Below, one piece after another: positions 1 to 64,000 of a stretch of 64,000 nt of DNA. Position 1 is the stretch's first letter, and the number at the start of each line of letters is the position of its first letter. The notes beneath the pieces are model-generated. The model saw only the letters and a program-made list of their open reading frames with translations. It did no database searches and was not told where the DNA came from. Source of the stretch: a virus; IMG/VR virus record IMGVR_UViG_3300042375_000684; one strand, written 5' to 3'. The translations under genes were made by a program, and so were the position numbers.

Positions 1-24
1 TTTTCCATTTATAGATATAATATA

Positions 25-471
25 TTATGATTCTTTTGATTTGTCAATAGTTTCTAGCGGAAACTCTTGTGGAAATGCAGTAATAACGACATTTTTTGAC
101 AAACCTTTTAGTGGTTTTTGTTCGATCATTTTGCAAAGAAGTTCCGCATCTTCATTATCCACATCTTCCAAAAGTGATATAAAGAGTTGTTCTCTCTTTA
201 CACTATTTAGATTATCATATCCACCACCTTTGACAAATATTCTTAGACGTCTTGCTTCTGCATATAACATACCTTCAACTCCAACATAGGAATTTTTCTT
301 CCATGGTGGTGCTGTATTAGGAATCAAAAATTCCACATTTTTATCATATGTATATTTCAAAACTGTGCGAAGAGCAGGGTTATCGTGCTTTCTAAGCCAA
401 TCCACTTTTTCTTCCACAGTCTTTAATTCTGTTGCTTTATTTACAATTTCTGCTATTGAAAATCGCATCAA
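25..471 (-). CDS. conserved T4-like phage hypothetical protein (downstream of RNase H)
   Basis: 148-aa ORF overlapping the rnh stop; resembles the small helical protein often found beside rnh in T4-like phages (from memory). Confidence 0.6.
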   Translation of the reverse strand: MMRFSIAEIVNKATELKTVEEKVDWLRKHDNPALRTVLKYTYDKNVEFLIPNTAPPWKKNSYVGVEGMLYAEARRLRIFVKGGGYDNLNSVKREQLFISLLEDVDNEDAELLCKMIEQKPLKGLSKNVVITAFPQEFPLETIDKSKES

Positions 472-1325
472 AAGTCTCCAATATCTGTTATAAGGTTCTT
501 TAGTTTACGTGTTACAAAATAGTTAAATAGCGATGATCTACCTACTTCTTTCTCTTTTGCAAATTCTGTTAGAATTTGTTCTTTATAGTTGGCAGGAACT
601 TCAGCAAGATCAATCATTGTCTTGTTGCGGAAATATCTACTTTTGGTAGTTTCATCCATATGTTCAGGGCCCCTCATCAAGTCTTCCAGTCGCTTCGATG
701 TAACGGCTTTTTGGCGTTCACCAACTACAATCGAATTGTCTGGAGACAAAATATTAGGAACTCCGTCACTGCCATCACCCCGGATAATGTGTTCAGCTAG
801 ATATTTATTTGGTTCATTATTTTGAACCCACTTTTTCTGCACTGGATTGTATTGTTTGACATTTGCATATTTTTGCAGCTGGATATAGTCTTTATCTCCG
901 GACAATACCAAAATACTTTCAGTACCATTATTCATTTCCACGCCATATTTATGACAGATAGTACCGATAGTATCATCAGCTTCGCAGTGATCAAAGTGTA
1001 ATACTTTGTATGGAAAAAACTCGTCTAGTTCTTCACGAATAGTATTGATGATACGGAATAATTCATTCCAATCAAGTTCAGACTCTTCACGAGATTTGCG
1101 GCGGCCTGCCTTGTAGTATGGAAAAATCTGACGGCGCCAAGACTTTTGACCATCTGCACAGATCACGAGTTCACCAAAATTTTCAGTAAACTTTTTTCGA
1201 TTAGCTCGTAGGGAATTTAGAAACATATGACGAATTAAATTTTCGTCAATATCAACATTTGTATGATTACCAATACTCATAAAGAGTGAGGCAAGCATGA
1301 CCTGGTTATAGTCTACAAGTATCAT
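468..1325 (-). CDS. rnh: T4-type RNase H / 5'-3' flap exonuclease
   Basis: MILVDYNQ N-terminus, YPYYKAGR, EADD, LSGDKDYIQL, GDGSDGVPN motifs. Confidence 0.93.
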   Translation of the reverse strand: MILVDYNQVMLASLFMSIGNHTNVDIDENLIRHMFLNSLRANRKKFTENFGELVICADGQKSWRRQIFPYYKAGRRKSREESELDWNELFRIINTIREELDEFFPYKVLHFDHCEADDTIGTICHKYGVEMNNGTESILVLSGDKDYIQLQKYANVKQYNPVQKKWVQNNEPNKYLAEHIIRGDGSDGVPNILSPDNSIVVGERQKAVTSKRLEDLMRGPEHMDETTKSRYFRNKTMIDLAEVPANYKEQILTEFAKEKEVGRSSLFNYFVTRKLKNLITDIGDF

Positions 1326-1383
1326 CCTATTTTATCCTTATTCAATTTTATACATAATAACTATAACATACTTTAAGCAAATG

Positions 1384-1683
1384 TCAACTATTTTCATCAG
1401 TGATAGTGAATACATTTCTTGCATAGTCCTGTAGAAAATGTTCTTCTTTTCTTAGATTTAATTGTAGTGATGTTATTGCTTCTTTCAATAAAATTATGGA
1501 TGGCAGTATTTCATTAAAATTCTCTTCGAGATTATAACCAAGTCTAACTAATGATTCAAGAGATGAACTTAAGATTGTATCAGTGATTACTTCTACTTCA
1601 TAGTCCAGTTTAGGTTCTTGAATAGTTGTTGTGTTTGTTTTACTCAATCGTGATTTAAAATCAATTATTTCAGCCATTTCCAT
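1384..1683 (-). CDS. hypothetical protein
   Basis: 99-aa ORF in operon context. Confidence 0.6.
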   Translation of the reverse strand: MEMAEIIDFKSRLSKTNTTTIQEPKLDYEVEVITDTILSSSLESLVRLGYNLEENFNEILPSIILLKEAITSLQLNLRKEEHFLQDYARNVFTITDENS

Positions 1684-2626
1684 TTAACTGCTTTAGAAGA
1701 CTAATCCATTTAGATTGAAAATGTGGTATCGAGTTTTTATTAAGTTCTCTGATTGTATCTGCAGAAAGTGCACTAATAAATCCAGGGTTTTTATGTTCTT
1801 GCTTTAGAAGTGACTTTGTCATTATATATGCAACATTTGCATGCATATTATGATTTTCAGTATAGTCATACATGACAGTTGCACCTCCTGCAGTTTCTGG
1901 GAGCGCACCTAAACTTGGGTGTATTACTGTGCAGCCACACTTAATTGCTTCAATCATAGCAATACAAGATGTTTCAGTCCAAATGCAGGGATACAAAAAT
2001 ACATGTGATTGCTTGAGTGCTGCAAGTACTTCTTCGTTTGATTTTGTTCCGTGATATGTAATCTTTGGATGTGTTTTCAAAGCATCAAAAAGTTTTTCAT
2101 AATGTTTGTCACGTTCTTTCCAACCATAGATTTCAAAAGATGAGTAGACATCCAAGTGAATATTATCAAATTCTTTTGAAAGTGCATCAAAAATTGGATA
2201 CAAAAGTTCCAGCCCGCGATGGGGTGTTGTGTGATATATAAACCGAATAGGACCAATCGGCCTTTCAATATATTCAAACTCAGTTTCAATGGCATTTTCA
2301 ATTACAGAACACATCGAATACGGAATACCATACATAGTAATATATTGATCTCTTTGCCAGTGTGAAACAAACACTAATTTTGAAAATTTATTCCACCCAC
2401 CATTTAGAAGGATTTTATTCTCTGGATCGGCTGCCAAATCATGGCAATAAAAGATATTTTTAACATCATCATAAATTTGTCTAGGTCTAGAAAAATGGAT
2501 GGCAAAATTATCTAGTAGAGATGAGGGAACCGCCGCTAAAAGCCGATCCCTCATCATTTCAGTGCCACCTCTAGCGTTTCTAGATAGATCAGTATCTACT
2601 ATTGCGCCTCGGTAAATACAACTCAT
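1670..2626 (-). CDS. GT-B fold glycosyltransferase (GT4-like)
   Basis: GGTE, TPHRGLE, YPCIWTETSCIAMIEA, GALPET motifs typical of GT4/GT1. Confidence 0.85.
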   Translation of the reverse strand: MSCIYRGAIVDTDLSRNARGGTEMMRDRLLAAVPSSLLDNFAIHFSRPRQIYDDVKNIFYCHDLAADPENKILLNGGWNKFSKLVFVSHWQRDQYITMYGIPYSMCSVIENAIETEFEYIERPIGPIRFIYHTTPHRGLELLYPIFDALSKEFDNIHLDVYSSFEIYGWKERDKHYEKLFDALKTHPKITYHGTKSNEEVLAALKQSHVFLYPCIWTETSCIAMIEAIKCGCTVIHPSLGALPETAGGATVMYDYTENHNMHANVAYIMTKSLLKQEHKNPGFISALSADTIRELNKNSIPHFQSKWISLLKQLNGNG

Positions 2627-2895
2627 GCAATAAACTCACTTGTAAAATCTTTGACTGAGTCCCATCTAAAACTGCGCCAGCCAGGTGCATTTACATCATA
2701 TACTGGCTGGACGGCGGGATTTTCTGTCTTCGATTTAGTTGTTTCGGACAATACACCATCAGAAGGAATCATTAATTCATTGAGAGTGCAATACATCACT
2801 CGCTCTTCACCATTAACCTTTGTAAATGTTACTTTACAGATTTTCTCATAAAGGGCATTTTTAATTGTGTCTCTATCTAGCAATTCCATTATCAA
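2623..2895 (-). CDS. SH3/WYL-like small beta-barrel protein (DUF2693-like)
   Basis: VTFTKVNGEERVMYCTL...VYDV...GWRSFR pattern. Confidence 0.7.
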   Translation of the reverse strand: MIMELLDRDTIKNALYEKICKVTFTKVNGEERVMYCTLNELMIPSDGVLSETTKSKTENPAVQPVYDVNAPGWRSFRWDSVKDFTSEFIA

Positions 2896-3170
2896 CCCCC
2901 AGTCATACTGAATGATTTCTTTTCGAGTTCCTTGCGTGATCCGTGCATAAGATCATTGTAGCGAACTCGAATAAATTTCTTATCAGTCTGTTCTTTATTT
3001 GGATTTGCCATAGTAACCCAAGGATTACTACCATTAATCCAAGCACTCTGGCGGTTCAACATATCTTGTCCGGTATCACGATCTGCGCGGATTGCATTAC
3101 ATGTAGCATTTGCTACATTCTTGCGTTCGCCTTTTGAGATATATGTCTTACCGCTTGCCTTTTTAGCCAT
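2892..3170 (-). CDS. basic conserved phage hypothetical protein
   Basis: 92-aa ORF with AGGAG RBS and 4-nt overlap with the next gene. Confidence 0.65.
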   Translation of the reverse strand: MAKKASGKTYISKGERKNVANATCNAIRADRDTGQDMLNRQSAWINGSNPWVTMANPNKEQTDKKFIRVRYNDLMHGSRKELEKKSFSMTGG

Positions 3171-3185
3171 AGTATATTCACTCCT

Positions 3186-3422
3186 TCATTTTTTTGGTAA
3201 TTTTATTAGACCTAAGTCCATGAGAATTTTATAATTAATTTCTGTAAGATCACCGAATGGGTTTAATCTTAGGGCCGTAATTAATCTATCTATATAAATT
3301 AATTCTTTTTCATTTTTACTTGCAATACTAAAAGATTCAAAGAAAGTTTCTATGTCATATGGATTTTCACATAATATCCTGGTCGATACCACCTTTTTCT
3401 TTTTTATTGATTTTTCTTCCAT
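3186..3422 (-). CDS. hypothetical protein
   Basis: 78-aa ORF filling the operon gap. Confidence 0.55.
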   Translation of the reverse strand: MEEKSIKKKKVVSTRILCENPYDIETFFESFSIASKNEKELIYIDRLITALRLNPFGDLTEINYKILMDLGLIKLPKK

Positions 3423-4047
3423 TGGATTCCTTTTCGTGGATCATTTGAATCGCACTAAAGAACTCTGTCTTAGTGCCGTTATTATGAACACGATAGGTGC
3501 GAATATCTGGTTGTTCAGAAAGAAGATGTGATTTTATAATAGGGGTTTGTTTGCCCAAAACAAGTTCTTCCACAAGGTTTCCATTAAAGTATCTTCTTGA
3601 ATCCGAAGAAAAATTGCAACCTTCTCGTGTAAGCTGAATGACTAATATAATTTCAGCTCCAAACTTATTTATAATTGGAGAAAGTTCCTCTTGGAAGCCG
3701 CCGTCACTGACACAGAAATTGCGGTCAGTTGTTATCTGTTCTGATAACTTTTTGCCAAAATATTCTTTACCGTATTTAGGTTTGATATATTGTTCGGAAA
3801 CATAGATCATTGCATCTCTACGACTTAATGACTGTCCGTTTATTTTTAATTGGGGAACAGGTTGCTCTTTTATTGTTCTATCATTATAACCTTTCATAAA
3901 CCAACCTTTAGAAACACCAAAGAATTTGAATGTTTCTTTGAATAGTTCTTCTTTGAATGAAAGGTGTTTGTATCCTAGTGTCTCATAAAATAAACAGGCT
4001 GCGTCTTTGCCGCAGCCTGGAGGACCATTAAAAACTATTACTGACAA
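3367..4047 (-). CDS. deoxynucleoside monophosphate kinase (T4 gp1-like)
   Basis: P-loop GPPGCGKD, SFKE, SDGGF motifs; TTG start. Confidence 0.8.
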   Translation of the reverse strand: MSVIVFNGPPGCGKDAACLFYETLGYKHLSFKEELFKETFKFFGVSKGWFMKGYNDRTIKEQPVPQLKINGQSLSRRDAMIYVSEQYIKPKYGKEYFGKKLSEQITTDRNFCVSDGGFQEELSPIINKFGAEIILVIQLTREGCNFSSDSRRYFNGNLVEELVLGKQTPIIKSHLLSEQPDIRTYRVHNNGTKTEFFSAIQMIHEKESNGRKINKKEKGGIDQDIM

Positions 4048-4260
4048 TTAAACCTCTGCACCTAGATCTGAAAAGGCGTCATCCCATTCTTCTGCTGTAA
4101 TACCAGAAAGAATAAATTCACGGTCGCTGTCAGTAAGATAGGGCATAATGTCGTGGATATTCCCATGACCTGCCTGCCATGCCATGTAATCATCAAGATT
4201 AACGGGAATGCTACGAGTACGTTCGATGCCAGAGATTACGCTTTTACGTTTGATATACAT
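4048..4260 (-). CDS. conserved phage hypothetical protein
   Basis: 70-aa ORF with GAGGA RBS; MPYLTDSDREFILSGIT motif. Confidence 0.65.
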   Translation of the reverse strand: MYIKRKSVISGIERTRSIPVNLDDYMAWQAGHGNIHDIMPYLTDSDREFILSGITAEEWDDAFSDLGAEV

Positions 4261-4305
4261 GTCGATCCATCCTCATTTATATTTGTCGTATAATTCAATA
4301 TATAC

Positions 4306-4872
4306 TCATTCATTTGGTTTGTCAACCATTTTGTTGAACCCAAGTTTTGCTATATAGTAAGCATCAACTATGTCAGAGACTGGGTTCCATATTTTCTCGT
4401 TCATTATGTCGAGTGTCTTTCGAATGTCGACATTTGTTTCTTCTAGAAAACATTCATACAAACGTTCTTTATTTGAATTTCCCTTTCCCGTGGCGTGTTT
4501 CTTTATTTCAGATGGCGCAAAAACAGAAAATGGTATTCCATCTTTCCATAATTTATATTTAAGAAGACCAGTGTTTTCGGCAATCTGAAAGACTCTACCT
4601 ACTGCATTATATGCATAACCTTCAATGAAGCATTTTTCTGCTTTATTTTCCATAATAATACGAGAAGACCAACCTGATATATTATCATATCTGTGAGCAT
4701 CCGAATCATATTTTTCGTATTCAGTCCCAAAGAACTGCCCAGAAAAAACAATCCATTTTGGTTTTGGGGAAAGATAATAAAACTTACAATTCTTGACATC
4801 CCACGTGTCACCATCGTGAACACAAATAGATGGACTTGTTAAACTATAATCAATACCAGCAATAATAGTCAT
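4306..4872 (-). CDS. RuvC-like (RNase H fold) resolvase/endonuclease
   Basis: GIDYS, IEGY and DIVDAYY acidic catalytic motifs. Confidence 0.75.
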   Translation of the reverse strand: MTIIAGIDYSLTSPSICVHDGDTWDVKNCKFYYLSPKPKWIVFSGQFFGTEYEKYDSDAHRYDNISGWSSRIIMENKAEKCFIEGYAYNAVGRVFQIAENTGLLKYKLWKDGIPFSVFAPSEIKKHATGKGNSNKERLYECFLEETNVDIRKTLDIMNEKIWNPVSDIVDAYYIAKLGFNKMVDKPNE

Positions 4873-4913
4873 AAATACCTCTACATTTTCTATAGAGGTA
4901 TTTATTTCATTAC

Positions 4914-5105
4914 TTACATGTTGTCAGAATACCGCTTCATTTGTTCTCGTGCTTCTTCCAAGTAATTAGAAGCACCACCGACTCCACCAGTTTCATCAAA
5001 CCAGACAAAGACACCTTCATCATATTGATAGATATGACTTTCAATTACAATGGGATATTTTGGTTTGGCAAGATATTCGGTATTATCATAATATTCCATA
5101 GTCAA
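4914..5105 (-). CDS. hypothetical protein
   Basis: 63-aa ORF in operon context. Confidence 0.5.
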   Translation of the reverse strand: MTMEYYDNTEYLAKPKYPIVIESHIYQYDEGVFVWFDETGGVGGASNYLEEAREQMKRYSDNM

Positions 5106-5404
5106 TTCCTTCTCATTTGAGCAACATCAATAGCGGCTTCTCTGTTATCACGCCGAATAGGAACAAGATTTGATTTGTGCATTACTGTAATTCCCATAAT
5201 CTCGTTTCCGGAATATACATTTTCAAGTTTTTTTGGTGTTTGGCCTGGAATAGTATCTGAAGTTTTTGGAAGTGTTGATTTTACTCTGTAGTCTGGTATT
5301 TCATTAACGATAATACCCTTATATCTACCAGTAAACCCAACACGAACCAAAAGTAATTCCATTTGTCTTTCAGCTTCAATTAGTGATTTTCTTTTCTTTT
5401 TCAT
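5102..5404 (-). CDS. conserved T4-like phage hypothetical protein
   Basis: GITVMHKSNLVPI motif; 4-nt overlaps on both sides. Confidence 0.65.
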   Translation of the reverse strand: MKKKRKSLIEAERQMELLLVRVGFTGRYKGIIVNEIPDYRVKSTLPKTSDTIPGQTPKKLENVYSGNEIMGITVMHKSNLVPIRRDNREAAIDVAQMRRN

Positions 5405-5706
5405 GTCAATGGTTTCAATTTGAAGTCGGGAATTTGATAAGTGTAAATCTGCATTAACATACTGACCTTGTATAGATCTTGATTCAATCTACCTTCTAGA
5501 TAATCCACAAGATCTATAGTTGAGTTTGTATCTACAAGATGCATATCAAAATCAACTTCAAGAGCTTCAGATATTGTACAATCCAAATCAATCATAATTT
5601 CTACAATACTTTGTTCATATGAACAAATAGTGACGTGAGTTTTATAATAAACCGATTCTAGTAAATTGTCAATAATTGATTTAGAATGGTTGGTCACCAT
5701 ACCCAC
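5401..5706 (-). CDS. hypothetical protein
   Basis: 101-aa ORF in operon context. Confidence 0.55.
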   Translation of the reverse strand: MGMVTNHSKSIIDNLLESVYYKTHVTICSYEQSIVEIMIDLDCTISEALEVDFDMHLVDTNSTIDLVDYLEGRLNQDLYKVSMLMQIYTYQIPDFKLKPLT

Positions 5707-5932
5707 CGATCGTATTTTCTACTTCTTTTACTAAATCTTCATAACCACCAATGTATCTATCATCCCACCATATCTGCGGTACTGTTTTTACACTAGGTAA
5801 TTTTACTTTCATATCGTTCAGATTCTTGTCATCATCTGTGTCTTTCCATTCATATCTGAGACTATATCGTTCCGCAAGTCGTTTTGCTCGGATACACCAA
5901 CCACATCTTGAATGGCCATAAATTGTAATCAT
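5681..5932 (-). CDS. glutaredoxin
   Basis: CGWC active site, TVPQI, YIGGY; start moved to the ATG of MITIYG (AAGGA RBS). Confidence 0.9.
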   Translation of the reverse strand: MITIYGHSRCGWCIRAKRLAERYSLRYEWKDTDDDKNLNDMKVKLPSVKTVPQIWWDDRYIGGYEDLVKEVENTIGGYGDQPF

Positions 5933-6165
5933 TTCTTTAAATCCTTTCTTGTAAACCAATAACTCCAAGAGTGTAGACAGTGATGTGGATCAAACCAAAA
6001 TATGGAATCAATTAACAATACTAAATTAAACTTACCTTCTCTTTTTCGTTGGTAGTTTCGTGCGCTGAAACTTTGATTGCTATAACCACCAAGAATTACG
6101 TTTAATAATATCGAAAATGCTATAAATATTCGCTGAAAATATTTCTTTATTTTTATTGGTTCCAT
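5929..6165 (-). CDS. small membrane protein
   Basis: hydrophobic segment; SARNY motif. Confidence 0.55.
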   Translation of the reverse strand: MEPIKIKKYFQRIFIAFSILLNVILGGYSNQSFSARNYQRKREGKFNLVLLIDSIFWFDPHHCLHSWSYWFTRKDLKK

Positions 6166-6225
6166 GGAATAACTCCTTCATAATGCCATGGTGTATTTAT
6201 TCCATATCAGATATCTTTTATGTGT

Positions 6226-6687
6226 TCACTCCTTAAACTCAACTGGCACACAAAAGCCATTCTTCCATGACGAATATTTTGCCTTAGCAAGACTAGTTTC
6301 AGTTTCTCCGCTGTACAGAATTTTATTGAGCTTGATTTTTTTACGCTTGTCGAGCCAAGTTCCGAGCATAATAATCCCTATAAAGGAAGCAACAAAAACC
6401 GTTAATACACCAGTTGTTACTAAAGCGTCGGCTGTGTGGTAGATAAACCCATATCCAATTGAATATACAAGCCAAATGAAGGCCGCGGCGACAGCAAGTA
6501 CAAATGTAGCAACAACAAGAACTTTAAAGATACTATAGAGAGTCAGTTGCCAATATGAACAAAGATTATCTTTACTCTGGACATATCGCTGGGCATAACC
6601 TTCACTTTTTAAAGTACCATTTGTCTGGCACATCTCAAGATTAAGTTTATAATGCCAGGAATTTTTATTTACGGAAAATAGTTTCAT
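6226..6687 (-). CDS. two-TM membrane protein
   Basis: two long hydrophobic stretches. Confidence 0.65.
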   Translation of the reverse strand: MKLFSVNKNSWHYKLNLEMCQTNGTLKSEGYAQRYVQSKDNLCSYWQLTLYSIFKVLVVATFVLAVAAAFIWLVYSIGYGFIYHTADALVTTGVLTVFVASFIGIIMLGTWLDKRKKIKLNKILYSGETETSLAKAKYSSWKNGFCVPVEFKE

Positions 6688-7163
6688 TTGATACCTTCTT
6701 CATCTAGTGCTTCACGGAGCAGTTTAAGCAATTCATCATATGTCTCTACCATAGGCATAGCATACCGATCACATACCATCTTTACATTACCATACCGATA
6801 AAACTCTTTTGGGCAACAAACAATGACATTATCGCCGTTAAATAGTCCAAGTTCAAGAAGAGTGATTGGTGCTTTTGAATCAGCAGTAAAGTAGTATAAA
6901 TTTGCATCTGCTTGCTCTTGACATTCCAGTTCCCATTCTACTTGTTCATAGAATTTTGTTCCTGGTGTTGGATCTTGAATCCAAGATGAATCCCAATCAT
7001 CGCGGCGGGGATTTAGAAGGACCAGATCGGTATAATCTGAAAGATCATTTGTTAGGCGTACTTGCCAATTCTCTGCTGCACCCATGTCGATTGATCCGCC
7101 GAGGAAAATACTCATTGACTCGTCTTGAATGTAGGGTTCTGGTGCTTTAATTACCCGTGCCAT
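6684..7163 (-). CDS. nucleoside 2-deoxyribosyltransferase-like protein
   Basis: IFLGGSI, NPRRDDW, QVEWE, PITLLELG motifs; start moved to MARVIK. Confidence 0.85.
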   Translation of the reverse strand: MARVIKAPEPYIQDESMSIFLGGSIDMGAAENWQVRLTNDLSDYTDLVLLNPRRDDWDSSWIQDPTPGTKFYEQVEWELECQEQADANLYYFTADSKAPITLLELGLFNGDNVIVCCPKEFYRYGNVKMVCDRYAMPMVETYDELLKLLREALDEEGIK

Positions 7164-7164
7164 A

Positions 7165-7617
7165 TTATACTCCGTAAATATCTGTTGCAATTTGACCTGC
7201 GCGTTTCATGTCAGCAAGTGCGCCAAACTGATCACGGAGTGCTTTCATAATTTCACCTTTCTTAGGTACAGAACTCATTTTACTGTGACCAGTCATGAAT
7301 ACTCTAAGAAATGTAGTGATTTCTTCATCTGATGCCATTTGTGGTAGAACACCAACCAGAATTTGTTTTTCAAAGTTAAGAGAAATACGACGACCATCAT
7401 CAATATTCAACTTAAGATTTTCATCAATCGTAGCAACAAGTTTTTGGATTACTTTAATTGCTTCATCTTCAGTCGTGGCACGATTACCGTTATTTTTACC
7501 TACTTTTTCAATTTCACTAAGAGCAAATAGAATAGCAGGTGCAACGGGGCTTCGTACTTTTCGAAGAGCCATAGACTCGGTTTTTAGTTTTTCTACGATA
7601 TTCATTTTACTTTCCAT
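7165..7617 (-). CDS. GatB/YqeY domain protein
   Basis: LSEIEKVGK, EKQILVGVLPQM, KGEIMKAL helical pattern. Confidence 0.75.
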   Translation of the reverse strand: MESKMNIVEKLKTESMALRKVRSPVAPAILFALSEIEKVGKNNGNRATTEDEAIKVIQKLVATIDENLKLNIDDGRRISLNFEKQILVGVLPQMASDEEITTFLRVFMTGHSKMSSVPKKGEIMKALRDQFGALADMKRAGQIATDIYGV

Positions 7618-7889
7618 TGTTTTTTTACTGATTGAATCGCAGATATCATTGCAACAGAGTTGCCTTGAACATCAACGATTCTTTTCCAATATTTGAGTTT
7701 ACGTTTTGCAATTAAAATTTCTGCTTCTGCTTGACGTTTTTCAGCAAAAGTTGATCGAGAGTTTACTGCGATAAAGTCAAGATACATCAAATTCGAAAAG
7801 TGTTTTTCATATTGTTTAACTCCATCGTAATGATAAGGATCAAACGGACCTTCGAACTTAGAAGAAGCAGTATCGTAGATGATTCCCAT
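7602..7889 (-). CDS. hypothetical protein
   Basis: 95-aa ORF downstream of a TTGACA-N17-TATTAT promoter. Confidence 0.55.
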   Translation of the reverse strand: MGIIYDTASSKFEGPFDPYHYDGVKQYEKHFSNLMYLDFIAVNSRSTFAEKRQAEAEILIAKRKLKYWKRIVDVQGNSVAMISAIQSVKKQWKVK

Positions 7890-7980
7890 GACATATTCTC
7901 CTGATTTATTAATCTATAATAATACAAGTGTTAAGAAATGTCAACTGTATTTTACGACACATAAACAACTTAAACTATCA

Positions 7981-8430
7981 CTATCGAAGTGTTCTTCGAT
8001 TTTCAACAACTGTGACCAAATCAAATCCAATAATCTTGACGGTAACCGATCCTTTATGAATTCCATCTACAGTAATTTCCATGAACCCCTCACCATTACC
8101 ATATGCTGTACCCCAAATGTCAAGCATTTCATGCACCATTTCTTCGGAGGCATAACCATCAATACACATACGAAGATTGTTTATAGAAGATGAATCCAGT
8201 GCATATGGCGATGATCCATATTCAGTGTCAAAATTCATAAACTCAATTGGCAATTCGGGATACTCTTCATCCACATCACTGAGAAGTGGTCTAACTTTAG
8301 CATCAAAAACTTTTCGAGCCTGTTCTGCACCGTATCGTTCTGCACCCCAACCAGTCAACGCAACACAAACAATCTCGTCAACATTGCCAGCATACTGGTC
8401 CAGTTTTACTACTAGGAATTTATCTTTCAT
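7981..8430 (-). CDS. hypothetical protein
   Basis: 149-aa acidic ORF. Confidence 0.6.
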   Translation of the reverse strand: MKDKFLVVKLDQYAGNVDEIVCVALTGWGAERYGAEQARKVFDAKVRPLLSDVDEEYPELPIEFMNFDTEYGSSPYALDSSSINNLRMCIDGYASEEMVHEMLDIWGTAYGNGEGFMEITVDGIHKGSVTVKIIGFDLVTVVENRRTLR

Positions 8431-8597
8431 TTCAAATCATCCAATTCAGGGTCATACTTCAAAGTTACTTGGTATTCTTTTTGTAGGTGGTCGCGTATCC
8501 ATTCTGCAACACCTGGCACCGCTTCACAGAGCGCCAGGTCTTCTAGTGTTGAATAGACTTCTTGAAGGTCTACTTGAAGGTCTACTTGAATTCCCAT
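8427..8597 (-). CDS. small hypothetical protein (56 aa, not in ORF track)
   Basis: MGIQVDLQVDLQEV...; TGATG and ATGA overlaps with both neighbours. Confidence 0.55.
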   Translation of the reverse strand: MGIQVDLQVDLQEVYSTLEDLALCEAVPGVAEWIRDHLQKEYQVTLKYDPELDDLK

Positions 8598-9748
8598 CAA
8601 TCGCCGCCTTTCAGCAAAAACGAGTTGGAAATGGTTTTGAAGCTGAAGCTCGGGTCTTCATTGCACTTCCACACAAGGCCTTCGCGGATTTTGTGACTGA
8701 TACTTGGTCCTTCTGCAAGAGCAAGACCTTCGTCAACGCTGTTAGGCGCTTTCCAGTCAGTGCCAAGAACAGGAACATGATCTAGCTCATGAAAATCGGC
8801 AACCCATTGGCGATTTGCCGGAGTAAGGTATTCGTGCTTTACAATGTCAAAAATGTCGAATACAAAGAAACGATGTTCCTTAAAGTTTTCACGGTTACCT
8901 TGGATCGAAGGCCCGCACATTTCTCCCTGAAATGCTAGACCATCTTTGATCTTATCACCAATCTTGAGAGCCATAGCAACAAAGGTGTTGCCTGCATTTT
9001 CTTCATTGATCTTGAGCTCAAGGTTACGACTGCAAACACGAAGAACACCTTCCCAGCGGAAGATTGTGCAACTCGAACCGTCCAGTTTCATTGTAACTTC
9101 GTAGGTAGGTTCTTGGAAGTCAGCAGGAACAACGACAGGATGCTCTTGAAGAGTCTGAGTCTCAGCATTCCAGACCTTCTCAGTAGCAAACCTCTTGGCC
9201 CGCTTTTGAATATCACCAAAACAGTTCTGAATACGCTCTTGATCGGTCTTGGGGATCAAGGAAGTCGGAAACATACCCACAGCTTGGCCTTGAAGCTGAG
9301 CAGGAATTGGAGATTCCCACTTTTGGATGCCGAGGTATTCAGTGCAGTCGTATCCTTCAGACAATGATACTGAAGTATCATTTGCACCAAACCAAACTAC
9401 ATCTTTCTCATCTTCTGGATTTGTTGCTCGTGGGCCAAAGACATCAAGAATGTCGGTATCGAGTAGAAGCCCTTGAGAAACCTGACCACGCAAGCGAATA
9501 GTTCGTAGACGTTCGCCTTTCACTCCGTTGTATTCGCGCGGTTCATTGCCTTTCGACAAGAAAGGAGCAAGTTCAGTTGGGACCCAAGCGTCAATTTCAA
9601 TGTAGGCTGCAAGGTCACCGACCGCAAACTCACTTTTTTTCACTACGACTTTCCAGCCGTCAATAGTTGCTACTTCGATGGCGTCAGCACCTTCGATGGG
9701 CTGAATATCGGCAATCCGACGAATAGAAGCAAGTTTACGTTCGGTCAT
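8597..9748 (-). CDS. RNA ligase, DRB0094 (Rnl2-like) family
   Basis: N-terminal OB-like RKLASIRRI...IDGWKVVV, IPKTDQERIQN, motif I KLDGSS, FFVFDI, EGLV, SFKTIS. Confidence 0.9.
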   Translation of the reverse strand: MTERKLASIRRIADIQPIEGADAIEVATIDGWKVVVKKSEFAVGDLAAYIEIDAWVPTELAPFLSKGNEPREYNGVKGERLRTIRLRGQVSQGLLLDTDILDVFGPRATNPEDEKDVVWFGANDTSVSLSEGYDCTEYLGIQKWESPIPAQLQGQAVGMFPTSLIPKTDQERIQNCFGDIQKRAKRFATEKVWNAETQTLQEHPVVVPADFQEPTYEVTMKLDGSSCTIFRWEGVLRVCSRNLELKINEENAGNTFVAMALKIGDKIKDGLAFQGEMCGPSIQGNRENFKEHRFFVFDIFDIVKHEYLTPANRQWVADFHELDHVPVLGTDWKAPNSVDEGLALAEGPSISHKIREGLVWKCNEDPSFSFKTISNSFLLKGGD

Positions 9749-9757
9749 GTGATTTCC

Positions 9758-10141
9758 TTAATCGGACGAGGATGAGTAAGAGGGGCCAGAGTCATACGAC
9801 GAAGAACTCGAAGAGTCGTGTGAATGTGAGTGAGAAGACCAACTAGACCCAGAGTCGTGAGAGTGTTTTGGTGGATCATAGTCTGGTTGATTCAAGGGAT
9901 TTAGAGGGGAAATTGGATTTAGTGGGTTGAAAGGATCCGTCAATGGATCGTATGTCGAGGATGGTGTTTCACGCCGATATGTCGAGTATTTGTTTCCACC
10001 AACAATATCACCAGATGCTTTGGCACCTCGTTGATTTACAATATTTGTGGTTTGTGTAACACGATTACGGTTACTCGAGAAGTTGACCTCTTGAGTCACC
10101 TTCACTTCAGTCTTCTTTTTTCCGAAAAGCCATCCGAACAT
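9758..10141 (-). CDS. hypothetical protein with Ser/His/Asp low-complexity tail
   Basis: 127-aa ORF with GGAG RBS. Confidence 0.6.
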   Translation of the reverse strand: MFGWLFGKKKTEVKVTQEVNFSSNRNRVTQTTNIVNQRGAKASGDIVGGNKYSTYRRETPSSTYDPLTDPFNPLNPISPLNPLNQPDYDPPKHSHDSGSSWSSHSHSHDSSSSSSYDSGPSYSSSSD

Positions 10142-10165
10142 CTATATCTCCTTCATTACAAGATC

Positions 10166-10194
10166 ATATTATACTGATTCTTTAACTATGTCAA
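10166..10194 (-). promoter_or_regulatory. class-2 sigma70-like promoter (GANTC in spacer)
   Basis: TTGACA-N8-GAATCAGTA-TAATAT, 17-nt spacer. Confidence 0.65.
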
Positions 10195-10385
10195 CCGACA
10201 AGTTCAGATTCATCGGTAAAGTATGCAAGTATTTTATGATCGTTTACAATTGATCCCATGGATTGATATTCATCAGGCCAACGTGGTTCATTGACTTTTT
10301 CATAGACTTGCATAAGATCAGGTTCTTTCCTGTGATCCGCATGTACTAGATAATGATTGCAATCATATTCAACGAGTACTTTCAT
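10191..10385 (-). CDS. hypothetical protein
   Basis: MKVLVEYD..., trimmed from the longer ORF-track call. Confidence 0.5.
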   Translation of the reverse strand: MKVLVEYDCNHYLVHADHRKEPDLMQVYEKVNEPRWPDEYQSMGSIVNDHKILAYFTDESELVG

Positions 10386-10560
10386 TATTCTGTTCCTCTT
10401 GAATTTCCTTGATAATAGCAGCCATTTCATCAGTATTAACTTCGGCAAATTCATCAACATAGGCTTGAATTTCCCAAGCAACAGTTTTTGGTTCCCAATC
10501 CCAAACTGGTTGGCCATTTTCAGCAGAGTTCTGCATCAGTTCAAGCAATTGCTCTTTCAT
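10369..10560 (-). CDS. hypothetical protein
   Basis: MKEQLLEL..., GGAGG RBS. Confidence 0.55.
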   Translation of the reverse strand: MKEQLLELMQNSAENGQPVWDWEPKTVAWEIQAYVDEFAEVNTDEMAAIIKEIQEEQNNESTR

Positions 10561-10564
10561 TTCG

Positions 10565-10993
10565 TTAACCTCCATAATATTCATGCCCGCTCCAGTTACA
10601 AAGAACTTTTCCGATTGCATCATATACGGGACTAACACCGCAATCGGTTGTAGGTTCATATTTAGCCGCATAATCATACAAGTCAGGAAACAAATAGATA
10701 GAAAGAATATGAATATTCATCGGCGGGCCTGGATGCCGTGGATTTTGGAACACGTCTACACGCTCGATCAGATTTTTAATATGTTCTTTTTGTTCTAGAG
10801 CATGAATTGCGGTTTTCATATCTCTCACTGTAACAATATTACTCGGAATACGCTCGTTAACATAAGAGAGACTTTTATTCAGATAAGCAATAATTGGTGT
10901 AAGATCAATAGAATTTTTCTGATCATGTTCATCGATTGCTTTTTTAATATGTTTTCCAAGCAGTCGAGCTTTTGTTGCTGCAATGTCAGTCAT
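10565..10993 (-). CDS. hypothetical protein
   Basis: 142-aa ORF. Confidence 0.55.
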   Translation of the reverse strand: MTDIAATKARLLGKHIKKAIDEHDQKNSIDLTPIIAYLNKSLSYVNERIPSNIVTVRDMKTAIHALEQKEHIKNLIERVDVFQNPRHPGPPMNIHILSIYLFPDLYDYAAKYEPTTDCGVSPVYDAIGKVLCNWSGHEYYGG

Positions 10994-10995
10994 AA

Positions 10996-11199
10996 TTAAT
11001 TTCCTTCACAGCGAATGTAGGTAAGAGTTTCGGCATCAATTGCAGGTGCCAGACTTTTTCCATATCCACCTGCACTATCAAAATAATATTTGACACCATT
11101 CAAGCAAGCAACTTCAAACCCATTCACAACTTCATTTGTAGTTTCAGTTGGTTTACAAGCAACAAGAAATAGAACGGATACAATGACAAGATATTTCAT
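10996..11199 (-). CDS. small lipoprotein
   Basis: signal peptide with lipobox LVAC. Confidence 0.65.
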   Translation of the reverse strand: MKYLVIVSVLFLVACKPTETTNEVVNGFEVACLNGVKYYFDSAGGYGKSLAPAIDAETLTYIRCEGN

Positions 11200-11405
11200 T
11201 GGACTTCACCTTCAACAAAAATATTGGTAGCATGGATTTCACGAACCGATTCATCATCCCATTGGACTTTAAGAATTGTTTGAAATCCATTATTTGAGAA
11301 CCCAACGATGTGACCAAACATAGGACGAGCATCTTCTCCAGTGTGTAGACCACCGCAAGAACCATCTTTCTCACGAACAACAGTTCCGATTTTATATTTC
11401 CACAT
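11196..11405 (-). CDS. hypothetical protein (SH3/KOW-like)
   Basis: YKIGTVV...GHIVG...KVQWDD pattern. Confidence 0.5.
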   Translation of the reverse strand: MWKYKIGTVVREKDGSCGGLHTGEDARPMFGHIVGFSNNGFQTILKVQWDDESVREIHATNIFVEGEVQ

Positions 11406-11825
11406 TCATTTTACTCCGAAGAAAGTTTTGACGTCCTTCCAGGTGCCCGTCACGAGCGGCTGATTGAATCCATTTTCATGACCCCAAACCTCGGCCCGAC
11501 CTTTAGTTGCATTAAAACCGGAGGAAGGAATAATGGTGTAAAGAACATCACCGGTTACCATGTCGCAGATACGAATGTCGTCATAGAGACTACCGATCAT
11601 CGGACAGTTATTCTTGAAGAACACATAGTTCTTTTCAGTGTCGATTTTGGAAGACTTCATGAGACGAAGAACTTTTTTGCCGAGGTTCTGGGTTTTTGCA
11701 GCAAGAGAAGTGTCGCGGCAGAACCAGTCATACCAACCGGCTTCAATCTGAGTGGATCGCTTGTTTGCATCAAAGTCACCGCGGAGAAAACGAATAGCAA
11801 AGTCGGCGATGGGCATATTAGACAT
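11406..11825 (-). CDS. conserved phage hypothetical protein
   Basis: GWYDWFC and FKNNCP motifs; first gene after a class-1 promoter. Confidence 0.65.
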   Translation of the reverse strand: MSNMPIADFAIRFLRGDFDANKRSTQIEAGWYDWFCRDTSLAAKTQNLGKKVLRLMKSSKIDTEKNYVFFKNNCPMIGSLYDDIRICDMVTGDVLYTIIPSSGFNATKGRAEVWGHENGFNQPLVTGTWKDVKTFFGVK

Positions 11826-11844
11826 CTTGTAGGTTCCTCTGTTA

Positions 11845-11886
11845 CCTTATAGAATCAGTATAAACTATTTGTAAGTAAATGTCAAC
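11845..11886 (-). promoter_or_regulatory. class-1 repeated early promoter
   Basis: TTGACA-N17-TATACT-GATTC-TATAAGG, followed by a GAGGAACC RBS. Confidence 0.8.
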
Positions 11887-12076
11887 CACTAAAAAGTTTC
11901 CAAAGTACAAAAATTGGAATTGACAACGGCCAAAAAAGCCCCGCAGCACAAGATACCAGTGCATCGAGACCTTCAGGATCACCATCTTTATTTTGTTTAT
12001 CAAAATATTTAAGTGACTTAAAATAAACAAATAATCCAATAACTAGGTAACTTGCAAATAAAAGTTCAGTTACCAT
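11882..12076 (-). CDS. small two-TM membrane protein
   Basis: two hydrophobic segments; FWPL motif. Confidence 0.6.
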   Translation of the reverse strand: MVTELLFASYLVIGLFVYFKSLKYFDKQNKDGDPEGLDALVSCAAGLFWPLSIPIFVLWKLFSG

Positions 12077-12324
12077 ACACTCAATCCTTTCTTGCGGATT
12101 ACATTATTAATCCGCTTCTTCAGAACATCTACGTTAATGTCATAATCTTCTTGGATATCATAGAATGCTTCCCATTTTTCATTCTGGGACATTTGCATCT
12201 TATTATCTACAAACCATTCAATACGCTTATTGAGATTTAGAACACGAATTTTATCTTCGTAATCAAGCTCTTCGAGAAGATTTTTTCTTTGTTTTTCAAG
12301 TACTTCCATCATGCTACGTTCCAA
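12070..12324 (-). CDS. hypothetical protein
   Basis: 84-aa ORF; true start probably a downstream Met. Confidence 0.5.
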   Translation of the reverse strand: MERSMMEVLEKQRKNLLEELDYEDKIRVLNLNKRIEWFVDNKMQMSQNEKWEAFYDIQEDYDINVDVLKKRINNVIRKKGLSVW

Positions 12325-12653
12325 TCAAGATCTTCTTTTGTTTCAACAGATTCATAACCATCATATTCAGTGATACGGTACAAATTGCCTTCTGGAACAT
12401 CTTCGATCCGAAGTTTTGCAAAGGTGCCGCTAGCCTTGTCACCAAGCGTTTCTACGACTTGAACAAGAATCGGATCATCTCGTTTAATCGAGTGGGGACC
12501 ATAGAAGTTTTCTAGTCCTTCTACTTTAAACGTATTACCCCATTTAGTTTTTTCTTCTGTATACTTGAAACCTTTTAGATCAAGATACATGCGAGTTGCT
12601 TCATCAGAAATACCAAATCCACCATAACAAGCATTATATACAATTTTAGTCAT
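12309..12653 (-). CDS. conserved phage hypothetical protein
   Basis: KIVYNACYGGFG, RDDPILVQVVE, EYDGYE motifs. Confidence 0.7.
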   Translation of the reverse strand: MTKIVYNACYGGFGISDEATRMYLDLKGFKYTEEKTKWGNTFKVEGLENFYGPHSIKRDDPILVQVVETLGDKASGTFAKLRIEDVPEGNLYRITEYDGYESVETKEDLDWNVA

Positions 12654-12847
12654 TTTGATTCCTCATATTGTTTTAAAACATTTGTAATACGATCATTAGA
12701 TTCTCGAAACCATTCTACACAAGATTCTGCGCAGGCTTTTGCTTGTGGATCATTAATATAAAATGAAAGCACATGAAATTTATCTTCTGCTTCAAACATA
12801 TCAACAAGACACCGTTTTAGTTCTGCAATTAAACTAGCTTCAGTCAT
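12650..12847 (-). CDS. hypothetical protein
   Basis: 65-aa ORF with overlaps. Confidence 0.5.
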   Translation of the reverse strand: MTEASLIAELKRCLVDMFEAEDKFHVLSFYINDPQAKACAESCVEWFRESNDRITNVLKQYEESK

Positions 12848-13100
12848 TAGTCAAACCTTTCCAAAATGAATGTTCCAGAATATATTCGGCAGATATTATA
12901 AAAACTGATTTATGTTCATCAGTCCGTTTTTCACCTTCTGGAAGTTTTCGTTCAATCAGATGAAATACTACAGAATGATCCAGTGGCTGGGGTTTCTCAA
13001 TTCCAATCACAAGTTTATTTCGATGTGTCGGTTTAATATGGTGCAAAAATTGCGTTGCACGGGCTAAATCACTGATAGAAGAATCTGCAAAGTCCACCAT
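12840..13100 (-). CDS. hypothetical protein
   Basis: 86-aa ORF with GGAGG RBS. Confidence 0.5.
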   Translation of the reverse strand: MVDFADSSISDLARATQFLHHIKPTHRNKLVIGIEKPQPLDHSVVFHLIERKLPEGEKRTDEHKSVFIISAEYILEHSFWKGLTND

Positions 13101-13101
13101 A

Positions 13102-14229
13102 TTAAACCTCCATCCAGTTCATCATTGCTTCGTACTTCGGACCGTTACCAACAGAGTCACGTATCTTCTTGATTACAAGGGCCCGAAGTTCCTTTCCGTC
13201 AAGAGCAGAGAAGATGAAAGCAGCATCTTCTTTGTTAAGGAGGTTCGGAACAAAGTTGATAGCAACTTCCTTCTTTACTCCACCATGCAGGACACGAGCA
13301 AGAGTGACAAGACCTTCGAGTCGACCAAGAACGTTTTCAATAGCAGCATCGAGTCGAAGTTCATATGCGCGAACAACAGCAAGATCAGTTGCATCCAACA
13401 AAGGCAGGACGTCATCGAGTTGTTCATTCACGATGATATCAGCAATGTTCCGATCAGAACGGATCAGGTCCTTGGTCTTGTGGATACGGACATACCAATC
13501 ATTCTTGATTTTCAGCATGTGGCCCGTGGTAAAACGGATGATGTCACCCTCACGTCCCTGTTGTTGGCGGGCACGTACGATGTAGTCTGACAGCCCACCG
13601 TCTACAGACCCATACTGCGGAACAACCTCGAAAGGAGCACCGAAATGCAAGTTGCTGATATACTCACCAGTAACAGTGTTACGAATGGCGGTCAGGATCA
13701 ACTTCGGCTCAGAGTAGTCAATAACGATCTTGTTGGTCGGTGCAATGTATTCAAAGATCGGAGTTAAGCCATCGTCCATCATATATTCAAGCCAATCATA
13801 CTGATTAGCATCAAGCAACTTTTCAGACTCGACAGCGATATCAGTCACACCCATCTTGGTGGCAAGACGAATCATTCCGTTCATGCGGAGCGGACGAATC
13901 ATCGAGCCGTCCATCTTTTCCATGATAACATGAGGTTGAGTCATGTCAATCATATAAATCTGAGTCTCTTCACGCTCGTTCACGTTGAAGAACTTGTGAT
14001 AGGGCCGCGACATGATGTTGCCTTCAGTATCGAAGATGATACCGCGGCACTCACGACGAATAGCAGCGCCAAGATCATCAGGACCAGCCATGTTGAAAGT
14101 ATCCGCCATGGCCACAACATAGTTAATTACCGTGCCAAACTCGCGCTCAGCAACAATAAATTCGGAACGGCCTTCGATGTAAGGAAGGACATCAGTGATG
14201 GTACGAATTTCAGGAAACACATAGTTCAT
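13102..14229 (-). CDS. rnlA: RNA ligase 1 (T4 RnlA-like)
   Basis: RECRGIIF, RPYHKFFNVNE, EKMDGS, FEY, EG, KIK motifs. Confidence 0.88.
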   Translation of the reverse strand: MNYVFPEIRTITDVLPYIEGRSEFIVAEREFGTVINYVVAMADTFNMAGPDDLGAAIRRECRGIIFDTEGNIMSRPYHKFFNVNEREETQIYMIDMTQPHVIMEKMDGSMIRPLRMNGMIRLATKMGVTDIAVESEKLLDANQYDWLEYMMDDGLTPIFEYIAPTNKIVIDYSEPKLILTAIRNTVTGEYISNLHFGAPFEVVPQYGSVDGGLSDYIVRARQQQGREGDIIRFTTGHMLKIKNDWYVRIHKTKDLIRSDRNIADIIVNEQLDDVLPLLDATDLAVVRAYELRLDAAIENVLGRLEGLVTLARVLHGGVKKEVAINFVPNLLNKEDAAFIFSALDGKELRALVIKKIRDSVGNGPKYEAMMNWMEV

Positions 14230-14231
14230 TT

Positions 14232-14411
14232 TCAGTCTTCCATCATTACAAAAAAGTTGTGGGTGCCAGCAAAGAAGTCGTTCAGCCAGTCATTGATCAT
14301 TTGCTTGTAGTCGCTATAGTGAGCGACTGGATGAGTCAGGAGCTTTAGACCTTTGATTGGATCAAAGGTCGTGTAGGCAGTTTCATAAACCGTGTATTCT
14401 ACATTGATCAT
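14232..14411 (-). CDS. small hypothetical protein (59 aa, not in ORF track)
   Basis: ATG after GAGGAAC RBS directly below a class-1 promoter. Confidence 0.55.
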   Translation of the reverse strand: MINVEYTVYETAYTTFDPIKGLKLLTHPVAHYSDYKQMINDWLNDFFAGTHNFFVMMED

Positions 14412-14426
14412 GGTCAGTTCCTCTTA

Positions 14427-14468
14427 CCTTATAGAATCAGTATAAACTATTCAGGTGGTAATGTCAAC
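14427..14468 (-). promoter_or_regulatory. class-1 repeated early promoter
   Basis: TTGACA-N17-TATACT-GATTC-TATAAGG. Confidence 0.8.
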
Positions 14469-14789
14469 CCACTTAATCAAATTAAAATCAGGAAAAACAA
14501 TTTTTGCATGCACAACTTCACAGAGACCATTCTGAACTCTTGCTTTCCAAAAATCATCAGATCCTTCGCCCTTACCTTCAAGTTCAATTAGAATTTTTGG
14601 ATATTGCAAGGAGACTCGCGCGCAATCTTCTTTCCAGTCATACCATTTTGATTCAAAATAATTTGTAAGTGTGGTCCCATCATCCAAAAATTCATAGTCA
14701 TGAAGATCAAGATCTTTTGCAATCTTCAAACCTTGGTTTGCATTATCAAGATTTGAAATTTTTAACTCATATTGTGTGTAGTATCCCAT
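14451..14789 (-). CDS. conserved phage hypothetical protein
   Basis: MGYYT..., KWYDW, EGKGE motifs. Confidence 0.6.
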   Translation of the reverse strand: MGYYTQYELKISNLDNANQGLKIAKDLDLHDYEFLDDGTTLTNYFESKWYDWKEDCARVSLQYPKILIELEGKGEGSDDFWKARVQNGLCEVVHAKIVFPDFNLIKWVDITT

Positions 14790-15040
14790 TAAAATCCCCC
14801 GTTAGTGTCCCAGTATTCTGCATTTTCTTTTTCAATTTGATCCCACTGTTCTTTGAGAATCGACACATCATATTCATTAGCCAAATATGGCTCTTGCCAG
14901 TAAGGTTCTCCGACAGGTGCCATTACAGAGGTTCCACCTTCATGAACATAGAACATATCGCTGTAATCTGCATCTACATAGATGCGAATTTCCCCGCCTT
15001 CTTCATAAGAAGACCAGCTAGCTTCATAAACAAGTTGCAT
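14789..15040 (-). CDS. hypothetical protein
   Basis: 83-aa acidic ORF. Confidence 0.55.
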   Translation of the reverse strand: MQLVYEASWSSYEEGGEIRIYVDADYSDMFYVHEGGTSVMAPVGEPYWQEPYLANEYDVSILKEQWDQIEKENAEYWDTNGGF

Positions 15041-15041
15041 T

Positions 15042-15197
15042 TTAAACCTTCATACATAGAAGTGTAAGTTTGGCATAGCGCCGAATTTCTTCATCGGATG
15101 ATTCTGAAAAGTCAAACGAATACATTCGTTCATAGACTAGACTGGCAGTTTCCATAGGAATATTCAGAAGTTCAGAGATAACACTAACCCAGTACAT
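15042..15197 (-). CDS. small hypothetical protein (51 aa, not in ORF track)
   Basis: AAGGAA RBS directly below a class-1 promoter. Confidence 0.5.
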   Translation of the reverse strand: MYWVSVISELLNIPMETASLVYERMYSFDFSESSDEEIRRYAKLTLLCMKV

Positions 15198-15214
15198 TGT
15201 GTTTCCTTTTCATG

Positions 15215-15256
15215 CCTTATAGAATCAGTATAAACTATTTGAAATCAAATGTCAAC
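15215..15256 (-). promoter_or_regulatory. class-1 repeated early promoter
   Basis: TTGACA-N17-TATACT-GATTC-TATAAGG. Confidence 0.8.
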
Positions 15257-15284
15257 AAAAAAGGCGAGGAATTTCTCCCTCGCC
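15257..15284 (-). terminator. Rho-independent terminator after the SPFH gene
   Basis: GGCGAGG/CCTCGCC stem followed by T6. Confidence 0.85.
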
Positions 15285-15308
15285 GAAATTTATTTGTAAG
15301 GATAGATC

Positions 15309-16700
15309 TTATTTTGTAGTAATGGTTGTATCCACTGCAAGATCTTTTGCGGTTTTCACCATCAGCATGTTCATGAAACTTTCAACAGTCCCAAGGGCCG
15401 AACCAGAATTTCCTGAACCATTGCCACCAGCAATAACTGTGGATGGAACATTGATCTTGGAAGCAGCATCAGCCCATACTTTTTGTGCTTCGGTCCATGC
15501 CGCAAGTTTTTGTGCAAGAGCACCATCGGCCTCAAGGATTACACGCTTTTCATATGCAGCAGCATCGGCACCAACTTGAACAGATTCAGCATCAATTCGA
15601 GCACGTTCAAGGTTAATAGCAGCAGTTTCCTTTGCTACACGAGCCTCTTCACGGACACGTTCAGCAGCAGTAATTGCAAGTTTCTTCTGGGTTTCGGCCT
15701 CGGTGGTCAACTGGATTTGTTCGGTCTTTGCTTCTGCTTGACGCTTTGCAATTTCAGTATCACCTTCTGCAATTCGGAGCAGACGCTGTTCCTCTTGTTC
15801 AAGCCGCTGTTCCTTTGCAATGACCCGACGAGATACAGCATCCTTACGCTTCTTTTGTTGTTCCTCGAATGCAGGGTCAGCCTCGATTTTTTCTAGGATT
15901 GCCTGACTAACTAGGATACCATATTGCAGATATTCCGGAACAGTACGAATTTCTTTACCATTACCATCAAGCACCTTTTCGGCAACCATGATAGTGACGG
16001 TGGTAGCACCAACATCTGAAGTATCAGCTGCGTTTACAGTATCAGATGCAGCAGCACCGGAAGAATCAGCATTCAGTGCATCAATTACTTTTGGAACAAG
16101 TTGGACTTTGGGTTGACCTTTCATCAGAGTATCTTTGAACTCGATTTTAAATTGATCTCGCATCTGGCCAGAGAAATACTGTTCCATAGTAAACATGTTA
16201 GCAACAGTGTCGATTGCTGTAGTAACACTTGGACGAAGTGTCGTGGTAATCAGGCGCTCTGGTGACCGAAAGTCGCGGGCCATTTTCAAGAATTGGTCCG
16301 AATCTTGAGGAATACCGAAACGAGTTGTTTGGAATACATCGCCAGTCCAGTTATCACTCATACGAACATTATATGAGCCGCTAACTGAACTTCCTTCAGC
16401 GTCAGGATCAAGTGTATGTGCTACAGTAATGAAGTAAGGCCATGCAGTTGAAGTTCCCCAGGCAGAAAAATACCAACCAGTTTCACAAGTTGAACTTTCA
16501 GATCCAAAAATTGTTCGGACGTGTTGGCAATAACCAGCATCATTATAACTGATGGCACCAAAACCACCGATGAGAAGACCAAATGATGCAAGAATAGGAA
16601 CAAAAATCCTTTTCAAAGTACCAAGTTCTGCCGGCACCCTGACAAGTTTAAGTACAGTAGCAAGTACCAAAAATAGTACGGCCATAAAAATAGTAAACAT
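15309..16700 (-). CDS. SPFH/band-7 (flotillin-like) membrane protein
   Basis: N-terminal TM helices, band-7-like middle, long Ala/Glu-rich coiled coil, VPSTVIAGG tail. Confidence 0.8.
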   Translation of the reverse strand: MFTIFMAVLFLVLATVLKLVRVPAELGTLKRIFVPILASFGLLIGGFGAISYNDAGYCQHVRTIFGSESSTCETGWYFSAWGTSTAWPYFITVAHTLDPDAEGSSVSGSYNVRMSDNWTGDVFQTTRFGIPQDSDQFLKMARDFRSPERLITTTLRPSVTTAIDTVANMFTMEQYFSGQMRDQFKIEFKDTLMKGQPKVQLVPKVIDALNADSSGAAASDTVNAADTSDVGATTVTIMVAEKVLDGNGKEIRTVPEYLQYGILVSQAILEKIEADPAFEEQQKKRKDAVSRRVIAKEQRLEQEEQRLLRIAEGDTEIAKRQAEAKTEQIQLTTEAETQKKLAITAAERVREEARVAKETAAINLERARIDAESVQVGADAAAYEKRVILEADGALAQKLAAWTEAQKVWADAASKINVPSTVIAGGNGSGNSGSALGTVESFMNMLMVKTAKDLAVDTTITTK

Positions 16701-16812
16701 TGTATAGTTTCTCCTTAGTGTGTTTTATTTAGTTGTGTTTGTTGATCTTTGTATTCGGTGTAAACCCATACAAAGAATGGAATATATGCTAGAAAAAGTG
16801 CAATCGCTAAGT

Positions 16813-16968
16813 TCATTTATCTTGTTCCCTATTATCAACTACCTTTTCGACAATATTTCCATCTTCGTCCTTATCTTTGACATATGTATAAGTATTTTTA
16901 CTTTTAACAGGCCAGAAGATACCGATAACAAGAACGATAAAACATGTAATAAGAATTAGCGTAATCAT
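16813..16968 (-). CDS. small single-TM protein (51 aa, not in ORF track)
   Basis: MITLILITCFIVLVIGIFWP...; ATGA overlap. Confidence 0.5.
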   Translation of the reverse strand: MITLILITCFIVLVIGIFWPVKSKNTYTYVKDKDEDGNIVEKVVDNREQDK

Positions 16969-17195
16969 GATAGAATCTCAGCTGGTTCAAATTCTGTTCG
17001 GACTGTTTCAGGAGTCCCGTAATAGACACTCCATTTCATACGAAACTTCTTTCCAGTTTTGTGTAAAAAATCACGGGTGAATACTCCATAATCCTCTTGA
17101 CTGTCAATACATTCTTCATCTGAGATTGCAGTAAAAAGTGGATGAAGTTCATCAATGATGCAGTGTAGGTGTTGCTCGATAATTGATATTGTCAT
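16965..17195 (-). CDS. hypothetical protein
   Basis: MTISIIEQHL..., TAATG coupling to the upstream ORF. Confidence 0.5.
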   Translation of the reverse strand: MTISIIEQHLHCIIDELHPLFTAISDEECIDSQEDYGVFTRDFLHKTGKKFRMKWSVYYGTPETVRTEFEPAEILS

Positions 17196-17365
17196 TAGGT
17201 TTTTCCAATAAGTCCTCTGATAAATGCCCAAATGAAGAAGATAGGAGTTAGAAAAATCAGTAACAATAACCCTATCCAAAAATGTTCTACAAGTACAAGT
17301 GCAGAACCATATACTGTTACTAGAATGAAAGCAAAAACAATAATTGCAAAAACCAGTTCAACCAT
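17195..17365 (-). CDS. small membrane protein (56 aa, not in ORF track)
   Basis: almost entirely hydrophobic; TAATG overlaps. Confidence 0.5.
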   Translation of the reverse strand: MVELVFAIIVFAFILVTVYGSALVLVEHFWIGLLLLIFLTPIFFIWAFIRGLIGKT

Positions 17366-17703
17366 TATGGTCTCACAATAATATTGTTGTCTCTATAGCG
17401 AGAAACTAGAATTACTTCATAACCTTTGAGTTCTGGGTGTTTCCGAAGATGCCGCAGGAATGCCCGATATGATTTGCAATCAGAATGAGTAGATGCACCC
17501 GCGGGTGTCATCGTATTAGCAGTTACCCACTTCTTTGTCTGAAAGCACCACCAAAGTGAAGGTTGATCATCATTCCGAAATACGGTGATTCCCATGAACC
17601 ATCGACGGAGAATACGTTGACCTTTTGGTGCTTCGAAAGTGATGTTCATTTGATTCTTTAATGATATTAAGTAAGAAGATTTTGCGAGTTTGCTGTTGGT
17701 CAT
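17365..17703 (-). CDS. hypothetical protein
   Basis: 112-aa ORF. Confidence 0.55.
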   Translation of the reverse strand: MTNSKLAKSSYLISLKNQMNITFEAPKGQRILRRWFMGITVFRNDDQPSLWWCFQTKKWVTANTMTPAGASTHSDCKSYRAFLRHLRKHPELKGYEVILVSRYRDNNIIVRP

Positions 17704-17972
17704 TACACTTCCACATCTTGATATTGAACTTCCAAGATTTCATAGTCATGCTTTGGGTTTTTAGGAATCCAACGACCTGTTACATAACGATGTTTATTAC
17801 CATGGTTTGGTAAATCCAAGTATGCTTCTTTCGATGTCGGCCACGATTCCAATACAGACCTGTCACCTCGTATGGACATACCATATTGATCTACTTGTTG
17901 AATGACGACTTGCCACTCACATCGCATTGTTTTGATACGGAAATTCTTCGTTTGGTTCATTTTGTACCTCAT
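17703..17972 (-). CDS. hypothetical protein
   Basis: 89-aa ORF below a class-2 promoter. Confidence 0.55.
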   Translation of the reverse strand: MRYKMNQTKNFRIKTMRCEWQVVIQQVDQYGMSIRGDRSVLESWPTSKEAYLDLPNHGNKHRYVTGRWIPKNPKHDYEILEVQYQDVEV

Positions 17973-17978
17973 ATAGAC

Positions 17979-18007
17979 AATATATACTGATTCTCTACTG
18001 TTGTAAA
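17979..18007 (-). promoter_or_regulatory. class-2 sigma70-like promoter (GANTC in spacer)
   Basis: TTTACA-N8-GAATCAGTA-TATATT. Confidence 0.7.
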
Positions 18008-18015
18008 CAAAAATA

Positions 18016-18225
18016 TTATGCCAACACGATTTTAATTTCTTTCAACTCAAAGTCAGGAAGATCATCTTTTGCATATGAAGGTTGATTTGTCATTGTACGA
18101 GTTGCTGCACCTTTCGATGTGTAGACACGAGCTTTCTGAAGCTCATCGGTCAATGTGTGACCCCATGCATCTGTTTTCTGCAGATATTTCAGAGTAAGTT
18201 TATCTCGGAGAACATATGAGGTCAT
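18016..18225 (-). CDS. hypothetical protein
   Basis: MTSYVLRD..., AAGGTG RBS. Confidence 0.55.
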   Translation of the reverse strand: MTSYVLRDKLTLKYLQKTDAWGHTLTDELQKARVYTSKGAATRTMTNQPSYAKDDLPDFELKEIKIVLA

Positions 18226-18255
18226 GGTCGTTTCACCTTTTGTTTTCATAATAGC

Positions 18256-18284
18256 AATATATACTGATTCTATTTCATTGTAAA
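18256..18284 (-). promoter_or_regulatory. class-2 sigma70-like promoter (GANTC in spacer)
   Basis: TTTACA-N8-GAATCAGTA-TATATT. Confidence 0.7.
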
Positions 18285-18317
18285 CCAAATTATTTTACTT
18301 AAGTACGATATTTTTAG

Positions 18318-18345
18318 TTGACATTATCTTAACACATGGTATAAT
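18318..18345 (+). promoter_or_regulatory. consensus sigma70-type promoter on the plus (antisense) strand
   Basis: TTGACA-N16-TATAAT with TGn extended -10. Confidence 0.55.
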
Positions 18346-18417
18346 TGGATTATCATCCATAAAGATATATGAATCAGTTAATTGAATTTAAACTGAAAGA
18401 ATCAAGAAAAGTATATA

Positions 18418-18603
18418 TTAGTCGTCCCAGGCAGCATTGCTCCATCCTTCATCCCAAGCAAGGTAAAAATCCCACTCGTCATTGTTGTTATACTGGTTAT
18501 CCTCCGATCCCATACCGTTTTGATATGCACGATAGCATTCTTCACGTGCATCCGATACAGTATGATCCGAAGAATGAACCCAGTTGTAGTATTCTTCGTC
18601 CAT
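18418..18603 (-). CDS. small acidic hypothetical protein
   Basis: 61-aa ORF with TAATG overlap. Confidence 0.55.
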   Translation of the reverse strand: MDEEYYNWVHSSDHTVSDAREECYRAYQNGMGSEDNQYNNNDEWDFYLAWDEGWSNAAWDD

Positions 18604-18737
18604 TAACTTGCTCCCAAAATTAACATCATCACGCCGAAAACAGTAAACAAGATTGCAAATGCAGTACCTACTTTATCGGTAGATATAACAAATAGCAATG
18701 GTGTGATCACAAGCATAATTAGACCTGCGGCAGCCAT
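18603..18737 (-). CDS. small membrane protein (44 aa, not in ORF track)
   Basis: two short hydrophobic helices; GGAG RBS. Confidence 0.45.
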   Translation of the reverse strand: MAAAGLIMLVITPLLFVISTDKVGTAFAILFTVFGVMMLILGAS

Positions 18738-18738
18738 T

Positions 18739-19008
18739 TCACTTCACTCCGTCACGAAGATAAGCGGATTCCAGAAGAAGAATGACGCCAAGAGCTTCAA
18801 GCGGATTAAGCTTTTCGCCGAGAGCACTTGCAGTCACAGCCCGTTTTTCAAAGAAGTCGATTGCTTCGCGAACCGGCTTGCCTTCCATGTATCCAATATT
18901 TGAGTGGATACCCATCTTAACAATGTCGTAGTCAGCACGGTTCACCCATTCAGGGTTGTGAGGAGTAAGGTTTTCGCGCATTTGTTGAAGCAATTCTAGA
19001 AAGTTCAT
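18739..19008 (-). CDS. hypothetical protein
   Basis: first gene after a class-1 promoter; AAGGAACC RBS. Confidence 0.6.
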   Translation of the reverse strand: MNFLELLQQMRENLTPHNPEWVNRADYDIVKMGIHSNIGYMEGKPVREAIDFFEKRAVTASALGEKLNPLEALGVILLLESAYLRDGVK

Positions 19009-19024
19009 GGTCGGTTCCTTTATA

Positions 19025-19065
19025 CCTTATAGAATCAGTATAAACTATTTGAAAGCAAATGTCAA
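19025..19065 (-). promoter_or_regulatory. class-1 repeated early promoter
   Basis: TTGACA-N17-TATACT-GATTC-TATAAGG. Confidence 0.8.
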
Positions 19066-19331
19066 ACGTTATCAATACGCCTGTTGTGCATCTTTAAAAA
19101 CTTTTTTGCATTCTTAAAAGTTTCACGATCTATAACATCAAAGTCAGGTGTCCATGGATGATTCGAAGAATAAGGATGATCAGAAAATCTGAACAAGTAT
19201 GTTTTATTTCGTACATCCAGTTCAATATACCTTGAAGTTTGCGACCCACGCACACGATATTTGCACATCCTTTTGGTGCAAAGATTCTTGAAGAAACCGT
19301 AAAACTTATTCTTTTCAGTAAAGTTTTCCAT
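19062..19331 (-). CDS. basic hypothetical protein
   Basis: 89-aa ORF between two promoter repeats; FRFSDH motif. Confidence 0.6.
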   Translation of the reverse strand: MENFTEKNKFYGFFKNLCTKRMCKYRVRGSQTSRYIELDVRNKTYLFRFSDHPYSSNHPWTPDFDVIDRETFKNAKKFLKMHNRRIDNV

Positions 19332-19345
19332 GCTGACCTCTTTGA

Positions 19346-19385
19346 TTATAGAATCAGTATAAACTATTTGAAAGCAAATGTCAAC
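19346..19385 (-). promoter_or_regulatory. class-1 repeated early promoter
   Basis: 39 bp identical to the copy at 19027-19065. Confidence 0.8.
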
Positions 19386-19632
19386 GGATAATTAGTTCTT
19401 TCTTTGCAAAAACCATTTCTGGATCCAACCCAACAAGATCAATACCACAAAGATCGAACTTCTTGTAACTCAAGCATTCTTTATAATCTAGAATTTCACC
19501 AAGAAGTTCCTTGATCTTTGCGATGTATTTCTCTGGTGCTGTGCTGTTTATTCTTGAAACATTTTCATAGAGACCAATTTCATCATATCTAATACCACTT
19601 TTTAATTTTGGAAATGTCGGTAATTTTTCCAT
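19381..19632 (-). CDS. hypothetical protein
   Basis: 83-aa ORF with TAATG coupling to the ligase. Confidence 0.55.
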   Translation of the reverse strand: MEKLPTFPKLKSGIRYDEIGLYENVSRINSTAPEKYIAKIKELLGEILDYKECLSYKKFDLCGIDLVGLDPEMVFAKKELIIR

Positions 19633-20993
19633 TATTTTAAACCTTTTGCCATGTCTTTAGTTTCAAGTGCCCGTTCCAGTGTATCGGTTTCGGTTTTATC
19701 ATCACGGACCTCAATGAACCGAGGATGTGAAAGTGCATAGTGCTCATTTGCACGACCACGAGTCAAGTCATTGCACCGAACAGTGACAATTTTACCGATC
19801 ATTTCTGCTCGACGAGAATTGAAGTCCTGAAGTAGATCATCAGTAAAACCAGATGTCCGACCTTTAATCTTACCATCATCAGTTTCAAAGAGTATTGCAC
19901 CAAACGTTTCTGCACGTGCAGTTCCAGGTGTTCCTTCTTGGAACCCAGTAATCCGAACCTCAAGATCAATTTCGAGCTTCAGCTTCAACTGATGTTTACT
20001 AGTCCCATTCTTGAAAATACCATCTTTATCCTTCAAAACACCACCTTCAAGATCTTGATCCATCCACATTGAAGTCACTTCAAGTGCTTCATCAATGGTT
20101 TTGACCTCGTGATACGCAATCACGTGAATATTAGACGAATTCATTTCCGAAACAAGATTTTCAAGTTGTCGCAGTCGGTCTTTGTATTTGGTCTTGTTTG
20201 GCACTTTATTATGTGCATTTGCATATTCTTCTGGTGTAATATAATCCCAAACATGAAAATCAATAATATCGTGTGGCGGTGTATCAGAATTGATCAAGCC
20301 GTTTGATTCTGCACGATTTGGTGACCCACGGACAAGCAACTCACCCACGTAGTAACCGTCTGGCGATTGAGCCAGGTACGATTCTAGCACAGGATATGTA
20401 TATGATTCGCCAGATCGAGAAACAAATTCAACTTTGCCACCGGAGACAGATGCCTCACGATAAGTACCATCAGCTTTCAACTGAATATATGCAGGGAACT
20501 TGATGTCTTTTGCGGTTTTTGGACCAAAAATGCCGCAGCGCATATAGACGGGTTTCATAATCAGATCAGGGAACACTTTATTGATCTGAGTCCGACCCAT
20601 GTTTGTACGAAGGTCTCGGTTTAAAATTCGTGTCGCAACAATTGTATCTTCCGGAGAAAGTCCGATCAGACATTCATGCATCTTGGCAATAGCTTCATTG
20701 CCAGTAACATTACGAGTCGAAAGTTTATTTGCCATGAACTCGAGGACTTCATCAAGTGTGTGAGTTACAGTTTTTGTTTCCGCAAAAACTTCATCATGCA
20801 TATCACCAGATAGCCAATGTTTAATAGAAAGACCATATGTAAACTTGACTCGATCATGTGTCATTTGGAGAACACGTTGTAATTGTGTATGATCGGTATA
20901 CTTTTTGAGAACGGCTAGCTTGTAATTACTACCATTCTCGATGTTTAATTCATTGATAATTTCAAATACTGATTTCATTCTTTTTCCTTCCAT
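19632..20993 (-). CDS. ATP-dependent DNA ligase (T4 gp30-like)
   Basis: motif I QLKADG, SRSG, GELL, WDYI, EGGVLK, KLKL, HPRF; start may be MKSVF at 20978. Confidence 0.93.
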   Translation of the reverse strand: MEGKRMKSVFEIINELNIENGSNYKLAVLKKYTDHTQLQRVLQMTHDRVKFTYGLSIKHWLSGDMHDEVFAETKTVTHTLDEVLEFMANKLSTRNVTGNEAIAKMHECLIGLSPEDTIVATRILNRDLRTNMGRTQINKVFPDLIMKPVYMRCGIFGPKTAKDIKFPAYIQLKADGTYREASVSGGKVEFVSRSGESYTYPVLESYLAQSPDGYYVGELLVRGSPNRAESNGLINSDTPPHDIIDFHVWDYITPEEYANAHNKVPNKTKYKDRLRQLENLVSEMNSSNIHVIAYHEVKTIDEALEVTSMWMDQDLEGGVLKDKDGIFKNGTSKHQLKLKLEIDLEVRITGFQEGTPGTARAETFGAILFETDDGKIKGRTSGFTDDLLQDFNSRRAEMIGKIVTVRCNDLTRGRANEHYALSHPRFIEVRDDKTETDTLERALETKDMAKGLK

Positions 20994-21178
20994 TCAATCA
21001 TAATATATGCTTCGTCACCTTGGTCGTAGGCACCATATTCATGCCGGAATGCAACTTGAACAAGTTCGCAACCTTCAGGAATCCATTTATTGAAGAAACT
21101 CATATCAGAAAAAGCATCACAGTCCAACTCGTGCATTTGAACATTTACATAACCTTCAAAAGGCTTTTTCTTTTTCAT
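20975..21178 (-). CDS. hypothetical protein
   Basis: 67-aa ORF. Confidence 0.5.
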   Translation of the reverse strand: MKKKKPFEGYVNVQMHELDCDAFSDMSFFNKWIPEGCELVQVAFRHEYGAYDQGDEAYIMIEWKEKE

Positions 21179-21327
21179 TCCACGTTCCCCACAAGTTTAT
21201 AGCCACGATCTTCTTCCCAGATGAGCATTTGTGCGTCAATCCAGATTTCTGCCGATATAGCAGACGCAAAAGGTACCGAGTCGATAATCTCCTCGGTACG
21301 CATGTCTTTTACGAGAACAGTCATCAT
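21175..21327 (-). CDS. small hypothetical protein (50 aa, not in ORF track)
   Basis: AAGGAACC RBS below a class-1 promoter; ATGA overlap. Confidence 0.55.
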   Translation of the reverse strand: MMTVLVKDMRTEEIIDSVPFASAISAEIWIDAQMLIWEEDRGYKLVGNVE

Positions 21328-21345
21328 AGCAGGTTCCTTTATTCA

Positions 21346-21387
21346 CCTTATAGAATCAGTATATACTATTTGTAAGCAAATGTCAAC
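21346..21387 (-). promoter_or_regulatory. class-1 repeated early promoter
   Basis: TTGACA-N17-TATACT-GATTC-TATAAGG. Confidence 0.8.
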
Positions 21388-21432
21388 TCAGAAGTTGTGT
21401 TCTTCCTTATATTTTTGAAGCCATTTCAGTCT

Positions 21433-21666
21433 TCATTCTTCATCACCATCATCAGTGTCGTCATCAATATCATCATCAGTTTCATCATAGATCGTATCTA
21501 CTTCGTGACCAAGAAGTTCTTCCAGAACATACCGATAAGCATCTTCTGTATTCATAAATAGGCGATCTTCGACTTCCTTGCCGTCAATATAAAGGATAGT
21601 TCCATACTCGGAGCAGCAACCAGGTTCACCACAAGTCCAGTAATAATCTTTTGTTACAATTTTCAT
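21433..21666 (-). CDS. hypothetical protein with acidic tail
   Basis: CGEPGCC motif; D/E-rich C-terminus. Confidence 0.55.
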   Translation of the reverse strand: MKIVTKDYYWTCGEPGCCSEYGTILYIDGKEVEDRLFMNTEDAYRYVLEELLGHEVDTIYDETDDDIDDDTDDGDEE

Positions 21667-22031
21667 TAGAATGCTACCTCATCTTCATATGTTTCTTTGA
21701 CTCGTTTCTTTTTCTTGGCAAGAATATAGTTTGTCTCTTCACCTGATTTATATCGTTCTCTGGCATCTTCAATTACAGAATTATAACCAAAACCAACTGG
21801 ATCACCGGCCCAAGTCAATTTTGTTTTACTTTCTGTCACTGGTTTCCAACCATTGGTTTTCTCTCCGCGGCCGTTATATGCTTGAAGAATACTTGAATTT
21901 TCATCAAAGTGTAGATACCAAGCACCATTCTCTACCCAACCAGTCCAGATACCATTCTTGTATGTGACATCAGAACAGTATAACCAATGGTTTTCATCAA
22001 ATAGAAATACTTTACTAGCCACGATAATCAC
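21666..22031 (-). CDS. hypothetical protein
   Basis: 121-aa ORF. Confidence 0.55.
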   Translation of the reverse strand: MIIVASKVFLFDENHWLYCSDVTYKNGIWTGWVENGAWYLHFDENSSILQAYNGRGEKTNGWKPVTESKTKLTWAGDPVGFGYNSVIEDARERYKSGEETNYILAKKKKRVKETYEDEVAF

Positions 22032-22269
22032 CTACACCGAGATCACTTTTTAGACCCTGTCCTCCTGGCATAAATCCCACAGAGGACCTGGTATTAGATT
22101 TTACTTTCAGACTAACATCAATCGTAATTTCATTCCCAAGTTGATAGATTTTATCACCATTCTCTGGTTTATATTCACCACTTTTGTAGACCTCAAGCGG
22201 ATCATCAATTAATCCTATAGCGCTTTCACCAGTTTCAAACTTTTTTATGAATACATATTTCATAACCAA
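22015..22269 (-). CDS. hypothetical protein
   Basis: 84-aa ORF. Confidence 0.55.
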   Translation of the reverse strand: MVMKYVFIKKFETGESAIGLIDDPLEVYKSGEYKPENGDKIYQLGNEITIDVSLKVKSNTRSSVGFMPGGQGLKSDLGVGDYRG

Positions 22270-22616
22270 TCTCTCCCAATCTTTTTCTCTGGAACATTTG
22301 CAACAGCAATAGAAATTTCTTCGATATAGAATTCGGATTTTAATCCATTTTCTTCATCATCATCGTGATACCATTCAGACCAATAATCATAAACAAGACG
22401 AAATGATTTACCATCTTCAAATACAAAATCATGTGTTTCATTACCACCGCAGTCGTAGTCCCAATGTCTGATGTGAGCATAAAAGTAATTTATAATTGAA
22501 TTTTGATATACATCACCGTGATCATCATAATTTTTGTCTGTATATTCAATCCAAGCTTTAGGTATATTACCAATACCAGCTCTATAGACAGTGTTTTTGG
22601 TGGTTGTAAATTTCAT
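22260..22616 (-). CDS. hypothetical protein
   Basis: 118-aa ORF with ATGA overlap. Confidence 0.55.
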   Translation of the reverse strand: MKFTTTKNTVYRAGIGNIPKAWIEYTDKNYDDHGDVYQNSIINYFYAHIRHWDYDCGGNETHDFVFEDGKSFRLVYDYWSEWYHDDDEENGLKSEFYIEEISIAVANVPEKKIGRDWL

Positions 22617-22864
22617 TCTTTGTATAACTCATCTGGTTTTAAAAAGTCGACTTGGCACGTTGTCGTGAATTTATTATCGGGAAATGCAGATTGCTTCAAC
22701 TCTATTAGAGTATCTTGATCCGAATATGACGCATTTATATCACTCGCAATAAGTTGAGTTAGATCAAGACATTCTCCGAGTGTCTGGCCTTCGTATCCCA
22801 TTGAAAATACTACGGTACCTGCATACCATAATGTAGCCCAATAAGTCATATTGTAGTGAACCAC
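22613..22864 (-). CDS. hypothetical protein
   Basis: 83-aa ORF; start may be MTYWAT at 22849. Confidence 0.5.
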   Translation of the reverse strand: MVHYNMTYWATLWYAGTVVFSMGYEGQTLGECLDLTQLIASDINASYSDQDTLIELKQSAFPDNKFTTTCQVDFLKPDELYKE

Positions 22865-23046
22865 TTCTTGAGGTATTTTGCCATATCATCCCTGCATTCA
22901 AATGTAAAACTTTTAGTAAATTCAGATGCGTCATATACCCATTCAAAGAAACTCATAAAAATAAATGTGATATAAGAAAATACAAGGAATGCAACAACAA
23001 ATGGTGTTGCTGGTAATTTAATTAGTATACGAATTATTTTTTTCAT
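22846..23046 (-). CDS. small membrane protein
   Basis: one long hydrophobic segment. Confidence 0.55.
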   Translation of the reverse strand: MKKIIRILIKLPATPFVVAFLVFSYITFIFMSFFEWVYDASEFTKSFTFECRDDMAKYLKKWFTTI

Positions 23047-23189
23047 TCATCATCATCCTCGTGAACCCATTCTTGGTCCTGATCGGTGAATCCATCTTCT
23101 AGCATTGCAGCAAAGATATCATCATAGATATGATCATCACCTTCGATAAGCATCATGCACCATTTTGCGTATTGTTCAGCCGTTGCCAT
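23043..23189 (-). CDS. small acidic protein (48 aa, not in ORF track)
   Basis: MATAEQYAKW...; AAGGAA RBS; ATGA overlap. Confidence 0.5.
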   Translation of the reverse strand: MATAEQYAKWCMMLIEGDDHIYDDIFAAMLEDGFTDQDQEWVHEDDDE

Positions 23190-23400
23190 CTTGTATTCCT
23201 TCTTTGTTAATAAGTTCAATTACTTTCAGTATTGAGTGCCGAGTCATATAACACTCATCCTTGTAGCGTTGTATAATTTCGTCTTTGGTAAGTGGACTGT
23301 GTCTGAAACCAACTTCTAGCGGATTGTATGTTGGATTTTCTAGACAGTTTGCCCAATATTCAAGATTCACTAGAATATCAATAGTCTTCATCTGGACCAA
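23176..23400 (-). CDS. hypothetical protein
   Basis: 74-aa ORF. Confidence 0.5.
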   Translation of the reverse strand: MVQMKTIDILVNLEYWANCLENPTYNPLEVGFRHSPLTKDEIIQRYKDECYMTRHSILKVIELINKEGIQDGNG

Positions 23401-23581
23401 ATACTGTTAGGATACTTTGTATTTCTTCAAATACTAGTTTATATTGTCTGACTGCTTTTAATAGTTGTTTATCTTGAATATCATCAATGTTTAGATAATC
23501 AAGGAACGTATGTTCAATTCCTTCGTACTCTGCTTTATTCCACAGTTCTTCATTACTGAAACCTTTAACTAGTTGTGCCAT
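23378..23581 (-). CDS. hypothetical protein
   Basis: 67-aa ORF with TAATG coupling. Confidence 0.5.
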   Translation of the reverse strand: MAQLVKGFSNEELWNKAEYEGIEHTFLDYLNIDDIQDKQLLKAVRQYKLVFEEIQSILTVFGPDEDY

Positions 23582-24174
23582 TAAATCATTCCGATACTTT
23601 CAAATAGTAGCCTATCAATAGGCCACTGCTTTTCACGGTAATTCTTTGCATCAAGAGCAAGATCTTCAATATTGACTGGTGTATAGTTCCGCATTTCTAC
23701 ACATACGGAAGTATAAGGGCCCATTTTTGGCGAACCCATTGTATGGGTATGACCGTGAACTTGGAACATCGGTGTGTCAATATTCTTGCCACGGAATAGT
23801 GAAGATGGATGTAATGGCACGTGATGAAAGACTAAACCATGATCAGTAAACATTCTCCAAAATAGTGTCTTCTTAAAAAATCCACCACTCGATAGAAATT
23901 GAATATCATCGTGATTACCAACGATCAATCGCTTGGAGCCATTAAACTTTGGCCACGCGATTTTAAACTCGTCTTTGCTCCCAAAAAACGTGTCACCAAG
24001 TGTGTATACAATATCACCAGGCTTCACAACAGAATTCCAACGGTCGATCAAGAACTCATTCATCTGATCTACAGTATCAAATTCACGAGTACGATTACCT
24101 TTATAGTCAATAAAATTCAAAATGTTAGCGTGATTGTAGTGTAAATCCGAAATAACCCAGATATCTTTACTCAT
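23581..24174 (-). CDS. calcineurin-like metallophosphoesterase
   Basis: SDLH, LGD, GNHD, HVP, HGHTH motifs. Confidence 0.88.
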   Translation of the reverse strand: MSKDIWVISDLHYNHANILNFIDYKGNRTREFDTVDQMNEFLIDRWNSVVKPGDIVYTLGDTFFGSKDEFKIAWPKFNGSKRLIVGNHDDIQFLSSGGFFKKTLFWRMFTDHGLVFHHVPLHPSSLFRGKNIDTPMFQVHGHTHTMGSPKMGPYTSVCVEMRNYTPVNIEDLALDAKNYREKQWPIDRLLFESIGMI

Positions 24175-24225
24175 GATATATTCTTTCTTTGTACTCAGTT
24201 TACTATATACAAAATATAGTAAATG

Positions 24226-24492
24226 TCAACCATTTTTTAACTTTTCCCACACTTCTTGCATTATTTTTAGTGAAAGTTGATCTGGGTGCTCGAGAGCATA
24301 ATCAACACCATCACGTATCTCGGGAGTCCAACTTGTATCCCAGAGTTTAAATTCATTCCGAATTGTCCTTCCGATAGTTCCATGATATACTGACAATTTG
24401 TCTTTTGGTGTATTTACAAATTCTTTCTTTATTTCTTTAAGTGTTTCTTTATTCAGAAGTTGCACGACTTCACTTACCATATCATCAAACAT
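24226..24492 (-). CDS. hypothetical protein (DUF6794-like)
   Basis: GRTIRNEFKLW...HPDQLS pattern (from memory). Confidence 0.5.
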   Translation of the reverse strand: MFDDMVSEVVQLLNKETLKEIKKEFVNTPKDKLSVYHGTIGRTIRNEFKLWDTSWTPEIRDGVDYALEHPDQLSLKIMQEVWEKLKNG

Positions 24493-24493
24493 C

Positions 24494-25603
24494 TTAGTTC
24501 CTCACCAATTTAATTTTTTCACTTGCTCTTGTTACCGCAGTATAAAGCCACTTCCACCTATCATCACGGAAACACCACGACTCGTCTTGGATCAAAACAT
24601 ACGGCCATTGAGAACCTTGTGCTTTGTGAGTTGTAATTGCATATGCATAATCAAATTGTTGTGAACCCTTTAGGAGTTTCCAATCTGGTTTTGCAACATC
24701 ATCCATGAATAAACTTTTGTGAACCTTTGCCATAATCGGTGGCCGTTCTTCATCTTGTGACTCAAGTCTCATGTGCATAAAACTTGTTTTATATTTAGAA
24801 GTAAGAATTTGTTGAATGTCAAAAATCCCGCCATTGAAGATACCAAGGTCTTTATCATTCTGTAAACAAATAATCTTGTCTCCGACCACTGGTGTATCTG
24901 GATCAAGTTTCTTCAATTTACGAATTTTTCTATTCATTTCAAAACGAGTAATATTTCTTCCAACCAATAATTGATCTGCTTCTAGAACATCTTTAGAACT
25001 TATCTTTTCAACCACACTACTTTGCTCATAGTCACCATAATCTGGCATGATACCTTGCCGAACTTGAGTTGCTAGATAGATAATTGGATTGTCTTTTGCC
25101 TGGCGATGAATTTCAGTCAACATGAAGTCCGGTGTTCCGGCAGTAAAATATCCAGTGCCTGAAATAGGTGGCAACTGACCTGGATCACCTAGAACAAGAA
25201 TTGGTTTTTTAAACCACAAAAGATCCTTGGCAAGATCTTCATCAACCATGGAACATTCGTCAATAATAATCAGTTTTGCACTATTAATGAACGAACCTTT
25301 ATTTAAGTGAAAAGTCACTTCCCCTGTATTCTTATCTTGTTCTGCAAGGTAGATCATGCTGTGGATTGTTCGAGCTTCCTCACACCCATTTTTGCGCATG
25401 ACCAGTGATGCTTTACCTGTAAATGCCCCGAAAAATACGTCACCATCAATACCTTCCGCAAAATGTTTGGCCAGAGTAGTCTTACCTACACCAGCAAACC
25501 CGCCAAGATAAAAGAATGGTTTGTCGGGTCTTCTGCTAGTGTAATACTCTTGCACCCATTTATCTACGGCCTTTAAAGCCTCATTTTGTTGTGATGTCCA
25601 CAT
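24494..25603 (-). CDS. SF1B RecD/Dda-like 5'-3' DNA helicase
   Basis: GFAGVGKTT, ARTIHS, IIDECSM, GDPGQLPP, HRQ, YAITTHKAQGS, YTAVTRA; start moved to MWTSQQ. Confidence 0.9.
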   Translation of the reverse strand: MWTSQQNEALKAVDKWVQEYYTSRRPDKPFFYLGGFAGVGKTTLAKHFAEGIDGDVFFGAFTGKASLVMRKNGCEEARTIHSMIYLAEQDKNTGEVTFHLNKGSFINSAKLIIIDECSMVDEDLAKDLLWFKKPILVLGDPGQLPPISGTGYFTAGTPDFMLTEIHRQAKDNPIIYLATQVRQGIMPDYGDYEQSSVVEKISSKDVLEADQLLVGRNITRFEMNRKIRKLKKLDPDTPVVGDKIICLQNDKDLGIFNGGIFDIQQILTSKYKTSFMHMRLESQDEERPPIMAKVHKSLFMDDVAKPDWKLLKGSQQFDYAYAITTHKAQGSQWPYVLIQDESWCFRDDRWKWLYTAVTRASEKIKLVRN

Positions 25604-25661
25604 AAAATATCCTTTATAGTATAATGGTACCAATTTAACATATATATTTGATTAGTCAACT

Positions 25662-25686
25662 AAAAAAGCGACCGAAGTCGCTTTTT
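25662..25686 (-). terminator. Rho-independent terminator with C(UUCG)G tetraloop
   Basis: GCGAC-TTCG-GTCGC followed by T6. Confidence 0.9.
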
Positions 25687-25687
25687 C

Positions 25688-25942
25688 TTATTTTGTCTTT
25701 TCAAGAACTTTTTTCATGAACCTGTGCTCTTTAATCTTAGGGTATAGAGCGATTCCAATTTGTCTTGTATTTTCGAGCATTTTCTCTGTAACAACTGGCC
25801 GTGTCAATTCAAATAATGCTTGATTTTCAACTTTGATCCGGTTATTTCGTGCATCATTGAGTTTCCAAACATTTGCCATCCATTTAACATACTCTTTATA
25901 TTCTGGAGTATGCATTTCATCGGCTGTGAAGTACATTTTCAT
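25688..25942 (-). CDS. hypothetical protein
   Basis: 84-aa ORF directly after NAMPT. Confidence 0.55.
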   Translation of the reverse strand: MKMYFTADEMHTPEYKEYVKWMANVWKLNDARNNRIKVENQALFELTRPVVTEKMLENTRQIGIALYPKIKEHRFMKKVLEKTK

Positions 25943-25943
25943 G

Positions 25944-27443
25944 TTAATACCTATCTACAATAACGTCTTCGTACTCTGCTGGTTTGAGCTCAGACCGCTC
26001 ACGAACTTGCTCGAACGTAGACTTGTTGAACAGCTCGCCGTTCAGGTATACCAGCTTCAAGAGGTTGTCTTCTGGTGTTACCATTTCCTCTGGTAGAGTT
26101 CTGTATCCGCAAGACCCCAAACCACATTGGCGTACCAGAGCAAGACGACCCTCTTTAGACTTTTTGCCGTGATCGCCAACTGGATCCTTGCTGAACCCAA
26201 CCCAAGGACCGTCAGCAATTCGAATTGCACTGGCCTTCATTGCATATTTCAGAGTATCACGATTCCATGCTTGCAACAGTCCGCCTCCCATACCAAATGC
26301 GATATTCTCTAGACTATAACCTGCCGCAATGATATTGTCAACAAGTACTTGCAGAGTATGTTCGTTCAAACCGTCACCTTGAATAACTTTGACAATAGGT
26401 GATCCGTCTGGACGTTTTGCAAGAACTTTGTAGCCCTTGCTATTGACAGTGTAGCCAAAGCATTCTGCGAGGATGTCCATGATTTCAATTGGAACGGTCA
26501 TCGGATCGCCAGAGTCAGGGCGGACGACCAAAGTGCCACCACTGTCGATCACCAAGTCTTTGAGTTGATTACCCCAAAGTTCACGAACTGCTTCGTAGAT
26601 GTTGTAACTATCAGACACGCAGGCATAGATGCTTCCCGCAAAGCTGAACTGCGTAACCATATTGCGGTATGCTTCAACCTCGTTAGCACGACCCCAGCTG
26701 GTAACGGTGCTGTGCTCACTAGCAGGAATGGTCCGAGCAACAGGAGGTGCATCCAGACTAGTAATGTCAGCATCGTAGTATGCATATGCACCAAGAATAC
26801 CTTCGACTGTATCCGACCCCCAGAAGTTAACCAAGTGACTCATACCACCAAGAACAGCACTTTCAGTTGAGCTTACACCGCGTCCACCAAAGTCGTGCAG
26901 AGCAAACTTGATCACCAAATTCATCAACACGTCAACGGGAATGTCAGAGGTTTTCACCAGAGCCTTTGCAATGATCTTCTTGAACTTACGGCTCTTGGTA
27001 GCAACAGTAGAAGGATACCAAACCCCACGCAACAGTGCCATTTCGATGTAGGAGGTCAGCCAGCCAAATCCACTCGTGGTATTTTTGACCTGCACTTGGA
27101 CGTTATGAGTTTCCATAACGGTTCCCTCTGGAACGGCAGTGATTTCGAGTGGCAAAAATCCACCAAACTCGTTGAGCACACGTTCCCAACCTTCACGATT
27201 GAAGGGAGCGCCGTATACTTTGAAGATCAGCTCAGCAAAGTTGATGTCCGCCATAGTAATTGGTGTGGTCATGTAATCCATGATCCAAGCCTGTCCACCA
27301 AAGAAGGTACTTTTGTCTTCCCCACCACGAGACTCAATATATGAGCTGATGTGAGTTGTGCCTGGCGGGTATTGTTTAAATTGGGATGGTTTGTAACCGT
27401 CAGTGCGCAGAATCGCAGTGAGTAGGTGTAGAATGTTTTTCAT
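25944..27443 (-). CDS. nadV: nicotinamide phosphoribosyltransferase (NAMPT)
   Basis: TDGYK, HDFGGRG, PASEHS, VSDSY, RPDSGD, IQGDG, FGMGGGLLQ motifs. Confidence 0.95.
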   Translation of the reverse strand: MKNILHLLTAILRTDGYKPSQFKQYPPGTTHISSYIESRGGEDKSTFFGGQAWIMDYMTTPITMADINFAELIFKVYGAPFNREGWERVLNEFGGFLPLEITAVPEGTVMETHNVQVQVKNTTSGFGWLTSYIEMALLRGVWYPSTVATKSRKFKKIIAKALVKTSDIPVDVLMNLVIKFALHDFGGRGVSSTESAVLGGMSHLVNFWGSDTVEGILGAYAYYDADITSLDAPPVARTIPASEHSTVTSWGRANEVEAYRNMVTQFSFAGSIYACVSDSYNIYEAVRELWGNQLKDLVIDSGGTLVVRPDSGDPMTVPIEIMDILAECFGYTVNSKGYKVLAKRPDGSPIVKVIQGDGLNEHTLQVLVDNIIAAGYSLENIAFGMGGGLLQAWNRDTLKYAMKASAIRIADGPWVGFSKDPVGDHGKKSKEGRLALVRQCGLGSCGYRTLPEEMVTPEDNLLKLVYLNGELFNKSTFEQVRERSELKPAEYEDVIVDRY

Positions 27444-27492
27444 AATAGAACTCCTCTATTGTTAGTGTTGTTACCAATTCTCTCTGAACTGG
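27444..27492 (-). promoter_or_regulatory. two-hairpin 5' leader, copy A (NAMPT)
   Basis: CCAGTTC-AGAGA-GAATTGG, N13, AATAGA-GGAGT-TCTATT, then ATG. Confidence 0.75.
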
Positions 27493-27537
27493 ATTTAGTT
27501 TAAATATATACTACTTTACTTGTTTGTCAACTGATTC

Positions 27538-27831
27538 TTATGCGGCTTGATCTTGGGCATCATGCCATTCTACAGTCCATTTTTGTAATTTTCTGTGGCC
27601 TTTTGGCCAATCATTCATGCCAAGGTATGTGACTTGATCACAGCATGGGCATTTAAAGCATACAGTTGGATTACAATCACATTTTTCATCAAAGTAACCT
27701 GGGCGATAGCGTAGATCATTCCAATCAATTTCAAGTAGTGCTTCGCAGCCTTCATTATCGCCACCCCAACCAGTGCAGCGATGTTGAATGGTCCATTGTT
27801 CTTTTGTTTTGCCTAGTTCAAGAATTTTCAT
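27538..27831 (-). CDS. Cys-containing hypothetical protein
   Basis: RC...C, CDC, CFKCPCC motifs; GGAG RBS. Confidence 0.6.
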   Translation of the reverse strand: MKILELGKTKEQWTIQHRCTGWGGDNEGCEALLEIDWNDLRYRPGYFDEKCDCNPTVCFKCPCCDQVTYLGMNDWPKGHRKLQKWTVEWHDAQDQAA

Positions 27832-27859
27832 AGCTTCTCCAATACTTCATCTAATTCTT

Positions 27860-28003
27860 TCAGGAAACTCCAGGCGGGATTATCGCCCGAAGTATGTTTT
27901 CATTATCAATATATAATGAAACCAAATAACCTAATTCTTGAAGTTCTCGTTTATTGGCAGAGATATTCAAGACATAATCTGATGCTGTTAGTTGTACATC
28001 CAT
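27860..28003 (-). CDS. small hypothetical protein
   Basis: MDVQLTASD..., trimmed from the track ORF that overlaps the Nudix gene. Confidence 0.45.
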   Translation of the reverse strand: MDVQLTASDYVLNISANKRELQELGYLVSLYIDNENILRAIIPPGVS

Positions 28004-28007
28004 TTGT

Positions 28008-29072
28008 TTATCCAATGTTAATGAAGTTGTCGATGATATGAAAATGATCTTCGAAGAGCTTCTCTTGTTTGACTTGGTTGAATGGAACCCAGAACGCTTT
28101 TTCAGCATCATCGGAACCTTTGACCTTTGGAAGTTCACCAACACCAAGGTCAATCAAGAATGCCTGTGTGATGGTACGACCACGAGATGAGCGGTTCGGA
28201 GCATCAAAAGTCTTGGACTCTTTGATAGAACCCTTGAGAACGGGAACAGGAACCTTGATTTTTGTTTCCTCTTTCAACTCACGGATAGCCCCATCAAGCA
28301 TAGTTTCATCTTGATTGAGGAACCCGCCAGGCAGCGCCCATAGTCCTTTTCCTGGCATGTCGCCACGTTTCACGAGAAGGATGTGACCTGACTGAATAAC
28401 AACAGAGTCAACAGTCATGAAGGTTGGTGGGAACGGCGCAGATTTCCAAGCTTCCTTGTATTTCTTGACCATATCATATTCTTTAGAAAGAGTATCCCAT
28501 GCACCGCCAATTTTGGCATTTTGCATGATAGTATTAGCCATCGCATCATATGAAGGTTTTGGCATTGCGGCAGCAATTTTACTTGGGGACCCATTTTCAC
28601 CGAACAACATCTTCCGAATATCAGTAGCATTGATACCGTTAACATCACCAACTTCGACATGGTCCTTCCAACGAGGAAAGATGTTCAAGTAGTAACTAGT
28701 ACTGTCCTTCGAATGACCGATAAGACCAACATCTTTTGCATCAGGGACGGTTTCATCAACAATCTTCTGGATCGCGTTGACCCACTTGTTGTCGTCATAT
28801 GGAAAGTCAGAGACTGGAACCACTTTGATGCGAGGTGTCTTGTTTCGACCCTGTGCACCGTCATAAGTGAAGTGCTTTGGTTCATTGAAGCAAGCTTCAA
28901 TCATAGTCTTGCGTTCTTGGAATGTAAAGGGATTTCGGATATTTCGTGCGGCAAAAGAGGAACCGACTACGATTACTACTTCTTTTGCTTGTTCTAATGC
29001 AGCATCAATAACTGCTTTGTGTCCATTGTGAAACGGTTGGAATCTTCCGATAAAAACTAGTGCATCGCGCAT
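28008..29072 (-). CDS. nadM: bifunctional NMN adenylyltransferase / Nudix ADP-ribose hydrolase (NadM-Nudix)
   Basis: GRFQPFHNGH, NPF, INATDIR; Nudix box GGFLNQDETMLDGAIRELKEET; start at MRDALV. Confidence 0.93.
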   Translation of the reverse strand: MRDALVFIGRFQPFHNGHKAVIDAALEQAKEVVIVVGSSFAARNIRNPFTFQERKTMIEACFNEPKHFTYDGAQGRNKTPRIKVVPVSDFPYDDNKWVNAIQKIVDETVPDAKDVGLIGHSKDSTSYYLNIFPRWKDHVEVGDVNGINATDIRKMLFGENGSPSKIAAAMPKPSYDAMANTIMQNAKIGGAWDTLSKEYDMVKKYKEAWKSAPFPPTFMTVDSVVIQSGHILLVKRGDMPGKGLWALPGGFLNQDETMLDGAIRELKEETKIKVPVPVLKGSIKESKTFDAPNRSSRGRTITQAFLIDLGVGELPKVKGSDDAEKAFWVPFNQVKQEKLFEDHFHIIDNFINIG

Positions 29073-29074
29073 TT

Positions 29075-29118
29075 GCAAAAACTCCTTTTGCTATATTGAG
29101 TGATCCTCTCTGGATCAC
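29075..29118 (-). promoter_or_regulatory. two-hairpin 5' leader, copy B (NMNAT-Nudix)
   Basis: GTGATCC-AGAGA-GGATCAC, N8, GCAAAA-GGAGT-TTTTGC, AA, ATG. Confidence 0.8.
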
Positions 29119-29123
29119 ATGTT

Positions 29124-29154
29124 TATTTATAATCTATAGTTGGTATTTTGTCAA
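29124..29154 (-). promoter_or_regulatory. overlapping sigma70 (TTGACA-N17-TATAAA) and T4-late (TATAAATA) promoter
   Basis: minus strand TTGACAAAATACCAACTATAGATTATAAATA. Confidence 0.6.
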
Positions 29155-29157
29155 CAA

Positions 29158-29799
29158 TTATTTACGACCAGTTGGGCAATTTCGTTCGGCACCACGTTTC
29201 TGGTATGTTTCAGCAATCGCCAATTCATGATTAATTGAGTTACCTTTCAGTGCATACACATCTTTTGAAACACTGATTTTAACAAATGTACGAATACCAG
29301 GTTGAATGTTTGTATCAACTTTATGCAAGACTCGTTGATCAAGTTTCATGAGGTTCTTATTTGCATAACGGAATTGTTTTGACGGATCAGGTTCACATAA
29401 TTGGTTCATTTCATCTAGTGAATGAACATGATCAGCAGAAAAACTGTGAAGTGAATTGTCACAGAAAAACACTGTGGGATTTTTGTCAGACCAAATGTAG
29501 TTTAGATCACCCGTCATAAAACCATCGCTGTGCCAACCAGGGCGATTGCCAGGTGTTTCGGGTTTGACATAAAGTGTTTTTGCAGTAATGTAAACATAAT
29601 CATTGTCCCATTCATCGGCACGATCAAGTTTTACTTTTTCAACTAATGGCAAGAATTGCATTAGATTTGCGGGGATTACGGTATCAGACATGCCAGGAGT
29701 TTTAATTGGACAATACATCCAAAACATCATTTCAGTAGGATCAAGTTCTACCGGACCTAAATTTTCAGGTTGGGTTCCATAAATCTTATCAGTCGTCAT
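29158..29799 (-). CDS. putative 2-oxoglutarate/Fe(II) oxygenase-like (DSBH) protein
   Basis: GWHSDG (HxD), distal LH, and RTFVKIS Arg; inferred fold. Confidence 0.6.
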   Translation of the reverse strand: MTTDKIYGTQPENLGPVELDPTEMMFWMYCPIKTPGMSDTVIPANLMQFLPLVEKVKLDRADEWDNDYVYITAKTLYVKPETPGNRPGWHSDGFMTGDLNYIWSDKNPTVFFCDNSLHSFSADHVHSLDEMNQLCEPDPSKQFRYANKNLMKLDQRVLHKVDTNIQPGIRTFVKISVSKDVYALKGNSINHELAIAETYQKRGAERNCPTGRK

Positions 29800-29802
29800 G
29801 AT

Positions 29803-29844
29803 GCAAAAACTCCTTTTGCGGTATCAATGATCCTCTCTGGATCA
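29803..29844 (-). promoter_or_regulatory. two-hairpin 5' leader, copy C (2OG-like gene)
   Basis: TGATCC-AGAGA-GGATCA, N8, GCAAAA-GGAGT-TTTTGC, ATC, ATG. Confidence 0.8.
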
Positions 29845-29992
29845 GATGCTTATTTATTAATTTGCTTTACAGATGCGAACCATCCAACGGTAAAAACCGA
29901 ATTTTCGGCTTTGACTGACTTTAGCACCTTGAGAAAGAATAAAGTCACGGTCGATATTCATCTTACGTAGAGGCATGTGTTGTTCCTTTTCA

Positions 29993-30034
29993 CCTTATAG
30001 AATCAGTATAAACTATTCAGGTGGTACTGTCAAC
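29993..30034 (-). promoter_or_regulatory. class-1 repeated early promoter
   Basis: TTGACA-N17-TATACT-GATTC-TATAAGG; drives a ~39-codon ORF and then leader C. Confidence 0.8.
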
Positions 30035-30338
30035 CCTTCTTTTCACAATCGGGATAAGTACAATGCAAATTATGTAAAGGGCAGTTACCGTTTTCATCTT
30101 TGTTTGGACATATTGACTCTGTTTCTTCTAATAGACTAATGAGTCGTTCAGCACCTGCTTTTGCATCAGCTGCCATTACATCAGGTGAATATCCAAGCAG
30201 ATATGCAGCAACCATGGCACCATAAAGGGAAGCAAGAAGATCATCAGCATCTTTACTATCTTCAAGTTGTTGCAGCCATTCCTGTAGGTGAATGGCTGCA
30301 TTATTATTGATTTTCTTTACTCGTTCATCTTCACTCAT
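30030..30338 (-). CDS. hypothetical protein with C-terminal Cys/His cluster
   Basis: CPNKDENGNCPLHNLHCTYPDC. Confidence 0.55.
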   Translation of the reverse strand: MSEDERVKKINNNAAIHLQEWLQQLEDSKDADDLLASLYGAMVAAYLLGYSPDVMAADAKAGAERLISLLEETESICPNKDENGNCPLHNLHCTYPDCEKKG

Positions 30339-31114
30339 TTCACATATCCTACTCTCTGGTCAAGTGTATAGTCACCAAAGAACACAAGATCAAGTTCTTG
30401 AATTTTAGTTCGTTTAACAAGAACATCAGCATCTGGACGTTTATGTTCTGGTATCTTCATAAGTTCTGCTTGAGTCAAATATGACTCAACAGTAACTGGC
30501 TTTGCATAAGTGCCATACTTATATTTGTTTGGAAGCTCGGCCCAATCAGTAAAATAGTCAGACTTAAGAAGTGCTTTCATTTCTTCACCTGATAGACCGT
30601 GCATCTTCGAATGACCCACAGTCCAACGAAATAGTGATGAAATACTGTTCTTTCGAGCATCTTGAACACGCCACAAAAGTACGTTTGATGCTTCGGCAAG
30701 GTCAGGAACAGCCCATGCACGGCAGTCAAAGAAAGCAGGTTTATCCATCTTTACACACTCAGAAAGAGTGGCATTAAAATGGAATGTTGCCATAGATGCA
30801 AGGATCGAGTTGATCTTTGATACTTTACCACCGAACATATATTCAGATGACTTCTCACCTGGTGTGTAGATCAATGTGATTTCGTCCGATTGTGTATACC
30901 CAATACTTGCATGAGTGTACTTGACAAGGTTCATCATAGTGTTGACCATGACACCACCAAGGATATCATCGAATGGCTTCTTGAAACCTTTTGTGAATTT
31001 ACTGAAACCTTTGCCGTCGATCCGAACACAAAGGATCTTATCAATTGGTACATAAGCTTCTGTATATTCGTGTTCGTGTGCTTTCATCCTGTCGCCAAAT
31101 TCATCGTTTTTCAT
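30335..31114 (-). CDS. thg1: tRNA(His) guanylyltransferase Thg1-like protein
   Basis: FGDRMK, RIDGKGFSKFT, YTQSDEI, FDCR, WRVQDA motifs. Confidence 0.92.
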   Translation of the reverse strand: MKNDEFGDRMKAHEHEYTEAYVPIDKILCVRIDGKGFSKFTKGFKKPFDDILGGVMVNTMMNLVKYTHASIGYTQSDEITLIYTPGEKSSEYMFGGKVSKINSILASMATFHFNATLSECVKMDKPAFFDCRAWAVPDLAEASNVLLWRVQDARKNSISSLFRWTVGHSKMHGLSGEEMKALLKSDYFTDWAELPNKYKYGTYAKPVTVESYLTQAELMKIPEHKRPDADVLVKRTKIQELDLVFFGDYTLDQRVGYVK

Positions 31115-31364
31115 GTCTTGCTACTTCTTTCACAACTTCAATAAAATTATCCCATGTTAATTCTTCTCTGGTTATATTAATTTTCCTACCCTTATGAGAA
31201 TCATTGGGCTCCAGTGTCACCCAAAAACAATCTATATCATTTTGTGACAAATGTAAAGGGAAAAATCCAAGTTCTCGAACCTTTGTTCTAAGATCTTCTA
31301 GAATATCTTCTCTTCGTCCAAAGTGACCTGGATCAAAACTTTCAATTGTCTGCTTTAGATTCAT
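31101..31364 (-). CDS. hypothetical protein
   Basis: MNLKQTIES..., trimmed from the track ORF. Confidence 0.5.
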   Translation of the reverse strand: MNLKQTIESFDPGHFGRREDILEDLRTKVRELGFFPLHLSQNDIDCFWVTLEPNDSHKGRKINITREELTWDNFIEVVKEVARHEKR

Positions 31365-31590
31365 CTTTTGATTTCCAGTTAAGTTTAAACAACTTTGCAA
31401 GCATCCATGCACTTCCGATAATAATAATAGCAGGGACTGTAATGAACCAAAGCATAGCAAACATAAACACCATGAAAAGTCCAAGTATTGTATCTTCAGT
31501 TAATGGATATTTCTTTTTATTTTGGTGGACAAATACAAAAATACTTCCGACAAGCATTGTAAGTGCAAACATAATAGCATAGATACTCAT
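31342..31590 (-). CDS. small multi-TM membrane protein
   Basis: two to three hydrophobic segments. Confidence 0.6.
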   Translation of the reverse strand: MSIYAIMFALTMLVGSIFVFVHQNKKKYPLTEDTILGLFMVFMFAMLWFITVPAIIIIGSAWMLAKLFKLNWKSKDESKADN

Positions 31591-32213
31591 TACAAATCTC
31601 CTTTTAGAATACGGGCTAGATTCATGGTAGATACGATACCTCGCATCACTTGTTTGTAAAATTCACGATGATCTGGATCAGTTTCCATGTTCTTTTGAAC
31701 TCGATCATATAGACCACCCATGAACTTGATGTTGTTATCTACAAATGTGACTTCATTAATATTATAGAGGTTCATTGATTCATCCATAATAGATTGAAAA
31801 TTGTAGAAGGTATCAAGTGGACTTGTCAATGCATGAAGGTCTGCACGAATGATAGCAGAAGAATTAACTACACTTGCATGAACAGCATGATCGGTGGTCC
31901 GCATAATCAGACTGTAAACCTGAGCTTGTGTCGAAGGACTCAATTCACATCCGCTATACTCAGAAACCATTTTAACAAAAATCTTAGCAGATCTAAGTTC
32001 TTTTTCCGGCAATGCGTCATACACAATATCATGAAATAGAACAGCCCAATCAAGAGCTTCATCATAAGGTTCGTCGGTTTTGTGTAGATACTCGTACATA
32101 GCAAGAACATGACATCCATTGTGGTATTCGCAATCAGAATAATCTAGAATATCCCAGGCGGCGCTTCCAAGTTCCGTATCTGCAATTTTGGTCCAGTTCA
32201 TGTAATAACCCAA
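31590..32213 (-). CDS. HD-domain phosphohydrolase
   Basis: YHNGCHV, FHDIVYD, TTDH, ADL motifs; start may be 32201. Confidence 0.8.
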   Translation of the reverse strand: MGYYMNWTKIADTELGSAAWDILDYSDCEYHNGCHVLAMYEYLHKTDEPYDEALDWAVLFHDIVYDALPEKELRSAKIFVKMVSEYSGCELSPSTQAQVYSLIMRTTDHAVHASVVNSSAIIRADLHALTSPLDTFYNFQSIMDESMNLYNINEVTFVDNNIKFMGGLYDRVQKNMETDPDHREFYKQVMRGIVSTMNLARILKGDL

Positions 32214-32533
32214 TCATTTTTGTTAATAACATCCGTAGCATCAACTTCATCCAAAGTTTGGAAATGCGGTGCCAGTTTTTCTTCATACTGTTTTGCGACA
32301 CTCATGCCATATGAACTTGCGCCATATGTATCTTTATGACACGCATATGTGGAACCACTAGAACCAATGAAGAGATAATAATCATCTTCTTCAATCAGTT
32401 TAGTAATCCCGCTATTCATACGCCAGCTGTCACTGCCACCGTATCCACCATACCAAGATCCAAAGACTCGGTAGTGTGGATCTTTACCAGTAATCTTGAT
32501 AATCATCCACTTATCTGGTTGATAGTAACTCAT
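32198..32533 (-). CDS. conserved phage hypothetical protein
   Basis: PDKW, SWYGGYGGSDSWRMNSGI, SGSTYAC motifs. Confidence 0.7.
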   Translation of the reverse strand: MSYYQPDKWMIIKITGKDPHYRVFGSWYGGYGGSDSWRMNSGITKLIEEDDYYLFIGSSGSTYACHKDTYGASSYGMSVAKQYEEKLAPHFQTLDEVDATDVINKNDWVIT

Positions 32534-33219
32534 GGTTTACCTCTCTTTCGTTGCATCTCTGGCCACGTAACTTCCAATGTTTCCATATCTACGTCAATGT
32601 AGCTGAGTTCATTTAGGCAAATGAAGCGCGTTCCATCAATCACCTCGTCTGCATCGCAGTGCCAGTGGCCAAAAATGTGAAGTTTTGGTTTATGAATTTC
32701 AAACATCGTTTCAAATGCCGAACCTGTTCTAGTACGATATTGAGCACCAGATAGTGATTTATTCCGTTCAATAAACAACTTGTTTGAAACTGAAAGCGGA
32801 CAATCGTGAGTCACCATCACTCGAGGCTGAACAGTTTCATAGATCGAGATCAGTCGATTAAATTCTTCATATGAAAGTTCTTCATCTTCAAATAGATCAA
32901 TACCTTTTGTGCGCCATTGATAATCAATAGACCAAGCACCGCCAATAAACATCACGTCATTTTGAATAGTACCATCTTTAATCCATGGCAGCATTTCTCG
33001 GCACTGAGCAGGATTATCGTGATTACCACGGATGAAGTGGCCATTCACTCGAATTAACATATCTTCGAGTGACTCATGCCAAAAATCACCTTGACCCATG
33101 CCGACATTCATGTCACCGACTTGGATCACAGTATTGACATCATTGGGAATATTGTCTAGTACAAGACTCAACTCATATTTGTAACCGTGTACATCACCAA
33201 TAAACCTAGTTTTAGCCAT
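32530..33219 (-). CDS. calcineurin-like metallophosphoesterase
   Basis: GDVHG, QVGD, RGNHD, THD, FGHWH motifs. Confidence 0.88.
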   Translation of the reverse strand: MAKTRFIGDVHGYKYELSLVLDNIPNDVNTVIQVGDMNVGMGQGDFWHESLEDMLIRVNGHFIRGNHDNPAQCREMLPWIKDGTIQNDVMFIGGAWSIDYQWRTKGIDLFEDEELSYEEFNRLISIYETVQPRVMVTHDCPLSVSNKLFIERNKSLSGAQYRTRTGSAFETMFEIHKPKLHIFGHWHCDADEVIDGTRFICLNELSYIDVDMETLEVTWPEMQRKRGKP

Positions 33220-33448
33220 TCTTTTTCTCTTTCAAGTAAACATAGACTGTGTTCATTGAATTACTATGCGCTGGTCCTGCAAAGTTCCACTGAACGTGAT
33301 CAACCCACCCGCCTGCTTTATCACCGTCGACAAATTCACCAACTCGTGGGATGTGAAAAGGATCATCAATGTAAAATTTATTATCAGAAACTCCATTCTG
33401 ATCAATTTCTATAACCCACATACGAAGTTTCATTTGATTCAGACTCAT
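33212..33448 (-). CDS. hypothetical protein
   Basis: 78-aa ORF with GGAG RBS. Confidence 0.55.
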   Translation of the reverse strand: MSLNQMKLRMWVIEIDQNGVSDNKFYIDDPFHIPRVGEFVDGDKAGGWVDHVQWNFAGPAHSNSMNTVYVYLKEKKNG

Positions 33449-33465
33449 TTGATTCTCTCCATTGA

Positions 33466-33488
33466 TATAGAATCAGTATATACTATTC
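33466..33488 (-). promoter_or_regulatory. class-1 promoter core lacking a canonical -35
   Basis: AATAGTA-TATACT-GATTC-TATA present; no TTGACA 17 nt upstream. Confidence 0.5.
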
Positions 33489-33537
33489 TTCGAAAACTTC
33501 GACCCTATCACTAAAGGTCTCGACCATTTCCAAAACC

Positions 33538-33750
33538 TCAAGTAACCGATTTGGCAGGTTTAACAGGCTTGTTAGCCTTGCGGAACTCGCGGCGGCGCCG
33601 CGCAACCAATTCGCGAGTAGCACGGGGAGATTCGTTGCCTGGTGCCAAGAAAGGTTGGAAAACAGTTGCTCCTTTATTACGAAGGAATTCGTCAATCAGA
33701 TCGCGGGACTCAGGTGTAATATCGTCGCGGCCAGTTTGAGGTTGTGCCAT
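33538..33750 (-). CDS. small basic hypothetical protein
   Basis: AAGGAA RBS; IDEFLRNKG motif; Arg-rich tail. Confidence 0.6.
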   Translation of the reverse strand: MAQPQTGRDDITPESRDLIDEFLRNKGATVFQPFLAPGNESPRATRELVARRRREFRKANKPVKPAKSVT

Positions 33751-33839
33751 GGGGTATTTCCTTTTGTTGTATTTTCGATATATTATATATATCAGGTTCT
33801 GTAGGTATTGTCAACCGATTCTTTTGGTACTACGAGTTT

Positions 33840-34022
33840 TTATTTTACAAGTCCTTGGTCTAACCAATCCATCATTAAAATTTTGAGGTCCTCAATTGAT
33901 TGACATTCGAGGACCTCTTGTATTCGTTTTTCTTTTTGAATTAGTTCACGTTGTTCTTTTATGATCTCGCGAACTTGACTTGGTGTCAGACCGATTTCTC
34001 TGCCTTTTGCAATCAAGTTCAT
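33840..34022 (-). CDS. hypothetical protein
   Basis: 60-aa ORF with TAATG coupling. Confidence 0.5.
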   Translation of the reverse strand: MNLIAKGREIGLTPSQVREIIKEQRELIQKEKRIQEVLECQSIEDLKILMMDWLDQGLVK

Positions 34023-34522
34023 TAGATCTTGTTTCCATAGATATCATACAGATGAACCTCATCAAATCCTTCACCAAGAGTCGGTTCAACATATGAATCA
34101 GCCATGGTTTCAATGATATGCATTGGAATGATCTTACCAGGACGTGCACCTAGACGAATACCAAGTTCAAGCCATTCATCTCCAGTCTGTGGAGGTACAC
34201 GACAGATACAGATTTTCCGATACGACTTTGGAAACTTCGACAGGATACCAAGGCGCTTCTTGGAAGACATGTTTGTCTGGTCGATTATGACATCTTTGCC
34301 TTTTTGTATAGCAAAACCAAGAAGACTATTACAGGCGGCTGTAGCAGCCTTGATAGTATGTGCAAATTCTTCATTGTAAGATGTACCCATTCGTCTAGCT
34401 ACATCTTCAATATAATTATCGGTGCTGTAAATAAAACCATCAAAATCTTCAGGAATAGAAGTAGACTTGCCTGAACCAGGCAGACCAACGAGAACAGTTA
34501 AAGTAGGCATTGTTAACTCCAA
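34022..34522 (-). CDS. AAA_33 / polynucleotide-kinase-like P-loop kinase
   Basis: VGLPGSGKST, YSTD, IIDQTN, R-x3-R lid; likely start MPTL at 34510. Confidence 0.82.
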   Translation of the reverse strand: MELTMPTLTVLVGLPGSGKSTSIPEDFDGFIYSTDNYIEDVARRMGTSYNEEFAHTIKAATAACNSLLGFAIQKGKDVIIDQTNMSSKKRLGILSKFPKSYRKICICRVPPQTGDEWLELGIRLGARPGKIIPMHIIETMADSYVEPTLGEGFDEVHLYDIYGNKI

Positions 34523-34785
34523 TCCATATCAATTTCTTCAGTTTGCGAACCGGGTGCATAAACGACACCATTCATGCTGATAGTACCCGGACCTATCCAT
34601 GTCCAATTCATACCTGAGCGCCAGGTATTTTTTTCTGACATGCCAACCACTCGTAAGTCACCAATAGCAAGGGAGTGAGCAGAATATGATGCGTCAATTA
34701 CAGCAACAATTTCACCCGCAAGCAGTCTTTGCCTCGCATCTTCAACTTGTTTGACTTTTTCGTCATGCGACATAAGTTTCAGCAT
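34513..34785 (-). CDS. hypothetical protein
   Basis: first gene after a class-1 promoter. Confidence 0.55.
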   Translation of the reverse strand: MLKLMSHDEKVKQVEDARQRLLAGEIVAVIDASYSAHSLAIGDLRVVGMSEKNTWRSGMNWTWIGPGTISMNGVVYAPGSQTEEIDMDWS

Positions 34786-34799
34786 TTCTGTTTCCTCTA

Positions 34800-34841
34800 C
34801 CTTATAGAATCAGTATAAACTATCTAAGAGATAATGTCAAC
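34800..34841 (-). promoter_or_regulatory. class-1 repeated early promoter
   Basis: TTGACA-N17-TATACT-GATTC-TATAAGG. Confidence 0.8.
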
Positions 34842-35077
34842 TTGTTTGTTTGATAAATTCTTCATCAACAATACGAGTCATATTGATTCATCCAACCAAA
34901 ATGGTATCTTTCCAGACTGACCAGTAACCTAGACCAAGTTCTTTTTGAAACCGAACATCTGGGCCGTGAACCGACCCCTTAAACATTTCCTTTCCGACTT
35001 CTGCTGAAGTGACAGCTAATGGGCAGGAAGGATCAGCGGCGAGAATACAAATATAATGAAGTTTTTTATTTGAATTT

Positions 35078-35287
35078 TTATCCCAAAACTTTCATATAAT
35101 CACGACTCCAAGCATGGAGAGTTTGAAGAAGTGCATGGTATGTCCCGCACTTGATCTTTTTGCCGGACTCTTTGTGGATACCAATCCACCCGTTGCATGT
35201 GTACATTGTCCACTCTTTTTTGAGTTCATCGACAAGTTCAGCGGTAGGTTTGAAAACAGTGAAACCGGTCATATTGGGGTTATTCAT
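35078..35287 (-). CDS. hypothetical protein
   Basis: AAGGAACC RBS below a class-1 promoter. Confidence 0.55.
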   Translation of the reverse strand: MNNPNMTGFTVFKPTAELVDELKKEWTMYTCNGWIGIHKESGKKIKCGTYHALLQTLHAWSRDYMKVLG

Positions 35288-35302
35288 TTGAGGTTCCTTT
35301 CA

Positions 35303-35343
35303 CCTTATAGAATCAGTATAAACTATTCTAATGCAAATGTAAA
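35303..35343 (-). promoter_or_regulatory. class-1 repeated early promoter (TTTACA -35)
   Basis: TTTACA-N17-TATACT-GATTC-TATAAGG. Confidence 0.78.
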
Positions 35344-35535
35344 TAGTAAAAATTATCTTTTTGCTATTTTGTTTCCTCGAAGAAACCCCAAGTTGTTGAT
35401 CTAGTATCTTTTTTTAAGTTGTTCCAAGACTTTCAGCAGAATTTCTCTGTCTTTGTAAGATCCGGTTCTGTTGATTAGTTGTTCTAATTCTTGGATGAGT
35501 GACATAAAGAATCTCCTTGTGCTCCAGAAGATTAT

Positions 35536-35907
35536 TTATCTTCCACGGTCGAGTTTCAGTTGTTCAATACGGGCTTCAGCCTCTTCTCTACTATAGAACC
35601 ATTTTTTTCGGTCTATATCAAAGATATCAGTTTCATCATACTCTGGATAAATTTGGCCATCAGAGTGTTTAAAATGATACTCTGTTTGTTTATCTTCATC
35701 GAATCGGACATCACCTCTTGCGATAAATGTTACCTTACCGCAATATGTGATTTCTTCAATTTCGTAAGTAAACCGATCCCTATCATAGCGATACCATTCA
35801 ATTCCATCTGTATCAATCATCGTGATTCGTTTTTGAGCAAAGACGTGATTATCTTCTTTGACAACATATACCTTATCACCAAATTTAAGTTCTTTTAACT
35901 TAATCAT
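35536..35907 (-). CDS. hypothetical protein
   Basis: 123-aa ORF with GGAG RBS. Confidence 0.6.
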   Translation of the reverse strand: MIKLKELKFGDKVYVVKEDNHVFAQKRITMIDTDGIEWYRYDRDRFTYEIEEITYCGKVTFIARGDVRFDEDKQTEYHFKHSDGQIYPEYDETDIFDIDRKKWFYSREEAEARIEQLKLDRGR

Positions 35908-35919
35908 TTATTTCTCCAT

Positions 35920-35948
35920 ATGTCCCATCGGTTAAACCGATGGGACAT
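35920..35948. repeat. perfect 14-bp inverted repeat
   Basis: ATGTCCCATCGGTT-A-AACCGATGGGACAT. Confidence 0.85.
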
Positions 35949-35956
35949 TTGTCAAT

Positions 35957-36643
35957 TTATTCTTGAGTTTCTTTTGCTTTTCGTCTTGATTTAAATTTTG
36001 GTTTCTCTTCGGGTTCTTTATCAACTTCTTCAGTTGATTCTTTATTCTTTTCTTTTTCTTCTTCTGCATCCAGAATTTCTTGTCTAGACTTAAGTCTTTT
36101 AATTACATCAGTCCCATCCATCCAGATGTCTTTGTTTTCTAGCATTGATGTAATTTCTTCGTCGGTAAGAAAATGCTTGTATATATCACGTAATAGATTT
36201 TCAGACCATGCACGTTCGTGTTTCAGCTGGTCAAACATTTCACCACCTTTACCGAATACACCACTTGAATAGTTATGGAACATAAACATAGAATGTTCGG
36301 ATATTTCAAATGTTTCACCACAGAGCATAATCATTGTTGCAGCTGAGGCACATAGACCTTCAACTGAAATAACTATATTTGCTGATGTTTCTCTCAATGC
36401 TCGCATAAATTGAATTGCTGTAAATACATCGCCACCATGCGAGTTGACATATATTTTAATTACATCATTTTCTCCAGCGTGACGAATAGTATCAAACCAT
36501 TGAATGTAATTTTCCGAAGATTCAATATCTCCACTCAAATAAAATTCGTGGATATTTACCAATTGCTTATGGAATGTTCTATCGTCTTGTTTTACACCTT
36601 TACCTAGTAAGATGTCCATAAGATCTAATTTATTGGCTTTCAA
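35957..36643 (-). CDS. ClpP-like serine protease subunit
   Basis: YVNSHGGDV, catalytic CASAAT, MFMFHNYS, DIWM motifs. Confidence 0.87.
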   Translation of the reverse strand: MKANKLDLMDILLGKGVKQDDRTFHKQLVNIHEFYLSGDIESSENYIQWFDTIRHAGENDVIKIYVNSHGGDVFTAIQFMRALRETSANIVISVEGLCASAATMIMLCGETFEISEHSMFMFHNYSSGVFGKGGEMFDQLKHERAWSENLLRDIYKHFLTDEEITSMLENKDIWMDGTDVIKRLKSRQEILDAEEEKEKNKESTEEVDKEPEEKPKFKSRRKAKETQE

Positions 36644-36960
36644 TTATTATTCTCCTTTTTATTCCAATAGTCTGTAGGCATATTGGTCCATTGTGTAGAC
36701 CAGTAGATAGTAAAAAAGTATAGATTTAGTTGAGCATGTGGACAATCATACCAAAACTTGTGAAGTCCAAAGTTAGGTAAACCAAAAACTTTACGAACAT
36801 GTGTATCATTTTCAAATTCACGATATGCATCTCGCATATCTTTATCCATCAACCCCCAACGGAAGTAATAGAAGTAGTGGTTGGTTCCAAGAGTTTTCTC
36901 AGATTGCCACCATTCAATTCCCGTCCAGTCGAGTTTAAATTTCCAAGGATACTGTTTCAT
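36640..36960 (-). CDS. aromatic-rich hypothetical protein
   Basis: MKQYPWKF..., trimmed from the track ORF. Confidence 0.55.
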   Translation of the reverse strand: MKQYPWKFKLDWTGIEWWQSEKTLGTNHYFYYFRWGLMDKDMRDAYREFENDTHVRKVFGLPNFGLHKFWYDCPHAQLNLYFFTIYWSTQWTNMPTDYWNKKENNN

Positions 36961-37126
36961 TATCAATTCCCTTAAAATATAATTCATATGCAGATGGGCA
37001 TACATCGCATTCTTTGCCGTCAACTTCGCCATATCCGCCATTGCAAGTATTATTTCCGCATTTACCGCAGATTACAACCTCGTGGTCGCAGAGACTACAA
37101 TGTATCCAATAATGTTTATCTGTCAT
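36935..37126 (-). CDS. small Cys-rich (zinc-finger-like) protein
   Basis: HCSLC, CGKCGNNTC, CDVC. Confidence 0.6.
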   Translation of the reverse strand: MTDKHYWIHCSLCDHEVVICGKCGNNTCNGGYGEVDGKECDVCPSAYELYFKGIDNETVSLEI

Positions 37127-37338
37127 TGATCTTCCATCCAAAATTTTTTGCAATCTGGGCACCTAAATTCAATCCAATAGCAATCGGAACTTCGATCGTA
37201 ATTTCCACTGCTACCATCTTTCTTCTTGCTTACATTCGGATGAGGACACAGATTCTGAAGAATTGTTTCTTCAGTATCCCATTTCAGTTGATTTTTAGTA
37301 ATTGTTGCAAGTTTACGTCTTACTTGTGCTGGTGTCAT
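37123..37338 (-). CDS. small zinc-ribbon-like protein
   Basis: CPHP...CPDC. Confidence 0.6.
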   Translation of the reverse strand: MTPAQVRRKLATITKNQLKWDTEETILQNLCPHPNVSKKKDGSSGNYDRSSDCYWIEFRCPDCKKFWMEDQ

Positions 37339-37502
37339 GTTTCATCCCATACTCTTTCACAGATCTTACATTTACATTCTGTATATTGCAGGAAACCACC
37401 GCCTGAAGTACATTCACTAATTGATTTTCGTTCAACATTAGAACTTATAATACTACGAATTGTATGTGCTACATTCCAGCATTCACATCTTTCTTTATTC
37501 AT
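37335..37502 (-). CDS. small Cys-rich protein (55 aa, not in ORF track)
   Basis: RCEC...CKCKIC; ATGA overlaps. Confidence 0.5.
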   Translation of the reverse strand: MNKERCECWNVAHTIRSIISSNVERKSISECTSGGGFLQYTECKCKICERVWDET

Positions 37503-37589
37503 TTTCTATCAAACTCACTTGGATTGAATGCAGCAATCAATACAATTATAACAATAGTAACAAATATAGAACTTATCATAGTCACCTCT

Positions 37590-38024
37590 TTAAAATAATT
37601 TTGTTATATCATCTCGGACAGACATTAGGATTTTACCTAATTCATTGCGGCCTGTCCCGAGAGGTGACTGTCCCCAAAATTTGTCACCCCAGGTATTCCC
37701 TTCAATCAACTCGTATGATCTTGTTTCTTGGAGTAATTTCATTAAATTTGCATTCTGGTCAAATTTTGACTCTACTATATTCTTCATGATAGAAACTTTA
37801 ATAGAGTCCCAGTTGGATTTTAATTTCAAAGTTCTCCCGAACCGTTTTACATCAGAAGTATTTGGTATTTCTGATATTGCTATTTTTTGAAGTTGATTGT
37901 CAGTCTTTGCTGCGACATACGCGTGTTCAGAAGAAGGATATTCAATACCTTCATATGAGACATTACACGGATAGAAATTTGAAAGAAACCTAAAAGAACC
38001 AGAAAATGATGTTATTTTAGCCAT
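37590..38024 (-). CDS. NADAR-family protein (YbiA-like)
   Basis: FLSNFYP, SSEHAYVAAK, KFDQN, WGDKFWG, GRNELGKILM motifs. Confidence 0.92.
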   Translation of the reverse strand: MAKITSFSGSFRFLSNFYPCNVSYEGIEYPSSEHAYVAAKTDNQLQKIAISEIPNTSDVKRFGRTLKLKSNWDSIKVSIMKNIVESKFDQNANLMKLLQETRSYELIEGNTWGDKFWGQSPLGTGRNELGKILMSVRDDITKLF

Positions 38025-38422
38025 GTAATCCTTTTGCCTTCATTCACTCGGCGCTGATATTCTTCTTCGGAACCAGGATATCTCCAACCCCAAATTGCAA
38101 CAAGTAACATAAAAATACCAGAACCAAGAATAGCAGCAATATTACCAGTAGTAAACCACATAATGATAAGTGAAGAGGTCATTGTTGCAATCATGAAATA
38201 TTTGAATTTAGTAGGGAAAATTTTCTTCTCTTGCCAACCAATAAGGAATGGGCCGAAAATCTTATGTGAATATATCCACTTATGCATACGGTCACTCGAT
38301 TTAGCAAAGCAAAAGGCTGCTCCAACCGCTGGTGTACTCCAAGGAATACCTGGGAGCACCACACCAGCATATGCAACAGCCAATAAAAATATTCCTAAAC
38401 TAAACCACAGTATCTTTTTCAT
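38012..38422 (-). CDS. DUF454 / YbaN-like inner membrane protein
   Basis: GVVLPGIPWSTP, CFAKSS, HKIFGPFL motifs. Confidence 0.85.
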   Translation of the reverse strand: MKKILWFSLGIFLLAVAYAGVVLPGIPWSTPAVGAAFCFAKSSDRMHKWIYSHKIFGPFLIGWQEKKIFPTKFKYFMIATMTSSLIIMWFTTGNIAAILGSGIFMLLVAIWGWRYPGSEEEYQRRVNEGKRITWLK

Positions 38423-38651
38423 TTTTCTCTTTCCGGCAATATGAACATTCTATATAACTTTTCATATCACTCATGTTAAACACGTGGTGGTATTGGTGAT
38501 TTCCAAATAAACAGTTAATCCAGCCTTTGAAGAATCTGTAATAACCTTTGATACCACCACCGTGTGCGGTTGCCATTAGATGTATATTTATCCAATGTCC
38601 GCCATACCATACAAACACTCGTTTATGTTTAAAGAGAATTTTCAAGTCCAA
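38400..38651 (-). CDS. hypothetical protein
   Basis: CLFGNH...CSYC motif; start uncertain. Confidence 0.45.
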   Translation of the reverse strand: MDLKILFKHKRVFVWYGGHWINIHLMATAHGGGIKGYYRFFKGWINCLFGNHQYHHVFNMSDMKSYIECSYCRKEKNEKDTVV

Positions 38652-39454
38652 AGACTATTTCTGTTTTTAATCAAACGTATCAGCATTTCGGTATCTTCTG
38701 CTTCATATGCAGCCTCAATCTCTCGATTTTTGTCAAGAATCTTTCTAGTCTCTACGTGATCTTCCTCTGGATCATCATGCATGAAACCAATTCCGCGCAC
38801 ACGTTTACTTTTGCAATGTGCAGACCAACCGCTTAGATCATAAGGGTCTGGGCGGTTAGGATACACCTCTGTCCACCATTTATAAAGTGCAATGATTTCT
38901 GTTGCTACTAGAGCTTGAGCAGTAGGCTTTACTTCGTGCTTTTTATCTTCATCGAGCCACTCTTCATCTGTAAGACTAGTTTCCCACTCGAGGTGTTGAA
39001 GCCCAGCTTCAGGACTACGCCAGGTTCGAGTTCGCCAGCGACCTACCTGCCACCACTTCATACCTTTTTGTTTTTCTTCACTCCAGCGATAGTTGCTGTA
39101 AGCCTTTTCAATCTCGACAAAATCCGCAAGTTCGTCAAAGAGACATATAAGAATTCGACTATCAAAATCACGATACTGCCCGGGTTTGATGTGTTTAGGG
39201 TGAGATACAAGAGCATGACTCTGGTCCACCCAACGATTCACAACGTAGTACTTTAAACTATAAACGCGGTCGGGAACCCATGTAATAATATTCTGGATAT
39301 AATCTATTAATTCATCAGCAATCCAATAACGAATAGGATACTTACTTTTAGCATCAGACTCCCAGTCTTCCCAACCTTTCGCACTAAGCACAAGTGGTTT
39401 ACCAGTACCTCGAATGATATTCGCAATTTTGCTACACGACCAGTAGTTCTTCAT
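38642..39454 (-). CDS. conserved Trp-rich phage hypothetical protein
   Basis: 270-aa ORF with GGAG RBS. Confidence 0.7.
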   Translation of the reverse strand: MKNYWSCSKIANIIRGTGKPLVLSAKGWEDWESDAKSKYPIRYWIADELIDYIQNIITWVPDRVYSLKYYVVNRWVDQSHALVSHPKHIKPGQYRDFDSRILICLFDELADFVEIEKAYSNYRWSEEKQKGMKWWQVGRWRTRTWRSPEAGLQHLEWETSLTDEEWLDEDKKHEVKPTAQALVATEIIALYKWWTEVYPNRPDPYDLSGWSAHCKSKRVRGIGFMHDDPEEDHVETRKILDKNREIEAAYEAEDTEMLIRLIKNRNSLWT

Positions 39455-39487
39455 GATCTAATCTCCTTGAGTAATTACTTTATATCA

Positions 39488-39841
39488 TCAATTAGTAGGT
39501 TTGTCAACATTTTGTTTGGACTTAAATAACTTTATATCATTGATAGCACTCTTGAGTGTTTCTGCATAGTTGAGTGCAGTCTGTTCATTCATCACGATGG
39601 TTGTTTCCATTTCAGCATGCCCTTTAGTAAGGATTTGCCAAATTTGTTTCCAACGATTATTTTCCCACCACTTTGTGTGATTTTTCACATAAACATGAAC
39701 CTGAATACCGCATTCATCTGCTTCAATATTTACTTCATGAGAACAATCTTCATTTCCACAATCACAGCGAATGTGGTACCACTTACTATCACCCCATTCA
39801 GATGTTTTTAAGATACCTTCAGCTGGTTTTTGTACTCGCAT
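39488..39841 (-). CDS. hypothetical protein
   Basis: CDCGNEDCSH motif. Confidence 0.6.
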   Translation of the reverse strand: MRVQKPAEGILKTSEWGDSKWYHIRCDCGNEDCSHEVNIEADECGIQVHVYVKNHTKWWENNRWKQIWQILTKGHAEMETTIVMNEQTALNYAETLKSAINDIKLFKSKQNVDKPTN

Positions 39842-40134
39842 TATCCGTGCCTCTCCATTGTATCAATAAGTATATCTACATTATCTTCTAAATCTTTTTT
39901 GCCGGTTCCGCGGACCTTATCTAGGTTCTTCATAATACAAAGATCACAAATAGCCAAGTCAAGATACTCACCGGTTCCCATTGGATCAAATATCGAAGAC
40001 CCGTAGTGCCCATATGTACGAAAATGAAGACCACCCATAGGATGAACTTCAACTATCTTGTCTTTCATATCATATTCGAGATTATCAAGTTCTTCTCCAC
40101 ATGCAATACAATCAATTTTGGTTTCAGTTTTCAT
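39841..40134 (-). CDS. hypothetical zinc-binding protein
   Basis: CIAC...CDLC. Confidence 0.6.
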   Translation of the reverse strand: MKTETKIDCIACGEELDNLEYDMKDKIVEVHPMGGLHFRTYGHYGSSIFDPMGTGEYLDLAICDLCIMKNLDKVRGTGKKDLEDNVDILIDTMERHG

Positions 40135-40319
40135 TGTCCCTCAATCAGTTCCCAGCGAGCATCAATTGTTAATTCATTGTGATAATTAGTTGTAATAATT
40201 TTTTGGTATAGTTTGCCGTTGATAAACCTTAGTTCATTAGTTTTTTGTTCGCCGAGGATAAATTCCCCAGCATCATCAGCAATTATAATGTCTCCATCAT
40301 AGATATTATCTTCTTCCAT
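40131..40319 (-). CDS. hypothetical protein
   Basis: 62-aa ORF. Confidence 0.5.
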   Translation of the reverse strand: MEEDNIYDGDIIIADDAGEFILGEQKTNELRFINGKLYQKIITTNYHNELTIDARWELIEGQ

Positions 40320-40471
40320 TACTGTGTTTCCTTAACTTCTTGCATTCGTTTATAGTGTTCATATGACTTTACAAGAAATTCAAAACGTTTTGGATACTGA
40401 AATGGATTTGGAATGTTTTCTACACCATAATGCTCTATAAATTCTTCAATAAATGCATCATCTCTGTTCAC
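40319..40471 (-). CDS. small conserved phage protein (50 aa, not in ORF track)
   Basis: GTG start; IPNPFQYPKRFEFLVK motif. Confidence 0.55.
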   Translation of the reverse strand: MNRDDAFIEEFIEHYGVENIPNPFQYPKRFEFLVKSYEHYKRMQEVKETQ

Positions 40472-40733
40472 CGAATAAGTCATAAATGTCCTTTTTTAAT
40501 CTTTTAGCATATGGTGTTAACATTTCTTCATCTTCTAAAATATAATCTTTGATGAGAAACTTAAGATAGTTTTGAAGTTCTTTCATATAGTTTGGAGTAT
40601 CAGAAACTATCACTCGTTCTATGAAACCTGAAGGATACCTAAGTCCGAATACCTGGTATTCACATGATCGCTTAATACGAAAGAATGGAAAATACTGTGT
40701 TGAGTAAAGTTTTCCTTCGTATTCTACTTGCAT
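40458..40733 (-). CDS. hypothetical protein
   Basis: 91-aa ORF. Confidence 0.55.
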   Translation of the reverse strand: MQVEYEGKLYSTQYFPFFRIKRSCEYQVFGLRYPSGFIERVIVSDTPNYMKELQNYLKFLIKDYILEDEEMLTPYAKRLKKDIYDLFGEQR

Positions 40734-41051
40734 TTAATCCCAGACTTGTGATACTCGATACGAATATTTATTATACTTTTCTTGTTTTGGGTCTGACCAT
40801 TCAAGAGTATTTTTATCAGCAACTTGTGAAAGTTTAATTGCTTGATCAGATGTTGCAGCTTCGACTGTTAGGACTGCAGTCCTATATGAAGTTGCAATAT
40901 CTTGAACTTCTACTGAATACTTACGGAGAGGCTTTCCTTTTGTCTGCTTTTTAATACCAGTTACCATTTCTTTAAATTTGCCATAAGGCAAATCTTGCCA
41001 TTCTTGAACTTTTTCGGGAGTTGGTTTTCCAAGAATACCCCATGAATTCAT
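40734..41051 (-). CDS. hypothetical protein
   Basis: 105-aa ORF. Confidence 0.55.
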   Translation of the reverse strand: MNSWGILGKPTPEKVQEWQDLPYGKFKEMVTGIKKQTKGKPLRKYSVEVQDIATSYRTAVLTVEAATSDQAIKLSQVADKNTLEWSDPKQEKYNKYSYRVSQVWD

Positions 41052-41194
41052 TTTCTAGTCTCCTGTTCTTTTCTAAAATCACAATATAGTTCAAAGATTA
41101 GATATGGTATGAATACAAGTATGCTACCTACAAAAAGCATTGCTGTAAGATAATCAGCAATTAAGAAACATACAATGTAATCATACCATTTCAT
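41048..41194 (-). CDS. small membrane protein
   Basis: MKWYDYIVC..., hydrophobic. Confidence 0.5.
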   Translation of the reverse strand: MKWYDYIVCFLIADYLTAMLFVGSILVFIPYLIFELYCDFRKEQETRK

Positions 41195-41198
41195 TTTG

Positions 41199-41660
41199 TT
41201 ACATCCTATAGAAAGTGTGTTCACCAATAGTTCCAACCTTGGTGAATTTTCTTGCCCACCTTGGCAATCTTTTTATGTCATGTTTATTAATAAAGTGTGT
41301 CGCTAAGTGACTATATGATGTAACATTTTCATCTAATAGTTCTTTTGCAATTGACGAAGCTTGTTCCCAAGCTTCGTGTTCACTAGGTGTTTTATTCTTT
41401 CTAGAACAAGTCCAAGCAAATTGGCAACCTTGATATACTACAGCGCATATAGTGTCAGGATAATGCAGTGAAGCAACACGATTGATGGTGACTTCACCAA
41501 CCATTCTCATTCCTTTTTCTGATTCTCCGCGTGCCTCGTGATAGATATTTAAAGCGAGTGCTTGCAATTCTGCCCGTTCATCGCAATTTCCGGCGACGGC
41601 AGCAGTACTCATCAAAGATAAAGCAATACATACAGTCGCCACAAATGTGAATAATCTCAT
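41199..41660 (-). CDS. SleB-like cell wall hydrolase (Hydrolase_2) with signal peptide
   Basis: LALNIYHEARGE, VTINRV, TICAVVYQ..QFAW, IGEHTFY motifs. Confidence 0.9.
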   Translation of the reverse strand: MRLFTFVATVCIALSLMSTAAVAGNCDERAELQALALNIYHEARGESEKGMRMVGEVTINRVASLHYPDTICAVVYQGCQFAWTCSRKNKTPSEHEAWEQASSIAKELLDENVTSYSHLATHFINKHDIKRLPRWARKFTKVGTIGEHTFYRM

Positions 41661-41725
41661 TTGTAGTCCCTTTTTGTTTGTTACAGATAGAGCAAAGGGA
41701 GCATAAGCCCCCTTTGAAGTTTTAT

Positions 41726-41941
41726 TTATTTACGAGTGATACCCCGAGATCCTTCAAAGAAGTGGCGTTCAAGAACTCGATTGTTCTTTCGAGAGAACTT
41801 GATATTCTTGATATTATCACCAAGGATGATTTCATCTTGAGTTCGTGAAACAATGACAAAGTCAGATGAAAATTCTTTAAGAACAGATTTCATCAATGCA
41901 TCACCGCCGATACGAGTCACTTCAATAGCATATTTGTTCAT
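41726..41941 (-). CDS. hypothetical protein
   Basis: AAGGAACC RBS below a class-1 promoter. Confidence 0.55.
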   Translation of the reverse strand: MNKYAIEVTRIGGDALMKSVLKEFSSDFVIVSRTQDEIILGDNIKNIKFSRKNNRVLERHFFEGSRGITRK

Positions 41942-41955
41942 TGAGGTTCCTTTCA

Positions 41956-41997
41956 CCTTATAGAATCAGTATATACTATTTGAAATGAAATGTCAAC
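41956..41997 (-). promoter_or_regulatory. class-1 repeated early promoter
   Basis: TTGACA-N17-TATACT-GATTC-TATAAGG. Confidence 0.8.
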
Positions 41998-42591
41998 TCA
42001 TTTGTTTAGAATAAATGCCCCACGGCGATTTTGTGACCAAGCAGCTTCAGTGGAACCTAGGACAGACGGGCGCTCTTTTCCATAACTAACTGTTTGAATT
42101 CTGTTGGCATCAATTCCTTTGGAGATAAGACTTGCTTTAAGAGTCGATGCACGCTTCTCTCCTAGATACAAGTTATATTCTCTTGTTCCACGTTCGTCCG
42201 CATGCCCTTCGATGGTTACCACATATGCAGGATAGTCTTTCATAAACTTTGCTACGTCATCAATAAGCCAATTACTCTCAACATTAGCAGTATCTGCGCT
42301 ATAATTAAAAAATGCGCGAGTATGTCCAATTTTATCTTTGCGAGTCATTTCATCAACTATTGATTTTAATTCAACAACTTGGTTTTCTAAAACTTCAAAA
42401 TTTGTCTGAAGTTCGGATTTATGATCTGTAATAGTATTAGTTAGTTGTGTCACTGCATCAGTAATCTGATCATTGATATAAGTTTTAATATCTTCTGCCG
42501 GTGCAGTAATAGGGGTCGTAGTTTGTGCAAATGCAGCCGTACCTAGTAACATAGCAGCAATTAGTGTAAGTTTTTTCATTTTATTCTCCAT
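41998..42591 (-). CDS. secreted Pal/OmpA-C-like peptidoglycan-binding protein
   Basis: Sec signal MKKLTLIAAMLLGTAAFA, coiled coil, then IEGHADERGTREYNLYLGEKRA...VSYGKERP...NRR. Confidence 0.88.
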   Translation of the reverse strand: MENKMKKLTLIAAMLLGTAAFAQTTTPITAPAEDIKTYINDQITDAVTQLTNTITDHKSELQTNFEVLENQVVELKSIVDEMTRKDKIGHTRAFFNYSADTANVESNWLIDDVAKFMKDYPAYVVTIEGHADERGTREYNLYLGEKRASTLKASLISKGIDANRIQTVSYGKERPSVLGSTEAAWSQNRRGAFILNK

Positions 42592-42615
42592 TATAAATTA
42601 AATTCTGATATTTGT

Positions 42616-43341
42616 TTATTTCCACCATTTCTCGCCTTTAGACTTTGATTCCCAGAAATGATCAATAATTTGATTGCAGATAAAAATACCTTCTTTGTTT
42701 AGATATCTATCACATATTGAAATACTTAAACCGATCTGCTCGTCTAGTTTATTCCCATATCTAAGTTCTGGATCTTTTCCGTCATTTAACCTATCAACAA
42801 TCCAAAGTGCTTTTCTGCAAATTTCTTTTCTATCTAGTTTTGGTATGTATATAACGCCAGTATTATACATGATGTATGATGTATTAAAGTCAATATCAAC
42901 TTCATACCATGGTAAAGATGGAAGAATTTTATCCAAATTACGGAATTGCGTAATATAATATTCGGCAGACCATAAAATTGGATTATTTCCCCAGATAGAA
43001 TTATCTATATGTGATTTAAATGCCGTATCAACATCTAATAGTACAACATCTTCACTATCTGAGAAGTCCATTAAAATAAAGATCTTTTCGATCAAGATTC
43101 TAATCAGACCAGTAAAAGGTCTGCGGGACGTGATAATTTTAGAGATATATCCATTTTCTTGACAATACGTCTGGATTTCTAAATCTGAGAAAGAGTGATA
43201 AATGTATATAGCAGGATTTACTGTATACATTTTCAAGCATTCTATTGACTTCTTTAATTGCTCGAAGAAGTCAACTTTATCTTGCGCATTTTTGTACTCG
43301 TTAATATAAAGATATGCAAAATTCAAATTAATACTCAGCAA
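42616..43341 (-). CDS. putative GT-A nucleotide-diphospho-sugar transferase
   Basis: LLDVDT (DxD), YNTGVI, DEQIGLS motifs; inferred. Confidence 0.55.
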   Translation of the reverse strand: MLSINLNFAYLYINEYKNAQDKVDFFEQLKKSIECLKMYTVNPAIYIYHSFSDLEIQTYCQENGYISKIITSRRPFTGLIRILIEKIFILMDFSDSEDVVLLDVDTAFKSHIDNSIWGNNPILWSAEYYITQFRNLDKILPSLPWYEVDIDFNTSYIMYNTGVIYIPKLDRKEICRKALWIVDRLNDGKDPELRYGNKLDEQIGLSISICDRYLNKEGIFICNQIIDHFWESKSKGEKWWK

Positions 43342-43534
43342 CTGCTGTAAAGTTATCCATTGTCATGCCACTTTTAAAATTTTGAAAACGACGGATAGTG
43401 TGGCGCCCTTTAAACGCCACACCAATCTCGGTATCATGCCTGTATGGATGCACCTTGTGACCACTCCCACGGCCATTTGTAGTAATAGTATAAAGCAGTC
43501 CGTTTTTCTTGTAGCGGAACAGTGTCATGATCAA
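43328..43534 (-). CDS. hypothetical protein
   Basis: 68-aa ORF with ATGA overlap. Confidence 0.5.
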   Translation of the reverse strand: MIMTLFRYKKNGLLYTITTNGRGSGHKVHPYRHDTEIGVAFKGRHTIRRFQNFKSGMTMDNFTAVAEY

Positions 43535-43875
43535 GCTCCTAGATTATATTTGCCGATATTGACAAAACCGAAGTTGTCAACGATGTAACAATCACCGTCC
43601 TTGACAAAGATATCACCGACAGATCCACTCGAACCACGAGCAAGCCGCCGAACCAATCCATCTTCCCAGAGGTTTGTCGATTCAAATGCTTGATCTAGGT
43701 CATCAGTATCAACTTCATAAGTTGCATCGTAATACTCTACAAAGTCTTCATTCCACTTACGAGCACCGAGCATCATATCTGCACGAGCAACTGCTTTAGG
43801 AACTGCGTCCCAACCTCGTGCATTGACAGCGATAATGTCAGAATCACTCAGTCGGATTTGGTAAATAGTGATCAT
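43531..43875 (-). CDS. YodL-like domain protein
   Basis: LDQAF..TN...SGSVGDIF....YIVDNFGF pattern. Confidence 0.55.
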   Translation of the reverse strand: MITIYQIRLSDSDIIAVNARGWDAVPKAVARADMMLGARKWNEDFVEYYDATYEVDTDDLDQAFESTNLWEDGLVRRLARGSSGSVGDIFVKDGDCYIVDNFGFVNIGKYNLGA

Positions 43876-43894
43876 GTTAGGTTCCTCTGTGTTA

Positions 43895-43936
43895 CCTTAT
43901 AGAATCAGTATAAACTATTTAAAAGCATTTGTCAAC
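43895..43936 (-). promoter_or_regulatory. class-1 repeated early promoter
   Basis: TTGACA-N17-TATACT-GATTC-TATAAGG, then GAGGAACC RBS. Confidence 0.8.
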
Positions 43937-44093
43937 CCACCAAAGATACTTTTTTCAACTCATCCAACTTTTTACAGACTTCATCCACTTGTTTCCAATC
44001 TTGAGCATTTTTAGCGGTTACCAATGCAAGAATTAGATCAAGTTTGGTATTTACACGATCAAGAGCAACATTCACATCACGGAAGTTTTTCAT
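43932..44093 (-). CDS. small hypothetical protein (53 aa, not in ORF track)
   Basis: AAGGAG RBS below a class-2 promoter. Confidence 0.55.
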   Translation of the reverse strand: MKNFRDVNVALDRVNTKLDLILALVTAKNAQDWKQVDEVCKKLDELKKVSLVG

Positions 44094-44121
44094 GGTGTCT
44101 CCTTTTATTCATTACGGTACC

Positions 44122-44150
44122 ATTATATACCGATTCTTTACATTTGTAAA
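44122..44150 (-). promoter_or_regulatory. class-2 sigma70-like promoter (GANTC in spacer)
   Basis: TTTACA-N8-GAATCGGTA-TATAAT. Confidence 0.72.
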
Positions 44151-44152
44151 TA

Positions 44153-44177
44153 GAAAAGAGGCCCGAAGGCCTCTTTC
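44153..44177 (-). terminator. Rho-independent terminator with C(UUCG)G tetraloop after nrdA
   Basis: GAGGCC-TTCG-GGCCTC followed by T4. Confidence 0.88.
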
Positions 44178-45197
44178 TTAAGCTTCACATGCAGCGCACC
44201 CAGCGGCTGTTACTCTTTTTCTGGTCAATGCTTGGGCGGCCGACATTGAGTAACTGTAATACAAGCTCTTGACACCCATTTCCCATGCATATAGATAAAG
44301 TGCATTTATTTCTTTTACAGGCATATCTGGATCAACCATCAAGTTCAAACTTTGACCTTGGTCAATGTATTGTTGACGAACACCAGCGTGATCAATAATA
44401 GTGTAAGGGTTAATTTCAGCAAAGGTCTTGAATACTTCTTTTTCATTTGGAGACAAGAAGTCTAGATGTTGGATTGAACCATCTGCATTTTTAATTGTTT
44501 CCCATACCTCTGTTGTGTTTTTACCTTTTTCTTCTAGCAATTCCTGAAGGTAAGGATTTTTAATAGTCACTTTCATCTTTGCAAGATCTTTGACATAGCA
44601 ATTAGAGAACTCAGGCTCGATAGACTGACTTACCTGTCCTAGAATAAAACTACTAGATTTAGTAGGTGCAATTGCCATGGTTGTAGTATTACGCATACCA
44701 TAACCCTTAAGTAATGGTGGTTCACCTAGTTTTATTGCAAGTTCACGTGATGCAGCGTGTGAACGTTCCTGTAATGTTTTTGCAATTTCCATGTTCTTCT
44801 TTGCTGCTTCTTTAGATTCAAAACCAATCATATTAGATTGAAGATATGAATGCCAACCAAGAATACCAACACCGATTGCACGATGATTAATTGCAAATTC
44901 ACGTGCACGCTTCAGATATTCTTGACCTTCAGCTTTACGGATAAACTCTTCACAAACTGTATCAAGGAACATTGTCATAACTTCGATAGCGTCTGTTTCA
45001 ATAATCTCATCCCAGTGAAGAGCATTAATTGATGAAAGGACACAAGTAAAAGTTTCAGTGACAGACGACGGAAGTGCAATTTCGATACAATTATGTACCA
45101 ATATATCGTTGGCAAAAAAAGATGATGTTTCCGGAACTGTTATATCGTACACGGGTATTTCTTCATCATAATCAATGTATTCTATTCTTATACCCAA
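44178..45197 (-). CDS. nrdA: split-intein C-fragment fused to the C-terminal half of class Ia ribonucleotide reductase alpha subunit
   Basis: TTG start; 36-aa IntC ending VYDITV...FFANDILVHN, then CIEI (radical Cys), AIGVG, APTKSSS, QSIEP, SLYY, C-terminal CAAC. Confidence 0.93.
   Translation of the reverse strand: MGIRIEYIDYDEEIPVYDITVPETSSFFANDILVHNCIEIALPSSVTETFTCVLSSINALHWDEIIETDAIEVMTMFLDTVCEEFIRKAEGQEYLKRAREFAINHRAIGVGILGWHSYLQSNMIGFESKEAAKKNMEIAKTLQERSHAASRELAIKLGEPPLLKGYGMRNTTTMAIAPTKSSSFILGQVSQSIEPEFSNCYVKDLAKMKVTIKNPYLQELLEEKGKNTTEVWETIKNADGSIQHLDFLSPNEKEVFKTFAEINPYTIIDHAGVRQQYIDQGQSLNLMVDPDMPVKEINALYLYAWEMGVKSLYYSYSMSAAQALTRKRVTAAGCAACEA
45090..45197 (-). mobile_element. split intein C-fragment (IntC, 36 aa)
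   Basis: blocks F and G with terminal His-Asn and +1 Cys. Confidence 0.92.
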
Positions 45198-46036
45198 TTT
45201 TTAGTTTCCTTTTTTGTAAATTGTCTCCATTCGTTTGAATGGAAGCTGTTATATTTTTCTAAAGTTATTCCATCTTTTTCGGAACATTTTATTAATTCAT
45301 CTACCATACCCCAAAATCCTCTATTTGAAAATCTAAACATTTTCCAATGTTTTAGATGAGGTAAATTATAGTAAACAGAATGTTGAATCCAAAAACTACC
45401 ATTAACCAGTTTATTGTACTTATAGCAACAATTTTTATAAGATTCTAATAAATCTGTGTCGGAATATTTGCTATTTTGATTAGCATATCCTAGACTCTCG
45501 TTACTTCTTATTTTATTCTGTTCAGCAGTTTTCTTTAATCCTTTAGTAATATGAACCCATTCGCCATTTAAAACCTTTGGATCATTCATTGATACTATAC
45601 CCAATCTTTCGCCAGTAAGTAGATTTTTTGCTGGCATAGTTCCAGTTTTACCTTTACTTATAGCTTTATTTGTTTGTATTTTATATTTTTCATATATTCT
45701 TGAACTATAGTTATATACAGACCTTTTATTATTTACAGGGCCGCCATTTAAAAACATTTTTAATGAAAGATAGCAGCGATATTCCCATTTTGTATTATTC
45801 CATATCTTACAAAGTATTAAATGTGCTATAAAATGTTCTCTTGGAGTAAGATATGTAATATTACCTACGTGCTCGCCATCACCTTCATATATTCCATCAT
45901 TATGACGAAGTTTTCTTTTATTATTTTTATAAAAAAATACCGGTACTATATGATGTTTTTCCAAACTACCGCCCCGAATTTTTTTCCTTCTTATACCTCG
46001 TTGGCACATATTTTGGTATATTTTTTCATAATTCAT
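45188..46036 (-). mobile_element. mobE: free-standing MobE-like HNH homing endonuclease
   Basis: MNYEKIY...EKHHIVP...NITYLTPREHFIAHLIL matches the T4 MobE N-terminal pattern (from memory); lies inside the fractured nrdA. Confidence 0.8.
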
Positions 46037-46041
46037 GCAGT

Positions 46042-46081
46042 AAAATCTCCTTTTTATTTTTATTTATAATAAGGGAGATTT
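46042..46081 (-). promoter_or_regulatory. RBS-sequestering hairpin with internal T4 late promoter controlling the HNH gene
   Basis: AAATCTCC(CTT)...TATAAATA (46061-46068)...AAGGAGATTT, then ATG at 46036. Confidence 0.82.
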
Positions 46082-46106
46082 CACTACATTATAGAGTGTT
46101 TAGAGA

Positions 46107-46424
46107 TTATTCACCTATTAGAAGTTCATCATCTTCTGTAAGATCTTTAGCTTCTACCCAACCTCTGTTTTGAGTAAAGATTTTATGATCTGGTGTGCAC
46201 TCAACAACTTTGCCTGTTTTATCATCAGTAATACGTATCATTTTTTTAGTAGAACCAGTTTGGGCGGCCGCAGTAACTTTACAGAAACCTTTTTCTGTTT
46301 TTACTTTAGTCTCAGCTGGTATTCCACCTATTGACCAAAGTTTAACAAATGTTTCTATATCTATTGTTTGTGGTTCTTTTTCAAACGGAAACCACACTGT
46401 CATAATACTATCACCACGTAGACA
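46107..46424 (-). mobile_element. split intein N-fragment (IntN, 105 aa)
   Basis: block A CLRGDS, block B ECTPDHKIFT, NRGWVEAKDL, then stop codon. Confidence 0.92.
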
Positions 46425-47195
46425 CATGTTTGACGCATGGATCTTCATCTTTTTATCTTTATAGACTTGAGGCTTGTTATTGTTAACATTATCACCAAAT
46501 AGGATATAAGGATACCCAATCTCTGATCTACGCTGAAGTACTTTTGCCCAGATTCGGCGCTTCTCTGCATCACCTTTTTTCATTGACTCTATAAATGAGT
46601 CTGAAACAACAATACCAGTAGTTAGTCCCTGAATTGGATTTCCTTCGGTTCCAATATCTAAAAACTCGTCGGCATCTGGATGATCAATATCTTGATATGC
46701 AGCAAAGAAACCTCTGCGAACTGAACCTTGTGAAACTACTGATGCGAGTGTATCATATAGTTGCATAAAGTGGACGGAACCTGATGATGCGCCGGAATCT
46801 GTAATATTAGCCCCACGGTGACGGACTGCACCGAAGTAACCGGAACAACCACCACCATTTTTCATTAACATACCGTTTTCTGCAACGCCAAAAAGAATTG
46901 ATTCCATATTATCATCAATATAAGAGCCAAAGCAAGAAACTGGTAAACCACGCTTCTTACCATAATTAGCCCAAACAGGTGATGAGAGAGAATAGAAACC
47001 ACGTGACATATAATCATAAAATTTGTCTGCATATCCAGGAATACCTAGATATTTTTCTGCTGTTGCGGCGATCTCTCTAATTCGACTTTCTGCAGTTTCA
47101 CCCGCATCTTCATTGATGTAGCCCCTTGAAAGAAACTTTCGTGAGTCTTCATTCAACCAATAAAATTTTTCGTACGTCTTTGTTACCTCTATCAA
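46107..47195 (-). CDS. nrdA: N-terminal half of class Ia ribonucleotide reductase alpha subunit fused to split-intein N-fragment
   Basis: SSPVWAN, LPVSCFG, GGGCSG, QGSVRRG, GYPYI, ASNM followed by intein; no ATP-cone. Confidence 0.93.
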   Translation of the reverse strand: MIEVTKTYEKFYWLNEDSRKFLSRGYINEDAGETAESRIREIAATAEKYLGIPGYADKFYDYMSRGFYSLSSPVWANYGKKRGLPVSCFGSYIDDNMESILFGVAENGMLMKNGGGCSGYFGAVRHRGANITDSGASSGSVHFMQLYDTLASVVSQGSVRRGFFAAYQDIDHPDADEFLDIGTEGNPIQGLTTGIVVSDSFIESMKKGDAEKRRIWAKVLQRRSEIGYPYILFGDNVNNNKPQVYKDKKMKIHASNMCLRGDSIMTVWFPFEKEPQTIDIETFVKLWSIGGIPAETKVKTEKGFCKVTAAAQTGSTKKMIRITDDKTGKVVECTPDHKIFTQNRGWVEAKDLTEDDELLIGE

Positions 47196-48472
47196 AATAG
47201 ATCATCCTCCGTAAATGCTTTTGTTTTCTTTGAATATGCTGTGCTTCTCTTAACAAAGAAGTCAACATTTTTTGTACTTAAAATTTCTTCAACAAACCAA
47301 TCTGTGCTTGAAACTGCAACTTGATCTACTTCATAAATTGGTTTAATATCAATTGCTTGTAGTGATTGGTTGAAACGATGCTTTAGAAATTCCTTGACGG
47401 TCTCTTTTGGAAGGAAGTCTAGATCTGAATCACCATAGATCCAATCTACAATCATGGACTCTGCCTTATATGCTTCTTTGCAGAGTCGATTTACCTCTGA
47501 AATTGTGTCTTTGGTCCACCAATCTGGATTTTCAGCTTTGATAATGTTAACAAGTTCAAAACCGAATCTAGCATGAATGTCTTCTTCTTTTGAAGTCGCT
47601 TCCACTGCATTAGAGATGCCTTTCAACATATTCTTATGCTTGTTGAAAGCCATCATGATTAGAAATTGCGAGAATAATGAAACATTTTCTACAAACATAG
47701 AAAATAGGACAATATTGTGGAAGTAATCTTTATCATCGACTGGGTTCTGAAGAGCTTGTTCTAGGTATGCAATACGCTTTTTTATTGCAGGAACATCTAC
47801 TATAGTTTCAAACTCTTCATTTAAACCCATGATTTCAATGAGATTTGAATAAGCATCGGCATGGCGAACTTCAGATTCTGCAAATGTTGCGCCGACTGCT
47901 TGTACTTCTGGTTTCTTTAGTCTATCACCGACTTTACCCCAGAATGCTTTGACTTGAACTTCTATTTGTGAAATTGCAAGCATTGCTTTCTTTACAATTT
48001 CTACTTCTTCTTTTGTCATTCTTACTTTCATGTCTTGGATATCAGATGAGTAATTAAATTCTGTATGAACCCAATATGAATGACGGATAGCATCTTTATA
48101 TTCGTCTAGTTGTGGATACTCGTAAGGTTTTAAATTAGTTCTTTTACGAAAAATATCTGGCATGTTATTATGGCGATATACAATGTATTCTCTTGCCAGA
48201 TCGTGTAGGCCCATGTCCATTATTACATTTTCAACGGTTCTATGAACTGTATCGACACTTACAATAACATCATTTACTGCACTTTTATTTAAAATATCTG
48301 TTACTTCTGTTGCCACTTCTTCTGGCATTGTTTTACTTCTGATACCGATGGACTTCATTGCTTTAGATACAGCAGTGCTGATCTTGTCTTTGTCATAAAC
48401 TTCTGTAGTCCCGTTTCGTTTGGTAACGTAATTTACTGTCTTAGAATGTTCGTTTGTTGAACTATCTAACAT
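47192..48472 (-). CDS. nrdB: class Ia ribonucleotide reductase beta subunit with N-terminal ATP-cone
   Basis: VTKRNG...YDKDKISTAVSKA cone; KPYEYP, SEVRHADAY, VENVSLFSQF, EDIHARFG di-iron motifs. Confidence 0.93.
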   Translation of the reverse strand: MLDSSTNEHSKTVNYVTKRNGTTEVYDKDKISTAVSKAMKSIGIRSKTMPEEVATEVTDILNKSAVNDVIVSVDTVHRTVENVIMDMGLHDLAREYIVYRHNNMPDIFRKRTNLKPYEYPQLDEYKDAIRHSYWVHTEFNYSSDIQDMKVRMTKEEVEIVKKAMLAISQIEVQVKAFWGKVGDRLKKPEVQAVGATFAESEVRHADAYSNLIEIMGLNEEFETIVDVPAIKKRIAYLEQALQNPVDDKDYFHNIVLFSMFVENVSLFSQFLIMMAFNKHKNMLKGISNAVEATSKEEDIHARFGFELVNIIKAENPDWWTKDTISEVNRLCKEAYKAESMIVDWIYGDSDLDFLPKETVKEFLKHRFNQSLQAIDIKPIYEVDQVAVSSTDWFVEEILSTKNVDFFVKRSTAYSKKTKAFTEDDLF

Positions 48473-48643
48473 ATGTAAGTACCCTTTCGTTTGAATTGTT
48501 AATAGAGAAAATAATTCATAGCCCTAGAAACAGGGTTACAATAAATATATTTAAAGGATTTTTAGTCTGTTTTGGTCAACATATGATATTTATTATCTAC
48601 TATCTTCAACATATTGACTTGTTACAACAAGTTACCAAAATTT

Positions 48644-49543
48644 CTATACGGCCATAGTTGCTTTTATAGTATCATGACTTTGATAGTTTGTCAACTTAAA
48701 ACAGTCTACATCATTCAATCTAAAACCACTTTTCAATCTATCTTCCAAATCAAACTCAGTGTCAATTTCCAGCCCGGGTAATGGATATTCTTCTCTTGAA
48801 AGTTGTTCTCGAACTTGATCAAAGTGATTTGAATAAATGTGTGCATCGCCAATTGTGTGCACATAGTCACCGACTCCAAGACCAACTTCTTTTGCAAGAA
48901 TATGAGTCAAAAGTGCGTATGATGCAATATTAAATGGGACACCCAGAAACACATCTGCGCTTCTTTGATACATTTGGCAATTCAACTTGCCGTTAATAAC
49001 CCTAAACTGGGCGAATGCATGACACGGAGGGAGTGCCATTTCATGTAGCTGGTTAGGGTTCCATGCTGATAGGATAATTCGTCTTGAATCTGGATTGGTT
49101 CTAAGTTGGTGTAGTATGGTTGTGATTTGGTCGACACCATTGTCGACCGAGAACCCGCCGAATTTACGCCACTGGAAACCATAAACGGGTCCGAGCTCTT
49201 TTGTAAACTCGTTGTTGATATAGCCGAGGTCCTTACCCTGTTTATCGGCATTTGCAGTCCAGATTGTATTTCTTCCAACCAATTCCACTCGGTGTTTACC
49301 AAATGTGAGTTCTGAAAGCCGTCTTTCATCTGTACTTCCTTCAAGGAACCAGAGAATTTCTCCGACGACTGATTTCCACGCAAGCTTTTTCGTTGTAACC
49401 GCCGGGAAACCTGCCGAGAGATCGAACCGCATTTGATATCCGAAAATGGATCGTGTTCCCACTCCAGTTCTGTCATTTACATCTTCTCCATGTTCTAAAA
49501 TATCTTCTAATAGCTTATGATATTGTTTCATACTTTGCTCCAA
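48644..49543 (-). CDS. thyA: thymidylate synthase
   Basis: TGVGTRS, LGPVYGFQWR, DSRRII, LPPCH, QRSADVFLGVPFN, GDAHIY; likely start 49531. Confidence 0.96.
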   Translation of the reverse strand: MEQSMKQYHKLLEDILEHGEDVNDRTGVGTRSIFGYQMRFDLSAGFPAVTTKKLAWKSVVGEILWFLEGSTDERRLSELTFGKHRVELVGRNTIWTANADKQGKDLGYINNEFTKELGPVYGFQWRKFGGFSVDNGVDQITTILHQLRTNPDSRRIILSAWNPNQLHEMALPPCHAFAQFRVINGKLNCQMYQRSADVFLGVPFNIASYALLTHILAKEVGLGVGDYVHTIGDAHIYSNHFDQVREQLSREEYPLPGLEIDTEFDLEDRLKSGFRLNDVDCFKLTNYQSHDTIKATMAV

Positions 49544-50010
49544 ATACTAAATGATAACCCATCTTGTTCTCGTGATGCCATTTCAGCGTAATCAGAAAGA
49601 TATTCTTTCATCGGAACAAAAGTATCACATTGATAGTCACCAGGAATATGTGTTGTATAGATATTATCACATAAATGTAATGTTTGTTTATAGATATCAG
49701 CTCCACCGATAAACCAAGTTTTTAGATCGGGGTATTCGAGTTTCAAAAGACGAATTAGTTTATCCATATCTCCAAAATAGCGACCATCGGGTTCACCTTT
49801 TATTTCAGATCTTGTAACAACAATATTAGTTCTATTGGGCAATTTTTTATTACCTAATGATTCCCATGTTTTCCTGCCCATCACAACAACATGACCATTT
49901 GTACATTCTCTAAACCATTTCATATCAGCCGGATTATGTGGCCAGGGCAGCCCACCATTTTTACCAATACCATAATTGTCATCATGGGCTAAAATTGCAT
50001 TTATCGTCAT
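49528..50010 (-). CDS. frd: dihydrofolate reductase
   Basis: GIGKNGGLPW, DMKWF, VMGRKTWES, LPNR, IGGA motifs. Confidence 0.95.
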   Translation of the reverse strand: MTINAILAHDDNYGIGKNGGLPWPHNPADMKWFRECTNGHVVVMGRKTWESLGNKKLPNRTNIVVTRSEIKGEPDGRYFGDMDKLIRLLKLEYPDLKTWFIGGADIYKQTLHLCDNIYTTHIPGDYQCDTFVPMKEYLSDYAEMASREQDGLSFSIWSKV

Positions 50011-50023
50011 AATATCTCCGTTT

Positions 50024-50031
50024 TATAAATA
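50024..50031 (+). promoter_or_regulatory. T4-type late promoter
   Basis: TATAAATA upstream of the only plus-strand operon. Confidence 0.7.
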
Positions 50032-50101
50032 CTCAGTGAAATTCGTTCTGTAAATATTTGACCTATACCATGAATTTCATCACTAGAAAGGGAATAGGTC
50101 G

Positions 50102-50434
50102 ATGAATATAGGAATACTTGGAATGTATATGTATTTACCAATAATTGCCTTAATAGTTGGTCTTGGTTTTGTATTTTTCTCCGGTGACGTGTTTAGATAT
50201 CCGTGTCAAGATCCATTAAATTGGGAAAATGCAGAGTGCAAACCACCAGTTTGTAAAGCTGCAGGCTTGTGTACAGAAGATCTAATAAAATTTGATACTA
50301 CCACAATAGAAGAAAAAATTACCGAAGATGTAATTGCTACTGATAATATGTCCGCTGTAGATGCTTTTATTGAAGATACTCCAGTAATTAATGACCAATT
50401 AAACACATGCGAAGGGTCGTCAAATGTCCAATAA
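50102..50434 (+). CDS. membrane-anchored Cys-rich protein
   Basis: N-terminal TM, then RYPCQDP...C..PVC...GLC. Confidence 0.7.
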   Translation: MNIGILGMYMYLPIIALIVGLGFVFFSGDVFRYPCQDPLNWENAECKPPVCKAAGLCTEDLIKFDTTTIEEKITEDVIATDNMSAVDAFIEDTPVINDQLNTCEGSSNVQ

Positions 50435-50723
50435 AAGAAAAACAGAAATTACCATAGAACTATTAAATGCTAAACTTAGATTCATTGTTGGAATTTGTCT
50501 AGCGTTTACTCTTACAGGAACAATTTTTGCTGTTTTATACTCGTTGATACATGTTACTCAACCCATGTATACTTCACCTAATGATCAGCAATTCTTTGAA
50601 TTAATACAACCGATTGCAACATTTTTAACTGGAACACTTTCTGGTATTATGCTCGGTGGTGCAACTATATCAGGCCGCAGAAAAGAAGACGATGAAGACT
50701 CAGTAACTGAAACAAAAGAATAA
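50424..50723 (+). CDS. two-TM membrane protein
   Basis: two hydrophobic helices; overlaps the upstream gene. Confidence 0.7.
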   Translation: MSNKRKTEITIELLNAKLRFIVGICLAFTLTGTIFAVLYSLIHVTQPMYTSPNDQQFFELIQPIATFLTGTLSGIMLGGATISGRRKEDDEDSVTETKE

Positions 50724-50738
50724 AGTAAATACATACTG

Positions 50739-50769
50739 AAAGGTTGGTGCTTTATGCGCCAACCTTTTT
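50739..50769. terminator. probable bidirectional terminator between convergent genes
   Basis: AAAGGTTGGTGC-TTTAT-GCGCCAACCTTTTT. Confidence 0.75.
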
Positions 50770-51771
50770 CCACGACATCATTTTTAAATTAGCTTTCAGA
50801 CCTTTGTACGTATTATCTAATAATACTTTTTCAATATCAGTCATACCATTCATTACCATTTCATTAATATCTTTGCCTGGTAAATTAGATGGCCAAATGC
50901 ATATTGAATAACCATCACGGATAACTTTTTCCATTCGTTTGTGAATTTCTTTATTTCTTGGTTCAGAATCAAATACAAAAATTGCATTTTCAGGATTCTT
51001 TAAACCAGAAACATTACCATCAGCACCTGCCATGGCAACAGCATTTGATAAAAACATACTATCAATTGCACCTTCAACAACAAAGTATCTTTTGGTAAAA
51101 TCAACTTTATCAAGTCCAAAAACTTTTGGAACTTCTTCCAACATAATTGTAATATAGCGAAGACCATTTGGTTTAAACCCACGAGCAGATAATCCAAATA
51201 CCTTTCCTTCACCATCAATAAAAGGTATTATTAAACGAGGTTCATCTTTGACCACATTAGGAAATTTATTCGGAATTAATGTATTGATCCATGTCATAAA
51301 TTTCGGTGCATAATATAGTCTATAATGCTGAGCTGTAGGTATCTGTCGTTTATCAATATATTGTTTTACTGGATGGTCAAACGCAAGTTGACTAATCTTT
51401 TTGATAGTCTTTAGTGGATTGACATATTTCTTAAAATCTGGTTTTGATGATTTTAATTGATCCAAAGGCTGTGGCTGGGCATCTTTGGCATTTTTCATAT
51501 ATTTTTCAGTGATATAATCATTATATACAAGGTTATCAACATCTTTTAGAAATGTTTTGAATGTCTTGCTTGCATAACAATTATGACAATAAAAATGAAA
51601 TGAATTGTTCTTTTCAAGTAACCAGCCGCGGGCCTTTACTCTGCTTTTCTGTGAATCGAGACATACAGGACATCTGAAATTTATTTTATATGGGTTGGTC
51701 GATTTAACTTTAAATCTTTCTAGCCTAGAAGACAAAAGCATAGTATATTGAAGATCGACATAGTCAACCAT
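50752..51771 (-). CDS. DNA primase (T4 gp61-like)
   Basis: FRCPVCLDS...YCHNC zinc finger, IIPF, TOPRIM VEGAIDS, FDSE, KDINEM. Confidence 0.93.
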   Translation of the reverse strand: MVDYVDLQYTMLLSSRLERFKVKSTNPYKINFRCPVCLDSQKSRVKARGWLLEKNNSFHFYCHNCYASKTFKTFLKDVDNLVYNDYITEKYMKNAKDAQPQPLDQLKSSKPDFKKYVNPLKTIKKISQLAFDHPVKQYIDKRQIPTAQHYRLYYAPKFMTWINTLIPNKFPNVVKDEPRLIIPFIDGEGKVFGLSARGFKPNGLRYITIMLEEVPKVFGLDKVDFTKRYFVVEGAIDSMFLSNAVAMAGADGNVSGLKNPENAIFVFDSEPRNKEIHKRMEKVIRDGYSICIWPSNLPGKDINEMVMNGMTDIEKVLLDNTYKGLKANLKMMSWKKVGA

Positions 51772-51829
51772 TTCTAATCACCTATTAATGTAATATTATT
51801 GTACCATTATATATTCAAGTTGAAATTTG

Positions 51830-52303
51830 TCAACCGAAAAATATCGCCCAAGGTAATTTATTGATTATAAAGAGTAGAACTGCACCGATTCCTAGAATGT
51901 ACCAGCGCCAGTTTTCTAGTGCCTGTATTCTTTTATCTTGGGTTTCAAGTTTTTCTGACATATTCCTGTTCATATTTTCAATAGAATCCAATAGTTCACG
52001 ATGATGGCGCTCTCTTTCTTTCTGAGATGTTTCTTTCATATCATCAAACTTTGTTGTTAATTCTTTTCGAAATTGTACTTCTTCATCGTTGTGTTTTTTA
52101 ATTGTCTCTTCGAGTGTTGTCACTCTTTTTTCATTATTTTCCAAGATATTTTCCTGAACTGCGATAGTTTTAAGTATTTCAGACATTTGACCAACAGCGC
52201 TGTCTATTTTAGTAAAAACATACTCAATCTGCTTTATATCTTTTTGTATCAATGCAATGTCGGTTTTTAAACTATTGATTTCATTGTCTACCATTGGTGA
52301 CAT
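51830..52303 (-). CDS. coiled-coil protein with C-terminal TM anchor
   Basis: heptad-rich body; LENWRWYILGIGAV tail. Confidence 0.7.
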   Translation of the reverse strand: MSPMVDNEINSLKTDIALIQKDIKQIEYVFTKIDSAVGQMSEILKTIAVQENILENNEKRVTTLEETIKKHNDEEVQFRKELTTKFDDMKETSQKERERHHRELLDSIENMNRNMSEKLETQDKRIQALENWRWYILGIGAVLLFIINKLPWAIFFG

Positions 52304-52595
52304 CCTCGTACTCAGTTTTTAATCGTTGGATTTTTTCGTTACCACGAGTCCAAGCAGCAACACCAAGAACTGCGCCCATTGCAGCATGGAAAATACCGCC
52401 TGATAGTAAAGTCAAAGGACTCCATTGCAATGATACTACACCTGTCACACCATATACCTGCACAATACTCCAAAAGATTGGAAATACTATAAAATCGAAC
52501 AAGATAATAACCATATAAACTACGGCCATCATAGGTCGCCAATATTTTTGTAACCAGGTATCTGCTTTCATATGCTTATTTATATTGTGATTCAT
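52281..52595 (-). CDS. putative holin (2-3 TM)
   Basis: WRPMMAVVY...FDFIVFP, FHAAMGAVLG; adjacent to spanins; start may be 52571. Confidence 0.6.
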   Translation of the reverse strand: MNHNINKHMKADTWLQKYWRPMMAVVYMVIILFDFIVFPIFWSIVQVYGVTGVVSLQWSPLTLLSGGIFHAAMGAVLGVAAWTRGNEKIQRLKTEYEDVTNGRQ

Positions 52596-52920
52596 ATATA
52601 GCTATAATCTTCTTCTGTTGATCAATTAGTGCTCTCACATCAGATAAATTTAATGCTATATTTTCATATCCGCTAGTAGTCAATGCAAAGAATACAACTT
52701 CACCAGTTTTAATTTCTTTAAATTTTTCAACTGCATTTTCGGGAGTTATGATAATCCATTTAACTTCACGTAATCTAAGTTGATCTACTGTAGGAACTAC
52801 TGGTGCTGGTTTTTGTATTTCAATAGTTCTAACTTCGACCGGTTTTACTGGTTCTATTTTAGTAGATGATCCGCAAGCTGCAAGAAAAACAATAGATGAT
52901 AGCATTACATATTTTATCAC
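52576..52920 (-). CDS. putative o-spanin (outer-membrane lipoprotein)
   Basis: GTG start overlapping the i-spanin stop; lipobox LAAC; Pro-rich linker. Confidence 0.7.
   Translation of the reverse strand: MIKYVMLSSIVFLAACGSSTKIEPVKPVEVRTIEIQKPAPVVPTVDQLRLREVKWIIITPENAVEKFKEIKTGEVVFFALTTSGYENIALNLSDVRALIDQQKKIIAIYESQYK
52577..52584 (-). promoter_or_regulatory. T4-type late promoter
   Basis: TATAAATA 5 nt upstream of the ATG at 52571. Confidence 0.5.
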
Positions 52921-53390
52921 TGCTTCAACTCCAAGAATAACCAGGGACATTCCGAATTAAATTGGCGCTCAGTTGTTGCCGCCATTTCTTTTTCATTTAG
53001 CGGCGCGCCGGACATCAATTCAAAACATCTTGTTGCATTTGACGAAGCACTATTTATAGTTCTTTCTACAAGACCTGGTTTTGCTGCGGCAAGAGCGCCT
53101 AGTTCATGACGACCTAGGCGCTCTTTTAACTCGTTATTTTGTAATCGTACTATTTGAAACTCAGACTGTACTCGTGAAAAATCTTCTTGAACTTGTTGAT
53201 ATGATGCTTGTAGATTATCAATAGTTTGAACATTTTGATTATTAGCATTAGTAATAGTAAGATTATTTGCTTCAAGGGTAGCAGTATTTTCTATAAGTTG
53301 AGCAAGTTTCTTTTGAGTACTATAATAATAGGCGCCGGCAGCACTACTCATTAAAGCAACTAAAACACCTATGATAATCCACGATTGCAT
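52917..53390 (-). CDS. putative i-spanin
   Basis: single N-terminal TM, long coiled coil, C-terminal Cys pair. Confidence 0.7.
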   Translation of the reverse strand: MQSWIIIGVLVALMSSAAGAYYYSTQKKLAQLIENTATLEANNLTITNANNQNVQTIDNLQASYQQVQEDFSRVQSEFQIVRLQNNELKERLGRHELGALAAAKPGLVERTINSASSNATRCFELMSGAPLNEKEMAATTERQFNSECPWLFLELKQ

Positions 53391-53393
53391 TTA

Positions 53394-54050
53394 TTAATCT
53401 CTTGTAAGCTTCTTGATTGCTAAATCAACACCTGCAAGGCGCTTAGCTGCCTTTTCGCGTGGTGCATTAACATCTTTGTTGGTGGTTTTCATGATACTGC
53501 GCATCTTGTCTTTATCATCATAAGACATATGACGGTTCATCATACGATCCATTTCATCGGACTGTGCTTTCTTTTCACCATATTTAATAGCATTTGAGGC
53601 AGCATTATCTGCAGCTTTGCTTACATATGATGCAAGTGTTGACTTTTTAAGTTCGTCAAGTTCTTCAGCTTCTTCAGACATCTTTACTTCGCCACTGCGA
53701 CGCTTAAGGGCCATTGCACGACCGGCTGCTCTCTTCTTAAGAGTCTCGGTGTCTTTGCCGTCTTTAGACCAATCACCACCACCGACCATCATTTTGCCGG
53801 TGATGTCTCTGCCTTGCTCACCAGCCTTATTGTAATAGTTACGGACAGTGTCTTTTGAGAGTTCGTCAAGTTCTTCAGCTTCTTCTTTCATGTCTTCTTC
53901 ATCATCATCTTCATCTTCTTCATCTTCATCGTCGCTCATTTTTGCTTCAAGAGCAAGACGAATACGGCCACGAAGTTCTTCTGTAAGTGCTTCTTTTAGA
54001 TCACGAGGATTTTTATTAATTGCCTCTTGAATGATTCTTTGAATTGTCAT
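53394..54050 (-). CDS. putative internal head/core protein with ELDE linkers
   Basis: acidic run; two EEAEELDEL..Y..KA modules; N-terminus paralogous to the next gene. Confidence 0.6.
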   Translation of the reverse strand: MTIQRIIQEAINKNPRDLKEALTEELRGRIRLALEAKMSDDEDEEDEDDDEEDMKEEAEELDELSKDTVRNYYNKAGEQGRDITGKMMVGGGDWSKDGKDTETLKKRAAGRAMALKRRSGEVKMSEEAEELDELKKSTLASYVSKAADNAASNAIKYGEKKAQSDEMDRMMNRHMSYDDKDKMRSIMKTTNKDVNAPREKAAKRLAGVDLAIKKLTRD

Positions 54051-54074
54051 TTGTCTATCCTTTAGTTGTAAAAA

Positions 54075-54797
54075 TTATTTTTTCTTTGCCGCTTCTTTTG
54101 CAGCAGCCGCGGCGGCCTGAGCTCTTACTTTATCAGCCTCTTTATCCGCTTTTCTTGATGCTCTCATCATATTTTGTGCACCACTATCACGATATGAGAT
54201 TTCATCAAGTTCTATTTCTTCATTTGCCTTTTTTCTATTTGCAAATTCAGCCTTATCATATCCTTTATGATAAGCGGTTTCAGCACTATATTTGCCAGAG
54301 CGCATTCCAAAATGTGGGCCATAACCACGACCTAGTCCGTGTTTAAATGCCATTCTACCAGCTTCTTCGTGTTCACCGGTAGATTTTAGTTTGTCAACAA
54401 TTTGTCGACCTTCTGCTTCACTCAATTCAGTTTCTTCTTTCATCTTAACTGGAGATTCACTTGAAGTAAGGTGCCATTTAGCAGAGTCTTTGGCTGCTGC
54501 AAGAGATGATTCAGTACCCACTTCGTGCTTTGCAGTATTACCGCCGATCCGAACTGAGTAACCATTACTTCCCATGGAAGAAGTTTTAGTAATTCTACCT
54601 ACGGGGTTACCATTGTGGTGAATGTGATGGTCGCCAGAATCCGTTTTCTTAAATGAAACTGATTCATCAAGATTAGCTTCTTCCATCTTTGCGGCAAGTG
54701 CTTCGGCAATTCTTGCTTTTAGTTCTTCAACAAGTGCTTCTTTCATCTCTAAAGGGGCACCGTTTATTGATTCTTGGATTATCTTTTGAATTGTCAT
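54075..54797 (-). CDS. putative internal head/core protein with ELDE linkers
   Basis: MTIQKIIQE N-terminus; NLDE, ELSE, ELDE linkers. Confidence 0.6.
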   Translation of the reverse strand: MTIQKIIQESINGAPLEMKEALVEELKARIAEALAAKMEEANLDESVSFKKTDSGDHHIHHNGNPVGRITKTSSMGSNGYSVRIGGNTAKHEVGTESSLAAAKDSAKWHLTSSESPVKMKEETELSEAEGRQIVDKLKSTGEHEEAGRMAFKHGLGRGYGPHFGMRSGKYSAETAYHKGYDKAEFANRKKANEEIELDEISYRDSGAQNMMRASRKADKEADKVRAQAAAAAAKEAAKKK

Positions 54798-54798
54798 A

Positions 54799-55689
54799 TT
54801 AGGCTCCTAATAATTTTCTGATTTGTTCATTATCCATAATACCATCTGCAGTATATTTATTAGTTCTCTGCCATGATCTGACTGCTATTTCAGTCTGGAG
54901 ACCATAAACACCATCAGCACCTAGACCTAATTTAGCTTGAACCTTTTTAACAACATCACCAGTTGATTTTTTCTGGATTGTTGGATAACTTGCAGGAGCT
55001 GCCTTTTCAGTTACTACAGCGGCAGCAGGTGCAGATTTAACCGCAGGTGCTGAACTTACTGAACCACCAACAATTGCTTTTGCCTTTTTGTATCTAGCAG
55101 TTCTATCTTCAAGACCGATAGTCCCACCATTAATTTTCTTTGTCATGCCTACGATATCATCTGCATCTGCAAATTTTTCAAGACCATTCTTTTTCCAGAA
55201 CCAGCAGGCAGACTCAAGAGCACCTTTCTTTGTTCTTACATAAGCGGCAGCTTCATCGGCAGTCATACCAATGTCTTTAGCAAAGACGGAATAATTATTT
55301 CTACCGGTAAGTTGCTTTACGCCACCACCACGGAACTTCCAACCATCACCTGGTTGTGTATTGCCTAGCGCACCTTGCTTTGATCTATTTACATCCATGT
55401 AAACATAATTAGCAATTTTTTCTGGATTTCTTGCATATGCAGCTGCATCTTCCTTACCAGCACCAAAATATCTTGGAAATACCTTCAAAAGAGACTCTGT
55501 GCTATAGTTAAGATTTTCCTCAAGTGCACGAAAGTCTTGTGACTCATGCGAACACTGAGCCATAAAACTAGCTATACGTAATGGTGTAGTTATATTATAC
55601 TTTTCAAAAAAGTCAACTGCTATATCATACCACTCAGCTGCTTCTTTATTTGATGGGATCATTTGTTGAAATTGTGAAGTTGTAATCAT
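54799..55689 (-). CDS. GH19 (chitinase-like) endolysin with C-terminal peptidoglycan-binding domain
   Basis: FMAQCSHES, EENLNYS, GDGWKFRGGG..QLTGR.NY, INGG..GLEDR; VQAKLG..ADG.YG tail. Confidence 0.9.
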   Translation of the reverse strand: MITTSQFQQMIPSNKEAAEWYDIAVDFFEKYNITTPLRIASFMAQCSHESQDFRALEENLNYSTESLLKVFPRYFGAGKEDAAAYARNPEKIANYVYMDVNRSKQGALGNTQPGDGWKFRGGGVKQLTGRNNYSVFAKDIGMTADEAAAYVRTKKGALESACWFWKKNGLEKFADADDIVGMTKKINGGTIGLEDRTARYKKAKAIVGGSVSSAPAVKSAPAAAVVTEKAAPASYPTIQKKSTGDVVKKVQAKLGLGADGVYGLQTEIAVRSWQRTNKYTADGIMDNEQIRKLLGA

Positions 55690-56396
55690 TGTACTGCCAT
55701 TGTCCTTATATGTTTATTATATCTTTTCTTTGGGCGATAACCACTGACTGCGGTGTCGCCGGTTCCAGGTTCACCAACTACTGTATCAGATACTTTAATA
55801 TCGGGCACCGTTAAATCATCTTTTAGAAAATCTGAAAATGTTTTTCTACGCTTTAAGGGATCTGAATTAAAAGTTGCAGCTGCTCTTGTTCTATGCTTTT
55901 TCTGTTGAGCACGAGTTAAACCAGGTTCACCCTGTGGTCCAACACCAATACCTGCAATAGCACCAGAGCCAACTGACATACCAATTGCTCCATCTTCCTT
56001 TATTTTTTTGTTGACATCTTCTGAAAGTATGGTATAATTGATATACATATCATAAAATAAATCTATTGATTCATCCAATACATCTTCCGATATATCCTCA
56101 TTGAGAGTAGAGGAATCAGAAAATTCGTTCCATTCACGGATTAACCAGAGTGCAGCCGCATATGATGCAACTTTAGATGAACCACCTGGTACTTTTGCAA
56201 GTAGTTTTTTCAATTTTAAAATCATAAGATCATATGTACGCAGGGAGTCTTTTTCTTCCTGGGTTTTTCGTTGATCTTTTTTCTTAAGAATATTCCCATC
56301 GGTATCAATAATACCTAGTTTATAGGCACTCCAATCCTCAAAGGGTGTTGTTAGTCTTCTTAAGAATTGATAGACAAGATATAGATCTACTAACAA
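55686..56396 (-). CDS. conserved T4-like virion-associated hypothetical protein
   Basis: LTTPFEDWSAYKLGIID.DGN motif; LNE/LDE/LSE sites. Confidence 0.65.
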   Translation of the reverse strand: MLVDLYLVYQFLRRLTTPFEDWSAYKLGIIDTDGNILKKKDQRKTQEEKDSLRTYDLMILKLKKLLAKVPGGSSKVASYAAALWLIREWNEFSDSSTLNEDISEDVLDESIDLFYDMYINYTILSEDVNKKIKEDGAIGMSVGSGAIAGIGVGPQGEPGLTRAQQKKHRTRAAATFNSDPLKRRKTFSDFLKDDLTVPDIKVSDTVVGEPGTGDTAVSGYRPKKRYNKHIRTMAVQ

Positions 56397-56410
56397 ATCA
56401 GTATTCCTTA

Positions 56411-57007
56411 TTATTTAGTAAGACGATTAACAGCACGATTAATCCCAGTTTTTCGATTTAATCTCATTTTATTGAGTTTCTTGTATTCTGGGCTTTTCAT
56501 ATCGGAGGTATGACCAATATCTCTTTGAATATGAGTAAGATCATCTGCTGATTTCTTGACATATGAACCAAGAGTTTTCTTGTCCAGTTCATCAATCTGT
56601 TCTACTTCTTCATAATTCATTTTAGACATCATGCGCTTCTCACCTTCTGCATATGCGTGTAGAGTTTGCATTTGGTCGTGTATGGATGCAAGTTTATTCT
56701 GATACCATTCTTCAGGGTCTGAACCCATGTCAAGGTATTCCATGATTTCCTCTGCTGCGTATGCAATGAATTGAAGTTGACGCATCATCATTGGAACTTC
56801 TTCCCATGCATTTTCATCAAGATCAGTTTCTTCGTTTTTCTCGATACCCTTAGCAATCTTATGAGCTTTTCTAATTGTGCTCTTTTCAAGCGGTGGTTCG
56901 TCACCAGTGGCCTTCATAGCAGCAGCCATACCTATTGCATATGGATTTGTCGCTTTTTCTTCGAGCTGTTCTATCATCATTGAGATAACTAAATCTTTCA
57001 TCGACAT
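56411..57007 (-). CDS. putative internal head protein, modular
   Basis: NPYAIGMAAA module, EETDLDE linker, helical module, EQIDEL..Y..K module. Confidence 0.6.
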   Translation of the reverse strand: MSMKDLVISMMIEQLEEKATNPYAIGMAAAMKATGDEPPLEKSTIRKAHKIAKGIEKNEETDLDENAWEEVPMMMRQLQFIAYAAEEIMEYLDMGSDPEEWYQNKLASIHDQMQTLHAYAEGEKRMMSKMNYEEVEQIDELDKKTLGSYVKKSADDLTHIQRDIGHTSDMKSPEYKKLNKMRLNRKTGINRAVNRLTK

Positions 57008-57382
57008 TTATATTTCTCCTAGTTTTTCGGTTATTATAGGGTCAGAATTAATCTTATTAGCATATATAATTTTGCCATCATATTCTATATAATCTGGCAT
57101 AAAATTTAAATAGTCTACAAATGGTTTTAAATAGTCTTGATAATCACTTAGTTTCATAAAAAGCATATTAGTTGCTTCTGTTCCGAAACAATTATATATG
57201 ATAATAAGATGATTGAGAATCAACCTCTCTTTCAAATCCCCAAATTGTTTGTATCGACCAAAAAGTTTTCGTAGATATTGAAACCTTTTCATGTCTTCTT
57301 CAAATTCAGTAATATCATAACAATGTGGGTTATCATAATGCTTTGCAGCATATAATAGAAAAGTTGATTCCCCTAGTTTCAT
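57008..57382 (-). CDS. conserved T4-like hypothetical protein
   Basis: YAAKHYDNP, EDMKRFQY, ERLILNHLII motifs. Confidence 0.7.
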   Translation of the reverse strand: MKLGESTFLLYAAKHYDNPHCYDITEFEEDMKRFQYLRKLFGRYKQFGDLKERLILNHLIIIYNCFGTEATNMLFMKLSDYQDYLKPFVDYLNFMPDYIEYDGKIIYANKINSDPIITEKLGEI

Positions 57383-57388
57383 TCCAGA

Positions 57389-58015
57389 TTATGATGAAGT
57401 TACAGTTAGAATTGCTGTAGATGATGTTATAATCTGAGAAGTATTAGTTGGTGCTGAAACAAGTACACGATACTTGTCGCCATTTGTTGCACCAGCTCCT
57501 GGAGCTACTGCAGTTGCACCTGTGGTATAACTAGCAGTTGTTCCGCCGCTACCTGTGGATACGTTGGTCCAAGTAGTACCAGATTCAGTGGATTGCTGTA
57601 CTTGCCACTGATAGGTAATTGTGGTTGAAGGTGTTGCTGTTGCTGTAACAGAGAATGTTCCAGTAGCAGGCGCGACTCTAGAAATACTTGCAGGTTGTAC
57701 TGTAATTGCAAGCAATGTATCTGGAACAGTAAGATCTTCTGTTGCAGTATTATTAGTAATACCAACGTCAGTTGCATCAGCAGCAGATACTTTCATTGGA
57801 ATAAGTGGTTCTACGCGAAGTCTTCCATTACCAATATCTTGAACTAGGTTCCAACCTGGTGTCTTGATACCTTTTGCTCTATTTGTCTCTACTGCAGCTT
57901 CTGTAGTATCTACAAAGAATGCATTATCAACATCAGTTTGTGGTGATGCTCCGGAAGCACTGGTTAGATACTTTGGTGCTGATGCAGCAGTATCAGTTTT
58001 TCCCCATAGTGGCAT
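57389..58015 (-). CDS. virion structural protein with Ig-like domain
   Basis: MPLWG N-terminus; ITVQP...FSVTA...TYQWQ...YRVLVS Ig-like fold. Confidence 0.75.
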   Translation of the reverse strand: MPLWGKTDTAASAPKYLTSASGASPQTDVDNAFFVDTTEAAVETNRAKGIKTPGWNLVQDIGNGRLRVEPLIPMKVSAADATDVGITNNTATEDLTVPDTLLAITVQPASISRVAPATGTFSVTATATPSTTITYQWQVQQSTESGTTWTNVSTGSGGTTASYTTGATAVAPGAGATNGDKYRVLVSAPTNTSQIITSSTAILTVTSS

Positions 58016-58119
58016 TTTTAGTCTCCTTTTTAATTTCTTCTTTTGTTAATTCAAGTCTGGTAAGTTCATTAATATGATACGGATCAAAGTTATTAATTAT
58101 GTCTTGTAATAAAGTACCA

Positions 58120-59148
58120 TTAAATAATTTCTTCATTTGTAGCACCAACTTTAACATACATCTTACGCTTAGGTGCTTGGCCAAACTTATATGGTTGTTC
58201 AACACGACCTTTTAATTTAGCATCGGCAGTGGCGCCACCAATCATACGTCCACGGAATTTTTCACGTGTAGAATACTTTGGATTTGCTTCGCGCTCTGCA
58301 GCTGATTTGTCTAGATAACTTTTTGCAAGTTTCTTTGAAATTTCATCAAGTTCAACTTCTTCTTTTAGTGCATTTGCTTTATCACTTAGTTTTTCAGCAT
58401 ATGCGCCAAGTTCTCTTGCGGGATTTATGTAATATGCAATATCTTTTGTACCATGTGATAACTGAGCATGTGCAATTTTATGTCTTTCAGCTGCTTCTTT
58501 ATGTGCGGCTGCAGCGGCAGAATGTGCTCTTACATATTCAGGTGCACCCTTTGTTGATTTTTTATCATGAATCTCCATGGTGTCTTTATGAAATTCAACT
58601 GCATTCTTAAGAGCGGGAATAGCTCTTTTTACATAAGCAGCATCATATGTTTCATCAAGTTCAACTTCTTCTTTTTTGACAGCAGACATGACTTTAGAAA
58701 TATTCTTTGCTAAAACTGCTGCATTATGCCCAGGTTTTGGTTTTTTAGCCTCATCAAGTTCTTCATTCTTATTTTTCCAAAACTGGTGATGTCTAGCAGC
58801 TGCTTCAAGTGCGTGCTTAGGATTAGCATGACCATACTTACTTGAAACAGACATATCTTTGGACGATGATGGACCCTTATCTCTTTCGAAGTGAATACCA
58901 TATTTAGTTGCATCAGTCCTACTAGTAACAATTCTAGCACCAGGTTTTCTTTTTTCATTATATGCGGAATATGGTTCCACTGTTCCAATTTTTTCACCAT
59001 TATGATGAATTTCGTGAACAAATTTTCCTTCTGGGTGCTTTGATGTAGGCATTTTCTCTTTTGTTTTTACAAGCGAATAATCACCTGATGTAATAGCAGC
59101 CTCATCAAGTTCTATATTTTCTAAAAAGAATTTTTTAAAACTCTTCAT
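58120..59148 (-). CDS. putative internal head polyprotein
   Basis: MKSFKKFFLE N-terminus; four ELDE linkers separating distinct modules. Confidence 0.65.
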   Translation of the reverse strand: MKSFKKFFLENIELDEAAITSGDYSLVKTKEKMPTSKHPEGKFVHEIHHNGEKIGTVEPYSAYNEKRKPGARIVTSRTDATKYGIHFERDKGPSSSKDMSVSSKYGHANPKHALEAAARHHQFWKNKNEELDEAKKPKPGHNAAVLAKNISKVMSAVKKEEVELDETYDAAYVKRAIPALKNAVEFHKDTMEIHDKKSTKGAPEYVRAHSAAAAAHKEAAERHKIAHAQLSHGTKDIAYYINPARELGAYAEKLSDKANALKEEVELDEISKKLAKSYLDKSAAEREANPKYSTREKFRGRMIGGATADAKLKGRVEQPYKFGQAPKRKMYVKVGATNEEII

Positions 59149-59410
59149 TTATTTTAATCCTTAATTTAGTTTTACCAGGTATAATTCTATGATAGACCAT
59201 TTTTGGTATTTCAATAATATTATTTCTATTTATAAAGAATGGTAGTTCATTATCAAATTGGAATTGCCAATCATCACCTTCAAGTATTTGTACTTTTCTA
59301 GTATTTAAATCTCTGTGCCAGACATATTCTTCAGATTCTGTTAGTTCAGGATTAAATTCTCGGATCCATTCTGTATCTGATATTCTTGTATCTGTATATG
59401 GTTCATTCAC
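59135..59410 (-). CDS. small cupin-like hypothetical protein
   Basis: GTG start with GGAG RBS; YVWHRD, YHRII motifs. Confidence 0.55.
   Translation of the reverse strand: MNEPYTDTRISDTEWIREFNPELTESEEYVWHRDLNTRKVQILEGDDWQFQFDNELPFFINRNNIIEIPKMVYHRIIPGKTKLRIKINEEF
59227..59234 (-). promoter_or_regulatory. T4-type late promoter
   Basis: TATAAATA about 80 nt upstream of the 59148 start. Confidence 0.55.
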
Positions 59411-59463
59411 GTTTTCAACTCCACATATTAAACTTATAGTCCATTCTATAAAATCCTCTTGGC

Positions 59464-60009
59464 TTACCAAAAGAATGAGCCACCTCCAGAAAGACCTAGT
59501 GCTTTGGCATACATTGGCGTTCTGCAAGCCCAGTACCCAGGCGCGGTTTTATCTGTTTTAGTAGAGCATTGATGTCTAGCAGCAAATGATTTTCTGGCCG
59601 CAGGGTCATTAATCTTGACACTGAGACCTGTTGTATCACCCCATTGAACCTTTTTTACATTACCAGATGATGGATCTTTGACATAGACATAGAACTTCTT
59701 TTCACCGCCACGTTTTGGCTTGCCTAGTTCTACTTCACTACCTTTGTACTCTGCTTCCTGTAATGGGAAGTCTAGCGGAACAGTTTCACCTTCATATACA
59801 TCAAAATCTCCAATATCAGTTTCAAGTAGGTCCTTTTCAAACCAATCTTTTGGTTCATAAGCACCTTCATTATATAGTCTCTTTGCTTCCATAAAGAGCT
59901 TGTTGCTCATTTCAGAGTGAGGACGAAATACATTTTCATAGAAAGGTACTTCATTCTCAACATGATAGGAGATTGCTCTATTGAGAGTGTGTTCCGCTAG
60001 AGTTTTCAT
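59464..60009 (-). CDS. conserved phage hypothetical protein
   Basis: KFYVYVKDP..GNVKKV.WGD, ARKSFAARHQC, YWACR motifs. Confidence 0.7.
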   Translation of the reverse strand: MKTLAEHTLNRAISYHVENEVPFYENVFRPHSEMSNKLFMEAKRLYNEGAYEPKDWFEKDLLETDIGDFDVYEGETVPLDFPLQEAEYKGSEVELGKPKRGGEKKFYVYVKDPSSGNVKKVQWGDTTGLSVKINDPAARKSFAARHQCSTKTDKTAPGYWACRTPMYAKALGLSGGGSFFW

Positions 60010-60018
60010 TTTACATCC

Positions 60019-61332
60019 TTACTTAGATCTTGGACCAATTTGTTTTTGCTTAAGGTAGGCGCCGACTCTTTGTGCTTGAGTCTGTGGTTTACTTGGAGCT
60101 CCAAAGTTTGCTTTCATGTGATCTGCTACTGCCTTTGTAATTCTATGGGCAGCACCAATAGAAATACCGGCAACAGTTTCAAGATCGTCTTTTGTTTTTG
60201 TTCCAAAGTTTTTTGCTTTATGTAGATGATCTACGATCTTATCGTGTTTTGGATCATCTTTAGGTACAAAAGTGTGTACTACATCTGAAATATTCTCGCG
60301 GTGGACTGGATCATTATAGCCTTCAGCAACTTCTTCTTTCACTGGGCCCTTATATGGTGAGAGGTGCTCATGTTTTGCTCTAACAGTGGTTGTATCATAT
60401 TTGTTTTTAGGACTTGGGTGTAGTAAGTTCACGCTTCCAGTTCTAGCATAAGTAACTGTATGACGTTCACCAGCGTGCGGCCCAGCATGAACTATTACTT
60501 GATCACCTTCTTTGAACTTAATATTATGCTTAGGAACTGTTCCTCTTGCTGGAGTAGGTAAAGTATCACCAACTGGAGCCTTTTGAAATTTTTGGTTCCA
60601 TGGGTTTTCAGAGAGTTGTTCAACTTCTTCAGCAACTTCTTCTTTACCAGATGCTTTATCACGGAACATCTTTTGAAGTGTTGCTTTTGCTACGCGCTCA
60701 ATACCTCTAATCATGTCAGGGTTCTTGACTACTTTTCTAAGATTGTTCTTAATCTGTGAGGGATTGTCACCTTTGACATACATCTTTGGAAGACCTTCAA
60801 CGTCTACTTCGTAGTCTGTTTCTTCATTCTTATAAGTTGGACTCTTATAGCCAGCTTCAGAATACCCTGGCCATTTCTTTCCTACATTTTTAGCTTTCCA
60901 TGTATCTCTAAAGAATTTTTGACTAGCATATTCACGATCAGATTGATCTGCAGAAGCTGCTCTATGTATCTTACCTTGTGGACCAAGTAACGGTGCTTCA
61001 TCAAGTTCAGTTTCTTCACCATACATAGAAGGATATTCAAAGCCAACATACATTGGTTCTTCTTCATCATATTCATCGGAATCAGTATCCATCATATCAT
61101 CTTCCATTTCGTCTGCACTCATACTAGTGTAGACTGATGCAAGCTCTTCCTTTGCTTTCACAATTGCACTAATCTGCCAGCGCTGGATCATTGCTCCATC
61201 TTCTAGTCGCTCAAGGATATTGCTTGCTGCATAGCAAGCAATCTTCAATTCACTGATAGTCATTTCATCGGCTGGATACATTTCGCCGCCTTCATTAAAT
61301 AGTTCTTCTGTGAGTTCTTTAAATCTCTTCAT
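60019..61332 (-). CDS. putative internal head polyprotein
   Basis: MKRFKELTEE N-terminus; EETELDE, EEVAEE, QLSE linkers; includes a KOW-like module FKEGDQV..HAGPHAG. Confidence 0.6.
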   Translation of the reverse strand: MKRFKELTEELFNEGGEMYPADEMTISELKIACYAASNILERLEDGAMIQRWQISAIVKAKEELASVYTSMSADEMEDDMMDTDSDEYDEEEPMYVGFEYPSMYGEETELDEAPLLGPQGKIHRAASADQSDREYASQKFFRDTWKAKNVGKKWPGYSEAGYKSPTYKNEETDYEVDVEGLPKMYVKGDNPSQIKNNLRKVVKNPDMIRGIERVAKATLQKMFRDKASGKEEVAEEVEQLSENPWNQKFQKAPVGDTLPTPARGTVPKHNIKFKEGDQVIVHAGPHAGERHTVTYARTGSVNLLHPSPKNKYDTTTVRAKHEHLSPYKGPVKEEVAEGYNDPVHRENISDVVHTFVPKDDPKHDKIVDHLHKAKNFGTKTKDDLETVAGISIGAAHRITKAVADHMKANFGAPSKPQTQAQRVGAYLKQKQIGPRSK

Positions 61333-61333
61333 T

Positions 61334-61534
61334 TTATCCTCTGTGTTTAAAATATTGTATTCTACGTTCTACTTTATTGAACCATTCTTTGGAAGGTTTT
61401 CCATCACCTTGATAATACTGTAAAACTTTAGAAGGATCGGATTTGCTTACAACAGCCCATTTTGTTTCGCCTTCAGGTGTTTTAACTTGTTTAAGCATTT
61501 CATCTAATGCTAAAAATGATTTAAACGAGATCAT
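61334..61534 (-). CDS. small putative head-packaged protein
   Basis: MISFKSFLALDE N-terminus. Confidence 0.55.
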   Translation of the reverse strand: MISFKSFLALDEMLKQVKTPEGETKWAVVSKSDPSKVLQYYQGDGKPSKEWFNKVERRIQYFKHRG

Positions 61535-61536
61535 CC

Positions 61537-62592
61537 TTAAAACTCCTTAATCATTTTTTCTTCGGAAGGCATCTTCATCATAGAACCATCTGCCAATTTA
61601 ACATTCTTAAATCTTGTCGGATATTGGAAGAATAGGTTACCTCTGGCACTATATTTGTAAATAACACTACTTTCTAATGTAAAACTACTAGAATCTTCAA
61701 ATGTAAACTTCATGGTATTTTCTACCATTCCATTACGAATATTAGTCTTTACTATTTCGTGTGATTTAGGTTGACCTTTCTTCTGAAGGATCAAAGCAAG
61801 TTTGGAAGTATTCTTAGAAACAAACCCATCAACAATTTCGGATACATTATTCTCGATTAGTTTCTTAATTCTTGCAACTGCGTCTGGCATCTTTTCAAGA
61901 TACTTCTTGCCTTCTTTTGTTCTCACAATAAAGATTGTAGTTGCAACAAGTTGGGATGTTTCATCTTTTGGTAGATCAGGACCACGAGTAATGTCACGAA
62001 TATTTTCATATGCTGTCATAATTTGACTTGTGACACTTTCCTTCAATTCAGTTTTAAATGAATCGGTGGCTTCCTGCATGAATTTAAATGCAGATTTTGT
62101 CGCATCAAATGAAGCAAGAGGTTTTATAAATTGACCTGGTTTTGGTTCTTTCGGTGGCTTGCCTTTTTGAACATAACCTTTGATTACACTTAGTGCTTCT
62201 GGTATATCTTTTACGGAATTAAAAAATGTTTTTAATTGTGAAGGCAGATCAGTTATCTTTGCTGTATCTTTGATTGCCTTCTTAATATCACCAGCAGTAT
62301 AGATTGAATATGGTATTTTTTCAGATGCATCTCTATTGGATTGGCGATAATCTATAATTGTTTTTGAAACTATATCATATGTTAATCTGACAATATTAAG
62401 TAAACCAGATGAAGCTTCGGTAAATCTTGCATTGTAAATTGATTTATCTTCTGCTGCCTTTATAAGTATATCTAGATATTCAACACCTTTGGTTTTATAT
62501 CTATCGCTAACCATATTTAAAATAGGTTTTACTTTTGCAAGCGCGGTGCCTGCTTCAGAACTTTCAACAATATATGATTTAAATGTAAACAC
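61537..62592 (-). CDS. putative head-packaged protein of unknown function
   Basis: GTG start (MFTFKSYIVE) with AGGA RBS. Confidence 0.6.
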   Translation of the reverse strand: MFTFKSYIVESSEAGTALAKVKPILNMVSDRYKTKGVEYLDILIKAAEDKSIYNARFTEASSGLLNIVRLTYDIVSKTIIDYRQSNRDASEKIPYSIYTAGDIKKAIKDTAKITDLPSQLKTFFNSVKDIPEALSVIKGYVQKGKPPKEPKPGQFIKPLASFDATKSAFKFMQEATDSFKTELKESVTSQIMTAYENIRDITRGPDLPKDETSQLVATTIFIVRTKEGKKYLEKMPDAVARIKKLIENNVSEIVDGFVSKNTSKLALILQKKGQPKSHEIVKTNIRNGMVENTMKFTFEDSSSFTLESSVIYKYSARGNLFFQYPTRFKNVKLADGSMMKMPSEEKMIKEF

Positions 62593-62593
62593 A

Positions 62594-63130
62594 TCAATCT
62601 TCCTTGTAATATGGGTTTTTAGGATCAGTATCACCAGTTACATCCGGCCACCAATCTAATTCAAACCTTTTACCATCGGCGAACATTTTTTTCATAGATT
62701 TGATACGTGTTTCATATTCTGATTTAGAAGGAGTTATATTTCCTTCAACAACATCTATTACATACTGTATTGTAACTGCGTTAGCACTCAAACTAGCACA
62801 TCTAGCACCAACTTCACCCTTTAAATGGTCTATTAAAATACTCTCACTACTTTTAGCAAGATCATCTGATAAATCATGCGATACCTTTAAATCTACATAA
62901 GAATAAACATAATCATAATGTGGTAGTGGAGATGAATGTAAAATAAACTCATCTAATACTTCAATTCGTTTAAACCCATCTTTATTATACCAAATTGCTC
63001 TCTTACTGGTTAATTCGGTAGGCATACCAAAGAATTTTTGGAGCTGTTTTACGTAATTAGCAGGTTCAGTATTTTCCCACTGATTTAAAATAGAATTAGA
63101 TTCTTTAATATATTGTTTAAAACCTATCAT
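62594..63130 (-). CDS. putative head-packaged hypothetical protein
   Basis: MIGFKQYIKE N-terminus. Confidence 0.6.
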   Translation of the reverse strand: MIGFKQYIKESNSILNQWENTEPANYVKQLQKFFGMPTELTSKRAIWYNKDGFKRIEVLDEFILHSSPLPHYDYVYSYVDLKVSHDLSDDLAKSSESILIDHLKGEVGARCASLSANAVTIQYVIDVVEGNITPSKSEYETRIKSMKKMFADGKRFELDWWPDVTGDTDPKNPYYKED

Positions 63131-63537
63131 ACTTTTAGCACCGGGTTTGGAGTAGAGAAGTTCTTCTTGCGCATGATAGTTTTTGCAATAACAACTAAAT
63201 CATCACTTTTGCGATCATATTCAACTGCGATTGGCATATTTAGGTCACTTTGAAGATCCTTTACTACTGCCTCTGCATCTACAAATTTACTAAGTGACTT
63301 TTCACCGTGTTGATACTTCTTATAGATCTTTTGGATCATAGCAGCAAGTTCTTTCATGTCGATGCAAGGATCATTTCGTGAATCTGTCATACGCTCACGG
63401 AAGTGCTTTGTGAAGTCAAAGTCAATATTAAACTTTTCGAACATCTTGTCAACAAACTTTTCAAATGCCTTCATATGTTCGGTAGTTAGTATTGGGCATG
63501 TTTCTGCTTCTACTACAAATTGCTTAAATCTTAGCAT
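63127..63537 (-). CDS. putative head-packaged hypothetical protein
   Basis: MLRFKQFVVE N-terminus; FTKHFRERM, KTIMRK motifs. Confidence 0.6.
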   Translation of the reverse strand: MLRFKQFVVEAETCPILTTEHMKAFEKFVDKMFEKFNIDFDFTKHFRERMTDSRNDPCIDMKELAAMIQKIYKKYQHGEKSLSKFVDAEAVVKDLQSDLNMPIAVEYDRKSDDLVVIAKTIMRKKNFSTPNPVLKV

Positions 63538-63905
63538 TATTCTCCGTCTCCGCTTCCGCCATCTGAACTACTACTTTTGCCACCTGGAACTGATTTTAGT
63601 TTTCCATCCATTGTTCTGATTTTTGTATTTGGTACATCAATCATCTTGCCTTCAAATCCTCTTGCTTTACCTTCGAGGAATGTTTCAAATTTTTCATCAA
63701 CACTTTCAAATGCAACACCAACTTTAGTATGTTTTGCTTCTTTTTCATACTTTTTTCTCATTTTTGATGTTGCTTCGCCTGGTGTCTTTGTTTTATCAAA
63801 TGAAGGGTCTGCAACAAGCTCACCGCCACCAACTGATTTAGTATCTTGTGCATCAACATCACCGTCACTATCTGTATCTTTACTTTTGAGAGCATGTTGT
63901 ATCAT
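63537..63905 (-). CDS. hypothetical protein (start may lie upstream)
   Basis: acidic/Gly-rich ORF; FESVDE, FLEG sites. Confidence 0.5.
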   Translation of the reverse strand: MIQHALKSKDTDSDGDVDAQDTKSVGGGELVADPSFDKTKTPGEATSKMRKKYEKEAKHTKVGVAFESVDEKFETFLEGKARGFEGKMIDVPNTKIRTMDGKLKSVPGGKSSSSDGGSGDGE

Positions 63906-64000
63906 TTGCTTTAGATTAAGACCAACACCAAGGTGGTGCTGATTGTGCTTTGAAACTAGAGCTGAAATATCAGGTGTTGCTGGTTCTACAAAGTCTGGTA

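Follow-up and report, generated by a model that had tools for sequence, protein, structure and literature searches.

NadV and NadM-Nudix together make up NARP2, a pathway with which phages restore NAD+ once NAD-depleting defence systems have fired, and which is also a common salvage route in bacteria. Known controls of NAD metabolism are the DNA-binding repressors NadR, NiaR and NrtR and two unrelated riboswitch classes; to our knowledge, control of the NadV and NadM-Nudix pathway at the RNA level has not been described before. The locus analyzed here raises the question of whether such control exists. It lies in a window of 64,000 nucleotides (the whole stretch of DNA that was examined) from IMG/VR virus record IMGVR_UViG_3300042375_000684, in which the genes for both enzymes, and one further gene, are preceded by two small hairpins next to the start codon.

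Three two-hairpin leaders in the window

These three leaders had been described in a first-pass annotation of the DNA. A renewed reading of the sequence, together with an exhaustive scan, bore out their coordinates, their sequences and their position on the minus strand. The features of the locus are the following.

25944..27443, minus strand: NAMPT/NadV gene, 499 aa (Pfam PF04095 7e-47, PF18127 1e-17), which carries leader A
27444..27460, minus strand: hairpin 2 of leader A, a 6-bp A/U-rich stem whose loop is the Shine-Dalgarno sequence GGAGU, with the ATG immediately next
27461..27473, minus strand: linker of leader A, 13 nt, A/C-rich and G-free
27474..27492, minus strand: hairpin 1 of leader A, a 7-bp stem including one G.U pair, AGAGA loop (scan and fold)
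27503..27530, minus strand: sigma-70-like promoter of leader A, TTGACA-16 nt-TATATT, 11/12 matches; the -10 ends 10 nt before hairpin 1
27538..27831, minus strand: 97-aa Cys-rich ORF between the NMNAT-Nudix and NAMPT genes, without a leader and outside the motif
28008..29072, minus strand: NMNAT-Nudix/NadM gene, 354 aa from the ATG at 29072 (Pfam PF01467 and PF00293), which carries leader B
29075..29091, minus strand: hairpin 2 of leader B, 6-bp stem, GGAGU loop, followed by AA and the ATG
29100..29118, minus strand: hairpin 1 of leader B, 7-bp stem, AGAGA loop (scan and fold)
29126..29154, minus strand: sigma-70-like promoter of leader B, TTGACA-17 nt-TATAAA, by reading; the -10 ends 7 nt before hairpin 1
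29158..29799, minus strand: gene for a 213-aa distant 2OG-Fe(II)-oxygenase-like protein (phrog_1843), which carries leader C
29803..29819, minus strand: hairpin 2 of leader C, equal to hairpin 2 of B, followed by AUC and the ATG
29828..29844, minus strand: hairpin 1 of leader C, 6-bp stem, AGAGA loop, with the arms of B minus one pair
29857..29976, minus strand: 39-codon ORF upstream of leader C, by reading, with a promoter at 30033-30005

When both strands of the window were scanned exhaustively, exactly three hairpins with an AGAGA loop and a stem of 6-7 bp were found, and exactly three with a GGAGT loop and a 6-bp stem. The two kinds pair one to one, 8-13 nt apart, and end 0-3 nt before an ATG. 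In 300 dinucleotide-preserving shuffles of the window, AGAGA-type and GGAGT-type hairpins occurred on average 0.43 and 0.26 times, respectively, and an adjacent pair was found in none. The leader had been said to precede no other genes in the window, and neither a pattern search nor the phage covariance model R1, in whose building the window copies were included, revealed a fourth copy in the window or in the whole 115,718-bp record.

In all three copies the second hairpin has the Shine-Dalgarno sequence as its loop, as first described, and the G.U pair reported for hairpin 1 of copy A is real, occupying stem position 4. Hairpin 1 of leader A, folded alone, has a predicted energy of -6.5 kcal/mol (z = -4.8), and that of leader B -9.3 kcal/mol (z = -4.3); hairpin 2 alone reaches -2.1 kcal/mol in A and -3.0 kcal/mol in B. 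The claim of covariation among the three copies holds in that the stems of A differ from those of B and C yet still pair. However, the hairpins of B and C are identical, with differences confined to the 8-nt linkers, so the window provides two independent stem versions and not three.

Because sigma-70-like promoters lie just 5' of leaders A and B, hairpin 1 is predicted to stand at, or within a few nucleotides of, the 5' end of these transcripts; the order of promoter and hairpin seen at leader B recurs in relatives. Copy C, which follows the 39-codon ORF by 12 nt, lacks a promoter of its own. The window leaders show no evident terminator or antiterminator, and inspection of the leader sequences revealed no consistent complementarity for loop-loop kissing or for a pseudoknot with the tail before the AUG.

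The gene behind leader C deserves separate mention. The HxD...H...R residues are invariant among 50 homologs of its 213-aa product, and the PDB entries ranked highest by Foldseek for its AlphaFold2 model (pLDDT 94.8), at TM 0.3-0.4, are nearly all 2OG-Fe(II) oxygenases or proteins closely related to them (AlkB-type, JmjC). The leader is absent before 80 homologs of this gene in other phages, and the gene was thus rejected as a regular member of an NAD regulon. Within the gene set first proposed, the 2OG-like gene is, judged by its homologs, a recent recruit of the leader and not a regular family member. As for the surroundings, a megablast of the region against cultured phages gave no match, and the closest NAMPT of a cultured phage is 52% identical.

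Covariation and loop sequences of the leader family

The pairing of both hairpins was assessed in 26 non-redundant phage leaders. Paired positions amount to 96.7%, compared with 63.9% after shuffling and 31-51% in slid controls, and 113 double-sided changes are seen versus 33 in the shuffles. De novo prediction with RNAalifold gives the same two hairpins. In bacteria, for which 90 distinct sequences of hairpin 1 were compared, pairs 3-6 from the loop are 84-93% paired, as opposed to 38-56% in shuffled sequences, and all four Watson-Crick pair types occur. These comparisons demonstrate the structure, conservation and covariation of the leader. The check regarded at the outset as decisive, namely conservation of the loops at homologous loci along with covariation of the stems, is thus positive for phage and bacterial leaders alike, and the proposal of a new covarying cis-regulatory RNA that marks NAD-salvage genes is strongly supported by the comparative data. 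A DNA operator was rejected, since the loops are kept while the stems vary, the G.U pairs form on the sense strand only, and the Shine-Dalgarno sequence and the ATG fix the strand.

The loops and their closing pairs, which had been called invariant, are so within the window but not across the family. Family-wide, loop 1 is A-N-N-G-A or GGAGY, mostly AUAGA or GGAGU, with AGAGA, AGUGA and GUUGA among the others; loop 2 is GGAGY, GGAUU or similar. The phage leaders have AGAGA in 20 cases, AGUGA in 7, AUAGA in 3 and AAAGA in 1, and AUAGA accounts for 50 of 104 bacterial loops. The linker between the hairpins ranges from 1 to 40 nt. All three window copies fit the resulting family definition, both for hairpin 2 (a 4-7-bp stem, a Shine-Dalgarno loop, and an end -2 to +5 nt from the start codon) and for hairpin 1 (a pentaloop of the form A-N-N-G-A or GGAGY on a stem that covaries, separated from hairpin 2 by 1-40 nt). 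The gene context, directly before nadM-Nudix or nadV, applies to copies A and B; copy C precedes a non-canonical gene.

Rfam 15 contains no family that matches the phage leaders at E up to 10, whether 7 kb of the window or 101 nt alone are searched, or 10 bacterial loci at E up to 1. This agrees with the dissimilarity to the NAD+-I (nadA) and NAD+-II (pnuC) riboswitches noted earlier; those are likewise cis-acting RNAs before genes of NAD biosynthesis or transport, but they differ from the NAD leader, with its nadM and nadV genes, in size, structure and gene set. No description of a two-hairpin leader was found in the literature on hairpins, motifs or riboswitches linked to nadV/NAMPT, and the NrtR paper concerns 21-bp DNA palindromes, not a two-hairpin RNA. 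From sequence comparison we conclude that all three leaders belong to a two-hairpin 5' leader RNA which is widespread but uncatalogued and accompanies nadM and nadV genes in bacteria and phages. It merits an entry in Rfam and is a useful marker of NAD-salvage modules.

Gene specificity in phages and bacteria

The leader, its stems covarying, also precedes the genes for NadV, NadM and PnuC in a large number of uncultured jumbo phages. Among five jumbo-phage records of 283-519 kb, all 10 matches at E<1e-4 precede NadV, NadM, PnuC or a small ORF before PnuC. To test gene specificity without favouring NAD genes, IMG/VR was searched for the 17-mer that exactly spells hairpin 2. It gave 40 matches, 27 of which precede an ORF start: 12 are at NadM, 4 at NadV and 5 at PnuC genes, 1 is at a homolog of the gene for the 213-aa protein, 2 are at small ORFs within these clusters, and the remaining 3 are at copies of a single unrelated gene. 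The exact 15-mer of copy B hairpin 1 was not informative; its 59 matches in IMG/VR all fall within coding regions of no relation, without a hairpin 2 behind any of them.

The leader exists in two forms. The full two-hairpin form occurs in Phaeobacter phage MD18, and a form with hairpin 2 only in coliphages RB43 and RB16. In the complete genome of RB43, the NAMPT start is the only ORF start preceded by a GGAGU hairpin of at least 5 bp; at its NMNAT-Nudix gene, which lies 70 kb from there, this stem recurs, closed by a GGAGC loop. Hairpin 2 without hairpin 1 is found in many phages (besides RB43, for example, L011, L014, L027, L041, L043 and L114).

The element had been pictured as belonging to phages, but it is widespread before bacterial nadM and nadV. 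A scripted two-hairpin scan, simple in design and with stem and loop rules set by the analyst, found both hairpins at no fewer than 60 of 80 bacterial nadV loci (80 species sampled) and at 43 nadM starts. Model R1 matches 12 bacterial nadV leaders at E<0.5, for example that of L199 at 9e-7. A bacterial covariance model, R2, whose structure derives from hairpin 1 only because hairpin 2 was not aligned structurally by MAFFT, was searched against 151 gammaproteobacterial genomes. Strong matches are confined to the nadM and nadV leaders of the two genomes that possess the operon, and no other NAD gene in the 151 genomes has the motif; borderline matches (<=25.7 bits) fall within coding regions, have no hairpin 2 and were attributed to chance. 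Where a bacterial nadV has no nadM next to it, the motif is missing (counts 58/10/2/10), and so it is in the genomes of the gammaproteobacterial sample with nadM only (2), with nadV only (4), or with both genes apart (2). These searches establish the gene specificity of the leader and its position over the ribosome-binding site. Its presence there for both enzymes, in several bacterial phyla and in many phage lineages, points to a shared, ancient post-transcriptional control.

This distribution bears on whether a general host factor might read the leader, either a CsrA/RsmA-type protein acting on GGA loops or a GGAG-cutting endoribonuclease like RegB of T4, which we regard as very improbable. 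The classical target of CsrA is a GGA in a hairpin loop over a ribosome-binding site, RegB targets GGAG in early phage mRNAs, and loop 2 always presents GGA in a hairpin loop at the ribosome-binding site. Loop 1, however, is mostly devoid of GGA (AGAGA, AUAGA, GUUGA), as in copy A, so the pattern of a CsrA/RsmA site, with GGA in both loops at the spacing of a dimer, is not seen. The motif is also present in alpha- and betaproteobacteria and in cyanobacteria, from which CsrA is mostly absent; RegB is confined to T4-like phages, while the motif is bacterial as well; and a global regulator would not explain the restriction to nadM, nadV and pnuC.

Possible readers of the leader

For the action of the leader, we tentatively favour, at a little short of an even chance, an autogenous translational operator read by NadM-Nudix or NadV. 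Both the repression of translation and the identity of this reader are what we infer from the following considerations. Hairpin 2, which is predicted to be weak, presents the Shine-Dalgarno sequence as its loop and extends up to the start codon; binding of the 30S subunit would therefore require it to unfold. A product of the module itself (NadM-Nudix or NadV, possibly together with a metabolite of the pathway) would recognize the conserved loops and the shape of the hairpins and, once bound, would stabilize hairpin 2, so that translation of each leader-bearing cistron would be held back. Hairpin 1, predicted to be stable, with its A-N-N-G-A loop at the predicted transcript 5' end in this phage, is probably a second contact that adds affinity and protects the 5' end of the mRNA. 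A pathway that uses up PRPP and ATP and makes NAD+ in excess would thereby come under feedback control; the leader most likely limits the amount of costly NAD enzymes made. NARP2 has been found to over-produce NAD+ and to consume PRPP, and the KVP40 operon was toxic in E. coli (10.1101/2024.02.11.579819). These costs provide a rationale for feedback control.

That the shape of hairpin 2 is strictly kept, by compensatory change, although it is worth only -2.1 to -3.0 kcal/mol, points to a recognized shape rather than to self-sufficient masking. Its occurrence alone in many phages indicates an autonomous unit, as in operators of the coat-protein or gp43 type. In those of the MS2/Q-beta coat protein (at the replicase start), T4/RB69 gp43 and RegA, a weak hairpin is bound via loop bases and shape, resulting in repression. 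Hairpin 2 is likewise small, weak and placed over the initiation region; however, the phage operators are single hairpins private to one phage group, whereas the NAD leader, found in bacteria as well as in many phage lineages, goes with NAD enzymes and in most cases includes another hairpin further upstream. Two hairpins are found in the E. coli thrS operator, which lies in the enzyme's own mRNA leader and is read by dimeric ThrRS; the hairpin beside the ribosome-binding site competes with the 30S subunit, and translational feedback ensues. The NAD leader is similar in being an enzyme-mRNA leader with two hairpins, here with a putative reader. It differs in that the thrS hairpins mimic the tRNA anticodon arm, with the Shine-Dalgarno sequence between domains, while the NAD leader has the Shine-Dalgarno sequence as a loop and no tRNA mimicry.

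Every motif-bearing genome checked encodes both NadM-Nudix and NadV, which links the leader to the module. Yet this co-occurrence is confounded by the common descent of the whole module, and the gammaproteobacterial genomes that have nadM only, nadV only or both apart, all without the motif, imply that neither enzyme is sufficient; the association thus cannot name the reader. We know of no RNA binding in the NadM-Nudix or NadV families. The spread over phyla and over phages of many hosts, with conservation at the level of the loops only, would fit a universal small ligand or the ribosome too, and the variation of loop 1 (AUAGA, AGAGA, AGUGA, GUUGA, GGAGU) is wider than a single protein contact would lead one to expect, unless the reader evolves along with it. 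The 97-aa Cys-rich ORF, which has no Pfam or PHROG match, was also considered as the reader. It has homologs at the same place in relatives L008 and L010 and is a module member in some relatives only, so it cannot account for the bacterial motif and was rejected.

A further comparison concerns PyrR, since the UCC-AGAGA-GG core of hairpin 1 in B and C is what we take to be a near match to the PyrR loop consensus (RF00515). PyrR is a protein of the phosphoribosyltransferase fold whose RNA binding responds to nucleotides and PRPP, and the regulatory logic is related. PyrR, however, acts by transcription attenuation on pyr genes, whereas the NAD leader masks the ribosome-binding site of non-pyr genes and its loop 1 is, family-wide, mostly AUAGA or GGAGU instead of AGAGA. 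The RF00515 model gives no match at E up to 10, even when the 101 nt are searched alone, and a search for PF00156 gave no match in the phage record, itself only 56% complete. At about 50 nt the leader is small, natural compensatory variants exist, and RB43, RB16 and MD18 are tractable systems, so its reader, be it an enzyme or a metabolite, should be identifiable by standard assays.

Of the two readings first offered, a protein operator and a compact metabolite switch, neither is demonstrated, and the evidence leans to the operator. The switch, which we consider unlikely, would be a minimal riboswitch whose loops dock around NAD+, NMN, nicotinamide, ADP-ribose or PRPP and so open or lock hairpin 2. 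Its layout recalls guanidine-II (mini-ykkC), with tandem mini-hairpins whose loops and closing G-C pairs are conserved while the stems covary, a linker that varies in length, and placement of the second hairpin at the ribosome-binding site for control of translation initiation. The spread over several bacterial phyla and numerous phage lineages is easier to reconcile with a universal ligand than with a lineage-specific protein, and each cistron has its own copy, as translational switches predict. However, guanidine-II has ACGR loops in both hairpins, and these kiss, whereas the AGAGA and GGAGU loops differ and are non-complementary; the window leaders contain no ACGR tetraloop and have no Rfam match to guanidine-II. 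Forms with hairpin 2 only are common and conserved, in RB43 and others, which makes hairpin 2 a stand-alone unit in many genomes, and a 17-nt hairpin is too small for an aptamer. A conserved internal loop or junction is absent, and riboswitch classes usually cover several genes of a pathway, contrary to what is seen in the 151 gammaproteobacterial genomes. If a riboswitch were nonetheless at work, it would be a new minimal two-hairpin class that senses an NAD-cleavage product or NAD-pathway metabolite directly, and NadM, NadV and PnuC would be translated only when NAD is destroyed or short, in bacteria and in NARP2 phages.

It is also conceivable, though doubtful in our judgement, that the leader is a constitutive cassette with no sensor. 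Hairpin 1 would then stabilize the mRNA, as a 5'-terminal structure or processing barrier, and hairpin 2, as a structured ribosome-binding site, would set a fixed, moderate rate of translation; the unit would spread by recombination along with its promoter, like other phage regulatory cassettes. A 5'-terminal stem-loop is an established stabilizer of mRNA (ompA and T7 gene 10 leaders), and most NadM leaders of the clade have a strong promoter whose -10 lies within 3-6 nt of hairpin 1. The near-identity of B and C, together with the recruitment of the leader onto a gene with 80 leaderless homologs elsewhere, shows that the cassette is mobile, and the stems of hairpin 2 are often alike within one genome (RB43, L013, L014, L027). 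Stability alone, however, does not explain the conservation of the loops across phyla while the stems change, and the restriction of the leader to 2-4 genes per genome of 100-520 kb is left unexplained. Many copies, moreover, are intercistronic rather than 5'-terminal, such as copy C, the NadV leader of L010 and those of bacterial nadV behind nadM. Mobile cassettes of a similar make-up are known from T4-like phages, in which PeSL, a stem-loop terminator upstream of an early promoter, is present in dozens of copies before unrelated ORFs (PMC4122927). Like PeSL, the NAD leader is part of a short repeated unit of early promoter, stem-loop, Shine-Dalgarno sequence and start codon that can carry genes along or be transferred onto genes. 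It differs in that its hairpins lie downstream of the promoter, within the transcript, its loops are conserved, and the few genes served per genome are NAD-related; in the present record the hairpins are 3' of the promoters and number 3 copies in 115.7 kb.

Leaders in the window and their genes

Three minus-strand starts in the window share one layout: an upstream hairpin with an AGAGA loop (hairpin 1), a linker of 8-13 nt, a hairpin with the Shine-Dalgarno sequence in its loop (hairpin 2), 0-3 nt, and the ATG. The downstream genes encode NAMPT/NadV (leader A), a bifunctional NMNAT-Nudix of the NadM type (leader B) and a 213-aa protein (leader C).

Leaders and associated features in the window
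27444-27460, minus: leader A hairpin 2, GGAGU loop, 6-bp A/U-rich stem
27474-27492, minus: leader A hairpin 1, AGAGA loop, 6-7 bp stem
29075-29091, minus: leader B hairpin 2, GGAGU loop, 6-bp A/U-rich stem
29100-29118, minus: leader B hairpin 1, AGAGA loop, 6-7 bp stem
29158-29799, minus: 213-aa gene with leader C, distant 2OG-Fe(II)-oxygenase-like
29803-29819, minus: leader C hairpin 2, GGAGU loop, 6-bp A/U-rich stem
29828-29844, minus: leader C hairpin 1, AGAGA loop, 6-7 bp stem
29857-29976, minus: 39-codon ORF directly upstream of leader C, following a near-consensus promoter
30005-30033, minus: near-consensus promoter of the 39-codon ORF, from sequence

The first-pass annotation had described one double-hairpin architecture for these leaders and had seen it before no other gene in the window. 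Both statements hold: a mechanical two-strand scan returned exactly three hairpins of each kind, and pattern and covariance-model searches of the full IMG/VR record (115,718 bp, estimated 56% complete) returned the same three copies only. Shuffling the window 300 times with dinucleotides preserved gave on average 0.43 and 0.26 single hairpins of the two kinds, and never an adjacent pair. Hairpin 1 is stable (-6.5 to -9.3 kcal/mol), and hairpin 2 alone is weak (-2.1 to -3.0 kcal/mol). Because the hairpins of B and C are identical, with the difference confined to the linker, the window alone gives two independent stem versions.

TTGACA-16-TATATT lies upstream of copy A and, as read from the sequence, TTGACA-17-TATAAA upstream of copy B. 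At each of these promoters 7-10 nt separate the end of the -10 element from hairpin 1, which should place this hairpin at, or a few bases from, the 5' end of the predicted primary transcript. Related phages show this spacing again upstream of their NadM genes, with 3-6 nt up to the extended stem. Copy C lacks a promoter of its own and lies 12 nt downstream of the 39-codon ORF; intercistronic copies also occur in some relatives.

The 213-aa protein is a distant 2OG-Fe(II)-oxygenase-like protein. Its HxD...H...R residues do not vary across 50 homologs, its structure is confidently predicted, and its top Foldseek PDB matches, with modest TM-scores, fall almost wholly among 2OG-Fe(II) oxygenases and their close relatives (AlkB-type, JmjC). 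Since 80 homologs of the gene on other viral contigs lack the leader and none adjoins NAD genes, the leader was recruited onto it in the clade of the window and one related locus (L114). A cassette conferring constitutive transcript stability and a ribosome-binding site would account for the 5'-terminal position, and for the mobility to which this recruitment and the near identity of copies B and C point; it leaves the conserved loops and the gene specificity unexplained, and we rate it below the operator proposed further on and about level with a minimal riboswitch.

Phage relatives and covariation

Megablast found no close cultured phage, the best cultured NAMPT being 52% identical. In IMG/VR contigs with 63-71% NAMPT identity, the double hairpin precedes both NAMPT and NMNAT-Nudix, with stems that differ and are still complementary; phages at 39-52% identity carry hairpin 2 only, with new stems again. 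Within the 46 loci, 477 kb scanned on both strands, ORFs preceded by a GGAGU hairpin are almost always NAMPT or NMNAT-Nudix. As a test not starting from NAD genes, the exact 17-nt hairpin 2 of B/C was compared with IMG/VR. Of 40 matches, 13 lay inside other sequence and 27 before an ORF start: 12 NadM, 4 NadV, 5 PnuC transporters (PF04973 confirmed for two of the five), 1 homolog of the 213-aa protein, 2 small cluster ORFs and 3 copies of one unrelated gene. Hairpin-1 loops at the matched loci were AGAGA, AGUGA, AUAGA or AAAGA. A phage covariance model (R1, window copies included), run on five jumbo-phage records (283-519 kb, 85-100% complete), gave 10 matches at E<1e-4, in one small region per genome, all upstream of NadV, NadM, PnuC or a small ORF before PnuC.

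One related record (L037) is coliphage RB43 (100% identity). Its full genome has 147 GGAGT sites, two of them in hairpins of at least 5 bp and one of these before an ORF, that of NAMPT; this stem recurs at the RB43 NMNAT-Nudix gene, 70 kb from NAMPT, where the loop is GGAGC. In Phaeobacter phage MD18 both genes carry the complete pair of hairpins, and NMNAT-Nudix is encoded in all five further motif-bearing phage records.

That the stems differ yet pair, as previously claimed, is borne out when 26 distinct phage leaders are cleanly aligned; RNAalifold gives both hairpins unprompted from this alignment. Paired cells amount to 96.7%, versus 63.9% after shuffling and 31-51% when partners are slid by 1-3 columns; part of the alignment was gathered by hairpin scanning, which inflates the percentage paired but not the variety of pair types. 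Double-sided changes occupy 113 cells versus 33 shuffled, and affect 7 of 7 hairpin-1 pairs and 4 of 6 hairpin-2 pairs. RNAalifold adds a pair between hairpin-2 loop positions 1 and 5 (columns 39 and 43), G.U in 24 rows and G-C in 2. This pairing would explain the near-constant pyrimidine after GGAG, found at position 5 in about 90% of bacterial copies. The true hairpin-2 loop may be a triloop, GAN, like that of the shorter KVP40 and Cronobacter phage S13 forms (NGG-GAG-CCN).

Several variants were seen among the relatives. Among related jumbo phages, the two-hairpin leader also stands before genes for PnuC-type nicotinamide riboside/NMN transporters (L124:7711-8364, minus; L129, L135, L140, L112), before a 120-aa protein (phrog_33851; L124:8419-8778, and more weakly in L114) and, in L140, before a 50-aa ORF immediately upstream of PnuC. 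Hairpin 1 has a G-rich loop (GGGG) in both leaders of L017 (2971-3041 and 4917-4988), and the GGAGU loop of hairpin 2 in L015:4935-5003 and in alphaproteobacterial leaders. Hairpin-2 stems of NadV and NadM leaders are often alike within a genome and unlike between genomes (RB43 (G006) at 151524 and ~80380; L013, L014, L016, L027), and the two loops of L016 have shifted in concert to GGAAG. These patterns could reflect gene conversion among the leaders, or their co-evolution with a factor that reads them.

Bacterial nadM-nadV modules

The candidate new leader RNA on NAD-salvage genes proved real and far more general than first noted. Beyond many phages, a simple scripted scan with our own stem and loop rules found two hairpins before nadV in 60 of 80 bacterial species, and before the adjacent nadM in 43. 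The sample comprised the best 80 NAMPT relatives, one per species; among them are alpha-, beta-, gamma- and epsilonproteobacteria, one cyanobacterium and one MAG from the Bacillaceae. At the outer stem positions pairing reaches 84-93%, versus about 40% shuffled, with all four Watson-Crick types; R1 alone finds 12 bacterial leaders.

Features of 104 bacterial leaders
Loop 1: AUAGA 50, GGAGU 19, GUUGA 16, AAAGA 7, ACAGA 6
Loop 1 closing pair: G-C in 93
Loop 2: GGAGC 34, GGAUU 25, GGAGU 24, GGAGA 9
Linker: 1-40 nt

Presence of the motif follows that of the nadM-nadV module, an association that is confounded by common descent.

Motif and gene arrangement at bacterial nadV loci
nadM adjacent, motif present: 58
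nadM adjacent, motif absent: 10 (several are detector misses)
nadM not adjacent, motif present: 2
nadM not adjacent, motif absent: 10

Among 300 evenly drawn gammaproteobacterial genomes, NadM-Nudix occurs in 8 and NadV in 10. The leader stands on both genes in 4 of 4 genomes with the adjacent operon, and in none of those with nadM only (2), nadV only (4) or both apart (2). Over 151 genomes, a gamma-type model with its structure from hairpin 1 only gave strong matches, of 34-46 bits, nowhere but at nadM and nadV in the two genomes of this set that have the operon; the matches ranked next (at most 25.7 bits) look like chance.

Novelty and proposed mode of action

Rfam 15 yielded no family for the phage or bacterial forms; the literature searched contained no nadV/nadM RNA motif. 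On this comparison, the window leaders are members of a family of leader RNAs on NAD-salvage genes that is widespread and apparently undescribed. Hairpin 1 of B and C resembles the PyrR binding loop consensus; however, the Rfam model gave no match, the family-wide loop differs, and no PF00156 domain turned up in the phage record (56% complete). The NrtR study concerns DNA palindromes, the study of NARP2, the NadV plus NadM-Nudix pathway of NAD+ rebuilding, does not mention the leaders (10.1101/2024.02.11.579819), and the stem-loop of PeSL cassettes differs in being a terminator upstream of a promoter (PMC4122927).

Hairpin 2 spans about -20 to the start codon, and so would have to melt for initiation. 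We rank first, tentatively and at a little under an even chance, an autogenous translational operator read by a product of the module itself. Operators read by proteins are typically weak, compensated hairpins with a conserved loop, able to stand alone; hairpin 2 likewise is weak, shows compensatory changes and conserved loop bases, and occurs alone. The two-hairpin design also recalls the guanidine-II riboswitch, and a minimal riboswitch of this kind would suit the wide phylogenetic spread; the forms with hairpin 2 only, and the lack of the motif on other NAD genes, make it less likely than the operator. Bacterial copies are restricted to the nadM-nadV module and phage copies to NAD genes, in phages that all encode the module, which fits an operator with a module-made reader. 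We consider a general host factor, for example CsrA, or a nuclease of the RegB kind unlikely. Unregulated NARP2 is costly and toxic (10.1101/2024.02.11.579819), which would give a reason for feedback.

Some further features lie near the NAD cluster. Weak hairpin-2-like Shine-Dalgarno hairpins, which may be chance, occur in one phage each at L020:8464-8480 and G003:C1:94598-94640, before an RNA-ligase-like gene (weak Pfam matches) and a 306-aa gene with a class-I synthetase-like HIGH motif. Between NMNAT-Nudix and NAMPT, this phage and two relatives encode a Cys-rich ORF of ~100 aa that matched no family (window 27538-27831, minus; L008:4600-4908; L010:4634-4948); L007 has a different small ORF there, with a CPIC motif at its end. 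Genes for a Thg1-like tRNA-His guanylyltransferase (30335-31114, minus) and a RecD/UvrD-like helicase (24494-25633, minus) lie nearby, and a GC-rich 10-bp hairpin between A and T runs at 25663-25686 looks like a bidirectional terminator.

Follow-up and report, generated by a model that had tools for sequence, protein, structure and literature searches.

A fractured nrdA gene in an uncultured T4-like phage, with a predicted split intein at the catalytic cysteine and a free-standing homing endonuclease gene between its halves

The nrdA gene of an uncultured T4-like phage (virus record IMGVR_UViG_3300042375_000684) is very probably a fractured gene, in which a split intein is placed at the catalytic Cys, the two protein products would be joined by trans-splicing, and the endonuclease cassette between them would be under hairpin and late-promoter control. 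In the proposed mechanism, a mini-intein located directly before the thiyl-radical Cys of a class I RNR large subunit would have been broken in its loop by a free-standing HNH-superfamily endonuclease cassette, with two polypeptides, NrdA-N::IntN and IntC::NrdA-C, as the products. IntN and IntC would then form a HINT fold, and trans-splicing via Cys1, the TPDH block, the terminal His-Asn and the +1 Cys would produce a 560-aa NrdA with the active-site sequence SNMCIEI. Because the break is in the catalytic loop, RNR activity should need splicing.

The stretch analysed (the window) is 64,000 nucleotides long, and the locus is encoded there by three successive minus-strand ORFs. The first-pass annotation had placed a fractured nrdA at 44178-47195, a layout that was borne out by the ORF list and by the lengths of the intein halves. 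The NrdA-N::IntN ORF (46107-47195, 362 aa, TTG start) reads ...KIHASNM and then CLRGDS...ELLIGE before its stop. It comprises the N-extein (46425..47195), which has the annotated 257 aa and ASNM end (...HASNM) and shares up to 92% identity with the N-terminal part of nrdA genes that have no insertion (L002 and L003), and IntN (46107..46424), which was correctly described as 105 aa followed by a stop (TAA); the TPDH given as the end of IntN is instead its internal block B motif, and the real end is LLIGE. The endonuclease gene (45188..46036, 282 aa, ATG start) does not share the frame of the intein halves. The IntC::NrdA-C ORF (44178-45197, 339 aa) matches the annotated TTG-started IntC of 36 aa (45090..45197, MGIRIEY...FFANDILVHN) followed by the C-extein (44178..45089, 303 aa), which starts CIEIALPSS and has a C-terminal CAAC pair before the stop. 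The start of IntC overlaps the 3' end of the endonuclease gene by 10 nt, and AGGA is located near it at 45207-45210. The exteins add up to the 560 aa predicted for spliced NrdA (257 + 303), compared to 555 aa in the uninterrupted homologue L002, and the claim that the two parts are not one ORF agrees with the dozens of stops present between the halves in the frame common to IntN and IntC.

The upstream gene of the operon is nrdB (47192..48472, minus strand), encoding the RNR small subunit with an N-terminal ATP-cone (Pfam Ribonuc_red_sm, 1e-56; ATP-cone, 1e-16), and its top PDB match is 5olk over the full length (E 9e-140). The nrdB stop and the nrdA-N start overlap in the sequence TTGA. The host NrdA is of the short kind that lacks an ATP-cone, and it is the NrdB partner that bears one; the best PDB match of a contiguous NrdA homologue is 6dqx (E 4e-212). 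By sequence the enzyme thus appears to be of the 6dqx/6dqw- and 5olk-type, a cone-less NrdA with an ATP-cone NrdB; the GOS NrdAs are said to resemble cyanophage enzymes (PMC2677866). Directly past the nrdA-C stop, a GC-rich hairpin, GAGGCC-TTCG-GGCCTC, with a T-run (44150..44176, minus strand) was read from the sequence and is a probable operon terminator; it is absent from the consensus scan listing.

The insertion site is defined by alleles of the same gene that do not carry the element. Both NrdA pieces are adjacent, on one strand and collinear with uninterrupted homologues (555 aa), and in 75 related viral loci NrdA-N residue 257 directly abuts NrdA-C residue 1, in frame. As these loci join residue 257 straight to the +1 Cys, chance can be excluded as an explanation. 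In the solved NrdA structures 6dqx and 6dqw, the Cys of SNLCTEI is the residue that aligns with the +1 Cys, in agreement with the annotation of the latter as the thiyl-radical Cys. One relative (L001) carries the same intein unbroken, as a 138-aa mini-intein in a 698-aa ORF without an endonuclease, and the fractured layout was found in at least five relatives (L064/L189, L165, L188, L190 and L191). Of these L191 is fractured with a truncated endonuclease, both intein halves and exteins being intact. At least 44 protein-cluster representatives of 349-390 aa consist of NrdA-N and an IntN that is 51-90% identical to the one described here. On a tree of the N-extein, split and empty alleles are interleaved, requiring 16 changes, at least four of which are forced by well-supported branches, and this distribution supports mobility of the element. 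In cultured phages, a distant blastn search of the locus found nrdA matches of 60-70% and no close relative. A search of the 115.7-kb virus record detected neither another copy of the endonuclease nor a further intein of the same kind.

The predicted intein halves have the motifs of a class 1 intein: Cys1 in block A, TPDH in block B, His-Asn in block G, and the +1 Cys. All four are conserved in the six alleles compared (the locus and five relatives). The halves score 25.5 and 24.7 bits against Pfam Intein_splicing (PF14890), below the gathering threshold of 35.8 and each with partial coverage of the model, as is expected because they are half domains; a precomputed PF14890 match is carried by many relatives. 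The dN/dS values, which are rough as synonymous sites are saturated, were ~0.09 for IntN, 0.18 for the endonuclease and 0.03-0.06 for the exteins, and by these sequence-based estimates all were shown to be under purifying selection. A binding model of IntN with IntC scored 0.73 compared to 0.01 for the best control, a level that 51 of 78 solved complexes and two of 108 mismatched pairs attained in the benchmark; contact agreement between runs was at least 91% and the partner pLDDT at least 72. This pass may reflect mere likeness to similar split-intein complexes that are already solved.

The gene between the halves was annotated as HNH, and this is upheld by matches to PHROG HNH families and to phrog_655 'homing endonuclease' (1e-16), together with an invariant His/Asn motif. 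It has 780 homologues, and in an alignment of 49 sequences E26, H28, H29, N59, E67, H68 and H72 are invariant. Weak matches to Pfam AHH were found in 28 of 49 relatives (best 9e-5), and the endonuclease of the locus itself has no Pfam match. The structural model (pLDDT 89) had no clear match by Foldseek against the PDB or by wide VIA-align; there was weak winged-helix/TetR-like similarity at residues ~190-265, and scattered HNH-containing entries were seen at E > 0.5. As the structure searches were uninformative, the HNH assignment rests on sequence motifs, by which the protein is placed in the HNH/EndoVII (beta-beta-alpha-metal) nuclease superfamily. In cultured phages, tblastn found matches of only 26-32% identity, in 'homing endonuclease' genes of T4-like Klebsiella and Yersinia phages and in those of Vibrio phages. 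The element is most likely spread by its endonuclease, through cleavage of element-free nrdA alleles.

Expression of the endonuclease is predicted to be restricted to late infection. An RNA hairpin (46035..46089, minus strand; -22.6 kcal/mol, z -6.5) is located upstream of the gene, and its 3' arm contains the Shine-Dalgarno GGAG (46048-46051) and the beginning of the ATG. The hairpin is kept in five alleles, with compensatory double changes at six of 15 pairs. Its loop contains TATAAATA (46061..46068, minus strand), the T4-type late-promoter consensus, 24 nt 5' of the endonuclease ATG; in the L188 allele CATAAATA is present in place of TATAAATA. Genome-wide, 10 of the 17 copies of TATAAATA are intergenic, though intergenic sequence makes up 12% of the record, and nine of these 10 precede a gene start by 23-79 nt on the coding strand. 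In the whole window the sequence is not enriched (8 copies compared to 5.5 expected), and the argument for a late promoter is based on intergenic position and conservation in the hairpin loop. The hairpin would bury the ribosome binding site and start codon, leaving the endonuclease silent on the long early/middle operon transcript, and it would probably be translated only from a late transcript starting at TATAAATA. IntC::NrdA-C would be translated from its own Shine-Dalgarno and start within the 3' end of the endonuclease gene; a start codon (TTG, GTG or ATG) with a Shine-Dalgarno is conserved there in every allele. The same hairpin and late-promoter device is known from I-TevI, segB and mobE (PMC2988022), and the same hairpin/TATAAATA control has already been reported for fractured genes (PMC2677866).

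As the first-pass annotation stated, fractured genes are known from metagenomes; they were described by Dassa, London, Stoddard, Schueler-Furman & Pietrokovski in 2009, including NrdA-1 to NrdA-7 (PMC2677866). In those genes the insertion site is the same as here, 'directly N-terminal to the ... thiyl radical active site' (PMC2677866), and in both the free-standing endonuclease gene is located between the halves of a split intein. They share with the locus the TATAAATA-bearing hairpin before the endonuclease, the overlap of the endonuclease 3' end with the downstream start and an assignment to T4-like phages, theirs being from water metagenomes. The endonuclease differs, as it belongs to the HNH superfamily at the locus, whereas those of Dassa et al. 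are GIY-YIG or Vsr-like (PMC2677866). The annotated likeness to NrdA-2 is seen in the native exteins (SNL/CNE compared to SNM/CIE at the locus) and in ~57% identity over the C-terminal ~42 residues of IntN; there is little identity over the first ~60 residues, which are barely alignable in this comparison, made by eye with a machine-read sequence from PMC7090010, and 'diverged' is therefore an apt description. No match to the NrdA-2 type of N-terminus was found among the IntN relatives. The two also differ in charge, as IntC is acidic here and basic in NrdA-2.

The likeness to NrdJ-1 was also confirmed, as it is the nearest solved intein (PDB 8ubs, E 4e-9; also PDB 9omb). Both share the IntN tail ...CTPDH..T.NRG.V.A..LT.DDEL and the IntC end FFANDILVHN, and the split position is the same, giving a 105-aa IntN. 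NrdJ-1 differs in its class II NrdJ host and in an insertion one residue downstream, and the alignment is limited to the C-terminal half of IntN. Aeromonas phage Aeh1 (nrdA-a/mobE/nrdA-b), like the locus, has a T4-like nrdA split by a free-standing HNH endonuclease gene with an RBS-sequestering hairpin and a late promoter. However, in Aeh1 there is no intein and the pieces assemble unligated, whereas here intact intein halves flank the endonuclease. In PolB of the Pseudomonas jumbo phage MIJ3, an HNH-family endonuclease gene is likewise found between the halves of a split intein, and a related contiguous mini-intein is present in another phage, paralleling the locus (PMC6892783); the host gene and the intein lineage are different.

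The Aeh1 case raises an alternative, in which the NrdA pieces act as a non-covalent complex without splicing and the intein halves are a docking clasp, as with NrdA-a/NrdA-b or splicing-dead split-intein remnants. A fragmented yet active phage NrdA is thus known (PMC3045599, PMC2677866), and the binding model backs association, not chemistry. We nevertheless consider this improbable, as the splicing residues are intact across six alleles under purifying selection, the break is exactly at the catalytic Cys within the N-x-C-x-E loop, and a 141-residue HINT domain that was not removed would be expected to disrupt the active site. Still less likely is a decaying or non-functional nrdA in a phage that uses the host RNR. 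The low dN/dS of the exteins argues against it, as do the full-length halves, the retention of the catalytic motif and C-terminal Cys pair, and the recurrence of the arrangement in dozens of independent assemblies. Some phages do have split RNR genes whose function is uncertain (PMC3653736), and decay of the endonuclease is seen in L191, but this allele keeps the rest of the element and gene.

Least likely of all, and very improbable, is that the cassette is removed as RNA, by an endonuclease-bearing group I intron leaving a contiguous mini-intein, or that the split is an assembly artefact. An Rfam scan of 44900-46500 detected no intron family even at E <= 1 and no other family, and two sub-threshold hits in the cassette were attributed to chance. 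There is also no room for an intron core, as non-coding sequence is limited to 70 nt and the IntC start is located inside the endonuclease ORF. That start codon and its Shine-Dalgarno are conserved in every allele. This stands against the observations that nrd genes of T4-like phages often hold endonuclease-bearing group I introns (PMC2988022) and that IntN and IntC are in one reading frame. The same layout in independent metagenomes argues against an artefact. Trans-splicing of a fractured nrdA is the explanation that we prefer.

For this pair, the orthogonality proposed at first pass and fast kinetics are guesses. NrdA-2 and NrdJ-1 have a negative-N/positive-C charge pattern (PMC2677866); in this lineage the net charge of both halves is acidic, unlike that pattern, and the halves could therefore associate less rapidly than those of the fast pairs already published. 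It is possible, though we would not expect it, that the pair is kinetically competent and does not cross-react with NrdA-2, NrdJ-1 or gp41-1; the absence of cross-reaction is proposed because the N-terminal half of IntN differs and both halves are acidic.

The arrangement, insertion site and regulation have all been known since 2009, and the arrangement is common in metagenomes. Particular to this locus are the HNH-superfamily endonuclease, the cone-less short NrdA, the N-terminal half of IntN that is unlike that of NrdA-2, and the acidic IntC. As a fractured essential gene it is complete and full-length, the two exteins, the two intein halves, the endonuclease and the control elements all being present, and it provides one further candidate for the toolbox of naturally split inteins. 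Each step in the life cycle proposed for such elements has a close natural comparator, and the locus is therefore well suited to tests of how split inteins arise through free-standing endonucleases. If the pair is indeed competent and does not cross-react, the series of empty, contiguous, fractured and decayed-endonuclease alleles in near-identical nrdA genes would allow a direct test of the 2009 gene-breaking model, including which allele the endonuclease cuts.

The nrdA locus of the window is a member of the fractured-gene class, in which a host gene is split by a split intein and a free-standing endonuclease gene (Dassa et al. 2009, PMC2677866). It consists of three consecutive ORFs, all on the minus strand. 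The first (46107-47195; 362 aa, TTG start) encodes the 257-aa N-extein NrdA-N, ending ...HASNM, followed by the 105-aa N-terminal intein half IntN (CLRGDS...CTPDH...ELLIGE) and a TAA stop. The second (45188-46036; 282 aa, ATG start) encodes the endonuclease, and the third (44178-45197; 339 aa, TTG start) begins with the 36-aa C-terminal half IntC (MGIRIEY...FFANDILVHN), next to which stands CIEIALPSS of the C-extein, NrdA-C. Pfam placed an RNR barrel domain in both outer ORFs, together with below-threshold matches to Intein_splicing (model positions 37-93 and 126-155), and the frame common to IntN and IntC contains many stops between the two halves. The ORF layout, intein halves, Pfam domains and stop-filled frame bear out the first-pass annotation, which had described a split-intein nrdA with an intervening homing endonuclease gene at 44178-47195; its placing of the IntN end at TPDH does not hold, as this is an internal motif.

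A contiguous NrdA homologue from a related contig, L002, aligns end to end with the solved short NrdA structures 6dqx (E 4e-212) and 6dqw, and the junction between ...ASNM and CIEI... falls on ...ASNLCTEI... of both. In class I and II RNRs this is the Asn-x-Cys-x-Glu active-site loop, whose Cys is the thiyl-radical carrier. Exactly the same insertion point is found in the fractured NrdA-1 to NrdA-7, and it has been called the commonest site of contiguous RNR inteins (Dassa et al. 2009, PMC2677866).

Viral contigs were scanned with the N-terminal ORF, which gave 80 loci, and tblastn with the five parts then distinguished three kinds of allele. At 75 loci the site is empty, with NrdA-C residue 1 directly after NrdA-N residue 257 in frame; the identity of these alleles to the window reaches 92% (L002, L003). 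Locus L064 is fractured like the window (identity 78% for IntN, 65% for the endonuclease and 86% for IntC). In a related phage (L001:4989-7085) the same intein is unbroken, as a 138-aa mini-intein without an endonuclease gene in a 698-aa nrdA ORF, and its loop sequence, ...LLIDGSSSKTIKTER..., marks the position of the cassette in fractured alleles. A metagenome scan added the fractured alleles L165, L188, L189 and L190, and also L191, where both intein halves are intact and the endonuclease is reduced to its C-terminal third. In this allele (764-1081) endonuclease residues 1 to ~190, including the HNH motif, are deleted and a remnant of the hairpin 5' arm is kept, so that it looks like a stage of endonuclease decay. 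A protein search limited to the IntN part identified at least 44 cluster representatives (349-390 aa) that consist of NrdA-N and IntN, with 51-90% IntN identity to the window. Because the layout recurs in these other loci and protein clusters, the possibilities that the split is an assembly artefact, or that it is rare, are ruled out.

Other arrangements were also seen. Protein P0033 (384 aa) starts like NrdA-N and IntN and ends with the endonuclease C-terminal tail (...KKFTKEEIQKWV); this could reflect a misassembly, or an allele produced by in-frame fusion or deletion. In a distant RNR gene (L193:2501-2941) only ~80 nt separate an IntN-like from an IntC-like segment, and there is no intervening endonuclease; the gene has either a mini-intein or a split that lacks an endonuclease. 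In P0066, P0073, P0076, P0086 and P0087 the IntN tail ends ORFs with PolA 5'-3' exonuclease, NrdB, DnaB, Pol III alpha and gyrase/topoisomerase domains.

The window and five other alleles all have Cys1, TPDH in block B, the His-Asn at the intein end and the +1 Cys. In a comparison of the window with L064, dN/dS is ~0.09 for IntN, 0.18 for the endonuclease and 0.03-0.06 for the exteins, values that are rough as synonymous divergence is near saturation; with dN/dS of 0.03-0.18, all of these parts are under purifying selection. Among solved inteins NrdJ-1 (8ubs; E 4e-9, IntN residues 50-103) is the nearest; for IntC, matches fall on the C-terminal strands of several inteins, NrdJ-1 and gp41-1 among them. 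Complex prediction was run on IntN carrying 8 extein residues together with IntC carrying 10; the pair scored 0.73 and the best control 0.01, with at least 91% contact agreement between runs and partner pLDDT of at least 72. Of 78 solved complexes 51 reached that mark, as did 2 of 108 mismatched pairs. This predicted complex indicates likeness and is no independent proof, because similar split-intein complexes have already been solved.

The window endonuclease has no Pfam match, and matches PHROG 655 'homing endonuclease' (1e-16) and an HNH PHROG (9e-6). There are 780 homologues among 50%-identity cluster representatives; in an alignment of 49 of them E26, H28, H29, N59, E67, H68 and H72 are invariant, Pfam AHH matches weakly in 28 and NUMOD3 in a few. 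AHH is a family within the HNH/EndoVII superfamily. The AlphaFold model is confident (pLDDT 89), and fold searches with it gave no informative match. In viral contigs, each of its nearest relatives is immediately preceded by an ORF ending in IntN; one of these ORFs is a UvsW-type helicase, and the others are nrdA genes, some with an ATP-cone and some lacking it. The lineage is therefore habitually tied to split inteins. The helicase gene (L163:1288-2454) ends in IntN followed by an endonuclease of the same family, and is thus a fractured uvsW. In L091:3-2462 an nrdA N-terminal ORF with a full LAGLIDADG-type intein and a terminal split IntN precedes an endonuclease relative, so that there are two inteins in one gene. 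Upstream of nrdB in L064 (2186-2374) is a weak second match (27% identity) to the endonuclease N-terminal part, which could represent either a remnant or a further free-standing endonuclease.

The IntN stop and the endonuclease ATG are separated by 70 nt, and this spacer forms a strong hairpin (-22.6 kcal/mol, z -6.5; -29.8 kcal/mol, z -7.7 in L064), whose 3' arm holds the endonuclease Shine-Dalgarno and the first bases of the start codon. It is present in five distinct alleles, with compensatory double changes in 6 of 15 pairs. In four of these five alleles the loop carries TATAAATA, 22-27 nt upstream of the start codon; L188 has CATAAATA in its place. Over the whole window TATAAATA shows no enrichment; of its 17 copies in the 115.7-kb virus record, 10 are intergenic (intergenic sequence being 12% of the record), and nine of these ten precede a gene start by 23-79 nt on the coding strand, which fits T4-type late promoters. 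The hairpin and TATAAATA are the same device as that known from I-TevI, I-TevII, I-TevIII, segB and Aeh1 mobE, where long early and middle transcripts fold and hide the ribosome site and late ones starting inside the structure do not (PMC2988022). Such hairpins were reported for 15 of the 16 endonuclease leaders of fractured genes, and TATAAATA for 10 of those 15 (Dassa et al., PMC2677866). An AGGA motif precedes the IntC ORF, which begins 10-16 nt upstream of the endonuclease stop; its TTG start in the window is supported by the other alleles, since TTG, GTG or ATG occupies the same aligned codon. An Rfam scan found no group I intron or other family at the cassette.

In the IMG/VR virus record, a fragment estimated to be 56% complete, the genes run frd - td - nrdB - nrdA, with primase, ligase, lysozyme-like and NAD-salvage genes around them. 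Upstream, nrdB (47192-48472, minus strand; closest PDB 5olk) ends in a stop that overlaps the NrdA-N start within TTTGA. Because NrdB has an N-terminal ATP-cone and NrdA (closest PDB 6dqx and 6dqw) has none, allosteric control by the cone would be exerted via the small subunit in this T4-like phage. This RNR subtype, with its short NrdA, differs from the published fractured examples, as does the endonuclease, which is HNH where theirs are GIY-YIG or Vsr-like; an HNH endonuclease in a split intein is already known from phage MIJ3 PolB (PMC6892783). A phage ORF elsewhere on the minus strand (41998-42591) has, judging by its translation alone, a signal peptide like that of lipoproteins and a C-terminal sequence of OmpA type.

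On the N-extein tree split and empty alleles are interleaved, with the empty L002 as the window's nearest neighbour; 16 changes are needed, at least 4 forced by well-supported branches, on a tree whose two classes were sampled from different collections and which recombination can blur. The pattern is consistent with the element having been gained or lost repeatedly. Together the alleles cover the steps of the 2009 gene-breaking model: the empty site, the unbroken mini-intein (L001), the fractured gene whose endonuclease is intact (the window and others) and the fractured gene whose endonuclease has decayed (L191).

The window intein belongs to the NrdJ-1/NrdA-2 superfamily. By eye, NrdA-2 (PMC7090010 supplement) has no recognisable similarity to the N-terminal half of the window IntN, and whereas the IntC of NrdA-2 and NrdJ-1 have basic N-termini (their published charge pattern is negative-N/positive-C; PMC2677866), IntC as a whole is acidic in the window lineage (net -4 to -7 across alleles). 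The superfamily IntN tail (CTPDH..T.NRGWVEAKDL.EDDEL, then stop) recurs in split NrdJ, DnaB, NrdB, PolA, helicase, Pol III and gyrase genes, and one split-intein superfamily thus appears to fracture many replication genes.
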